Source: Lingula anatina (lineage: Eukaryota; Animalia; Brachiopoda). Taken from it: 64,000 nt of DNA. Each line of letters starts with the position of its first letter. Position 1 is the stretch's first letter. Position numbers and translations under genes: made by a program. Shown here piece after piece: positions 1-64,000 of this stretch. The stretch covers positions 12,834,001 through 12,898,000 of the forward strand of contig CM120646.1 in NCBI GenBank assembly GCA_051362555.1, in the 5' to 3' direction. A model generated the notes under the pieces. It saw only the letters and a list, made by a program, of their open reading frames with translations, did not search any database and was not told where the DNA came from.

Positions 1-159
1 ACACAAAATATTAATCTTTTAAGATGTGGTTGAAGTAATAAATACATGGTCTTAAAAAGATTATAGATTACACTACCACATCTTAAAAGATTAATATTTT
101 GTGTGGTACGTGTATCAAAATTGTCATCAAAATTGTGCGTTGAGAAAAACAAAACTTAC

Positions 160-2361
160 CAATAACCCAGAAGACTGCAGATCCTGCTCCAGCCAGCCAG
201 AACAGAGGGAATGATATCACGCCAACAGCTCCATACTGCTGAGCCAGGCTGATTTCATGGCCTGGGGACAGAATATAAATAGAATAACCATATAAATATA
301 TAACATACTGAATGATATAAAGTACATAAAACAACCTTTCTTCTGCCTGGGTTCAGTTATTCAATTCAGCATTTATATTTACTTACTACTTGTTCATAAC
401 TCTCAATTTTGTTGGTATTTCTATTAAGATACATCTATTGATGGCCATTTTTATTATTATTAATTATAGCTGAATAGAGACTGATTTCTCAAAGCAAGCT
501 ATTGGTATCAGTTGGTAAGTTAATGCATAAAAATTTCAATCTTTTGTGAAAATTTTAGACAAAAATCCACTGCTGAAATAAGTATTACTGTACAGTTATA
601 TATTTGTCATGATTGTTTCAAGACAGAAAATGCAGACTCGTTTTGCCTAAATAACCAGTCAGCCAGACCAAGCTTTTGAAACCAATGATAAATATTTAAC
701 CAAAAACTCTCACAAATATGCAGGTAGCACTTTCTATATACATAATATGAATTCTCAAGAGTTAAAAATAATGATCATTTTACATCCGCTGCCTTGTAGA
801 CTTCCAAGTCTACTAATTACATTTCAGCTTAGCATTGTATCAATTTAACAGCAAAGTCCTGGATCTGTTTAATAAATAATGCTTATATAACAAGTATCTG
901 CTTTTTTGTAAGTACTTAACAATATTAAAGTGGACTATGAAAATAACTTGACAAACACTCAGCGAACATCTGTTGTCAAAAGATCACTTCACACATGAAT
1001 TTTTTAAAGCCTAAAGACAACTCTGACAATATGTAATGAGTGGTAAGCAAGTGTGACATCAGCTTTTGTATTAAAAGCATAGCAGACTGAAAACTGATAG
1101 CAGAACATATTGGCCCCTGGAAAACCACAATGCTTGTGGACAGATCCACAAAAACCAGTCACTGAAGGTCAAGGTTATTCTAAATAATGGGGCATGAAGT
1201 TCAAAATTTGTTCTTGTGGATACTGAAACTGAATTTCAGGATGCCACAGTGATAGAATAAGTCACACTGCCCCTCCTTAAACCTACCTGTAAATCTGAAA
1301 ATGACTCATATTTATAGAATATCTTTGTAGAGGAAAGTCATTAGCTAGACTTCCTAATGAAAGGGCTCTTCCTGTCAGCTAGATATTTAATTTTTTTTTC
1401 ACTCTGGCTGATAAAAAAACTTACCTAGAAGCGATAATTTACTTTCTTTATTCTTTAAATTGATGATGTAGCATGCTCCTAAACAGACAGCTAAGGCAAC
1501 TATTAACAGTGGAGATGTCAACCTAAGAAAAACAATATAGTACATTTTAATCCAAAACTTGGATTGATGAAGGCTTTTTAAAGATGCACAAACTAAACAA
1601 AACAATTCAGCACATTCATTGTAAATCATGAAATCATGTGACAAAAAATCACGACAAGAAACAGACTTACACACAAAAAATAATAAGACCCAGGAATACA
1701 AATAAATAATTGCTCTGAAAATGTTCCACATTTCGCACAACCCTCTTCCCCACTGGAGCCACGGACTTGGGAGCTTTGAACCGTGCTGTGTTCAGAAATT
1801 CTGTCCACGGTTTGACTGTTTCACGGCGGTGTTGAAGCCATTCTCTGGCAGATACATTAGACAGCTGAATTGCCATGAGTCTGTAAATGAAAAAAAAAAT
1901 TATTATATTGATTAATTTATTTAAAAACAATATTATTTGGTTCCTAAATTTGCATTTTGTTGGTATAATGCCTTAATTCCTACATTAGTTTTGGCTTTTT
2001 TAATCGATCATGATTATTTAACAAGTTTATAACAAATGCTAAAAGAGAGACATGCTAGTTGAGCTGACCACCTGTAGGACAAGTGGCCAGTAATTAACAT
2101 GCGGAAGTAAACGTGTCGCGTCATTTAAATGCATCTATCAAGCATCACTGCATTTGCAGGCCGGTAATCAGCGACTCGATCTGTCAGTTTTGTTTTACTT
2201 CTCACATTCTGTAAACTTAATGTCAGGAAAACATTTATGCATTTTAATGTGATTCACGTTATGCCGTTTGGTACTAACTTTGCTTTAAGATCCACAGGCT
2301 GAGATTCTGCAGGGCCGTCGAGATTTCCACTCAAATCAAGTTTTTCGTTATCCTTCTCCAT
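160..2361 (-). CDS. RABAC1: Prenylated Rab acceptor 1 (PRA1 family); 5' part only, 3' end lies beyond the window start
   Basis: Exons 2279-2361, 1671-1880, 1425-1522 and 160-261, all GT-AG with consistent phases. Translation MEKDNEKLDLSGNLDG...KPWTEFLNTARFKAPKS...RVVRNVEHFQSNYLFVFLGLIIFCVLTSPLLIVAL...SFPLFWLAGAGSAVFWVIG contains the PRA1-domain motifs (RPW-like KPW.EF, N..xFQSNY, AGAGSAVFW). Confidence 0.95.
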
Positions 2362-2645
2362 CGCTTTGACGTGGACGTTTAAGGTCTGGGTTGATTACTT
2401 ATTTATATTTACTGAAAATCGTATTTAACATTTTATACTTTACACAGTCTATTTGGTGAATATTCGGTGTAACAGGAATAATGAAAAGTGTTTTTAGTAT
2501 ATTAGTAACATTATTTCTCAACATATATATTTAATTTTTTTTTAATTAAAGTGTCACTTTTAATAATCTACGCAGACCTTCAAAACGTGTGACGTGTTCA
2601 CAGTCTGCAGTGACGTTTTAAACAAAATACACAAAAGCCTGACAG
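2362..2645. promoter_or_regulatory. Putative bidirectional promoter of RABAC1/TBCEL, including a TBCEL non-coding first exon (donor CAG|GTAAG at 2645/2646)
   Basis: The divergent ATGs are about 1 kb apart. CpG is locally more frequent, and there are two GTGACGT (CRE/ATF half-site-like) motifs at ~2589 and ~2610. A strong donor at 2646 pairs with the acceptor TTTACAG ending at 3347, just upstream of ATG 3363. Confidence 0.6.
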
Positions 2646-3362
2646 GTAAGGGGGAATAACAGTGTTCGTTGTATTTTTTTAGAACGAAAATTACCATTTA
2701 AATTATTTCTGTGCGATAGTGGCTTCGTTCAGTGTAAAAGATCAGCTATGATTACAATTTTATGCTGCAGATATTATATGCAGTATGGATGAAAACATAA
2801 CTTTCTTTCGATGCTGACCTCATTTCCGAATCAAACCGTCGTCAGCTGTTTTGTGTAAGAGGTCTGATGTGTTGGAAATGATTCATTATTGTTGTGTTAA
2901 AAATAAATCTGAGCTTACTGAATTATCTGGGCAACATTCGCTCAGAAGCGCTAGAACTTGGCTAGAATGAACAGGGGCAATTTTTACAGAAAATGGTAAT
3001 CAACAGTTGCATTGTTCGTCTAAATGCAGTGATAATATCTAGAGACATTGCAGAGTTCATTGCTGTAGATGTGAAGAAACTGCATTCAACTCGAGCTGTA
3101 TTTGGCAAAAATCAGAACCTTGAACTTATGAGAATCAATAATAATTTTTAGGACGGGAAGTAGAGACATGAGCATCTACATTTGGTGCAGGTAAAAAAAT
3201 CGTAGTGCATGTGCTAGCAATATAGGTAGTGCTTCTAGCACTCTATCAACAACTTGGCTAACTTATTTTAACCACCTGAACATAGCACTAACTAATTTGA
3301 CTTAAATATACATTATCGTTTTTCATATTTCAATTCTGTCTTTACAGTATTGGTGCATAAAC

Positions 3363-6300
3363 ATGGCTGCAGAAGCTACAGAACCAAAGACATTTCTCAA
3401 AGCCCTCCATGACAAGTATGGGGACAGTGACATACCTGAGGGCAATGACCTGGTGTTGGTTATGCATGTTCCCAATTCAGCACCAGGAATGACAGGTGAG
3501 AGAAAAAATATAAATAGGCTTTAAATTCAAAGTACAACGTTGGTGATGTGACACCTCCCCTTCATCACCCTATGCAATGGTGTTTTGACTTACTACCAAG
3601 GCCTTAATTATTAATTTTTCATTGGAGAAATTCCAGAGAAGCCTAGCTCAACCTGAATCAGGTATGGTAAAGGAGATCATTCAATTTCCAATATGTGAAG
3701 AAAACGATACATTTTGAAAATGTGTTGCTGTGTATTGAGGACATGATTTTAAACAAAATTGGCCATTGGAGTCATGGTAAATTAAATATTTTCTTATATT
3801 ATATATATAATTGTTTCAGACTCTGGCCAGTTGATTCTTCCCCGGCAACTGGCAATGAACTACCACAGTATAACACATGCAGGCAATGAGGAAGAGATTG
3901 CCAACCTTTGTGATAAGGTGACAGAGCTAGACATTGCCAACAATTGTATATCTGACTGGAAAGAGGTAATATCCCAGATAGCATGCATACGTTGGGCCAA
4001 CGTTGGCCCAACGTTGCCTTGGTTGACCATGCAACGTTGGCCCAACGTTGGGTTTCCATCTAAGTGCTCACTTTGGCCAACGGTTGGCTGAACGTCTTTT
4101 TAATGCCAACGCATTGCCAACGTATTCCCAACCAAACTGCGTTGGCCCTACATTGGGCCAACTAATAACCAACATTGGTCCAACAATTACCCAACCTGTA
4201 ACCAACAGTGCATTTACGTTGGTCCTACTAATAACCAACATCAGTCCAACGATTACCCAACCAAACTGCGTTGGCCCTACATTAGGCCAACTAATAACCA
4301 ACATTGGTCCAACAATTACCCAACCTGTAACCAACAGTGCAATTACGTTGGTTCTACTAATAACCAACGTCATCAGTCCAACAATTACCCAACCTCAAAC
4401 CAACAATGTATCCGCGTTGGCCCAATGGTAGGCCAACTGGTCACCAAGTTATCTGCAATTTGCACAACAAATTATGACCCAACCTAAAACCAGGGGCACA
4501 GTGATTTACAGTAACCCAACATTGAGCTAAAGGCAAAATCTTTTTTTTTTGGAATCACATAGGTAGTAGGGCACTGTAATTACACATCTGATGCACAGGC
4601 AGATCAATGTCCTGATGAAATATCTTGAGCATCTGAAATCTGCAAACTGCAAGATATGGCTGAAAAATTGGCAAGGTTTCTAAGGGATGAATCCTTCAGA
4701 GGACTTGATCTGCCTGTGATCATTTACACTACACCTGGAAAATTGTCAATTAATAATTGTAGTTGAAACAAAAAGATTAGTGATATATTTTGAACTGTTT
4801 AATTAATTCATAACATTACATAAAACAAATACATTACACCAACTAAATAATGATATGTGAATTGAAATATAATACAAAAAGACAACAAAGAAAATTTTTA
4901 TAAGATATTATAATATTAAATTTAAACATTAATAAGTGTGTCTTATATCAATTGTTACATGATTCACATCAAAAAAATTTTAACAGTCCTATGACTTTTC
5001 ACCTTATTCCTGGAGTCCAGGCATTTTTCTACTAGTAAAGTCTTTTTTTTGCCCCATTTCAATTTTTAAAAACATTTTCATTAAATTAAATTTTTAATTT
5101 AAATTTAAACCTGAAACCCTTGTTAATGTCAGGTAAGATGCTTTTCATAGGAACTTTCATAAGTTATATGTCAAGTCTATAAAATCACAGTCTCTTCCGT
5201 CAGGCAAAATCTCAGACATTGTCTCTTTAAAAATCAAATCAGTGGTCATATGAGTTCAATCTTGTGTTTTTTCTCTCTTTCCTGTCCTGCACCTGCATGA
5301 TCTTTGGCAAAGCACGATTAGTTAGGTGTATCTTCAACATCTTTTTCTGAACAGTCACAGAAGAGTGTGCTGCACCTACAAATTTAAATATTAAAAACAC
5401 TTGAAATATAATGCTAGAATTGGTATGGTACATAACATGACTGTACCTCTTCCCCCATATTTCATATACAAACTAGTACTAGTAGGTGTGTATTATATGA
5501 TAATCTCCCCACCTTTTCTAAGTTAGGCAAAAGCCAATATCTTAACTTTAAAAGTGTGTGTCTTGTGTGCAGTAATTTATAGTGATTTATTTAAATTAGT
5601 TCTTACGTGTACACTTGACCATGAATTCAGTTTTTAGACAACTGTAATGTACCACTAAATTCCACATCATTTAATCATTCCAACAACTCTATCACAGAAT
5701 TTACTGGCCAGGATTCATACAGACACATAAGAACAATTGGCTTCCAAGGACTTTTAAGGCTCTAAATCAAATCATTTTCAATGATTTTAACTAATGAGGG
5801 CAAGTTTTACATTAATACAGTTATATTAAAGTGTACATACCAAAGGAAAAAGGACTCATTTCATTTAAACTTTGTCTTTGTAACACATTGATGATGAAAA
5901 GTTGAAAATAAAAGTACAAGTAATGATGTATTAAAAGGTATTACCCCCATCTGTGAATTATTGTCTGTATTCATCTCAATAAACTACAAAGTTTTAAATA
6001 ATATTTTTACAAAGACAAAATGCTGAAATGCAAACCTTTTTCAAGCCTAATAGCATTTTCAAGTACTTTTCAAAGTTACATTTAAACTAGAGCCATTTAA
6101 ACTAGTCCAAAGTGCTGGACTAAATTTGAACACTTTTCAAGGCTGTATGGATCCTGGTGCATCAGTAAATAATGGGAAAATACACAATTAAAAAGTCACT
6201 TACCAGTACATGCTCACTTCTTATCCTGTCTCTTTATCTCTTCATTTTCTAATTTCCAAAAAGATGTCTTCTTTCTATATCCAGAAACCAATGCTTTCAG

Positions 6301-8802
6301 CTGTAATTCTTGCCTCTTCCTTAGAACATTTCTGACCTTCTGGCTTAGATTTTTGAATTGGCTCAACGGTCAGCGCGCTTAAGACTGTGCTATGTATAGT
6401 TGTTTGACCTGTTTGAGCAGGCAGTAGGCAAACTGTTTATATCAAACTGACAGTTAAGATAAACACCTGGCTTGTAATGAATCTGGTCCAGTGAAAGTTA
6501 CCAGTGTACTTTAATCAAAAGTCAATTGATGCTAACTATAAAGTTTAAAATTTATATATTGTGCAATTGTACATTATAATAAGATTTCAATCATTTGTCT
6601 GATTTCAATAACAATAATAATAATAGCAATAATAATAAATATGTTTCACAGCATTATTTAAAAATATAAATCTGTTCACTCAGTAATATTTTTATAGGTG
6701 AAGTCTATGTACTATATACTATATCCATTCAGAAAAAAAGACAAAATGAAAAATATATATATATGAGAGTATATAGCTTGGAAGACAAATAAAAGTAGAA
6801 CACTGTTTTTTAGCCCAAGGAATTTGACAAACTCTTAATAAAAAAAAAAATTTTAATCCTAAAAACTATATGTTACTGATCAATAGATAAGCACGTGATT
6901 CTCAGTTGTGAACAGAAACATTTTTATTATAACAGAAACATTATTCATTTCTATTGAGTTGTTAATTGGATACGTTGGCCCAACGTTAGGCCAACGTATG
7001 CAACAAATATGCACACGTTGGCCCAACGTTGGGCCAACGTGAGCATATTGCAGTTATGTTGTGCATATTATGATGTGGTTGGGCCAACGTTGGGCCAACG
7101 TATTACTACCAACGCCAACTATGTGCCAACAAACCAACGATTCCCCTACGTTGGCCCAACGTATGCTTGCTATCTGGGATTAAGAACAGTTTCCTCTATC
7201 AAACGTTATGCTGTGGGTGCTCTTAAAGCAAATAACTATAGTTGGTCACTAATTAAAGCAAAGGATAACTGATTATAAGTACATATATATAGGGTAGCTG
7301 TGAGTTTCTAAGGATTTTTTAGACATCTAGTTGAATCTTTTTCTGGACTTACAATGTCTGTCTTAGACAATTTTCACTGTGCTGTTTGCCATGTTAACCT
7401 CCGTATTTTATTCTTGAGCTCACCTATGAAATTTTTAAGTAGCTAAGACTAAGTTCTAAAGATAATAGATATTTACATGATTTATATCATTCAAGTAAGT
7501 TAAATAAATCAAACTACTTCATTCAGGTACAATCATATCAGTTGGTATCCTCCTAAATTGCATGAAATAATAAACTTGATATTTGTGCTATCACAGATGT
7601 GGAGATATGTTGGATTTGGTATGCTGAGTAATGATGTAGTTTAGTACTTGTTAATAATTCACCAAAACGTTACTCACTGGCCAAAGTTTATTGTAAATTG
7701 ATGACTTCTTTGAATTAAATTCTGTTTAATTTTGCAAAAAAAAAAAAAAAAATTATTTGGATCACTCAACAATGTTTTTTAAGAGTGGTGGCAGATTTAC
7801 CTCTCATGAGGCTGAATGCAGTTTAGTAAATTTGCCTAAAAGACAAATGTAAATTTTTATTTTCATTGACTAGGAATGATTTTTTTTTTTTCTGGTTCCA
7901 ATTCTGTAATGAGTCACGATCTATTTCATTCTTATTTGCCTCACAGATATTCAAGTTGATGTCAGTTATGCCAAAGATTGAAAGCATCAACTTTAGTTGT
8001 AACCCACTGATGGCAGAGATTGATGACGAGGTTGGCAACCAAAGTTTTCCAAATATAAAACGCCTCATCTTAAACAAGACTGGAGCAGCATGGAGGACTG
8101 TGGAAGTGTTACTAAAGATTATGCCATGGTAAGAAAAAAATGTATTATACTTCCGTATTTGCATTATCCAGTCTCCTAAACAGGGTCTTGTAGAAGTGAT
8201 GTAAATGATTAACCTTTTAGTTTTGATAAAAATTCATACTTTAGAAACATTTCACTGCACTATAGTTGGGTATAAAAGTCTAAAATTAATCTTGATATTT
8301 ACGAAAAAGAAGTGATGTTATACTTAAAATAAATATGTTTTTGTCTAGGCAACCTCAGAAAAATTTGTCAGAGCAAGAATTTTCTTTCAGCATTGAAGAA
8401 CTACACCTTAGCCTCAATGATTACACAGAGGTTGATCTCAAAGAAAAATATCCAAATGTCGTCAACCTCCACTTCAATGCCAACAAACTCAGGGACTGGG
8501 GAGAAATATGCAAACTGGGACGGGCCTTCCCAAATCTTTGTAATCTGGTGATGGCAGAGAGTGAGGTGTCTCTTTGTGATGACTCAGAAGTCGAGGAAAG
8601 TTTCCCAAAGGTAGTCAGTCTGAATGCCAATAAGATTGGCATCACCAGCTGGGAGGAGATAGACAGGCTGAACAGTTTCCCTGCGCTCACTGATGTTAGA
8701 CTGCAGGGAGTGCCTCTGCTGGAGGTGAGGAGGGGGTCTGTGTGATGTTTTGTGTGTGTTTGTGTGGCTAAATGCTTGTGTGTGTGTGTGACTTGATGCA
8801 TG

Positions 8803-8849
<47 letters not shown>

Positions 8850-10533
8850 CTTGATGCATGTTTGTGTATATGAGTGGATGCCTGTGTGTGTGGGCATGCA
8901 CACACTCATGTACACACACACAAACACGTCTAAGGTACATATTCAAGAGTTCATCATATTCATTGCACATGCCTAACAGAGTACAAGCTCCTAGACCACT
9001 GCATAGTTTTAAATGTTGATTTCTTTTATAATCTAGGATATGAAAGAAGAACAACGTAGGCAGTTCCTTATAGCCAGGCTGCCAAGGATCAATAGACTAA
9101 ATGGCAGTAAAATCCAGGAAGAAGAAAGAGATAAAGCAGAAAGAGCTTTTTTGAGACACTTCATGGATTCTGAGGAAAAACCAGAAAGGTATTCATTTAC
9201 TTACAAGATGTAAAGGCAAAGAATTGCTTTTGTTTGGTTCAAGTTGTTGTTGATTCGGGATTCTTTAGTGTCTCTTCCCAAACAAACAAACAAAAAAAAA
9301 TTGAGAAAACAAATCTCATGAATGTCAAATAAGATTCTTGAAAAGATGGGTATGATCTTCATAAATTACCCTAAGTCTTCATATTTTTCTTATCTTTTCC
9401 AGATATATGGAGTTAGAGAAGACCCATGGTCAGCTTGACCCACTTGCTGACGTCAACCTGGGACCACCCACCCACACGGTCACTGTCAGGGTCACATATG
9501 ACACGAAGGTGAGTACTAAAGGCCCATTATATTATGAGGGGGTGGGAGCAGCTTTTTCCCATTTTAATTTTTTTTTTTCGTCATTTGGAAAAGGCAAGCA
9601 TATAAATGCTTGGTCAATGCCATGAAAAGTGCTTTGGATGTGAAATTTAAAATGTGTGTCATTGTTCTGTATTTGTTTTGTTTGTTTTTGCTTTTTTTTT
9701 GTGTTGTTTAAAAAAAACAAAAACAAAACAAATCAAGTTAAATCTCTGTGTGGCTAAGACAAGCTCAAATAATGGCAGAGTTAGTTAGTCTTCTTTGTTC
9801 TGCTTATCCTGTCCTTAAGCTCTTGTTAGACAAAAACTGCACAATTGATTTCAATTAATTTTTTTAACAAAGTACGATGCATGTTAAATCATAGCTCCAA
9901 TATTGCTTTTTTTTCCCTCCTGCAGGTAAGAATGCTGAGCATATGCCTGGATAACTCCATTGTGGATTTAAAAAATCTGATTCGCAAGCTTTTTGAAATT
10001 CCAAAAGAATGTGGCATAGCATTATATTATAATAATGCAGAGGGCACTATTCCCTACAGAGCGAGGGAGATGGACCCCTCAAAATATGTGTACACATACC
10101 TCTATGAGGATGGATGTGACATTACTGTAGAGCCTCGTGAAAGGGGAGGAAGGAAGTGGATAGAACCTACCGTACATTTTGCAATAAAGAAAAGTTTGAC
10201 TGTAACACCACGCGATTAAATTAAACAATCAGAACACAGTATAAAATCCAAAGTTTGTTTTTACTTTTGCAGTTATTCAGTACTGATGATAATGAAACAC
10301 ATATTACAAACAGTAATGGAAAGTAATTATTTTTGTAGGTTAAGATGATGCAGCTAAACGTAAATCAAACAGTCCAAGAGCTCAAGGTGTTACTAAAGAA
10401 GACTTTTGACATTTCGGATAAAATAAAGTTGTTTGTGTTTGAGGATGGTATTCCTACTAATGAGTTAACTGAAATAAGAAGGTGCCTTTATATGTACTAC
10501 ATAGAAGATGGGATTGACTTGAGAATAATTTGA
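3363..10533 (+). CDS. TBCEL: Tubulin-specific chaperone cofactor E-like protein (LRR + C-terminal UBL), with two alternative last exons
   Basis: Coding exons 3363-3495, 3820-3965, 7947-8128, 8391-8724, 9037-9188 and 9403-9508, then 9926-10219 (isoform A, 448 aa) or 10339-10533 (isoform B, 415 aa). All introns are GT-AG and phases are consistent. Motifs: VTELDIANNCISDWKE, LILNKTG..W, IEELHLSLNDY, RQFLIARLPRINRLNGS...ERAFLR, HGQLDPLADVNL. No CAP-Gly domain, which fits TBCEL rather than TBCE. Confidence 0.93.
4594..4718. mobile_element. Small MITE nested in the CMC-like element
   Basis: Inverted termini CACAGGCAGATCAA(T)GTCCT / AGGACTTGATCTGCCTGTG. No clear TSD. Confidence 0.55.
5239..6408 (-). 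pseudogene. Degenerate spliced gene relic inside the transposon (possibly a BEN/DUF4806-like accessory ORF)
   Basis: Exon-like segments 6204-6408 (cag| ... CTG|gtaagt) and ~5239-5375 (tttgtag|). Frameshifted peptides SGYRKKTSFWKLE, VLG|AAH, CDCSEKDVEDT, DRKERK. Confidence 0.35.
5709..6156. mobile_element. Old hAT-like MITE nested in the CMC-like element
   Basis: Termini CAGGATTCATACAG / CTGTATGGATCCTG, with subterminal TTTTCAAG repeats. TSD not recognisable. Confidence 0.5.
8750..8925. repeat. (TG)n microsatellite region
   Basis: Visible TG/CA runs in a TBCEL intron. Confidence 0.9.
9926..10219 (+). CDS. TBCEL: TBCEL terminal exon 7a (UBL domain copy A plus 22-aa extension)
   Basis: Acceptor ttttttccctcctgcag, phase 0. 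Open frame VRMLSICLDNSIVDLKNLIRKLF...LYY...YLYEDGCDITVEPRERGG...PRD*. ATTAAA occurs twice at 10215-10225. Confidence 0.85.
   Translation, partial: VRMLSICLDNSIVDLKNLIRKLFEIPKECGIALYYNNAEGTIPYRAREMDPSKYVYTYLYEDGCDITVEPRERGGRKWIEPTVHFAIKKSLTVTPRD
10339..10533 (+). CDS. TBCEL: TBCEL terminal exon 7b (UBL domain copy B)
   Basis: Acceptor attatttttgtag, phase 0. Open frame VKMMQLNVNQTVQELKVLLKKTF...IKLFVFED...LYMYYIEDGIDLRII*. Downstream AATAAA at 11258, 11808 and 12228. Confidence 0.85.
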   Translation, partial: VKMMQLNVNQTVQELKVLLKKTFDISDKIKLFVFEDGIPTNELTEIRRCLYMYYIEDGIDLRII

Positions 10534-10625
10534 AAAACGTTTATGCAAATTAGTAGACTACCAAAATACTAGTGCTTCTTGACCAGGATTTTATTTGTGG
10601 ATCTGTGTTTGAATGCCTGCATGCA

Positions 10626-10669
<44 letters not shown>

Positions 10670-12490
10670 AATTATTATTTCAGGGATGCTAACTGATCTC
10701 CTGTTTATCTCTTCTGTGATAACTTTGGTTAAAAGTCAGATGATTAATCAGTGCAAAAAATTATTATGTGAAGAAAATGTGTTGTTTTATATGTAAAATT
10801 AAAAGAAAAGTTGGGTGATCACTGATTTTTGTAAAGTTAATGTGAGTCCAGATGTACCAATTTTATTGCTTACAAATGCAGGAAAACCAGTTGAACTATG
10901 TCATAAGTTATAATTATAGATTGAAGACCATGACATTTTAGTACTGCTAGACTATATGCACAGGTGGTGGTATTACAATATTTGGTGGCAGCGGTGGGAT
11001 TTGATGATGAAGTGTAGATTCAAAACTTTAGGAGACATAGAATTTGATAGGGGTAAAATAGGAAGACAGACACATGAAGTTAAGTTCATTAGTACTGTAA
11101 GAACAGCACACTGTATGCAACGATCTTTGTTTACTTGATAATTAGTGTCAACTTATGTGCAAATCATGTGAGCTATTTAAATGTAGACCTACGATTTAAC
11201 TTATCATCAAACCCATGTAAATATTTGTAAAGTTATCTTAACTTATAAGGAGTATGAAATAAATACACAATGTGTGAGGCAATTTTTGTTAAATAACACA
11301 GTATAGGATAACACCAAGTTCCTTTAAAAAACTACAAAAACTTTCCTTTTGCCATACTATATATTTCACAGCTAAGTTGTACAGTGTATGCCATGTCCCA
11401 AAAAAGGGAGGTCATTGTTGTGACCTTCATATGGTGCTGTGTTGTAGGCCAAGTTGGATTAATTAGGCAGAGGCATAATCTAAAGTAATTGTTATAATGA
11501 AGTATGGCATGCTGTGATTTATTGTTATTAAAAGGCTCTTTTATGCATGCACTTATGCATCTTTTTCACGTTTATATACATGTGTAGCATGAAAAGAACT
11601 TACGAAAAGCTTTTTGTACACTGAAAATGAAGGTTCTCTTGCGTTATAGCATCGGACCAGTTAGAAATTATTTGTATCCTTAATTTTAAGGAATAGGAGC
11701 ATGCTTAATGACTACATCCACAATACTTTTGATTAGCACATTTTATAGAATACCAAGTAAATATTGCCATTAACATATTTTAAGGACAATAACTATGTAA
11801 ATCTGTAAATAAAATGAAATTAATTTGATATGATTTGTATTTTGTGATTTTTATGAACAGACGCAATCTGAACATGTAGCCACCGTCGTAATCAAAACCA
11901 TTGTTACCGTGCATTTTTCACTGTAAATGCAAGTGCCTTAGCCTCAAATTTTCTGATGGGATTAATAGCATTTAATGGAGGTCAAGCTCAAAAAGCAGCT
12001 TAATTGAACCTTTTGCTCAATTTCCACGGTAACAATAGTGGTGGAGATTCTGCTGTAAAATGAAATGCAAAATTATATCAAAATTGGAAAAAGAAAAACA
12101 TTTTGTGCACTGTCGTTATTTTCTTTGTCTGTACTTTAAACAGCTTTGCATTTACAGCATAATCTCTATTAATATTGTTTTGTATTGTAAGAAAGATTGA
12201 GCCCCTTATATTCTATTTTGACCTGACAATAAATGCATTTTTTACGGGATAAAAGAATTTATTTTCAGTTTCTTTACTCAATTAATTCACAAGATTACAT
12301 TATAGCAAATCCTGGCATATAGCTGATCATAGCTTTAAATTCTTATACATCAGGCACAGACAGCTGTGCTGTGACTTATCCAAACTGATTACATATTCGT
12401 AATGTAATGTGTACAAGGATGTACCATCAAGTTATCATACAGCATCGGTCAACCTTGAACCAAAATCCTGGTTCCTTTTATGTAATGTTA

Positions 12491-13280
12491 GGTCAGCTGT
12501 GGAACCAGTATCTTTGGTACCTTACTGTCATGTTACCATACACCAACGGTCAGCTGTAAACCAGTATCTTTGGTGCCTTACTGTCATGTTACCATACATC
12601 ACAGGTCAGCTGTGATTCAGTATCTTTGGTGCCTTACTGTCATGTTACCATACATCACAGGTCAGCTGTAAACCAGTATCTTTGGTGCCTTACTGTCATG
12701 TTACCATACACCAACGGTCAGCTGTAAACCAGTATCTTTGGTGCCTTACTGTCATGTTACCATACACCAACGGTCAGCTGTGATTCAGTATCTTTGGTGC
12801 CTTATTGTCATGTTACCATACATCACAGGTCAGCTGTAAACCAGTATCTTTGGTGCCTTATTGTCATGTTACCATACATCACAGGTCAGCTGTAAACCAG
12901 TATCTTTGGTGCCTTATTGTCATGTTACCATACATCACAGGTCAGCTGTAAACTAAAACCTTTGGTGCCTTACTGCCATGTTACCATAAAGCATAACTTA
13001 GCTGTAAATCAGTATCTTTGGTGCCTTACTGTCATGTTACCATACATCACAGGTCAGCTGTAAACCAGTATCTTTGGTGCCTTACTGTCATGTTACCATA
13101 CATCACAGTACAGCTGTGAACCAGTATCTTTGGTGCCTTACTGTCATGTTACCATACATCATAGTACAGCTGTGAACCAGTTTCCTTGCTGCCTTAATTA
13201 CTGTCATGTTACCATACAGAATACGTCAGCTGTGAACCAGTATCTTGGGGTCTTCACAATCATGTTGCCACACAGCATAA
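12491..13280. repeat. 56-bp minisatellite, ~14 copies, in the 3' UTR of the AGA-like gene and overlapping its last codons
   Basis: Unit GGTCAGCTGTAAACCAGTATCTTTGGTGCCTTACTGTCATGTTACCATACATCACA, starting at 12491, 12548, 12604, 12660, 12716, 12772, 12828, 12884, 12940 and onward. Confidence 0.95.
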
Positions 13281-16200
13281 GCAAATCCATTATAAGATGA
13301 ACTTCCATTATGCCCTCCGGAGATTTTAACAGTGCTACCTGCTCCTATTTCACCCTGAAATGAAAATGGCATTCTCACTCAAATCCCATACCTTCCCCAA
13401 CATTTCTCATTTTCATTGTCCACACCTTGTCCTTCATGTACAATATTTGCCATCTGTTTACCTTCCTCTCTGTCAAACAGATCCAACATAGCTGAAAGGG
13501 GCATTTCCCAACCCTGCAACCAACTATCTATCTTTCTCTGGTCAAAAATGAAAGTCTGCTGTCAAGTTTATATGCAATTTGGGCACTGCAGAAAGTAACT
13601 GTTTGTGAAAGTTTTTTTTTTATTACATGACGTGTCGGATGCACATTTTCTAGGCATATGTTTTTATTTTGTCAATATGATACAGGCAGTCTTCAATTAC
13701 AAATTTCACAAAATCTATGATACTAACTTCCGTTTGACAAAAATCCTGTACAAAATCATGGCAATGCATAAATTGAAAAAAAAAAACTAAATCACGGCAA
13801 TTTAAGTTTCACCTGCATATTCATGGCTATGAGGCCTATTTCTAATGGTGGATCTTCCCCAAGTCTCTCTACCATCTCTGCTACAACACTGGAACAGCAT
13901 TCTGAGGGAGACAGTCCCTAAAAAATCCACACAGTCATACACTCGTTTCCAAGTAAAATGTTTTAGCATGACACAAAATGCAGCCTATCAATTACAAGAG
14001 ATAACTGACTTTTACTAAAGAAGAATGAAAACCATTTAACCTAATAATTAGAGCACTGTCATCATTATCGTCATTCTACATATTTGAAACCGAAAGACAA
14101 CACTACCAGTGATGAGTATAAGAGAATATAAATAAATTCACTCAGACTATATCTGTATTTAAGTTGGGGTGAAACTGTACCTGTTTCATGAGTTGTACAA
14201 CATGGAAGCTAGGGCAGAATCTCATGATCTTATCTCCATCCCCAGTGGCACAGGCAGCTCCTGCTTTATCATCTGAAATACAATGTATATTTAAAGGCAT
14301 ACAATGCACGTTTCACTACCATGAAACAACTGACTAATGACACTTTTTCAGTTCACAAGAGAAATCTCTGCATTGTTCCTGGAAAGCAGAACATTACTTG
14401 TATTTTTATGAAAGAAACTGCACCTCATCATGCCACTTGGTCAAACACATGATAGATCATTAACTTTGAATGAATACACAACCATAAATGTACATATCTT
14501 AGGTGATCTAATGCCCATTTACATGCACCTGCATAGAGCCCTGCTCCTGGTAAGGGACTGTCACCAACTCTTCCCACAGCCTTAAAAGGAGCACCACTAG
14601 ATGACACACCTTAGGGACATAGGAAAAGAGAACATGCTCTAATGTTAAATTTTGAAAGAGGGCAATATATGCCCTTAAAAGAGATAAAGATAGCTTTTAA
14701 CCCTAAATGATGTACTTGAAATAAAAAAAAAAGTCAATAAACAAGAACCCACTCAAGCCAAAACAAAATCAAAGTTTACTCACATCATCAGCATGTCACA
14801 TTCAAGCCGCTGAGATGTTCATTATAGCACTGTCGATGTTAGAATTTTGTCAATGTCATAACAACCATGATGCCAAAAACCACCACAATTAATATCATAG
14901 AAAATTAAAATAACACAGAAATACCACAACCATCAAAATGCCATAGCCACAATGTTACAACCATAGCATCATCTCAACCACCACAACCATTAAAATGCCA
15001 CAGCTACAACAATACCACAACTAAACCAATGCAAATCCTACCTACTGCAATCTGCCCATGCCTATCCAGAGCAATGACACCCAATGTATCATGTTTATCA
15101 AACAGGCTCTCATAGTGTACTCTATGAGAGAATTTCTAAAAATAAAATAATAAAAAAGAAAGTACAAAAATCAATAATAAAAAGGCATATTCAATACAGG
15201 AATTTGAAATTCCAAGTTGCTGAAAATCAATTTTATCAAGTTTACACCAAATATCTATCATAAGTGATAAAATGTGTAGTTTATATAAACGTGCACAATG
15301 CATATTTAATAAATAAATAATGCACTGTGTTACAGAAGTCTTGTATAGTTGTCATCAGCTGTGTATTGTGCAAGATACTATAAATATATTGTGCTAATGT
15401 GATTGAGATAAGCCACATATTTACTTCATACTCTTCCCTTCCCTGAGCTGTCAGTAGCTGATCATTAGTCTGAGTGGTGAAGCCACACTTCTTAGCAAAC
15501 TCGAGGGCACCCTGTCCCACTAGTAGGCTGTGTGGCGACCCCTGCATCACTCTCCGAGCCACTGAGATGGGGGTAGAGATCCTGAAATAAAGAAAAGTAT
15601 AATTTCTTAATTATGGTTATTAAAAGGGGTTAATTTTCTCTGCACAATGAAATGCCTCCATTCTCAACTTAATTTGTGCTTAACGTCTTTGCTTGTACAA
15701 ATGTCTTTTTAAAAGTTTAGGTACTACCAATGGCTCACTAGGCTGAATACTCCCTCTGCAACAGACAGTTCTTAGTAGTGGTCTCCTTCAGAAACTAAAG
15801 GCCATCAGTTGGGATGTCATAGCCACGAGCGAACTTTTCAATGTTACTTAAAAGTGGCATTTTCATTAGTGTTTAGGTACAGGTTTTCACTGTATCAATG
15901 TTTCTTTTTTTTCTAAAAAAAATATCAGAAATGCTTTAATAAAGTATGACATCATATGACATCCACGATAAAATAAAAATCTCATTAGGTACCCCTCGAG
16001 AGCAGCCACGCCCCCATACTGTAGTGAACTGCCCTCCATGAGAGCAGCATCCAGCTGTAGTGTTCCTGCAGCATTGGGCATACCTCCCTTCCCCACTAGG
16101 TACCGTCCATAGGCTGGGTCATCTTCCAGGACTGAAACAGGGGAAAAGGCAATTACATATATTAACACGTAATTGTGAACAGAAGATGACAGGCTAGCCT

Positions 16201-16510
16201 CACTATCTTAGGGTGTATTCCCAGAGCTGTTAGATCGATCTATCTCTGCAGGGAGTCTCACTAGATTAGTGTCAGATAATCCGGCTTAAATGTCCATCCT
16301 GCCTACTTCAAGCTGTAAGGGGGTAATTAACTTTCCTGCCCGCTCGGCTAACAGCTATTTAGCGAGAACCCCCAGGGAGTTAGGTCGATCTACAGTAGAT
16401 CGATCTAAACTCTGGGAATGGGGTCTTAGAAAATAGTGTCCTAACGGAAAGGAACAAATATAAAGAAACACATTGGGAAAGGACATGTTTTTGTGTAAGT
16501 GACAGATAAT

Positions 16511-16571
<61 letters not shown>

Positions 16572-17100
16572 TCTGTCACTTACACATATATATATAAAAG
16601 AAAAGGAATATGTTTTCCTTCGAAAGCGCACACTATTCATTTATCTCTTATTAACTGTATATTTTATTTGTCAGACATAACAAAAATGTGATACATGGGT
16701 AAAATGAAAAATTACAAAATCTAAATTAAATATAATCTTTTAATTCACCCTGGCCAACAAATAGCACTATCAACATTATATCAAACCAAGTCATAAATGA
16801 TTTGCGACGATGACGATCTTCCCGGTGTGAATTGTTTTGTCGGCAAAATATATTTTTATGCTACGGGCTACAGCAGACGATTTTTAGTGACCGGCAGTAC
16901 ACAGATTTCCCAGCGGCAAATCCGCCTGTTCACATACGACCGATACGTTTCATAAGTCAAAACCCGTTAACCTTTCGATAGAACTTACTCCTTATAGATT
17001 TCTCTACGGCATCTAGACAAGAATCACCAGTTTGCAGGAGATTTTTGCAAATTTTTACCGCGTCTATCCCAAATGCCCATGTCGCTGCACAGGCTGCCAT
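13226..17100 (-). CDS. N(4)-(beta-N-acetylglucosaminyl)-L-asparaginase-like protein (type 2 asparaginase, Ntn-hydrolase), 302 aa, no signal peptide
   Basis: Exons 16989-17100, 15993-16131, 15425-15581, 15042-15135, 14529-14609, 14181-14272, 13813-13917 and 13226-13354 sum to 909 nt with consistent phases. Motifs: TWAF, LDAVE, LQLDAALMEG, ISTPISVARRVM..SPHSLLVGQGA, autocleavage site HD|TLG, GRVGDSPLPGAGLYAD, ATGDGD.IMRFCPS. Confidence 0.93.
16211..16425. mobile_element. PIF/Harbinger-like MITE (family A)
   Basis: TIRs GGGTGTATTCCCAGAG...TAGATCGATCTA / TAGATCGATCTA...CTCTGGGAATGGGGTC, with TTA on both flanks. Confidence 0.8.
16514..16567. repeat. (TA)n microsatellite
   Basis: Visible TA run. 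Confidence 0.95.
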
Positions 17101-17221
17101 CAGCAAAAAATGATGACGTAGTGCACTACAGGATATGACGTACTTCACAATACACGAGAAGACGGAGACAACATTGAGCGAGGGAAATTTAGAAGTTCCT
17201 GAGATTTTTTACAGATCATAG
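17101..17221. promoter_or_regulatory. Putative compact bidirectional promoter of the AGA-like and PHLDB-like genes, with a non-coding first exon on + (donor TAG|GTAAGA at 17221/17222)
   Basis: Two ATGACGTA (CRE-like) motifs at ~17113 and ~17135, a CpG-richer island at ~16800-17520, and a strong + strand donor 121 bp from the minus-strand ATG. Confidence 0.55.
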
Positions 17222-18084
17222 GTAAGAGGAAACATGTTTTTATACAAATTTACATAGTTACTGTAAATGATTATTTAAAGGCGTTACATGACATAAGGGG
17301 AATCAAAGTGTTCCCGGTTTTGTGTCGTTAGCACTAAAATTTCGTAGGACCACTCGTCAGTGTTGATACATGTACATGTACTACCGTAGACGACACTGCA
17401 GCAAGTAAACAGGTTTTGCTTCAGCCGCAAGCTATACGATAATTAAGTTTTAAAATCGCGATAAAAATGATGTCACGTTGTAGAATAAGAACTTGATAGC
17501 ATAGACCGTCTTCTCCGTGTTGTATTCACTTGTTTTGATACATTGCAAGGCTTAGTTTTAGAGGTTTTCTGAAGTTGGGAAATATGTATGGTTTTTAAAA
17601 AAGTTTTCCCTGTCCGAACTTAGTATCAGTGGCACATTTGAAATATTGTGGTTTTATTTGGTCAGCATAGCTAAATGAAATTCACTTGGCCAGATTAAAT
17701 CTTGGCTATCTGCTTTCAGTTTCAATAGATAAGCAGTACAAGAAGAATAATGCTCAGGAGTAAATTAAAAATTATAAGTGTAGAAAATCTTTAAATACTC
17801 TTTTGTGCCAGCACTTTCATTCGTCTACATGCTGAATCAGAGAAATTTTTTCTATTCCTGTTAAGTTTTACACAAACTGGCTATAAAATGTTAACTATCT
17901 CAGTTATATTCCAATAAGATACCCCAGGTGTATTACCACCCAAGCAGTTGTTGATATATATACTCTGAAATCAGAATACCCCCATTAAAGCAAGCAACCG
18001 TTCTCCGAGAGAAATCCAGTTTACCTTGACCTAGTGAAGTATGTAGGTGGGCCTTAATAATGCATACCTGTGTAAACCAGGTAG

Positions 18085-18195
18085 CCCTCATGAAAAAGTC
18101 CTATAGGATCCTATAAGATCCTATAGGAAATTGGCCCAATTTCCTATAGGATCCTATAGGATCTTATAGGATCCTATAGGACTTTTTCGTAAGGT
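18085..18195. mobile_element. Palindromic MITE (CMC-like) built from CCTATAGGAT repeats
   Basis: CCCTCATGAAAAAGTCCTATAGG ... CCTATAGGACTTTTTCGTAAGGT, flanked by AG on both sides. Almost entirely self-complementary. Confidence 0.75.
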
Positions 18196-19424
18196 AGGGG
18201 TTATAAAGTTTAGGGAAATTACTGTACAGATAATTTGTCACATGTTTATTTTATTTCGCATTTTAAAAAGAAAACGAGCTAACGGAGCTGATGGAGCAAG
18301 AATAATATAATGTACTAAAAGACATGTTTAGTTTGTTTTTTTCTAGTGAATTTTTAAAAAGGATACTGTCATTATTCTAGTAGTATGTATACTTATTGTT
18401 TTCTTGTGGTTTTGTTTTGTAGAAAAAAAAATGAGGCATTTCCTGATCTTTATCAGCAGTAATACTTGTATCCCCACTTCAAGATATTTTTGTAAAACAA
18501 CATCAAACACTGAACTGTATTATACTGACCAAACCACAAACTAAAAAATAAATGTAATGAGATTAACCAAAATAATAGAACTTAGTAGACTGTAACCACT
18601 GTTGAAGATATATCTAGTTAGGTTGAAAATGTAAGGTGTTGTTGCACTTCTACTGATATTTTATTGGGAAATAAACCCCCAAAATTGTGCAATCCTGTTT
18701 AGGGGTATATTGGGAGTCCATTATTCTGTGGGTGTATATGTTCCTGTGGAGAGAAAAGAATTACAGAGCATGACTGCCAAGTCCTGGTATATCAACTTTC
18801 AAGGTGTGTATGTGTGAATAATCCATGAATAAAACCTGGCCTTTAAGCATTCCATCTAACACTAAGAGGCAGTGCTGGCCCATCATCCATGTATACATAC
18901 ATCTACATGGTTATATGGAATGGAAATTAATTCAGCCCTCTTAATTCATTTAATTAATAGCTGTGTGTGTACTTAGATAATTGAGTCATTCAGTATAGCT
19001 AATAAAAGGGGAAATGAAAGGCTTTAGATGCAGCAGTTGTGTGGTCTTGTGAATGGAAATAAAAGAAATAAAGGTCAGTTTATTCAGAAATATTTGTCTT
19101 GTGCATTTGTAACATGTTTCGATGGACTTAATAGTTGGAATGAGGCATTTGTTTCATTTTAGTGGAGGTAGAGGGGGTCGTTGGCACGAATAGACAGTTG
19201 ACTATCAGGAGAGAAGGCTTCTCTTAGCCAGATTGCACCATGTTGAATATGTGAACAGTGAATATGACAAATTTTCCATTTTTGTCAATTATCACCAAGT
19301 AAAAATCACTTTGGTATTTGAGGGAAAATTGATATGCAAGCATAAGACTAGCTATCTATAAGTAGGATCTGAGTAAAAATCACTCTGCATGTCCATGGCA
19401 ACAAAGAAGATAAATCGTAACATC

Positions 19425-19463
<39 letters not shown>

Positions 19464-21368
19464 AATGCATACATTTATGCATACACACACAAGCAAACAT
19501 GCACAAACAAACACACATGCACACAAATGCATGTGCATGCATGCATTCACATAAACACGCATACACACCCACTGCAGTCTTTTACCCTGGTCTGACCAGT
19601 CTACAAACTTTAAATGGAACCTTGCATGCAGACCTGCAATATTTATATCTGAGAGATAAGAACAAAGTGAAGATGACGGTTGCTAACAACAGTATTTTAG
19701 AAAAGATAGTCATCAGATAACGAGCTATGGGGAGAGAATTAAGAATAAATTTGGTAACTAGTACTCTGATGAGGCACCAGAGATGCTAACTGAAACAAGG
19801 AGGCTATTTTTGTAGGAAGCACTTAGAGACCAGATTGTATTGTATTCAGATGTTTTTTTTTTTTTTTTTTTGTTAACTTGGATCAAAGAAATGGGTTAAT
19901 TTGATTTAAAGCTTTTTGACATCCACCTATCTTTCAATTCATTTCTGTTAACTCTCTTTCTCTTTTTATTTTCTCAACGTGTTTTTTCCCTTTCCTCTTC
20001 ATTCTGATTGACCTTTCTGAACATGTCCTTCCCCCTCTCCCAGAGTCCTGCCTCTTATAAGTTTTTTTTTTTGTATAAATTTAAAGATAAATTGTACAGC
20101 AAGCTTTTCTCAGTGATGTTTTTATGCAGTTTTATTCTTGACATTATTTACCTTGAAACTATATATATATATATAAATCTGGCAAGTTGTTTATCATTGT
20201 TTTACTTCTATCAGCTGGACTCGGTGAATCATTGTATTATGATAATATCAAGGCATATTTTGACAGATGGCTTGCATGCTATGTTCTACAGGTTTGCTAT
20301 ATTCCAACAAACAAAATGAACCCATTTGGATCATGCCCAGATGATGATCAGAAAAGGGATTCGAGGACGGTAAAGTCATTGTGAAAGAAAGGCCAGATTG
20401 AATAAGAAGCATGCTGGAACTTTCTTAGGAAAATCTTGGAAATTAAAAAGTTGATCAGGTAAAAAGAACTTATAAATTGTAAAGTGTGAGTTAGATTTTA
20501 CATATTTGTTAGGTTACAATAGTACATGGGTAGTCTTGTTTAGGTGAATGTGAAATGTATTTAGAGGTGATTAAGATAGCTTTGTATTTTGTACAGATAT
20601 TTTCGTACAAATTTCTAAATCTTGTAATTAAACCAGAAATAATCCTACCCAGTATAAGTGAACTGCAGTTGGAGCAACCATGGCCTTCTTTTTATTTAGC
20701 AAAAAGACTGATTTTTCACTAAAATCATGATTATTGATATATTGAAACAAATAGTCAGACATTTCTCATTTTCTTTTGCCAAGGAAATTATTTTTGACTT
20801 GCTGAAACAAAATATATAATGGGAAAATACCATGAATTTACAAAGCTAAATACTCAATATAGGTAATAGGCATTGACTGTACAAGTATAATGTACAAATG
20901 CATAACCATTGCTACAGACAGTCATCAAATTTGCATTAACATGTATGAAGTAGGCGGACATCATCCATCACCATGTTGACAACGAACAGAACCAAGGTAC
21001 ATGTACATTAGTATATTCTTTCTATTATGTTACTATTTCTAAAACCAAAGGTCAGTCTAGGTCACAGGATCCAAAGTTTCACTGATAACTAATTGTTCTG
21101 TAATTGTGGTCATAAGGCTATGTCCGCAGGGGACACACAGAGGGTGACAAGCTGACGGCCCTCCAGAGAGTGAGTGACAACTCTTGCTGAGCTTAATCTT
21201 GTGTATGGCTAAGGGGCGAATAGCTGCCCTGTCTGGTTAGGTACTCCGGAACGCCATTTCAGGTAAAGCTGATGACAGCTCTTTTGAGGCTCAATGTTGT
21301 GTATAGCCAGTGGGCAAAGAGCTGTACTGACTGGTTAGGTACTTGGGAACATCATAACTGAAGAGTAA

Positions 21369-21583
21369 CACCCCATTTCCATAGATTAGATCGACCTACT
21401 TTAGAGCGATCTAACTCCCTGGGGGTTCACGCTAAATAGCTGTCAGCCGGGCGGACACGAAAGTTAATTACCCCCTTACAGCTTGTAGTAGGCGGGACGT
21501 ACACTTAAGTCAGATTATCTGAAAGTAATTTAGTGAGACTCCCCGCGGGGATAGATCGATCTAAAATCTATGGGAATAGAGCC
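21369..21583. mobile_element. PIF/Harbinger-like MITE (family A, opposite orientation to the 16211 copy)
   Basis: Internal sequence is the reverse complement of 16211-16425 (e.g. AAAGTTAATTACCCCCTTACAGCTTG). TAA on both flanks. Confidence 0.82.
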
Positions 21584-21632
21584 TAAGTGACAGCCCTTGT
21601 TAATGTTGTATATATTATAGCCCACAGTCAAA

Positions 21633-21902
21633 GACCCCTTTCCCATCTCTAGATCGATCTAGCAGGCTCGATCCATATCTGATGGGTTTCTCGCTGAGTT
21701 ACGTTCAGCTTAATATAAGCTACTCTGAGGACTAGCATGCCTGCTGAAGGAGGTTATTTTAAAACTATCATTTAGTTAAAACTATCATTTTTGCAGCTTC
21801 AGTAAGCGTTCCAGACAACTTAGCCATTTAAGCTGAATGTTATTTGGGGAGAATCCCCTCGGGTCGATCCTGCTAGATCGATCTAGGTATGGGAATGTGG
21901 TC
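21633..21902. mobile_element. PIF/Harbinger-like MITE related to family A
   Basis: TIRs GACCCCTTTCCCAT..CTAGATCGATCTAGCAGG / CCTGCTAGATCGATCTAG..ATGGGAATGTGGTC, with AAA on both flanks. Confidence 0.72.
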
Positions 21903-22578
21903 AAAGAGTTATCTTTACCAGTTGGAGTAGCTTGGGACACAATTTATTAAGAGGTAGTGGGAAGCTTTTTTTAACCAATCAAGATATAGGCGAGGCATAA
22001 GGACATAACCTGGTTGTAAACTTAAAGGGACTTAATGGATTGGCAATGCCCTGACTGGGTAAATCAGGGCTTGTTGTACTGGAATTGCTGGCATTAAGGT
22101 GCTCTAAATGGGCAAATATGTTGTTTAATGAGCTATTAAGAAGAAAATATCACCTGCAAACAGTGGGAATTGAATAGAGAAAACGCATAGAAATGTATGT
22201 GTTCCAAGGGTGGAGTTTGTTTCCTTGATGCTCCTTGGTGTAGATGTGTCTATTTCAAGGCAACTGCTGGCTACTCGAGTATATACCAGTAATGGGATGT
22301 AACTTCTGTATGGAAGCAGCGTTCAGTATTGTCTGACAAGTTAAACCCTAAGTTTGAACTTTTACTAGAAAGCAACCCATATTAATATCATATGATTGTT
22401 AGTACTAGAGTCAGTCCTAGCACAACCCCAGGGGAAGGGGGGGGTCCTGATGTGGGCAGTGTCAGGTCACACCCAGCACTGAGTTCAATAAAACTGTCCA
22501 AAGTCTCACTCCAGGAAGTTGTACATATATATATATTCTGTGTTCTGGAGTCGGGCAAGACTAGAAATTAAGTGTATA

Positions 22579-22580
<2 letters not shown>

Positions 22581-22632
<52 letters not shown>

Positions 22633-22641
22633 GGGGGGGGG
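22581..22641. repeat. (TG)n followed by a poly-G tract
   Basis: Directly visible. Confidence 0.9.
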
Positions 22642-22900
22642 ACAGGTTTCATGTATCACAACATTGGCTCCTCAGCATGACCCAGACATTTTGTTACATT
22701 CATACATCTTCCTGGAGTGGAAGTATTTCTTTAGTTGATCCATTATTGGATGGGTGGCACCTCTGTGGCTTTTGCTCAGATGACATTTAGATGTACACCT
22801 GATGGCTGGTGGTTTCATCATTATACAGACTAGACAACATCTGTGGTTGGGCCTTAATGAGGGGAGGATACCTGTAAACCACTATTCAAGGCGAGTCTTA

Positions 22901-23075
22901 GGCCTCATTCAGAACAGTGGACTAACTAGTCCGAGGGTCAAATATGGCCCACCCACTTGAAAACTGCCCCACGGGGAATCTATTCAGTGCCTATGAGTGG
23001 ATTAGAAGGCAAACTTTGTAGTGGGTGGCCATACTTGACCCTCGGACTAGTTAGTCCACTGTTCTGAATGCGACC
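22901..23075. mobile_element. PIF/Harbinger-like MITE
   Basis: Long TIRs GGCCTCATTCAGAACAGTGGACTAACTAGTCCGAGGGTCAA / TTGACCCTCGGACTAGTTAGTCCACTGTTCTGAATGCGACC, with TTA on both flanks. Confidence 0.88.
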
Positions 23076-23078
23076 TTA

Positions 23079-23348
23079 GACCGCATTCACAACGAGTTGA
23101 GCCAGGCTTTACAAATCCTGGGGACTAAATATGGCGGACGTACATGAAAGAAAAACCGCCTAATCTTTTAATAGTCTCTCCGCCTCTCACACGCCTCTGC
23201 ATGCGTCGTCCCTGCGGGGGTACAGTAATTAAAGTTCGGCTCCATTGGGACGACACATGGCGTTTAGGCGTTTTTTCTTTCATGTACGTCCGCCATATTT
23301 AGTCCCCAGGATTTGTAAAGCCTGGCTCAACTCGTTGTGAATGCGATC
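23079..23348. mobile_element. PIF/Harbinger-like MITE abutting the previous one
   Basis: Near-perfect TIRs of ~80 bp: GACCGCATTCACAACGAGTTGAGCCAGGCTTTACAAATCCTGGGGACTAAATATGGCGGACGTACATGAAAG... Flanks are TTA and TAA. Confidence 0.88.
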
Positions 23349-24998
23349 TAAGTTAGAGATGTTTTGCCAAAATAAGTCCTCCATAAGACAAGTAAACTGG
23401 GCTGAGAGCTGGCAAGGGCTTGGTCCGGTTTCAAAAGAGACATTTTAATTAAATGCTGAAAAGCCTAAAAATTACTAGTAGACTTAATTTTTAGACAGAG
23501 ATGTTAGTTAGTAGTAGTCCAATAGAATTAAATATTGCAGCTGAAGGTTTAGACCTCTTTTTCTGGCTTACATTATTTTGTGAAAAGGATTCATAGGGTC
23601 TTGTTTTCTAACATGAGACTAGATTGTGTTTAGGAAGCAGTGTCTAAGTTGATTTCAGCAGCACTTGGGTTGTCTGTTGGCTCAAAACAAGAAATGTGCA
23701 ATCAGTTTTGTAGTCTGCTGGAGTTAGGTTATAGTTCTCATTACTGTCAGACATTAACTAATATAGGCTTTGTAAAATCCATTTGCTAAACTAGTTTAAT
23801 TTGGTTACTACCGTTAGTGAATTATTGTGGTAAAAATTGCAAATTTTAATTTTAAAAAAGACTTGATTTTGTTTGGGTAATGTATTCACTATCTCTAGAC
23901 TGCTACGGACATAAAACTCCAGTCAAATGTTATGGAAACAAGTTAGCCATGAGGTGTCATTGTAAACCAGAATGTCATAACTTGATATATTAAAGACACC
24001 ATCTGCTGCAATATTGCCCTGTAGTAGTAGGAAGAGGCCTAACTTTTAACTTGATGTAAAGCTGTGCGCATGGCCTGGACACCAGAGGTATTAATTAGCC
24101 GATGACCCCTGCTTCATGTATTCAGTGTCCAGTGAGGGACAGTGAAAGATGACCGATGACTTGAGACAGGTTTCCACAGGTACTAGTAGATACAGCAGGT
24201 AAATAAGGTAAGTCTTGAGATTTGTCAGTGCAATACATCGTGCACAGATTATGGTATATGATAGAGACTTGGAGAGCATGCCAGGCTAGTCCATAGTCTA
24301 TAGATTTTGTGGATGTTTTTTTTTTTTTTTTTTTTATGAATATAAAGATATCCCTTACTAGTAGGTTGTTACTGGGACGAAGAAGGATTGCTATGCTGGA
24401 TGTTTCATGGTAAATGCCATGTTTGTTATCTTTTCATGAAAGGATTTGAAATTGTAGGTTATTTACACTGATTTGACAAAAACAAATGTCCCATGCATAA
24501 AACCTTGTCTGACATTAGTGAATGTATATATATATTGCCTTGCATGACAAGCAATTTATGGTAAAAGCTAAAAAAAATCGGGAAAAAAAAATCACTAATA
24601 GTCCCCAAAACAATGTTTTGTTGGTAAAAAAGTTCTCAAAAGTGAATTGGCTTTCTCTCAAAAGGTACATTATTGTGAATAACTGAAAATGTTCAATCTT
24701 TTAAACGTAAAATAATAATATGTGTGAGGTGTGCAGAAATTTCCAGTAATTACCATACCACCAGACAAATAGAAGTTTAATGACTAAGGGGCCTCAGTTA
24801 CAGCTATCTCAGGCACTATTTCCAATGAAAAAAGAACATTTAATCTACAGGATGTTTGTTGTTGGAATGAGAAAGTACTATTCATGTGAAGTTGTCATTA
24901 TGTCAACTTTTACTGTTACAGACATTCCCCTTGTACATTTATCAATGTCAGTTTTAACAGTTTTCAAAAAGTGTACAGGTATCTCAAAATCTGTAATA

Positions 24999-27900
24999 AT
25001 TGTACCACCAGCGTTAGCGCTGGCGGTACACATGGTTTCGGTCCCGTCCGGATCGTTCCGCCGGCTCCGCCGGCTCCGCCGGCTCCGTTGGCTCCGCCGG
25101 CTCCGCCGGACGGCTACCGTTACCGCTTCTCCTCCTAGACGGTAAGGGCCCCCGTACCCATCTCATGGATTTAGGTCACCTATAATCTCAACTCGTTCCA
25201 CGTAAAATTTGGGCTTTGTCGGTATTGGGGTCTGGGTGTGGCACTCATTGCAATGCACCCTTGTCTAAAAATGGCAAAATTAAATGCTAATTATCTACCC
25301 TACGGAAGGAGTTATGGGAAAAATTTCTATAGACGGCTTTCCAAAAGTCATATGTGTAGATTTCAAATATACCCTTGGATTTGACCTTTGACCTTTACTT
25401 CAAGGTCAAATGGGCCAAAATTTTCAAAAAAATGAAATTTTTTACGAAAAAAATTTTTTTTGCCCTGTTATTCAGACACCACACAGACTTAACCAATAAT
25501 ATTATTGGAAGGTGTTACCCTTCAGGTCATCTTTCATCTCCATGAATTTGGGGTCAATCGGTGCATTTTCACGGGAGTAGCGGCCATAAGATACCGAAAC
25601 TGAAAACTGTCTCTAATTCGGGAACCGTTAATGCTAGAGACCCATTCTTTTTTGCATTTTGTAGAGCATGTAAAGCCCAACACTGGAGGTGGTCTCGGTT
25701 TTTTTGTATTCCATACGGTTTTCGAGTTACGCTGTATCAAAAAGTACATATTGGTGGTAAAAGCAAAATGTGCAGTACGGTAATGGATAATAAATTTTGA
25801 ACTCTGGATAAATAAAACATAAGGCTTGGCAAAGCAGACAACTTGTGTTCAAAAATGACATTATTTCATCAAATTTGAACTTCTGAAACATCAGAGCACC
25901 TCCTATTTCAAGAATTTTGACCAAAATGACATTTTCTTTATTTTAATTAATTTTTTCTGTACGAAATTTAAGGCACATTATGGTAACTCCAAAATTATAA
26001 CATTTAGTCCCTTATATCTCCAAAACTGGCAGAGATAGGTCCATAGTTACTATTGAAGTTGAATAGGAAGTCATATACTGGCAATCTTACTATGACCTTG
26101 AAAGTGACCTTTGACCTACTTTTCACCATGAACTGATCTTTGCAAAAATTTTTTCCCTTTTATCTCCAAAACTGGCAGAGATAGGTCCATAGTTACTATT
26201 GAAGTTGAATAGGAAGTCATATACTGGCAATCTTACTATGACCTTGAAAGTGACCTTTGACCTACTTTTCACCATGAACTGAACTTTGCAAATTTTTCTT
26301 CCCTTTTATCTCCAAAACTGGCAGAGATAGGTCCATAGTTACTATTGAACTTGAATAGGAAGTCATATACTGGCAATCTAAATGTGACCTTAAAATTGAC
26401 CTTTGACCTACTTTTCACCATAAACTGAACTTTGCAAAATTTGCTTCCCTTTTATCTCCAAAACTGGCAGAGATAGGTCCATAGTTACTATTGAACTTGA
26501 ATAGGAAGTCATATACTGGCAATCTAAATGTGACCTTAAAATTGATCTTTGACCTACTTTACACCATGAACTGAATTTTGCAAATTTTGCTTTCCTTTTA
26601 TCTCCAAAACTGGCTGAGATAGGTCCGTAGTTACTATTGAACTTGAATAGGAAGTCATATACTGGCAATCTAAATGTGACCTTAAAATTGACCTTTGACC
26701 TACTTTACACCATGAACTGAATTTTGCAAATTTTGCTTTCCTTTTATCTCCAAAACTGGCTGAGATAGGTCTGTAGTTACTATTGAACTTGAATAGGAAG
26801 TCATATACTGGCAATCTAAATGTGACCTTGAAATTGACCTTTGACCTACTTTTCACCATGAACTGAATTTTGCAAATTTTGCTTTCCTTTTATCTCCAAA
26901 ACTGGCTGAGGTAGGTCCATAGTTACTATTGAAGTTGAATAGGAAGTCATATACTGGCAATCTAAGTGTGACCTTGAAATTGACCTTTGACCTACTTTTC
27001 ACCATGAACTGAACTTTGCAAATTTTGCTTTCCTTTTATCTCCAAAACTGGCAGAGATAGGTCCATAGTTACTATTGAACTTGAAAAGGAAGTCATATAC
27101 TGGCAATCTAAATGTGACCTTAAAATTGACCTTTGACCTACTTTACACATAAACTGAATTTTGCAAATTTTGCTTTCCTTGTATCTCCAAAACTGGCTGA
27201 GATAGGTCCGTAGTTACTATTGAACTTGAATAGGAAGTCATATACTGGCAATCTAAATGTGACCTTAAAATTGACCTTTGACCTACTTTACACATAAACT
27301 GAATTTTGCAAATTTTGCTTCCCTTTTATCTCCAAAACTGGCAGAGATAGGTCCATAGTTACTATTGAACTTGAATAGGAAGTCATATACTGGCAATCTA
27401 AATGTGACCTTGAAATTGACCTTTGACCTACTTTTCACCATGAACTGAATTTTGCAAATTTTGCTTCCCTTTTATCTCCAAAACTGGCTGAGATAGGTCC
27501 ATAGTTACTATTGAAGTTGAATAGGAAGTCATATACTGGCAATCTAAATGTGACCTTGAAATTGACCTTTGACCTACTTTTCACCATGAACTGAACTTTG
27601 CAAATTTTGCTTTCCTTTTATCTCCAAAACTGGCAGAGATAGGTCCATAGTTACTATTGAACTTGAAAAGGAAGTCATATACTGGCAATCTAAATGTGAC
27701 CTTGAAATTGACCTTTGACCTACTTTTCACCATGAACTGAATTTTGCAAATTTTGCTTCCCTTTTATCTCCAAAACTGGCTGAGATAGGTCCATAGTTAC
27801 TATTGAAGTTGAATAGGAAGTCATATACTGGCAATCTAAATGTGACCTTGAAATTGACCTTTGACCTACTTTTCACCATGAACTGAACTTTGCAAATTTT

Positions 27901-28656
27901 GCTTTCCTTTTATCTCCAAAACTGGCAGAGATAGGTCCATAGTTACTATTGAACTTGAAAAGGAAGTCATATACTGGCAATCTAAATGTGACCTTAAAAT
28001 TGACCTTTGACCTACTTTACACCATAAACTGAATTTTGCAAATTTTGCTTTCCTTGTATCTCCAAAACTGGCTGAGATAGGTCCATAGTTACTATTGAAC
28101 TTGAATAGGAAGTCATATACTGGCATTATAAATGTGACATTAAAATTGACCTTTGTCCTACTTTTCACCATAAACTGAACTTTGCAAATTTTGCTTCCCT
28201 TTTATCTCCAAAACTGGCAGAGATAGGTCCATAGTTACTATTGAACTTGAATAGAAAGTCATATACTGGCAATCTAAATGTGACCTTGAAATTGACCTTT
28301 GACCTACTTTTTATCATGAACTGAACTCTGCTAATTTCTTTCTCTTTTAACTTCAAACTTGACAGAGATAGGTCCATAGTTACTCTTGAACTTGAATAGG
28401 AAGTCATATACTGGCAATTTACTGTGACCTTGAAATTGACCCTTGACCTACCTTACGAAGAACTTAAATTTGATTGTACCATATATATTTTTGCAATAGT
28501 TTAAAAATTCTTGTTGATTGCATTTTTACAGCTTGTCAAGCACAAAACTGGTGGCTGTGTCCCTTATTTTGTGTATGTGGGGGTCTATACGAATGCGCTT
28601 GCTCCAGCTGGTGGTACAATATTCGGAGGCGGTATCGCCTCTCTGATCCTCTAGTT
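24999..28656 (+). mobile_element. Helentron-associated non-autonomous element (HINE/DINE-1-like) carrying a satellite array
   Basis: In order: 5' subTIR ATTGTACCACCAGC with an adjacent inverted copy (GCTGGCGGTACA), (CCGGCTCCG)n microsatellite, central tandem array, 3' subTIR GCTGGTGGTACAAT (28607-28620), 3' hairpin GAGGCGGTATCGCCTC, end CTAGTT. Confidence 0.85.
26015..28452. repeat. 146-bp tandem repeat (satellite), ~17 copies
   Basis: The unit TATCTCCAAAACTGGC... recurs at 26015, 26161, 26307, 26453, 26599 ... 28203 and 28349. Two units are 145 bp; terminal units are more diverged. Confidence 0.96.
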
Positions 28657-31600
28657 TCCAACATGTCTTTTTTATTTTAACTATTCTGGCATTATAAATA
28701 TAACACTCATCTTTATAACTATTATTATTATCCTACTATCGGTATCTGCTTTGAACAGTTACAATAACAAAATGCCAGGTTAGTCCCTGTGCAGAGTTAC
28801 CCAACCATCCGAGGTAGAGGAAGGGGAGAGAAAGCAAGATGCACAGTCCATATCTTCCACATCTTATACAATCAAAAAACACATCTTTACATCCGCTACA
28901 AGTGTCATAACCTGTCAGCCTTGGAAGTTTTAGGTATGTTGCAGTCTTTTCAGTAACCTGATATGACAATCACCATGTCTTCACGCTGCTATATTCTGTT
29001 ATCTTGTCATCAGGGTTTGAGTTGGGAAGACAACCTTTGATGTCATCCAGCAGTGCCAGGTTGTAGATAATATCATTGAGGAGGTGTGACAGAGCTTGAC
29101 ATGAGGCAGATGACATCTGTCAACTCTCCACTGACTGTGACGACCCTGTTAGGAGTAACTTCTAGACCTTTTTTTTTTTTTTTTTTTTTTTTTTTGTGTG
29201 TGTCATTCTCTGGGCTCTCTTGCTGGTGATGATATCATTAAGAACATAAAAAAAAATTATGCTCATAAATATACTGTAGATGAAATTCAACTTCTTTAAA
29301 TCACAAGAATATACGCATGGATGAGTAAATGTAATTTTCTAAATACAAGATTATTGTCTGTACACAAAATTTCTTCTGTTTGGAGGTATAAAAATATAAA
29401 AGAATTACAGTATATAATCTTTATAAAACTTCTTCTGTGAAACAAAATATTGATGACATAACAAAACACTTTTATCAGTGACTCAGGACCTATTTTGATC
29501 CTTACAACTGCAGTTTTTATGCAATTTGTCACAATTAAAGTGTCGTTTATTTAAAGTTCACTAAATGATCATCCATGCAGCATGCTGATCGAGAAAAAAA
29601 TTCTAGCTTACATGGTATGATATTCTTAGAGGTCAGACAGATATAAATAAGTCATACTCATAGTCCAGACATGAAGGTGTCAAATCTACATAATTTCCAC
29701 ATTGTTGGGTATTACTCTGCCTCAATCTATTCATTAGTTAAACAGATGAGGTTGCATTAATTACTTGTGAATGATTACCAAGTGGTAATGTCTTAATGCA
29801 TTGGACAGTGAATCCATATGGTGTACAGTACTAGTATTGTTTTCTTTTGCCCTGTTAGTATTTAATTTTGGATTGATATAGATTATTTCAGACCCTGTTT
29901 TTGCTTTAAAAGTGTTAATTTTGAGGTTCTTAGCGGTGGTGTGTATTAGTTAAATATTATGTTACATTTATAATTCTGCACTAGGATACTGTTAAAGATG
30001 TGATTGAAAAGTATTTGACTTAAGGATTATTTGTAGAATATTTCTAAATTTTGGCAGTTAAGCTTAAATTCACTTTGAAGTAGTAGTAATAATCAGAAGC
30101 ACTGCCAGCTCCAAAGAGTTTATAACCTGGAAGACTGTTTTACAGGGCAAGTAACAATTACTCTCTCAACTTTGAAGTCAGTGCAAAACCCCCCCCCCCC
30201 CCCCCAGGGAAGGTCACATGGGACTTGATAACAAACATCAAAGGGGTACCTGCTAGACTAGAATATAATTGGTAGCCTAGGGATGGGTCAGAGCTAGACT
30301 TGTGAAACAATTAAAATGACATTGATTATAGTTATATATGGGACTGTATCCAGTTGGTTTTGGGGCTGCTCCATGTTTATGATGTTAAAATGGCACAGTC
30401 CCAGCTGTAAATTACTGTCATGGGAAATGGGCAAGGTAGTGAATAGAGTCTCTCGGCTCATGTTCTTACTGAGACAAGCTATCTAGGCTCCGTATGCTCC
30501 AATGATACAGATCTTTTAAAATAAAAAGGCTGTCCAAAATTGAAACAGGAAGTCCAAAAAGACAAATGGACAGGTGCTGTGACCAATGTCTTGTATAGTC
30601 CCATACAAAGCGTAAACCAGCTCAGTAAACCAGCTCAGCGCTCCTTTGTACTGTGACAGTAGTGGCTTCCAGAGTGCAGCCGATTTATCACTGCATATAA
30701 TCACAGTGTCGCGCTATTTGGTTCAGAGACGACAACAACACACTCGACATGATGGATACATGTGTTGTCTGGAGATTGTACAACACCTTTAATTACTCCT
30801 CTTACAATGTTTTCTGTGTTATACATGATATATGATAGGCAGTGTGTTGTAGGGGTATTGATTTGGTTGTCACTGTTTAAAATCACTTTTGTTTTATTTG
30901 TTTAGAATGGTTGTCTATTTATTCAGCTTCTTTTGTGTTTTTGTCCTAGACTAAGATACATGTATACTAGACTCTTTAAGATAAATGCAAAGAAGAGAAC
31001 ATTTGTCAGTACAGTGACCACCTTGTAGATGTATTGCTTGGGATCTTAATCAGTTCTTTCATCAGTTTTGGCACTTGTTTCATCTTTGGTTTCTCTTTAG
31101 TTTTTAAAATACACACACGCACAACAAAGTCTATCTTGACTGGGAATTCAACTATAATTCAACTGTCCAATTTCATTGCTTACTTTAAAATCTAAAATTC
31201 TTCAGCTCTATCACTTCACATGTAGAGAAATTTGCAAAGTAATTTGCTGAGAAACTTCCCCCACGGTACATACAGCTTGAAGGCAATAGATGGATGCAGT
31301 AGTTGAGGTATATAAACTTGGACACATTGTTCTCTTTAGTTACTGTGCCGAGAGTAGGATTTTAAAAATTTTAATACTTCATATTTGGTTTTGGGAATTG
31401 TTATACCAAGATAGGCAATACATGTACTAAATGTTATGTTAGTGAAAGCCTAAAATGTTAATAGTAGGTTCTAATAATGTGATAAAAGGTAATTTTTTAA
31501 ACAGTTAAATACAGTTTGAGCTTATGAATAGAGGACACTATAATTCAACTGAGGACACTTTACATTTAATGAGGTGAGTTTTTTAAAGTTTGAAAAGGAA

Positions 31601-33877
31601 TATATGCTGCTCTGCTTTTTTGGTGAACTGGAAAGTTTACATTCAGTTAAAAAACACAAGCTCAGGATTTTTTAAAGTTGACTGGTGCATTAACTGTTAC
31701 AAAAAGGAAAATTAACTCAGTACATAAAATCTCTACAGGAATTATTAAGGTTTTGAAATAATAAGCCCATGATTATGGTTCAGCCAAGTTCAGTTTAGAT
31801 TAAAGATATAATCTAAATTAGTTTGCTATTTTTGATGTCGTACTGGGGCATAGGATCAGGTGAAAATTAAGTGTACCTTTGATCTGGGACTGATTAAGTT
31901 TCACAGTTTATAAGATTTGATCCAATAAAGATTGGAATGTTTCTTGTAAATGCAGTTACTTTTTTCAAAGAATATAATATATTAGATTATGGCTATTAAC
32001 CCTAGGTCAGGAAGGAAGGATATTACTTTTGTGTTTTACCAACACCATTTTAACGCCAGGCCTCTGAAGACCAAATACTAGTAGTTTTTATTAATAGAAA
32101 ATAAGAATACATTTCATTAACAATAAAACTGAAGCATAAGGTAGTGTTGAAACAACATTTCATGGAAAACATGATATGGCAAGTAAGAATTAAAATATTT
32201 TAACAGATCAGAGGTTTCATGTAGACAATAAGATACTGAGTCAGATGGTTGACAATATATATATATATATATATTTTTTTTTTTATTTCACTGTTTAATG
32301 CACTTTCTAGTGTACCTTGTTCTCAGTTTATTTTGTATACTAGTAACGGCTGAACCATAGGTAAAGCTTATTAAAGATAGAATAAAGAAGACATCAACCT
32401 TGGGACGTAATAAGAGTAGACTGAGGGGTGATGATGTCATAGAACAGGTGAGAGGTATTGTAATCGAGGAGTTAAGTAGATCGCAAGGTGAGCTGGTGTC
32501 AAAGATCATGCTAGGGGCTGCAAAAATAAGATAACTGAGTATGAGCTGAGGCCTTGTCTGCTGCAGTCTCAGATCATTATGACTTTCTGAGACTGGGTCT
32601 ATTTTATGAATTCTTACAACTTTATTAGGGGCTGAGATTATGACATTGGGTTGAGATCATAGTTGGATCTACTACCATACTGTTCTGTGTGATCTGGCAA
32701 ATTTTGCTTCGATTGTTTATGACTGGTTCAACATTCACATGATAGTGCTTATGAGTAAGTTCAGTAAATTAAACAGTGCTTGGTCTATTGAATACGTTGA
32801 TTTATAAGGACCATTAGACTGTAACAAGAATTCTAATGAAAGAATAGTAGTGCCTTTCCAGTTCTTCTGTATCTTAGGCTGTTACTGGCTGAAGCAAACA
32901 TATATAGTATGGCAAAAATTTTGGAGCACCCTGTAAATTTACCTGGCATAGGTACCACAGAGTTCACAGACCTGTGAAGATGCACTTTACTCTCCTGGGA
33001 TATGATGAGGGGTTTCTTAATAATTATTTCCAAGTAAGCTGTATTCCAGCAGGGAGCTGGTCTTGTAATACTGCTTGGTATAGAAGAGATTATGTCAGTT
33101 TCCAAGTGGGATTACATTTATTAGGTACCAGGAGAAGACAAGTAATGTACTTCAGCGATCATATATCTTGCAGAATTCAAACAAGTAGGTAATATAGTTA
33201 GGAAGAGATATTTGGGGAATGATGTTTGATGTTCAAAGTATCACAGCCACTGTTGGAAACATGGTAGTTTTTGGTGTTCTTCAGGAAAGGAAGTCAAAAT
33301 ATTTGCCTTTAGTATAATTATTTTCGCCTCGTGTTTTAATCTTTTTAAGTTGTGTTAATAAGGGTGGAATTGTCAAAAATGTTTTATGGAAGATTTTTAA
33401 AAAGTGGGAAATGGGGGGGGGATACATGGAGGAAAGTTCTGTTTTCACTACTGTGTTTATGTACTGTATGTGTGTGCATGTGCATGCATGTGCACGTACG
33501 TGTGAAATGCTTTGAGGAGAAGAAGAGGGGAGGGGGCTTACTTCAACTTAAAGATACACATGAACCTTTTAAGAACTGTCTGGCAGAATGTGAAAGTTCA
33601 TTGCACTTCAGATTTTTTTGTAAGTTAGTGATCAATAAGATGTCTCAGGGGGTACAGTGTAATTTACTGCCTTAAAAACCTTTTACATGTATGTAAGCAG
33701 AAAAAATTGAGGTTATCTCATGTATGGATGAGTTAGAAGAGCATATTCTATTCTACAAAACCTCTGTGACCCATTACCAGCAGTTTTTAACATATTCTGT
33801 AGTTTGTCGTTAGTTCTCAATGTTGTGTTTCTAATAGCAAATTGTTCAAATGGCATATATTAGTATAGACCTGTAGT

Positions 33878-33880
<3 letters not shown>

Positions 33881-33922
<42 letters not shown>
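33881..33922. repeat. (CT)n microsatellite
   Basis: Directly visible. Confidence 0.95.
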
Positions 33923-33925
<3 letters not shown>

Positions 33926-34237
33926 GCATGTTCCCTACATGTATTTACAAATATTGTTGATATAACCTTTGGTTTAATAAATGTTTACAAGCAAACATAA
34001 ATTGCTTGTGTCTTGGTTTATACTGCAAAAAATTAGTTCTAGATAAAATGTTTCAGTTTGGGAAATCAGAAGTTGGACCCTAAGTTCTGAAATTTTGGCA
34101 AAAAGAAATTGTTCAATCATTCGTGGTTTTCCTTTTAATTAATTCACTGCAAATCAAAGTTAAGTTTAAAGCTAAAAGTCCTTATTTCACCAATCTCCTT
34201 AAAAAGAACAAAAGCACAATCGATATTACTGGAGATA

Positions 34238-34240
<3 letters not shown>

Positions 34241-34316
<76 letters not shown>
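34241..34316. repeat. (TA)n microsatellite
   Basis: Directly visible. Confidence 0.95.
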
Positions 34317-34318
<2 letters not shown>

Positions 34319-34657
34319 CCAATAGCAGTTTGTACAGATGCATCAACTTAGAGCTGACCAGCATAAAAGGTTCAGTGTCTGTTTATTTTTGGTACATATC
34401 TGTAAGTGTGGGATGGTGGGGGTGATTAAGGCTGCTCAGATTACACGCTTCAGAAATGTGTTCCTCTGTGGACCCTGCTGGGGACCAGTAGAACCTCTTG
34501 CACAGCTCCAAGGAGAGCCTCTTACACAGCCCCAAAGGTCATGCTCAGATTCAAACACTGTAACAGCCTGATCGATCCAAGTCTAGAGCAGATTCCCACT
34601 ACAGTGTTTTCTATGTAATCGGCTTGTCTGACACCCCTCTTTGAGAACAAAGAACCC

Positions 34658-36175
34658 TTTTTATGTACAGACACAGATGTGTCTGTACATATTGCCATCA
34701 CCTGCGTCTGTCGTCGCCGATGGCGATGGCGATGGCGATGCCGATGCCGATGCCGGCGCCGTGCACTTTCCTTGTAAACACGATAAGTGGAGGGCAGTTT
34801 TACTTTTTGGCTTTATATTTACAGAGCTGATGAATATTCATAAAACGCAGGTCAAGTTCGAAAATCAGTATGATCGGGCCATTATTGTAGAAGTTATGCT
34901 GTTTTTTCACTTTTCAGCATATTTTTCACATTTCCTCAGATTCAATTCTTAGGCATGTTAACAGTCTCATTATTAAACTAATAAGATACATAAAAGTGTT
35001 TGTTTGACATTTCCTGCATCTTTACAACATTGTTAGTTGATTTTGTAAAAAAGATGGTAAACTTGTTATCATGTATTGTGTAATAAAGTTTCAAAAATAG
35101 AAAAAAACTCATATCATTGCAGTTTGTCAGATTCAATCATTCACTATGTTCAGAATCTCAGAATGGAAGAAATTGGACATTTAACACTGCTCTGTTGATA
35201 TTTTTCCCATCTCATCAATTTTCTTAGATGATCATATAAAAATGGCAGTTAACTGTTAATTTTGTTTTATGTTAAAAATTGTTAAAAATGGAAAAAAAAA
35301 ACATTTCAGAACAGTGCTGTCTTGTTTACATTTTGGCATTTTCAAGTTGTGACTTTGAAGTTCCATGGGCCTGAAGACCTTTGCTAGTCACATTTTCTGA
35401 ACATCCATGATACTAATATTTTATTATTAAAAATTGATGGTCATTATGCTGTTAAACATTATGTAATATTGCATCAAAATTTGAAAAAAACCTATTTTGG
35501 GCACTGTTCCCATGATGACCATTTAAGAAAAACCATGTCAATTACTGTTCTTAAACAGTACAGTAAATATATATAGATGTGTCTGTACATATTGACATCA
35601 CCTGTGTCTGTCGTCGCCGTCATCGCCGGCGCTGTGCACTTTCATTGTTAGCACGATAAGTGGAAGGCAGTTTTACTTTTGGGCTTTATATTTACAGAGC
35701 TGATGAATATTCATAAAACACAGGTCAAGTTCAAAAATCAGCATGATCGGGCCTTTATTGTAGAAGTTATGCTTTTTTTTTTCACTTTTCAGCATATATG
35801 CAACACTGTAAACACATTTCAAGAAAAACCGATAGGCTTGTTGTCATGAAACTCACAGGAGTAATTGATCTTACTAAAACGCAAGTCAAGTTCGAAATCG
35901 GCATGCAGCCTGAGTTGGAAAAGCAGTCTAATTGGCTTCTTTTTCTGGAAGTTATACATGTTCAAAGTGTGAACTTGAACTCCCATGGGCCTGAAGCCTT
36001 ATGCTTGTTACACATTTTACTTACATTGGTATTACCTGTTGAGCATAATTAAAATTTGATGTTAAATTTGCAGTTTAACATAATGTACTTTTGCATCAGA
36101 ATTGACATTAGCCTATTTTGTGCATAGTTATTTCCTGCTTTTTGTCTGTACATTTGACAGCTTTGCTGCCTTGTT
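34658..36175 (+). mobile_element. HINE-like element, family B, copy 1
   Basis: Starts in a T-run with ATGTACAGACA-CAGA-TGTGTCTGTACAT (subTIR plus IR), followed by a (GGCGAT)n microsatellite. Ends TGTCTGTACAT-TT-GACAGCTTTGCTGCC-TTGTT (3' subTIR plus hairpin). An internal degenerate second head lies at ~35575. Confidence 0.82.
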
Positions 36176-37049
36176 GTTAATTACCCTCAAGCAACTTACT
36201 AGTAAAGAGACGTGTCAGACATTTAAGCCAATTGCAATGGCACTAAGGAAGATCCATTGCGGAGTAGGATCGATCCAGCTAATGCTATAGGTTTATCTGA
36301 ATGCTCCCTAAGAGAGCCTATAATCTGCTCTGGTTACATGCTTCAGAAATGCGTTACTGTGGGGACCCAGCAGGGACCCAAGGGAGCCTCTTGCACAGCA
36401 AAGATGCTAGATTCAGGTTTGGTTGAATAGCAAGTTGTATTATTATTTCTATGAGATTATTTCAAGTAGCTGTGATGGCTGGATTGATAGATGGATGGGG
36501 AGAGAAGAAATGAAAAATGGCGAGAAGTTGAGGATGGATGGTTGGATAGAGACATTTCCACTGGTAGACCCAGGCAGGCAGACTGACTGACATAGGCAAT
36601 TTACAGATACCCCCATCAAGAAAACAGCACTAAAATTATGATTACATATATTAACAAAACATCCAGTATGAGCCAAAATGCCAAGGTTATTTACACTGAT
36701 GTATGACATTATTGTGACAAGTTTGCACAGACAACTAATAACATGTAGCTGGCACAGCACAGTGTATTGTGACTCTGGACCAAGTTGTCACATTATCCAA
36801 TATCTGTTTGCTCTGAAAACTCAGTCAACATTCACTGAACAATAGACTTAAAGTATGTTGGTGTTGGTGGAACATGACTCCGGATGTGTATGTGTATACA
36901 CCAGTGGCCACTAATAGTTGATATTATATACCCTGGTGGTCACTAACTGTACTTGGGTGTCAAGGAGGAGAGTTTGGTGCAGTGTTGGGTGGACAGGTAA
37001 GGCTGGGACAGTTTTGGAACTATTTTGGGAGTGATTGGTTTTTCCTTTA

Positions 37050-37770
37050 AGGCAGTGAGCTAGGTATAGTGTTAGTGTAGTCATATTGTCCAAGCAGTAA
37101 TGCAATGGCATGACAGACCCAGTTGTAATAGGCATATTGTCCAGGCAGGGAAGCAGTTACATGACAAGCCTAGTTGTAATGGACACATGTCCTTGTAGTG
37201 GCATGACAGTATAAATAGTTGTAGTAGGCACATTGTCCAGGCATTAGGTGGCGACTAGTACTAGAACATATGACATGTCAAGTTATAATGGGCATATTGT
37301 TCAGGTGGTAAGGCACTGACATGACAGGCATAGTTGTAACAGGCTTATTTTGCAGGCAGTAAGGCATTGGCATTTTAGGCATAGTTGTAAGTGTATTGTC
37401 CAGGTAGTTAACTAATGGCCTTGTTGTAATGGGCATATTGTCCAGGCAGTAATGTAGTGACATAAAAGGCTTAGGCTTTGTTCACATGCAATGTCTATTT
37501 TCTAAATTCTATTTTCTATTCGCGCTATCTTATGATCACGGTCTGTGCCCTGAATATCCCGCCGCGTAATTACCGGCAGCGCGAGCCAGTTACTTATAGT
37601 AACTTATAGTAACTGGCTCGCGCTGCCAGTAATTACGCGGCGGGATATTCAGGGCACAGACGGTGATCACAACACATGCCGCGAATAGAAAATAGAATTT
37701 AGAAAATAGACATTGCATGTGAACGAAGCCTAAGTTGTAGCAGGCATGTTGTCCAGGCAGTAAGACAATA
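37050..37770. repeat. Degenerate ~55-60 bp minisatellite interrupted by a MITE
   Basis: Recurring AGTTGTAATGGGCATATTGTCCAGGCAGTAA core. Confidence 0.7.
37474..37730. mobile_element. Near-perfect palindromic PIF/Harbinger-like MITE (257 bp)
   Basis: GGCTTTGTTCACATGCAATGTCTATTTTCTAAATTC... / ...GAATTTAGAAAATAGACATTGCATGTGAACGAAGCC. The arms pair almost to the centre (GTTACTTATAGTAAC). Flanks are TTA and TAA. Confidence 0.88.
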
Positions 37771-38420
37771 GCAGGCAGTGCAATATCTGTATGGAATATG
37801 TGCCTGGTTTCTAATAGAAATAAATATTTTAGACCAGTACTTAGGTCTGTAAATTGAGCTGAAGTAGACCAAATAATCTAAGGTAAATTTGTGCAACTGG
37901 CCCCTGATGGCTGTAGCAGTACTCTTAGTGAATGTTGCCGTGGCAATTGCATTAGATGTGAGGAAGGCAGGAATCTGTTAGCAGTATTTGAATTTCTACT
38001 TATGGTGCAGCTTAACAAAATAACAATTTAAGCCTCAGATTAAGTACTTGTATAAAAACTACTAGAAGAAAAGAGAGATTTTGCCAAGTTTCATTTATTG
38101 CCAAGGTTTTAACAAATTAAATTACGGATATTATGGTGTAAATGTTAGAGATAAGACTGTCATATGATATGAGATATTTTTTTAATTGACAGCTTCCTGT
38201 TATGTATATGTGACATTCGAATAACGAAAAAAAGTTAAATCAAAAGTACATAAACAGGAAATGTTGTTTTAAATTTATTTAGAACTTTCAATTTATGAGG
38301 AAGTCTTAACTAAGTCGTTGAACAAAAGCATGATTGTTCGTTGCATTTTTATTAAGGAAAAAAAGATTTGATGCATTTAAAAAGCAGAAAAATATACATA
38401 CTACATTTTTTTCATTTTAG

Positions 38421-38510
38421 GAAAAGTGTAGTGGCAGAAAACCGAAGAATTTTCACAGCCATTCATATTCATTCCTTATCTCATATTCCTGCTTGCTTCA
38501 AGTTTTTCAA
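38421..38510 (+). other. Candidate non-coding (5' UTR) exon of the PHLDB-like gene
   Basis: Acceptor ttttttcattttag| and donor CAA|GTAAGT bound a 90-nt segment. Confidence 0.4.
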
Positions 38511-39417
38511 GTAAGTAAAAAAAATATTGTATTCAGTATAATGAAAAAGTATCATGCCTGCCTGGTCTCTCTTATCCATTTATGTTACTTTATTAAGTTC
38601 GTTTGTTATACTAAAAGTTTTCCAAAGAATTGCTAAGTCGATTGAAATTGAAAATAGATACATGTATTTGGGAACAGTCTGTCCAAAATCTTCTCAGTTG
38701 TTTCTTTGTAATTGTATAGTTTTGTTGAAATAAATATACATTACAACAGTCATTAATGGTACAGAGAGATTGACCAGTGACTGACCTTATGTGAATCACA
38801 CAAACAACTGGCCAATGAACCGGTCAGTGCCTTGATGACCTCACTGTTGACCTGTATCTGGTGTCCTGTTTCCTACATGTAACACTGTCTGTGTTTGGTC
38901 AACCTTAGTGACCAGCAGTCTTGTATCAGACTACGGCTATTGTGTGAGCCTTGGCCCAAGTGACCCTTTCCTATTCTGTGAAATTTGCAGTCAGTCATAC
39001 TTATAAAATTTTACGGCATGTTATTTGATGTTGTCATGCTGGTTGATTATTGTTGATATTTTGTTTGGCATGCTTGATAACTTTGTTTACAGACCTATAC
39101 TTTCAGTAAAAGTAAATAACTTCTTCAAGGTTTCATGTTGCTTGTCTCCCCCCCCCCCCTCCCCCGCCTCATTATCACATGTTATCTAATTTACATTATC
39201 ATTTATCAGAAGCTTTTTATAGGGAAACATTATTTTTGAAGGAAGAACATTAATAAAATCAATAAATGTCTCAAAACTGTCTGTGAATTTCATAATCCTT
39301 TGAAAGTCCCATTTTGGTCAGGGAAAATTGAATATCAGAGAAGTCAGGGAGAAAAAAAAAATCTATGAAGATTTTTATATTTTCTGTGTCTATGTCTTCC
39401 AGTACATCTATGTAGTC

Positions 39418-41896
39418 TTTTTATGTACAGACACAGATGTGTCTGTACATATTGCCATCACCTGCGTCTGTCGTCGCCGTCGCCGATGGCGATGGCGATG
39501 GCGATGCCGATGGCGATGCCGGCGCCGTGCACTTTCCTTGTAAACACGATAAGTGGAGGGCAGTTTTATTTTTTGGCTTTATATTTACAGAGCTGATGAA
39601 TATTCATAAAACGCAGGTCAAGTTCGAAAATCAGCATGATCGGGCCATTATTGTAGAAGTTATGCTGTTTTTTCACTTTTCAGCATATTTTTCACATTTC
39701 CTCAGATTCAATTCTTAGGCATGTTAACAGTCTCATTATTAAACTAATAAGATACGTAAAAGTTTTTGTTTGACATTTCCTGCATCTTTACAACATTGTT
39801 AGTTGATTTTGTAAAAATGATGGTAAACTTGTTATCGTGTATTGTGTAATAAAGTGTCAAAAATGGAAATAAACACATATCATTACAGTTTGTCAGATTC
39901 AATCATCCACTATGTTCAGAATCTCATAATGGAAGAAATTGGACATTTAACACTGCTCTGTTGATATTTTTCCCATCTCATCAATTTCCTTAGTTGATCA
40001 TATAAAAATGGCAGTAAACTGTTAATTTTGTTATATGTTAAAAATTGTTAAAAATTGAAAAAAAAAAAAATTTCAGAACAGTGCTGTCTTGTTTACATTT
40101 TGGCATTTTCAAGTTGTGACTTTTAAATTCCATGGGCCTGAAGACCTTTGCTAGTCACATTTTTATGTACAGACACAGATGTGTCTGTACATATTGCCAT
40201 CACCTGTGTCTGTCGTCGCCGTCGCCGTCGTTGCCGTCGCCGGCGCCGTGCACTTTCCTTGTAAACACGATAAGTGGAAGGCAGTTTTACTTTTTGGCTT
40301 TATATTTACAGAGCTGATGAATATTCATAAAACGCAGGTCAAGTTCGAAAATCAGCATGATCGGGCCATTATTGTAGAAATTATGCTGTTTTTTTCACTT
40401 TTCAGCATATATGCAACACTGTAAACACAATATAAGAAAAACAGACAGGCCAATTGTCATTAAACTCACAGGAGTGATCAATCCTGCTAAAACGCAGGTT
40501 GAGTTAAAAAATCAGCATAATCGGGCCATTATTTTAGAAGTTATGCTGTTTTTTCACATTTCCTCAGATTCAATTCTTAGGCATGTTAACAGTTTCATTA
40601 TTTAATTAATAAGATACGTGAAAGTGTTTGTTTGACATTTCCTGCATCTTAACAACATTGTTAGTTGATGTTGTTAAAATGATGGTAAACTTGTTATCGT
40701 GTATTGTGTAATAAAGTTTCAAAAGTGGAAATAAACTCATATCATTGCAGTTTGTCAGATTCAATCATTCACTATGTTCAGAATCTCAGAATGGAAGAAA
40801 TTGGACATTTAACACTGCTCTATTGATATTTTTCCCATCTCATCAATTTTCTTAGTTGATCATATAAAAATGGCAGTACACTGTTGATTTTGTTTTATGT
40901 TAAAAATTGTTAAAAATGGGAAAAAAACATTTCAGAACAGTGCGGTCTTGCTTACATTTTGGCATTTTCAAGTTGTGACTTTGAAGTTCCATGGGCCTGA
41001 AGACCTTTGCTAGTCACATTTTCTGAATATCCATGATACTAATATTTTATTTTTAAAAATTGATGGTCATTATGCTGTTAAACATTATGTAATATTGTAT
41101 CAAAATTTGAAAAAAACCTATTTTGGGCACTGCTCCCATGATGACCATTTAAGAAAAACCATGTGACTTACTGTTCTCAAATAGTACAGTAAATATGTAC
41201 AGATGTGTCTGTACATATTGCCATCACCTACGTCTGTCATCGCAGTCGCTGTCGCCGGCGCTGTGCACTTTCATTGTATGTGGGATAAGTGGAAGGCAGT
41301 TTTACTTTTTGGCTGTTTGGTAATTCTTACTGCCAGTTAACAGTTTTTTTGTGAAAATTTAATTTTTCACATATTGGCATTTTCAAGGTGTGATTTTGAA
41401 GTTCCACGGGCTTGAAGACCCATGCTAGTCACATTTTCTGAAAATCCATGATACATATGTTTTATTATTAAAAATTGACGGTCATTATGCTGTTAACCAT
41501 TATGTAATATTGCATCAGAATAGAAGAAAACACAATTTTGGGTGCTGCTGCCATGATGACCATTATGGGAAAACCGTGTTACTTATAATTGCCATACTTT
41601 CAAAAAAGAAATACAGGACTAAAATGCAGCCTGAGTTGGAAAAGCAGTCTAATTGGCTTCTTTTTCTGGAAGTTATACATTTTCAAAGTGTGAACTTGAA
41701 CTCCCATGGGCCTGAAGCCTTATGCTTGTTACACATTTTACTTACATTGGTATTACCTGTTGAGCATAATTAAAATTTGATGTTGAATTTGCAGTTTAAC
41801 ATAATGTACTTTTGCATCAGAATTGACAGTAGCCTATTTTGTGCATAGTTATTTCCTGTTTTTTGTCTGTACATTTGACAGCTTTGCTGCCTTGTT
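39418..41896 (+). mobile_element. HINE-like element, family B, composite copy 2 (truncated unit 39418-40160 plus full unit 40161-41896)
   Basis: Highly similar to 34658-36175. The head sequence restarts at 40161 and a degenerate head occurs at ~41195. Same 3' end as copy 1. Confidence 0.82.
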
Positions 41897-43180
41897 TTTT
41901 TTTAGTTCCTAGTCATTTATAGTTATAGAATTTGATTTACCTATTCTCAATGCCTCAACCCATCTGTAAGATTTATCTTTGTTAAATTTTGAAATTTGAA
42001 TGTTTGTTATATTGTAAATCATAATAAAATCAGTTCGATGAAAAAACTGTACATTGATTGGATGGCTGCCGAGGACATGGAGGCAGAAAAATTATGTAGT
42101 ATTGGTCAGTGCAAAGTTGGTGAAAAGTCAGGGAATTTTATTTTCTCAACTAAATGGCAGTCATGAAATAACTTTACACTGGCTGCCTTTGGTGAGCTAT
42201 AGTTGAGTGGAAATACAACTTAAAGGACCCCCCCCCTCCCCCGTCTCTTAGGAATAACCACTTTTCATACCTTAGGTATAATCACTTTCCGTCTCTGGTA
42301 TAATGCTCAGCAAGAGCTCTTCATTTCTGTATTTTGGTATGGTCCCTTTGCAGGCAGAACATTTTATTTTGGATCTGTACCTTTTAGACACAATTTGTAC
42401 TACAGAATGATTCCTTACCTTTCCTCAACCTAATTGCCAGCAGCTTATATCTCAAATTGCTTGGTAGCCACTGCAAAGAGTATATTGCTCACCAAGAACT
42501 CGGCTGGAAAAACACTTTTGGTATGGCCCCCTTCCAGCCAGAACACATTAGCGTGTTAGAACTATCAGCTTACTCAGTGGCTTACACCAGCCTATTTCGC
42601 ACACTTCCAGCTTCCAGCCAAGTTTGCAGTATTTGGGCCAGCGTCTGGAAACCCCTGCTGTCATTTAAGAAGAGAGAGCAACGTAGACCAAGTCACAGGT
42701 AAGCTGTTATCTCACATTATACACTATAAGCTGGGGTTTTGAGATTCTGAAACTGGGCATGCTAGGACTGGAATCCTGAATATTGTGTGGGATGGAATGG
42801 CCTGACTCTATGCTCTGTCTGCCATTTACTATCTAGGCCTCGCTCCAAGGAGAGGAGTCGGCTTTGGCAGTCCTTCAATTGGGACGGCAGAGGTCTTGGC
42901 GTTGGTGCCCCGAACCTCTTAGCTTTTCATCTGTTTGCTTTTCTTTTGGATTGATAGTGTTACTTTTAAGGTGTTGTTGTATTGTAGATAATGACTCAGT
43001 TCTTTACATGTCAGAATTGACTTAGAAGTTGTAGAACTTTTGGAAAAGTTGTAGACTTCATGGAGAAGAGCAGTAGCAGATGGTTGGGTAATTGAGAGGT
43101 AGGAAACTGGCAGTATTTCTGTGATTAGGTATCATATATGTCATGATATATAGAACTTGAAATATTGCTATGCAGATGGG

Positions 43181-43185
<5 letters not shown>

Positions 43186-43234
<49 letters not shown>
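43186..43234. repeat. (CT)n microsatellite
   Basis: Directly visible. Confidence 0.95.
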
Positions 43235-43237
<3 letters not shown>

Positions 43238-43681
43238 CCCTTTCCTTGATGCTTAAACAAATTTAAAATCAAAAGTTTTTAGTTTTATTGCCTCCTCTCT
43301 TTCAAAAAAATAATAATAAGAAGAAGAAAATACAGAAGAAAAAATTAAAAGACAAGAATAGAAAGAAAGGTAATGGAAGAAAGAAAAAAAACTGCTGTTA
43401 CCAGAACAATAGATCTTTAATTTTGACCAAACTTCAGCAATAAACAGAGCTCTTTTCTTAATATTTCCATAAGTCATTCCTGGTGTGTACAGGGTACTGA
43501 AGGGGAAATGACAACCATATGTGTCACACTGTTTATTTCCATGGTACTGATGTCAGGAAGATATAGTTTCAGTTCCAGCTGATGGAGTTTCTCCACCACA
43601 CCCACTCTCACTTGTACAAGACATGTTTTAACTCATCTGGTTCTAATTTTTGGTAAACACTGTACAATTTTTTTGTCTTGT

Positions 43682-43723
<42 letters not shown>

Positions 43724-44684
43724 ATTATACAGATAAGCATTTGCAACATTTTCAATGATTAAATGCAGGTTTTGTATGTTAAAACACACTGAAGAAAAAG
43801 GAAAAGCAGATGATATATGTACTAAGAAATTTGGTCAGTCATATGCCCTTCTGTGGGTTTTCACTCTGTCGAGCCATGTTTGTTTAGTTATCAGGTATAT
43901 TGCCCAAGGGGGAGGAGGAGATATCTGGTTTGTTTAGTGATGTATCAACACTTTACTCATTTACAAGTCAGTTTGTATAAACATGACATCATGGCAAAAA
44001 TAGTACCTGTGTTTGTCTGTCTGTCTGTCTGTCTCTCTGTCTGTCTGACTGTCTATGTATATATTGCCTCACTGTTGGGGTATATGTTTATCTATGTGTT
44101 TGTTCCTCTTTCTTTCCGTTTGTATGTCTGCTTGATTTTTATCAGTGCATTTGTATATGTACTATCTTCCATGTTTGTCTGCCTATCTGCTATTCTGTGT
44201 TTGTGGCTATCTATCTGTCTGTCTATTTAAATAAGTCTGTCTTGGTCTGTCTGTCTGTCTGTCTACTTGTCTTTTTCCTTGAAATCTTGCCTTAGCATTT
44301 GTCTTCATACCACATCAGCAAGCCAGAGAGAGAGAGAGAGGGATAAGCTGCCATCTATCACTCATTCATTAGAGTTAACCTGGCCTCATAGAACACTGGC
44401 ACCACACAGCCCTGTTGTGTAAACAGGCATAACGTACCTTTATGATTCTATAATGTTTGTTCTCCCACACGCACATGTGACCCACAACCACCAGCATTAG
44501 CTAGATTTCCCCCTTTCTCAGTGGGAAAAGATACACACAGTGAGTCATGGGCTAAAATTGCAGCTGGCAATGCCCCCACTGTGTCGGAGTGGTCTGGAGT
44601 GTGTTGATATCATCGTTGAATGTGATATCTTTATTTCGGAATTGTTGATAAGGTAATAGTCCAATAAATGCTGCTCTGGCAATT

Positions 44685-44968
44685 TTTTTATCCCCGCGCT
44701 TGTGGGACAGAAGTCGGGGATCATGTTTTCCTGCCCGTCCATGAGTGTGTGAATCTGTGCATCTGTGTATTAGTAATTTTTGCTATCTCCTCCTGGACCA
44801 TTAAAATTAGGAAGTTGAAACATTGGGGATTGATAGACCTATCATCAGGAATGTGCTTGGGCACTTTGGAATTGGGCTGTCCCTGGAGGTGGTTGATTCT
44901 AAGTTCTCTACATCTTTACAATGTGGGGAAGTGCGGGGATATGCACTGACACCATCAATTTTCTATTT
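44685..44968 (+). mobile_element. Short, degenerate HINE/DINE-like element
   Basis: T-run start, subTIR TATCCCCGC with nearby IR CGGGGAT, GTCC/TGTG microsatellite-like block, 3' subTIR GCGGGGATA, end TTCTATTT. Confidence 0.6.
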
Positions 44969-47900
44969 CCATTTGTATCATGTTATATGATATACCATGA
45001 GCTCTCAGTGCTCTGTTTGATAAGTCATTCCTAGTTTTGCTCAGAGTGGCATTTTTTACTGTGAGGGACCTGCATGTCTATCACAGCATATTTCCTTGTG
45101 TGCCATGTCAAAACATTAATAAAAATATTGTTCAAACAAGTTCCATATCTCTGTTTGAAATGATACGGTTCTGGGCATTTAGAAGTTGCTTCCTTTCGAT
45201 GGATTTTTCTATGAAAAAGAGACTGCCTTTATTTTGGCAGCTGAATTTTTTGGAAATGATAGGTAATATAGTATTCTGTTTCTTGGCTTTGGAGGATTTT
45301 AGACTATAATAACTTACGTAGTTGTGATTACCAAGCCTGTTCACATTTAGGCAGTAGTTTAGAAACTTGAAAACTAAGATTTTATTGATAGATGTCAGAA
45401 ATATTTCAAATTCCACTGTAACACATATCCACAGTCTCCATGCATTGCTGTGCTGATTTATGAAGTGAGATAAAAGACATGTTTCACTTCAGTTTCCGTA
45501 TATCAGAAAATTGAATTCTAGAACTCTGTATGACATAACTGGAAACAGATGGGGAAGTGTATAAATTACAGCTTTTAGAAAATAGGTATTGTTTGGCAGG
45601 CAGCAGAGAATAGGGTTGTTGTAAGTATGGCATGATGAGGCTGCTGTTTTAAAATGTTGTAATAGTGTGTTAGTTGAGATTGGTATCTTCCGTGAGTGAC
45701 ATTGTGCTGGTTGAGATCGATAACTGTGACATAATGATAATTTAGACAAGTTATTATGACTTTGTCAGGTGAGGTTGGTGATTTTGGCCTTTATATTTGT
45801 TGAGGTGAATTGTGAAATTGTTGCCATCTTATTTGTGAAAGTTGAGATGGTTTATCAAAAAAGACATTGTGTTAATTGAGATCTTTAATTAGGAAATTGT
45901 GTTAGTTGAGTAGGGTTGTCCAAATGGACATTGTGTTGGTTTAGAGCAGTAATTGTGCAAGTTGAGGTCAGTGCATCCATTTGTGACATTCTGTTACTTG
46001 AGAGAAATTATTACGATAATTTGTTAGCCCAAGTAAGTAATTTCAGCATTTTGCTAGTTGACTTTAAGTCCTCGTAACTGCATTTTTGAATTCAGGAGAT
46101 TGCTCACAGTGTGGTGTATAAAACCAGTTGAAATGACAATGATGATTGAAATGACTATGATGATTTGCATATTATTGGTGTTAAATTTATCTAACTTCTC
46201 TTAGTGCAATAACAAACGTCCTTGTAAATCACAAATGCAGTTGATGATTGCTTCACATTCTGCAGAAAGCAATAGGGATTATACTTGGTAGTTATCAGTA
46301 AGTTAATTCACCATTCAGTGGCTAATATTTGTCAAATTTGGACTTAAAACCTGACATTTTCTCTACTCATATTATTAGCGCCATACCACAGCTGCCAAGG
46401 GAAGAGAAGTGTCAAGTAGTTAGGACCAACTCTTGTTCCCCGAAACCGTAGAGCAGAAGCTGTTTTGTTACCAGGAAAATAGCTTTTATCAGATTCTCTT
46501 AACACTAAAGTATACTTCACACACTTTGAAGTGTAAATCTGATTGTATCAGTGACATATGTTGAGAGGGATATAAACATATATTTTCAAAAAGAAAGATG
46601 AAAAATAGAAAAAGTGGGTGTTTCATTTGAACTCCAAGTGCCCTGATCCTAGAGTGTTTTTAGCTTTCATATTAATAGTCTCACTGTGAAATAATTGTTC
46701 ATGTTTTATTGCTCTACGATTTTAATAATTACTTTCTCATAGTCGAGTTTTATGTAATGCTGTTTCAGAGATTTGCGTGATGTTTCATTCATACGTTGAT
46801 TAGTTTTTCTGTGAAAATGATATTAAACAGGATGCTATCATTATAATGAAACATCAATTTCTTGGAAAAGTTTCATTTTAGTCAAAAATGTTATATAGAA
46901 TCAGCATGATGTTGGGTTTAACTTTCAGTTTAAAATTCAGTGGAAATCAGGAAAAAAATACTCCCCATACAGCAACATCTAGAGTGTTTTGTCTGTTATG
47001 CAGATTGTTTGCAATGCAGGAGACCAACTCTCTCATCCATTAACCTGTGTTTCTGAATTTACAATACTGTGTTGTTGCTCTGGATGTTTTGAAATCACAG
47101 GCACATCCAAGGAAAGAAAACAAACACAAAGAAGGCAAGAGTAATGGATACAAATAGTGTCGCTTTACCTTTCTAAGTGCTTAAAGTTTTATGTCTTTTT
47201 TGAAGACACAGTATAGATCAATACAAACTGAGCATATTTTATTCATAAGCATTTCTCTTTTTTTTTGTTTTGTGTATTTATAGATTATATTAGTGATAAT
47301 GGATTTGTCATGTGCAGGATATCCTTATTCATTGATGGTAGTTGTCAATTATACAACTTGAATGAATAATTGTAGTTATTCATTGTGCAACTTTATTGGT
47401 TTACAAATACTCCCACCCACCCACCTAAACACCCACCCCCTCTGTCGGCAAATATGACAGTTCAACCAAGAGCTTTTTCTTTATGGTTGCCTTTATTGTT
47501 GACCTAACTTCCATTTTTATTGACCCCATACATTCAGGAAATGAATAAACTGTTGTAGGATGCAATCTCTCTCTAGAGGTTTACCACAGAAGAAAGTGAG
47601 AAACAGAGACTGAAGACTAGTGATGAGAACTGAACATTATTGCTAAAATGAACACTTCTTTTAAAACAACTTGTTAAAACAACTTGAACAGATCTTTTAA
47701 ACTATTTAAGTAAACGCCAAACTATATTATCAACTTGACTGTTGAGAAAAAAAAATGAAACTTTGGGTTAACTTTCCGATTTGTGATATCTTAGATGTGA
47801 CTTATCATTATAGATTGTTTACTGGATTAATTGATTGTTTGCTTTAATTTTTGATAAAAAAGTGAAAATAAAGCCAAAACTACTAAACAAAATGACAGAA

Positions 47901-50900
47901 TAAAATAAACTGTCAACAAAAAGTCAATTCCCATAAGTACTTGTTTTACACAAGTCATTCAAACACTCTGTGGATGATTTAGGAAATAGGGGGGAAATGC
48001 CTGTGGTGAAACAAAAACAACTTCACTGGTACTCCCAAGCTGGTGAGGCATGGACATAAATAACCAAATAAATTGCACTGAATGAAACCACCCAATGTGA
48101 AAATACAGCTGTCAGAAAGGGGAGTTGGTGGGATAATGAAATTTGCTGGAGTGAATTTGGTAAGCAAGGCATCCCATGTATTGTGTAAGGGGAATTGTGG
48201 TCTTTAGGTTTTTCACTTTTAGGTAGTTGAGAAGGTTGTTGGGTTATAGGAGTCGGTGTATTGTGTTAGGTGAGACATAATGTGTTAGGTGAGACAGTGT
48301 ATTGCATCGGGTGAGACAACGTAGTGTGTTTGGTGGGACATCGTGTTGCGTTAGCTGAGGCATTGTGTTAGTAAAAAAACTACAATATAACACATTGTTA
48401 TAAGCCTCCTTTATGCACCACCCTTATATGTTGCTTACAAAGTCAATTACAATTATTTTCATCATTGATATATAGCTTTAGTCAAAGAGAAATGTTTTTT
48501 TTTTTTTTTTCATAACATTAGGAAAAAGCCTAGATATGTTAGCCTGCTAATTGGAAGTATAATCTCTTTCATTGAGATGGCAATACTAAAACTTATAAAA
48601 CCATGCTATGTGGGCATTATATTTTCAACATATTCACAGGCTGGTTCTCTATAATCATCCTGTGTTACAAACATCATTGGGAAATACTACAAATTAAAGA
48701 CAAGACACCATCAGGACTTTAGTTATTCACTGACGCCATGGAAGAAATGGAAGATTTCTATACACACATTCTTTCTTTGCCATCCCTTATTTTCCTCGCC
48801 CAAGTATTTCCAGGACTTGGGCCCTCTCTGGCATTTAGAGATGGAATTGGTAATAATTGGTTATCAACCGTCCTTATATGACCTGGGAAATGAGTTTTCC
48901 CTGTGTTGCTGAAAAGAAAAAAATGAGAAAAAGCTGATATGTTGGTGAGCTTACAGTATGGAGCTCTAACATTAAGAAATAGGGTACTGGATTGAAAATG
49001 TAAAGGTTTTTTAAAAGAAAAGCGTAGATTTTTATTGAATCGCATGTTAGCAATTTTGTTTGTAGAAATAGATTACATAAAAGTGGATAGGAGAGGTGGG
49101 GATGGAGGAGAATGGGAAGTTCAGATATTGAGCTATTTCTTTGTGTTATTTTGTGTGAGAGATTGGTATAGAAAAGGTCATTATTCAGCTGAGTGTGTTT
49201 CAGATTATATCTCTCATTTCTTGGAAAGTCCAGGGAGAGTACTGGTAATTGTGGCGTGTGGTCTGTTAAAAGCTAAAACCTGGTACAGTGTGGAACTGGT
49301 GGCCCTCTGTTGAGCCGTTTTCAGGTCATGGTGGTTTAAGGTGAATTTTTTATCTACATATTACTTGGAATTCTTAGAATCTATACAAATATTGTTTTAA
49401 AAATGATCTGAAAATACTGGAACACACAAAACATGAAAAATTTTAAGATCAGATCTGTAACATCATTGCATATTAGATTATAAGAGCTTAAAAGTTTACT
49501 CAAAGGTGACATTAAGTCAAGGGGATCTTGATCAATTTTACAGGTAATTCTCTTTTCTGTTTTGTTGCATTTGCTGTTTGTTTCTCCATCTGGTCTTGTG
49601 TCTCTTCACATTGATGGTATAGCATTATCCTAGTAATGACAAATGTCTCCAGAGATTACTGATTTTATTGTTTCTTTGCTATGTCCATCTTCATTCCTTT
49701 TATTTGTACATTCTATTATTGAGTCAGGTAATAGTTACATATTGGATTTGCATGAAAATTTCATTCATTGTCTTCATGATCTATTTATCTTGTAGGCTAT
49801 AGCTGTAATAATCATGAATTCAGGATGAGTCAACTCATTTCAAAGTTATCACAACCTAATTTGCCGCTCATAATTTCCTAATTTAGGTTTCTTGTTTGAA
49901 CACTTCTTGGCTGCTTGCATTCATTTTGATTGGGTAAAGAGTGCCATTACAGGGATTAATCTACAAAAAACTACAAAAATCAATTTCCCTGTTTTTCCCG
50001 ATGTTGTGACCCTGAAAAAACAAATAGGAAATCAACAATATTGTGTGGGGAACCCCAAGTGTAAGTAATTCCAATTATGAAAAACAAACTGATTCTAAGA
50101 CAGGTTTTGTAAGATGGGATTTGCTGTTTCTTGTTGGCCTATTCATGAAGGAAAAGAACATTTTCACCAATAGTGAACCAGTCTGTATTGGCTTATTCTG
50201 CTCGGAACGTTTTCACTTTAACCTGCTATAACATAAATGGGGCTATCAGAAATCTGTTGTCTGTTACCATGGTCCCAAGAAGCCTAATATTTTACCATAC
50301 TACTACTTTAAAAAGATAAACTGGGGATATGTACCATCACATTTATTAAAGGTCCCTCTGTTTTTAGGGCAGGAAAAAGGAGCACACAGGCTCTTATGGG
50401 CCATGGTAATGTGTGCTTATTTAAAAGGAAGTTTCTTACAGATGCTGAACTTCAGGGTAGTAGGCAGTGATAAAGTAGAAACAATCTCTGAAACTATTGT
50501 ACATTTGGTAATAAAATAGAAAATGGGCTATCCAGTATCTAAGGTCATTGCACAGGCTGTGGGCAAAATATGTTTTCTATTCAGTGATATAACCTGAAAT
50601 GACTTCAACTTTTGCTTGATTTTATCTCTACCTTGTTACTGCCTTTATCTGTATTGAAAAATTAATGAAATGTAAATTATTTAGGAACTAATGTGTAAAA
50701 TAGATATTGGTAGGAAGAGATATATTTCAAGACAGAATATATATAGTTAAGACGGTTTCATAATCTTTAGTAAAAAAGTTGTTTTATCACATTTAAGTAT
50801 CAATAAAAATTGATAAATAATTGAGTAATTAAAAAAAAAGCTTAGAATTAAAATAGGAAAACTATATAATCAAGTCATTTGGTGTACTGTTGGTCAAGGA

Positions 50901-51052
50901 TGAGGTCTTTGTCCCATCATGATTGTTAACTGTGTTATTAGGTTATATAGTAGAAATACTATGGTGCTGCATTGCTTTGATAATTGTCTGACAGTATGGA
51001 ATAATAAAACTTAGTCTTTCTGGCTTGTAAACCCAAATCTTAAGCAAAATGG

Positions 51053-51101
<49 letters not shown>

Positions 51102-54100
51102 TATATTGGTAGTAAATGTGAATAGGTAAAAAAGCCTTGTCTTTGATATTCATTCATTCATTCATTCATTCCTTTAATTGTTATTGAAAGTATAAGAATA
51201 TAACCTGTGAGGGTGCAGAATAGTAGAATTGGTTTCCCACTGTGCTTACATAGACTTACTCAAATCTGAACCTTGGGCAATAAAAAAAAACTGTCAAGAA
51301 ACATTATAGCTACTTGCTGATTGTGAAAATGTTTGCAAATGTGCAAGAAGAGGAAGCTGGTGGGTCAATGTTTGCTTTCTAGGAATCCCCTTTTTTTGTG
51401 TTAATCAATATGCTTCCTTGTAGTAGATGGCTAGGGAGGAGTTGGAGGCAGCATACAGGTGATTATGCACTATTAGGGAAAATTGTTAATGAATTGTTAA
51501 TTTGGTAATATATGTCATTTCAGTGATGAGTATTTGTAACCTGAATATATCTGTTTTAGTAAAAGTATGGGGTGTTTGTGTATGTGTCTACGTCTGACAG
51601 AAAGAGAAAGAGAGATAAAGATGGCAGAGAGGTGCAGAAATTTTCTCTCATCTTTTTTAGTGTTGAGGTTCTTGATACCATCCAAACAGCAATCTCAATA
51701 GATTTAAATGCATACACCTTTTCTTTGCTTGCATGAACACTGAGATTCATAAATCAGTAAATGGAGTAGCATCCTCTCTTTTCTTTTTTCGGGGGTAGAG
51801 GTTGAACCTGACTGGCTCCTTCCATTGGCATAGTGCAGTATTTGATACTCGTATGTCACTTCAGCTGCATAGAGCTGAACATGTTTTATGCATCAGAATT
51901 GAAGTGTGTGAAAGCCTTTTTTTTTTTCATTCAGAGATGTGAAGATACTGCTTTTATAATAATCATGTAACTGATTTTTTGCATCCCTTGTGGAAAAAAA
52001 TTGAATTACTCATATAAGTAGTCTGTGAAAAATTGACTGAGGGTGAACCTTTTATAAAGTGGATTCCTCAGATGGGTACAAAGAAGCTTTTAGCTGTGAA
52101 GAAAAATCTATCACTGAGCCCAAAATATTTAGCCTTTCATGATTTAAAGAGTAGCTCATCTGCAAAAAGGTTCTCTCAGTCTTAAACAATAAGCCATTTC
52201 TTAACATTTTTGAATAGGTCATAAGGCCACTCACATTACTGATCTATCTGGAGTCTAAGTGCTCTAAATTTTTTGATCTTAAAAATTGGAGATCAAACTG
52301 AATCTTAACTTTTTGGTGAGGCCAGTACAATGGAAATTGCTAGCTTTAAGGCCTGTTATAGAAAACCCAAAACTTCTAGCCACATGCAACTACCCATGGT
52401 TGAGAGCCTCCTAAATAGAGGGTCATAAATCTGGCCAGTAACAGTTATGTGTTGAATGAAAACCAGATCCTCAGCTACTGCTCAGTACCTGGTGGGGAGG
52501 TTGAACAAGAAAGTGGCACAGGTAAGTTATTTTGGGTTCACAGCTTCACACTTAAAGGCACTTCAACTCTTTTTTTTTTTACACAAGGCCTGAATAATTG
52601 ATGTCATCAAGGCAATTATGGATGCAAGGTTCGGAAGACTGTATCATGTTTGTGTCCTAGGACTTCTATGCCTGTTGCTTCTCTATGCATTTTTTCTAGC
52701 CATGTCTGTTTGGTGAAATAGATGTCTTTTGTCTCTTGTATAATGATGGGGATAAAGTAGATTGTTTCCAAATAGACTTGACATTTGGACCCTTCATCAA
52801 GGGGTCTTCGTCACCTGGCTGACTCAATGTTCTGAACATGATGTCCGAGTTGTTTGAGAGAAAGGTAATAGTCGTGGCAATATATACCGATATAGAGGGC
52901 TGGTGATTATATATGTTTGATTCTGTTGGCAACATGTTGTCATGGTTTTTCTTTACCCTTTATCCACAGCCAATGCCTGCACAAGGTCCATTGTATAGAT
53001 CTGATTGACCAATCATGGTGAAGGTTTTGCCATGTACATGCAAATTAAAATGTTTTTTGTCCAGTGCCCTGATGATATATATTAATATTACTTCGTAATT
53101 AAAATGCCACTCAGAATACATGTGTTCTCCAGTGTTCACTGAGTATATGGTTAAAACAGTGGCCTCAGTAATACAAACAACCCCTTGAGATAAAGCCAAA
53201 TCCTATGGGGAGAACTAAGCCAGAGGTTTTATTGATAACAGCAGTTCTGGGGCAGAAGACATGTAGTGAGTCAGCTCCCAATACAAACTACAGGTTGTGT
53301 TGGTAAAGAAGTGGCTGTATTGAAAGGCTGCAGGAATTTATAAGGGATACAACATGTTGTATTAGTACAGGAGTAACATTAGGAATCAAGAAAGGCTGCA
53401 CAGCAATTTATGAGTGGTAGAACTCTTTGTTCTGTGAGTATACCTAATGGTAGCTGTTGGAACTAAGAAAGGCTTCAGCAATTTACAATTGATGCAAGTC
53501 CATATTGTTTGAGTTCTTAAATCTGTAGCTGTAGGAAGGTTGCTGTCATTGAAAACTACAAGTACAACTATATGCTATTATATATATTGAGGGAAAACTT
53601 CAGAGGTATGGTGTTGTAAACATTACTGTTGTCAAATGCTTTTGGTGTAAAATGTAACCATAAGGTAGTAGTTACTGTAACAGATTGTAACAGTGGGGCC
53701 TCTTACTTTTGTGTGTATTTCTAAACTCTGATGGAGCTTCACTGCCTTAGGTATATGTTTTACATGCTGGCTGTTTAGAAAAAAATCGTTACATCGACGT
53801 ATAATTAACATTTGAAGGTATATTTTGATGCTTAGTTGATGATTACATCTACCAATTTAGGGACACATGTACAGGTTGTCAGAAGGGAGATCCCTTTAAC
53901 TTGTATTAGTATTATTACTAGTCAAATTTAGGAAAGAGCGACTTGCCAGCATTATCTCATTATTTGGTATTGACATGACTTATTTCATGCAGTTATCTGT
54001 ATTAAAATATCTGTTATTTTTTGTATACGACAGTTTTTTCAGGTGGGATATATGTTATTTCCTATAATGTGATAATTTGGACATACATGTACTGGAATAG

Positions 54101-54487
54101 AACTGCTTGTAATTGGCCAAATTACACGTATGATGCATTTTGCTTCAGCATAATATGCCTACCACCCCTGTTTGATTATGCTTATTTCTGGAGTCCATGC
54201 TAGACCGTAATGCTTATTTACTGCAAGATGCAAAAAAAATTGTACAATATTCATCTAGAAAAAAATTATAAATAGATGTATAAAGACCCCCCCCCCCCCC
54301 CGCCCCCCTTGATACCTTTGATGTCACTGGCCTTAATGGTTACTGTCTGAAACTTGGGTATTTACGGTTATTGTTAAGGAATTTCCAGAGAAAGGACTCG
54401 GAAGTTGACAATAGTATTATGTATAGGTATGTTGATTATATCTTTATGTATATCACGTAGAGATTCATGCTCTAGCAAATATGTCTG

Positions 54488-54536
<49 letters not shown>

Positions 54537-54878
54537 TCATTTTATCTTACACACCTGCAACAACAATTAGTAATCACAAATTGGCAGTCTAGTAATCAGG
54601 AATAATAAAACACATAAAATAAACATTGTAGGCAGATTTGCCTAGTTGAGAAGGAAGTAGATTGAGATATTAATCACCAAAGGCAATACATTTGTGTTCA
54701 TTTATTAAGTGGATTAATCTGTCATTGAGTTGATGGAGTTGAGAGGGGACTCAGTGCACAAGTGACTGTCTCTGATTGTTCATTTTATAAGAAAATTAAC
54801 AATAGAAAGAAGAAATAAAGATCTGTTTAACCTTAAAAAAGGGGTGGCTAACCTGTGAGCTCTTTACTCAGTATCATT

Positions 54879-55431
54879 TACCCCATTCACACTACAGTTG
54901 CCAAAATGCGCATTTCTATAATTCGGATTTTTCGTAAGGAATCCGATTCGGTATTGCGTTCACACTCGCTAAGCGAATCCGAATCCCATGTTGAAAATTT
55001 CAGGTTTAACTTCCTGTTTTGAACACTCGCGCATGCGTCGCACAGGAAATCTTAAAATACCAACAAAAATTTGTGACGACAAATGCAACTCAGAAGACAT
55101 TCCAGCATTCTTGAGAAGTATAAGGTGGCAAAATAAATTTGTTTCCTCATGTTGTAGTGAGTGGTGACCTCCAAATACGTTTGGTACAATCGCTAAAGTA
55201 ATAAACAAGCGTTCATAGATATCCGCACTTATCAGCACACATGCGCAGTAAGATCTGTACAGGTGTCGATTCCGGTAAGTTATCCGGATCGCGCTTAGAA
55301 ATCCACCTCGCTTGCAGGATTTTGAAAATGCGCATTACAAAAATCCTCTTGCGTTTACACTACTGCATTTATTCGAATTGTGACCTAATTCGCAATTTAT
55401 CCGGATAACTGAGCATAGTGTGAACGGGGTA
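54879..55431. mobile_element. PIF/Harbinger-like non-autonomous element (~550 bp)
   Basis: TIRs TACCCCATTCACACTA / TAGTGTGAACGGGGTA, ATT duplicated on both flanks, CpG-rich interior with repeated TTCACAC/ATCCG motifs. Confidence 0.78.
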
Positions 55432-55804
55432 ATTGGTAATTTTGAAGTCTGTATGAATAGACCTAATTCAGTGAACATGTGTCCACGAAAGTGTATAATA
55501 TTTTTATACTTACAGTAGTCCACTAAGTATCTATTGGATAAAAATCAACTACTAGTATTTCTTTCTTTAAGACTTAGGCAGTATTTCACTGTATTGAATA
55601 ACATTTCATGTATTAAGGGTCAAATGTTTTACTTCAAAGCAACTTTAATTATCAAGTTCAGTTTGAAATGGACTACATAAAACAAGCAATATATATATGA
55701 TTAATACGACATTCAATAATTTGTATCCCATCTCAGTAATAGTTCTTCCTTGTCTGCTTTCAGATTGAACAATGACATAGATAAGCACACAAAGATCAGT
55801 TGCC

Positions 55805-58305
55805 ATGGCGATAGATCCAGCACGGGCCCAGTACAATAGTTTAGAGAGGAGACGCAGAATGCTCCAGGTAAAGTGATAAGATAGAATTCTACAGACTCAG
55901 ACAAACATTTACCTTATGAGATTGTTACATTACAAATAACTTCATGGATAAACGCCTTAACATTTTGTCTCATTGCATTTCTACACTTACAAATACTTTT
56001 GGTAATTATGCAATTAATCCGAACACCGTGAATTCAATAATTTGATAATTTTACTTAAAGGTGTTGATTCTGGAGTTTTAAGAAGTTAACTAACTTCTTG
56101 TTAAACAGGACTTTTTTTTTTTTTTTTGTGAATTTCAGTGACTGATAATGATAAATTTTGAAAAAAAAAATTATTTTGAAAAAGTGAGGTGTTTGAAATT
56201 TTGAAGTAGTTACCATATTGACTCAGACTGTTGTTAAAAAAATACAGATTGCAGATCAGGATTACATACACCCATATCAGGGCCTTAAAACATATGCACA
56301 ACAGGCTGGAGAGTAATTAATGTATTTTTTATGCTAATATAAAACATTCAAATTGCAGCTTTCAGAGTTCCAGGTGACATTAATGGTTTCTTCGAGAAGA
56401 CCCATACTTCTTTACATGTTTTACCTTGGTAGCCAGCTGTGAATAAATTGATTGAATGAGTTATTACCTTTACAGTCAATCACTTCTGTATGAAGAGAGG
56501 AAATGTACCATGATAGACCGTTTGACCATTAGATGGACATTATATCTGAATATAACTTAGTGCTGTTCACATGATATATATTTATGTTTATATTTGGATA
56601 TCACCATGCAGTTTTTCTTAACTGGCATTTATGAAAAAATATATAGCATATCACTTACTGTACATATGTCTTAAGCTATATTGCTGAATTGATAAATCAG
56701 TAATATGTTTTATAATAATTGTGGTATCTATAATAAATTTTGCATTTCTTGATCGGCCTGCTGAAATTATTAGGATTATTATTATTATTATTATTAATTT
56801 ATTTATTTTCAATAATAACCCTATTCAAACTTTGAAGTATGCCCATTTCCTTTGCTGACTAGGTACTTAAAAACAAACACATGTACTGCTTTAAGTTTAG
56901 AAAATGTCAACTTCCACATTTTCATTTAATTTAAAGTTCAGATGTTCAATTCCTTTTTTAACATTTCCTTTTTTCATAGCCCTATAAGCACAGAGACATG
57001 TGGGAAGATTCTCATGATAAATGGTTATAGTGTTGCTAAGAGTCTGTGAAAGCAGTGATCCGTGTGTATGTGTGTGTGTGTGTTTTTCATAACATTTTTT
57101 GTGTGTTTCCTGTTATGTTGTTTTGTATGTCAGAAATGCGGGCATAATCATTTCAGCAATATTGTTGTTTGGATTTCCTTAATATATGTAATGTTACCTG
57201 TATTAAATATTGTCATATGGAGTAAACTCTGAGAATAGTTACATTTCAGAGAGGATAATAATTGGAATTTAAATAATTATGTTTTTATATACTGTTTGAT
57301 CCAATGGCAATCAGGTAAATTTCTAGTTATTATGAAGTTTGTCTAATGTTTCACAAGAATAAGCTGCAAAACAGATGTCATGATAGTGTATTAACCCCGT
57401 GTGGAATATATTCTTCAAATTCTTAAAATTGATAGAGACAGGAAAAACACATTTACAATTTTGTGGTTTCTCGATGTCTGGTATGAGATTGTTTTTTAGG
57501 AAAAAACAGAATGACCTCTTTTCCCTGTGAAAGGGAAGAGATCACAGAAACTAGGGTAAAATTCTTCATATGTTGCATGATTTCCAAACTTGTTGTTATA
57601 GGAAGAAGAAACTCTCCCACCATTCCCTGTGTCGGACATGGATGAGTCTCAGGGAGATGGGGTAAAGACGCCAGACTCTGGGATAGAACACGATGACAAA
57701 GCAGACGACGGGGAGCAAAGCCCGTCTGAGGAGGAAAAGGTAGATGTCGCTGCTAAACAATCTGGGCCATCTATCTCTGTATCTTTTCTCTGTTCTAACA
57801 CAAAGCTTTTCTTGAGCTTTCAGGGTGCTGCCATCTATGCATCTGTCTCTGTCTCCTGGAGGTGGTGGGAAACTTTCAGCTGAATTGTTTATAACACAAT
57901 AATTAGGGTGCTTGCTTTCCTACTCTTTACTTATTTTCCTTGGCAGCATAACTCTGCTGGGACCTCTGGAAAACTAAAACAAGTTCTTAGCTTATTAGCA
58001 TCAGGCAGCTTTTGTAGGTTCCAGTGCAGAGTTCCTAGTTTTGTCATCAAAAAGAGGTTATGTAAACCTTAGGGCTCTTTTCTCTGCCAACATGCTTATT
58101 GTCATGCACAGTTAACTTTCAAATACTGGCACTTCAACTTCTGAAAAGCCATGTCATACAGTTGAATATATGTTATTAAATAGTTTTATTTCCCCTCCAT
58201 AAATTTGAGCTCTCTCGTAAATGGTCCAATAAACAAATAAATTTATATTTCTTTTCATGAATATTTTGGGGAAAAAAGAGGGAAAAGATTAGAAATAAAG
58301 TCTTT

Positions 58306-58360
<55 letters not shown>

Positions 58361-61300
58361 TGTTGTTGTTGTTGTTGTTGTTTGTCTTTTTCACAGCATA
58401 AACAGTTTGATTCATCTTGAGTAGATTTAACCAAAAATATGCATGGCAGTAATCATCCCGAAATAGTTGGCCTTACTTTTGCCTCTAGTTAATTATACCA
58501 TCCTTTGCTCTCTGTTTCTATATCTAAGCTGCCCTTGTACTTTAGCAACAATCATAACTATGTTAATAGATATAACAGGTATCTTGGGTTCACCTGTACA
58601 GTTTCTTACCTGGTATTTACATTTACAGTAGTTACTTAAATAAAAACAACATTTGTTCCTAAAGTTATTTAGTTTATTATTTATTTAAATGTTGATTCAG
58701 AAAATTAAATTGAAAAAGTTTGTGTGGCAGAAAATTATAAATATTTGGAAAAAAAGAATACTGAGCAAGGCATCTTAAAATCTTATGGTACAGCAGACAC
58801 TCAGGGCCAGGTAAATGGCAAAGAGTGTAATGATTAGAGAGTAGAAGCTGCAGTTTTGATCAGGTTCTATTTATAAAAAATGTTTAATTTTGAGTGATAT
58901 TTCCTGAAATGCGTCACCTCATGTTGATTTTGACTGATATTTCCTGGAAAATATTCTCCTTTATGTTTCAGTGCAGAGAAAAATGTGTTCACTTGTACTT
59001 TAGCATATCATTATGTTTTATAACTCATACTACTTATTATCAACAAATGTTATCTTTTCTCACAGATTGCCACCCCTGTGTTAGCAGAGCTAGAAGAGGA
59101 ATGTAAGGTACACTCTGATTGGCTGGCTTGTCATGGCTTCACTTTCAGTTTCATTTCTCACAAATACAACATCAAAGTGGGTTTGAAAAGATTTTGGATC
59201 AAGTGTTCAAATGTTTTGAAAAAAAAAAAATGAACAACTTACTGATTCTCATAAAAATCAACATTTTCTTTCAATTGTTCAAATATCACAGTGGAGTGCA
59301 TTCTTATATGTACCTAAGAGAAATTATTAAAAACCCATTTTGTGTTGTTATGATAATTATTTTAATCCCTTCATTTATCCTTTTTCAGTTAAAATCACAG
59401 GCACTACTACTACCTGAACTCACTAAGTTTTTCTGATAATTTGTCCTCAGATTCACCTTCAGACATTCACACATTGGCTTCTGCAGCTTGAAGTTAATTG
59501 AAATGAAAATAGGAATAATTTAAAATTTAACACGTATTTTGAGACATTTCAGGCCCTGCAACTAACTCTGCTGCTGATAGTAACATTTAATTAATATCCT
59601 CTTCTAATTTTCCCTCAGACTACTAAGAATATGCTTTATGGTGTTTTGAAACATTTTATTCCTTTCAATATTTTTAATGTATAAAATTCAGATTCCTTAC
59701 CACATTTAATGTTTGCTTTCTGGAATTGTTCTCATTGCCAAATATTCAATTATCTGTATAATTATCTATATTCAAAGTAGACAATTATGTAGTAATCTCA
59801 ACTTGAATATTCAGGCAGTATGTATTTATTATTACAATGTTTAAAAACAAAACCTGTATTTGTTTAAATAAATGATGTCTCATCAAACTTTTTTCAGAAA
59901 AATAGTATCTTTGTTTCAGTCATTTCAGGGAGAGTTCATATAAATCATGCTCAGTTGAATATTGAACTTTCCTTGTTATTCCAGGTTAAAATTTATCTTC
60001 AGATTTCAGATATTTCACAAAAATCAATTACAGTTGTTTTGGTGGAAGATTTTGACAAATCTCCCTGTGCTGTGAAAGGATTTTAAATGGTCCCAAAACA
60101 ATGTTTTAGTACACTGTACTTTGTACATGCTATTGTTATAGTTGGTATGATAAAAAATGTGTAGTTACACACATCAGACAGAGCACTGGTCTAAAATTGT
60201 ATGGGATTTCAAATGGTACCAGTATATTTTGGCATCAAAGTTTACCCATAATTCATTTCAGGATGAATTAACCATGTTGGACACTGCCATGCGTCAGTTG
60301 AAGGTATGGGAGACGGCAGCATGTCTACCTTTTTCCCCTCATGGGATATCTGTGCATTGTTAGGGTCCTGACTAAACTTTGACATGTTTTTCTTTTTTGG
60401 GAATCCATTATCTTTCAGCTAACTACTTGTAGTGACTTGGAATTGTTCAGCATAAACTTACAAAACTGACATCAGAGGATGGTATATAAATGTTTTGTCA
60501 ATGCAAAATTTCTTTTGTCACAAATTTTTCATTGGCATTCTTAATCATTTACTATAAAAGGAAAAAGTGTTGTCACAAAGAAAATCATGCTGTTTTAACA
60601 TTTTTTAAAATAAGATTTTAGTACATAGATATTTGTCGGTGGATATATTTTTGAAATTCCTCATCATAATTTTTGCAAAAACAAATAATGATTGGCATTC
60701 ATTGTCAAGTTTGATTTAATGTGTAAAATTGTCTAATTATATCGCAGCATTTTCTTAAAATACATGGGAAAGCCAAAACAAAGTTTATGCGTGACATTTC
60801 CGCCTGTGTTTTGCAGTAGTACCACACAGCATACTGAGCTGTAGCTGACATGTCCCGTACTCATATTGTAAGGAAAAGGTCTGCATGAGAGGGAGGAACA
60901 CTTCTCTGGAAAGAACTTGGCTGAATAAACCGTATTATTGGTGAATGTCTGCCCCCCCCCCCCCCTTCCAACCTTCTCTCCCCCTGCCTCCAAAAATTGA
61001 ATTCATTGCTTTACATCCTTCTGGAAATCACATAATATACTATTCAGATTGTCCACCTTATTCCAGCTTAAATAGTTATTCTGTAATTCGTAAAGAATGA
61101 AATACAATAGATGTTTCAACTGTTTACAATCAGCCATGTTCTCTCTGTAAGAAGTGTTTGGTTTTATGATTTTATTGTCTTACTATTATTTACTGTGAAT
61201 ATCAGTGGTGTTGTGTTATGTTTTGATTTGATGTATGTTGGTTAGTTATATTATTCATGTCATGTGATTTTTAATTTTGGGAATACTTGGAATTGATTTT

Positions 61301-62699
61301 GATTTTTAAAAGAAACATATGCTCTTATTTTGTTTACCTTCATTGTAAAGTGTCTCATTGACTGCATTTTGTTCATCATCTTCAAGAATGTTTGACGTTT
61401 TCTGCTGCATGACTTTGTTAAATTTCTTCTGTTTTCCTTTAGTATATTTCTGTTGCATGATACCGTATGATATAGTATTATGTTTTAATGAATTTTCATG
61501 TTTAGAGAGCAAGACAACATTTTGGTTATGAGCCATTTTCTTTCATGTTTACAACTTGTTTTGGGCTTGAATTTGCTTACTGTTTGTTTGATATTATATT
61601 ATTAAATAATGTCCAGTTTGTATTGAAAATATTTAATAATTTAATATTTATTATGCAGATTTAGGTGTATTTTAATTTTAAAAAATAAGTTTTTAGTATG
61701 AAGAAAGAGACAATTTTGACATGTGTCACACTTGCAGACTTAGTACATAGACATCAACAGCAAGTGTAATTGCCACGCATCATCAGTTCCTGAAATAACT
61801 TGTAAATTGGTTTGGTTTTATTTAATGTGTCATTGAAACCATCTGTATATTTTGACTTCTGGCCAAGATTTATTTTAATGTTTTTAAGTACATGACATTT
61901 ATATTTTGATATAATCTTTGAAAACCATAGTTGTATTATTTATATTTATATGTAGATTTATTGCAGTTAATATTGGCTATATATATATATATATGTATAC
62001 ACCTGTATATTTGCCATGTGGCATTGGATTTAATATAGTGTCAGTAAGGTTCAGTGTGCTACTTACAGGCAAATAAGGCAAACAAAATGGAAGCTAATAA
62101 AGCTAAAGAAAATGAGTTTTTTGTAAGTAGTAGAGTGCTTGTTTGAAGTTGTCAGTTTTGCTGTGAATTTTTGTCGATGTCTAGTTGTATTCAGTTGTTC
62201 TTTCTGCGAGGGAACTTCCATTCGCTATGTCAAGTTGTTGCTCATTGCAAAGTTTTTGTGATGATTGCTTTAAAAAACGAGAAAAAATTGGAACAGGGGT
62301 CTGGGTCAGAAAGAGTTACAAGCACTGATTTTGCATTTACCTTGTTAAAATTGGTGTCGATACTTAATTCCCCTTGCTTTGCTTTGTTACCTCAGCATTT
62401 TGATCACAACCAAGTTTTCTTCAATACATATTTCTCAGATTTACATGGTCTCTGCTTGTTGTACCTGCATTTCAGCAAAATTGTGTAACTTGATATGCCC
62501 GTGTCAATTAGTTCAGAACACACCTTTCTGTGACTAAATTCTATCACTGCTAACAACAGGATGTCATTCTGTTTGACATGTTTTTTGCTCATGGAACAGT
62601 TTGTTGTTCTTGGAAAGTTTGCATATTGTTGTTCTTTTTCTCCCAGTGCTTATCTGTTGATGTTACAGTGCCTTTCTTTTCTGTACTAAGGTGCTATTT

Positions 62700-62730
<31 letters not shown>

Positions 62731-63958
62731 TTAATTTTTTTATTTATTTTTATTATTTATTTATTAATTTTTTTATTTATTTTTATTTATTTATTTATTT
62801 TCCTGGTAACTTGTTGTTCTTTCAAATGACATACTCAGATATATGTGACTCCTTAATTTTGTTATAATTTCATAGCAAATATTAGACGATACATTCTTAC
62901 TGTCAAATTGTATTTTTATTATGCATTTATTCACTCAGAGTTAAACTTAAAACTGTTTTGTGTGGGTTTCAGTGTGTTTTAATGTTTTATGAAAAATGTA
63001 CTTGGTTTAATCATTCAGCTCTAAAATTCAGTATGCAAAGACATAAATGTATTACCTGAATTTGGATATATTTTACCTTGTAGTTGAGGTGTGTGTTTTA
63101 CCACTCCTGCTGCTAAATGACATTTTAACATTTTCTCCGTTGATTAAGATAAATTGCCAGACCTCTTTGTTTTTACATCACGCGCTAAATATGGCGTAAA
63201 ATGTGCAGTAGGTTTCCAATAACCTTTAAACATTATTGGTGTCATTAGGAAATTAATTTGCTTATGGCATATTACATTTAGAATTAACCGTTCATGACTG
63301 ATCAAAAGCAAGAGAGATCAACTGGTCGTAGTTGAGATTGAAACAGTTTGAAAACAATTGGACTAATGTATACAAAGTACATACCAGGGGAGTATAAACT
63401 TAATAAACCCTTGAAAGTTCATTTCCCTCATAAAACATCTTGCATAGTTCTTCGTCATAGTAAACTGCATGCCACTTCAGGTTTCAGGACAATGAGGGCA
63501 ATGCACGCATTCCTGAAACATTTCTACGGAAGGAGAGCCATTTGTTCACTCAGTTAACAGGAATTTGTAACGGGTTTCTGCCTCACAAACGGAGCTTTGC
63601 TAGTATTGTAACTTCGGAGTTTGTCAGCATTTTAGCTACGTTGCTACTGCTGGTGATGATGCCAACAAGTTGATACAGTAATTATTGTTTTCTGATGCTG
63701 TAATTGTCTGCTTTTGCCACCCATATGCCCATGTTCTTGCTACCAGTTTTCATTGTTACATATTGTCCTGTGTCTGTTATTGGGACTATGGTATCCTAGT
63801 GGTAATATTGTCACGTTATTGTCATTGCTGCTTTCAGGATCAGATCGAGGTGACGGAGATTGGGAAGAGCTACAAGGTGCAGACAGATAAACCACACTTG
63901 GTCAGTCTTGGAAGTGGAAGACTTAGTACTGCTGTCACCCTACTGCCCTTACCTGAAG
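55805..63958 (+). CDS. PHLDB1: Pleckstrin homology-like domain family B (PHLDB1/LL5-alpha-like) protein; N-terminal exons only, continues beyond the window end
   Basis: Exon 63838-63958 encodes DQIEVTEIGKSYKVQTDKPHLVSLGSGRLSTAVTLLPLPE(G), closely matching the conserved pre-FHA N-terminal motif of vertebrate PHLDB1 (KVQTDKPHLVSLGSGRLSTAITLLPL, recalled). Upstream phase-0 exons: 55805-55867 (GCCATGG, MAIDPARAQYNSLERRRRMLQ; in-frame stops upstream), 57602-57739 (EEETLPPFPVSDMDES...SEEEK) and 60262-60303 (DELTMLDTAMRQLK). These upstream exons are less certain than the last one. Confidence 0.85.
58305..58382. repeat. (TTTA)n and (TTG)n microsatellites
   Basis: Directly visible. Similar (TTTA)n tracts occur at ~54488-54535 and ~62696-62800. 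Confidence 0.9.
63838..63958 (+). CDS. PHLDB1: PHLDB-family conserved exon (start of the FHA-containing region)
   Basis: ctttcag| ... GAAG|gtgggt; PHLVSLGSGRLSTA motif. Confidence 0.92.
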
Positions 63959-63965
63959 GTGGGTT

Positions 63966-63999
<34 letters not shown>

Positions 64000-64000
64000 G

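Follow-up and report, generated by a model that had tools for sequence, protein, structure and literature searches.

A TBCEL gene of Lingula anatina is spliced to either of two homologous C-terminal ends

Tandem C-terminal exons and the TBCEL family

The replacement of one protein C-terminus by another through tandemly duplicated exons is a known class of event. According to the accessible parts of PMC8373072 and PMC9741552, 77 of 236 human tandem-exon substitution events are C-terminal, CAPZB being an example, and convergent recurrence in orthologous genes, across phyla, has been documented for this class, whose members are often tissue-specific (PMC9741552). The TBCEL gene of the brachiopod Lingula anatina resembles these tandem exon duplication-derived C-terminal substitutions (UHP events) in that homologous tandem 3' coding exons are attached to one core and are both expressed and conserved, and it is a real, new instance of the class. 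Unlike the catalogued human events, however, the Lingula swap replaces most of a folded ubiquitin-like (UBL) domain, strand beta1 being common to both forms, and the identity between the copies is about 25%. Neither TBCEL nor TBCE gave a match in the supplement of the human tandem-exon catalogue.

Members of the TBCEL/COEL-1/Mulet family have in common with the Lingula protein the order of LRR and UBL, the lack of a CAP-Gly domain and a match to the same profile. Most of the sampled members have a single UBL end, and the Lingula ends are unusually diverged. Homologues of TBCEL destabilise tubulin, a role known from work on cells and on the fly as well as on the worm; in the available sections of PMC3789837, which describe it for the worm, coel-1 is reported to be neuronal. 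The same sections report that coel-1 alleles deleting the UBL are taxol-hypersensitive, as is an LRR deletion, and that, superficially, worms with these UBL deletions resemble the wild type. In Drosophila the germline requires TBCEL, and the available text of PMC7055396 mentions three mRNA isoforms, with no alternative UBL. The paralogue TBCE carries, unlike TBCEL, a CAP-Gly domain; TBCE in TBC-DEG (PDB 9m1k, 9m1l, 9m1m and 9edt) is the best structural match to the Lingula protein, and its ubiquitin-like (Ubq) domain is the homologous module. In the accessible portions of PMC12881605 and PMC13155304, which contain no mention of TBCEL, this domain is described as anchoring on TBCD and contacting beta-tubulin. 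These partners would carry over to TBCEL by analogy only.

The window analysed here is a 64-kb stretch of L. anatina DNA. A first-pass annotation had identified the gene as TBCEL, and its near-identity to the RefSeq L. anatina TBCEL proteins, from which the models differ by 4-9 residues, bears this out (5-9 residues between the 448-aa 7a-form model and isoform X2, and 4-8 between the 415-aa 7b-form model and isoform X3). The LRR core is homologous to that of TBCE and TBCEL, and there is no N-terminal CAP-Gly domain, as judged from the lack of a Pfam CAP-Gly match and from the alignment with TBCE, which begins at TBCE residue 81. Six upstream exons on the + strand, all with GT-AG borders, can be followed by either terminal segment to give open proteins of 448 and 415 aa with one stop each. 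Coding exon 1 (3363-3495) holds the ATG of both forms and matches RefSeq X2 in translation; RefSeq X1 and X3 begin 6 codons before this ATG. In the gene model the LRR core is encoded by exons 2 (3820-3965), 3 (7947-8128) and 4 (8391-8724, 96% identical to XP_013411903.1), and RNA loose ends at the 3' end of exon 4 were spliced onto exon 5. Exon 5 (9037-9188), for which RNA depth and the junction 9188>9403 provide evidence, encodes the LRR cap and a helix. The shared exon 6 (9403-9508) encodes the hinge helix, a linker and UBL strand beta1, according to a family profile, a structural model and junction reads. Its phase-0 donor lies at 9508/9509, with GTGAGT directly after 9508, and the AGs of the two acceptors have their last base at 9925 and 10338. 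This arrangement, one donor and two phase-0 acceptors each leading into a stop-ended open frame, had already been noted in the first pass and is seen in the sequence. Terminal segment 7a (9926-10219, + strand; junction reads, profile, AlphaFold2 model and RefSeq X1/X2) encodes the UBL from beta2 to its end (about 71 aa), followed by a basic tail of about 26 aa and the stop TAA. Terminal segment 7b (10339-10533, + strand; junction reads, profile and RefSeq X3) encodes the UBL from beta2 to its end in 64 aa, is tail-less and stops at TGA.

Both C-termini are present in RefSeq, where L. anatina X1/X2 (XP_013411903.1 and others) and X3 (XP_013411909.1 and XP_013410835.1) represent the same gene with the same two ends; 7b is identical between RefSeq and the window, and 7a differs by one residue. 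These RefSeq isoforms are the product of automatic annotation only. In the open-access literature searched, there was no account of the Lingula TBCEL ends as homologous duplicates or of such TBCEL isoforms. The earlier remark that the arrangement had not been described thus holds for papers, but not for RefSeq, whose automatic annotation lists both isoforms. As this class of splicing is familiar and RefSeq contains both isoforms, the finding is of limited surprise. Two scaffolds of the L. anatina assembly in RefSeq, 302,722 and 635,262 bp long, carry near-identical TBCEL loci, each with X1-X3, possibly as a result of haplotype redundancy. Elsewhere in the window, a PRA1-family exon (1670-1972, - strand; Pfam PF03208, E 8e-16) lies head-to-head with TBCEL, and exons of an Asparaginase_2 (PF01112) family gene (15284-16207, - strand) lie tail-to-tail with it. 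A 56-bp tandem array of 13.4 copies with 90% matches occupies 12490-13246, and TBCEL intron 2 contains repeat arrays with a near-palindromic unit at 3989-4426 and about 6970-7165.

Splicing and polyadenylation of the two ends

Six of nine same-species raw-read RNA runs were used (X1, X2, X4, X7, X8 and X9; X3, X5 and X6 were left out). In a first mapping, four runs (X1, X4, X7 and X9) were aligned to positions 9030-10615 with a 90% likeness filter, 6-30% of each run being read. The junction 9508>9926, which leads to 7a, was found in 15 reads (6, 0, 9 and 0 in runs X1, X4, X7 and X9, respectively), and the junction 9508>10339, which leads to 7b, in 7 reads (5, 1, 0 and 1). The 7b junction accounted for 7 of the 22 junction reads and was found in three of the four runs. 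The first-pass annotation had proposed a search for these two junctions as a check, and had regarded the finding of a single one, combined with loss or disruption of the other exon in close relatives, as evidence against its reading; both junctions were present. A second mapping at 80% likeness revealed loose ends of exon 6 at the 7a acceptor (at least 9, 7 and 9 in runs X7, X8 and X2), and the RNA depth approximately doubled at the 7b acceptor (from 8.2 to 16.2 in run X8, and from 4.5 to 9.2 in run X9). The exon-6 donor is spliced to the proximal acceptor at 9926 or to the distal one at 10339, giving two mRNAs in which each terminal segment is joined to the same upstream exon 6. The RNA reads show that both ends are used in both Lingula lineages, the comparison lineage being that of runs X7-X9, whose reads are mostly 90-99% alike.

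The two ends had initially been described as mutually exclusive exons. In the strict sense, as defined in the accessible part of PMC3228551, such exons form an internal cluster with flanking exons, one member of which is present in each mature transcript, and 3'-terminal events are treated as alternative-acceptor or poly(A) substitutions instead (PMC8373072 and PMC3228551, in the parts available). The Lingula ends fall outside this strict definition, both because they are terminal and because 7b sequence lies inside long 7a transcripts. The 119-nt spacer between them (10220-10338, + strand) is, to judge from RNA depth, 3'UTR in long 7a transcripts and the end of an intron for 7b. Spacer depth never fell to zero in seven run mappings, and in the second mapping its means were 3.5-8.2 over 10245-10332. 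This unbroken coverage implies that many 7a transcripts hold 7b as 3'UTR, although it may partly derive from unspliced RNA, and it points to competition between 3' acceptors, probably combined with alternative polyadenylation, rather than to strictly mutually exclusive splicing. The earlier term therefore has to give way to a choice of acceptor and poly(A) site.

Candidate proximal poly(A) signals are found on the + strand between 10183 and 10225 (AATAAA at 10183, within the 7a frame, and ATTAAA at 10215 and 10220), and the depth of run X1 drops from 33 to 12 to 3 across 10143-10301, just past these motifs. This suggests a proximal poly(A) site near 10183-10225, where we infer that cleavage occurs. 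An exact poly(A) end was not called in the run mappings, and read-through was seen in all runs. The two acceptors would compete for the exon-6 donor, the proximal poly(A) site could end 7a transcripts ahead of 7b, and the choices of acceptor and poly(A) site may jointly set the ratio of 7a to 7b. A search for RNA pairing of the docking/selector type gave nothing convincing, the inverted repeats being short or of low complexity. The stretch at about 10790-10945 had been suspected to be a degenerate third copy. This candidate was rejected, as it lacked a profile match, its shuffle p-values were 0.13-0.94, and in the first mapping the exon-6 donor showed neither a third junction nor a loose end. 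Reads of runs X7 and X8 jump back from 10545 to 10507, which suggests that the 3'UTR of 7b contains a short tandem repeat derived from the end of this exon.

Homology, structure and constraint of the ends

The view that the two ends align as diverged tandem duplicates, put forward in the first pass, is upheld by BLASTP, shuffling and a family profile. 7a and 7b are identical at 17 of 68 positions (about 25%; BLASTP, E 1e-6), and the score of the pair was reached by none of 10,000 shuffles. The TBCEL C-termini of 115 non-Lingula proteins (out of 161 proteins) were used to build a profile. Searched against all six frames of the window, it matched exon 6 with 38.6 bits, 7b with 29.4 bits (iE 4e-8) and 7a with 20.6 bits (iE 2e-5). 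The best score elsewhere in the six frames was 2.7 bits, and there was no second exon-6-like copy near 7a or 7b. Two coding segments at the 3' end of the gene are thus homologous and arranged in tandem.

For the 7a form, an AlphaFold2 model based on 81 sequences had a mean pLDDT of 90.4 and the beta-grasp order of elements, namely strands at 341-348 and 351-358, a helix at 363-374, strands at 381-387 and 415-422, and then a low-confidence tail; the pLDDT per 10-residue block was 75-97 across the domain and below 50 in the tail. The best Foldseek matches of this model were TBCE chains, including the 89-residue 9m1k_E (target TM 0.75, rmsd 3.0). For the 7a form, profile and model therefore agree that the C-terminus contains a ubiquitin-like domain. 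In the 7b form this domain is recognised by the profile, and its fold is of low confidence, with a mean pLDDT of 49.9 in a single-sequence model. 7b is also collinear with the human TBCE UBL in 9m1k, which is weak by itself. Neither isoform matched the Pfam ubiquitin families at E<=1; the 7a form gave a weak match to PB1 only, and the 7b end had no Pfam match. The first-pass annotation had held that each terminal exon encodes the UBL domain, and it had named a 7b without UBL fold or profile match as an outcome that would speak against it, which is not what was found. Its claim stands from beta2 onward, where the profile matches both ends, but the splice junction falls at residues 351/352, and strand beta1 (341-348) hence comes from the shared exon 6. 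The comparison of predicted structures that it had proposed gave a confident fold for 7a, but only a low-confidence one for 7b.

With a profile of exon 7, 7a scored 27.8 and 7b 41.3 bits, against an in-sample family minimum of 37.4 and a median of 77.8. These scores place both ends with the most diverged members of the family, which would fit relaxed constraint too. 7b retains the QTV motif, of which QT is lost in 7a, and the conserved G that follows the helix has been lost from both ends, as has the D that follows DG. 7a adds a basic tail of 26 residues that is predicted to be disordered.

We consider it probable that one LRR core is spliced to either of two homologous ends, likely last-exon tandem duplicates, that these ends are predicted to complete the UBL domain, and that docking surface and tail differ between the two forms. 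Strand beta1 of exon 6 is predicted to pair with beta2-alpha-beta3-beta5 of either exon. By analogy with TBCE, the swap may adjust how the protein binds its partners or how strongly it destabilises tubulin, with no change to the LRR core; as the TBCE UBL docks on TBCD and beta-tubulin and worm UBL-less alleles are taxol-hypersensitive, it would likely alter docking or activity. Purifying selection probably keeps both copies, the amino-acid sequence of 7b being the faster to change.

Values of pN/pS were obtained from the differences listed for the comparison lineage (40 of 57 in the first mapping and 40 of 54 in the second). Among these listed differences, pN/pS was 0.08 for the core in exons 5-6, 0.27-0.36 for 7b and 0.11-0.40 for 7a. 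All 21 listed differences in 7b (11 N:10 S) gave a pN/pS of 0.27 (p=0.003 versus neutral), whereas the 15 fixed differences alone were borderline (p=0.054). The listed differences in 7a (6 N:7 S) gave 0.23 (p=0.01), and 0.27-0.40 (p=0.2) without three synonymous sites that also occur in runs X1/X2. The first-pass proposal that both exons are kept under selection is therefore supported by pN/pS values below 1, robustly for 7b when all sites are used and softly for 7a. Amino-acid change is faster in 7b than in 7a or the core: among the listed differences, the pN of 7b was 0.058, compared with 0.009 for 7a (p=0.009) and 0.010 for the core (p=0.012). Positive selection on 7b was considered but found no support (pN/pS 0.27-0.36; MK-type test p=0.36). 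No stops or frameshifts in 7a or 7b were among the differences listed for the diverged lineage, and one variant at the 7a stop (TAA to TAG) keeps the stop. With random substitution at this divergence a 64-codon frame was still open in 36-47% of trials, and an intact frame alone is therefore weak evidence. At least 19 lineage differences lie in 117 nt of 7b (10362-10478), versus at least 7 in the 119-nt spacer. The duplication is older than the split from the diverged Lingula lineage, which sets a lower bound on its age only, and the protein identity of 25% suggests that it is much older than that split.

As to why two ends are kept, tissue-partitioned isoforms are a tentative but reasonable explanation, in which one end, most plausibly the faster 7b, would act in the germline or in ciliated cells, with soma or neurons left to the other. 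A pN of 7b above that of 7a and the core would suit such a partition, as would the germline role in the fly (PMC7055396), the neuronal coel-1 of the worm (PMC3789837) and the frequent tissue-specificity of the class (PMC9741552), all as far as the accessible texts go. The 7a:7b junction ratios also varied by run (6:5 in X1, 9:0 in X7, 0:1 in X4 and 0:1 in X9), with Fisher p-values of 0.04 for X1 versus X7 and of 0.02 for X7 versus X4 and X9 together. However, these run differences are suggestive only, as the runs carry no tissue labels, the counts are tiny and the comparisons were picked post hoc. Moreover, the 90% likeness filter disfavours the more diverged 7b reads in runs X7 and X9, and run X1 uses both ends equally.

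Somewhat doubtful is the explanation that the ends are redundant duplicates under relaxed selection, that is, interchangeable stable domains kept only since each must fold. It would account for the long branches of both ends (2.4-2.6 changes per site), for the loss of family residues, for pN/pS values several-fold over that of the core, and for the superficially wild-type worms with UBL deletions (PMC3789837, in the sections available). Nevertheless, both ends were kept and expressed through divergence to 25% identity, their pN/pS is still below 1, and comparable swaps are seen among the RefSeq isoforms of two further phyla.

Comparable ends in other animals

A set of 304 proteins, 241 of which had the full hinge and UBL, gave 24 groups at >=90% identity over the 100 preceding residues. 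Same-species isoforms swap their end in three of these 24 groups (Lingula, Amphiura filiformis and Mytilus), a figure that is not a rate, since many of the other groups are cross-species and the 90% clustering may hide isoforms. Over hinge and UBL the identity between the two ends is 51% in Lingula. In Amphiura filiformis, the RefSeq isoforms X1/X4 (P0174/P0020) and X2 (P0217) share 326 identical residues and then have hinge and UBL ends with 40% identity; the break matches the position of the Lingula exon 5/6 junction. The RefSeq isoforms of Mytilus edulis, M. trossulus and M. galloprovincialis have 69-83% end identity among the more different pairs. The Amphiura and Mytilus isoforms are RefSeq predicted models. 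In the Mytilus proteins P0015 and P0162-P0169, shared cores are combined with several homologous hinge/UBL ends, which suggests either that the last two exons form a tandem array or that the gene itself is present in tandem copies, and M. galloprovincialis X3, which differs in the core too, may represent tandem gene copies. P0039 (561 aa) is a TBCEL with two tandem UBL domains in one chain, the repeats being sisters (100/93), and P0014 (Apostichopus japonicus, 595 aa) and P0057 have an additional LRR block beyond the hinge or UBL, suggestive of tandem TBCEL copies fused by annotation. Among 69 candidates, with 2 matches, no other brachiopod protein with the 7b C-terminal region was found, which is weak evidence.

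In a tree of 39 ends over 71 columns, the six Mytilus ends formed a 100/99 clade, 7a and 7b paired weakly in the best tree (47/69), and the Amphiura pair had no resolved placement. None of four constraints was rejected in AU tests. The breakpoints differ among Lingula, Amphiura and Mytilus, which favours independent duplications without proving them, and comparison of the sequences suggests that the C-terminal module has been duplicated recurrently across phyla. A single early-bilaterian duplication of this module, kept in these three and lost elsewhere, is unlikely in our view. The AU tests are compatible with it (7a with Amphiura X2, p 0.135; 7b with Amphiura X1, p 0.37; 7b with three Mytilus X1-type ends, p 0.07), and in pairwise comparison with 210 segments 7a and 7b rank 7 and 10 for one another rather than first. 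It is opposed by the swap points themselves, which lie at beta2 in Lingula, at the hinge (after residue 326) in Amphiura and at either point in Mytilus, by the Mytilus clade and the weak 7a-7b pairing, and by the lack of a second exon-6-like copy beside 7a and 7b. That one end is splicing noise into a decaying pseudo-exon, as low junction counts and the ease with which a 64-codon frame stays open by chance might suggest, is highly improbable and already largely refuted by the share of 7b among the junction reads, the use of both ends in both lineages, the N:S ratio of 7b below neutral and the presence of both ends in RefSeq models.

With independent duplications as the favoured reading, the TBCEL UBL could conceivably be a recurrent hot spot, duplicated independently in brachiopods, mussels and brittle stars to yield tissue-partitioned, swappable docking isoforms (a rapidly evolving germline form, for instance) whose partners among tubulin cofactors or in degradation would differ; this wider proposal is speculative and we would rather doubt it. 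If true, it would provide a natural experiment on the role of the TBCEL UBL. A gene of tubulin turnover joins the families with repeated tandem-exon C-terminal substitutions, and an identical LRR core with different UBLs in three phyla would offer ready-made domain swaps for finding the partners of the TBCEL UBL. Such swaps bear on how the TBCEL UBL commits tubulin to destruction.
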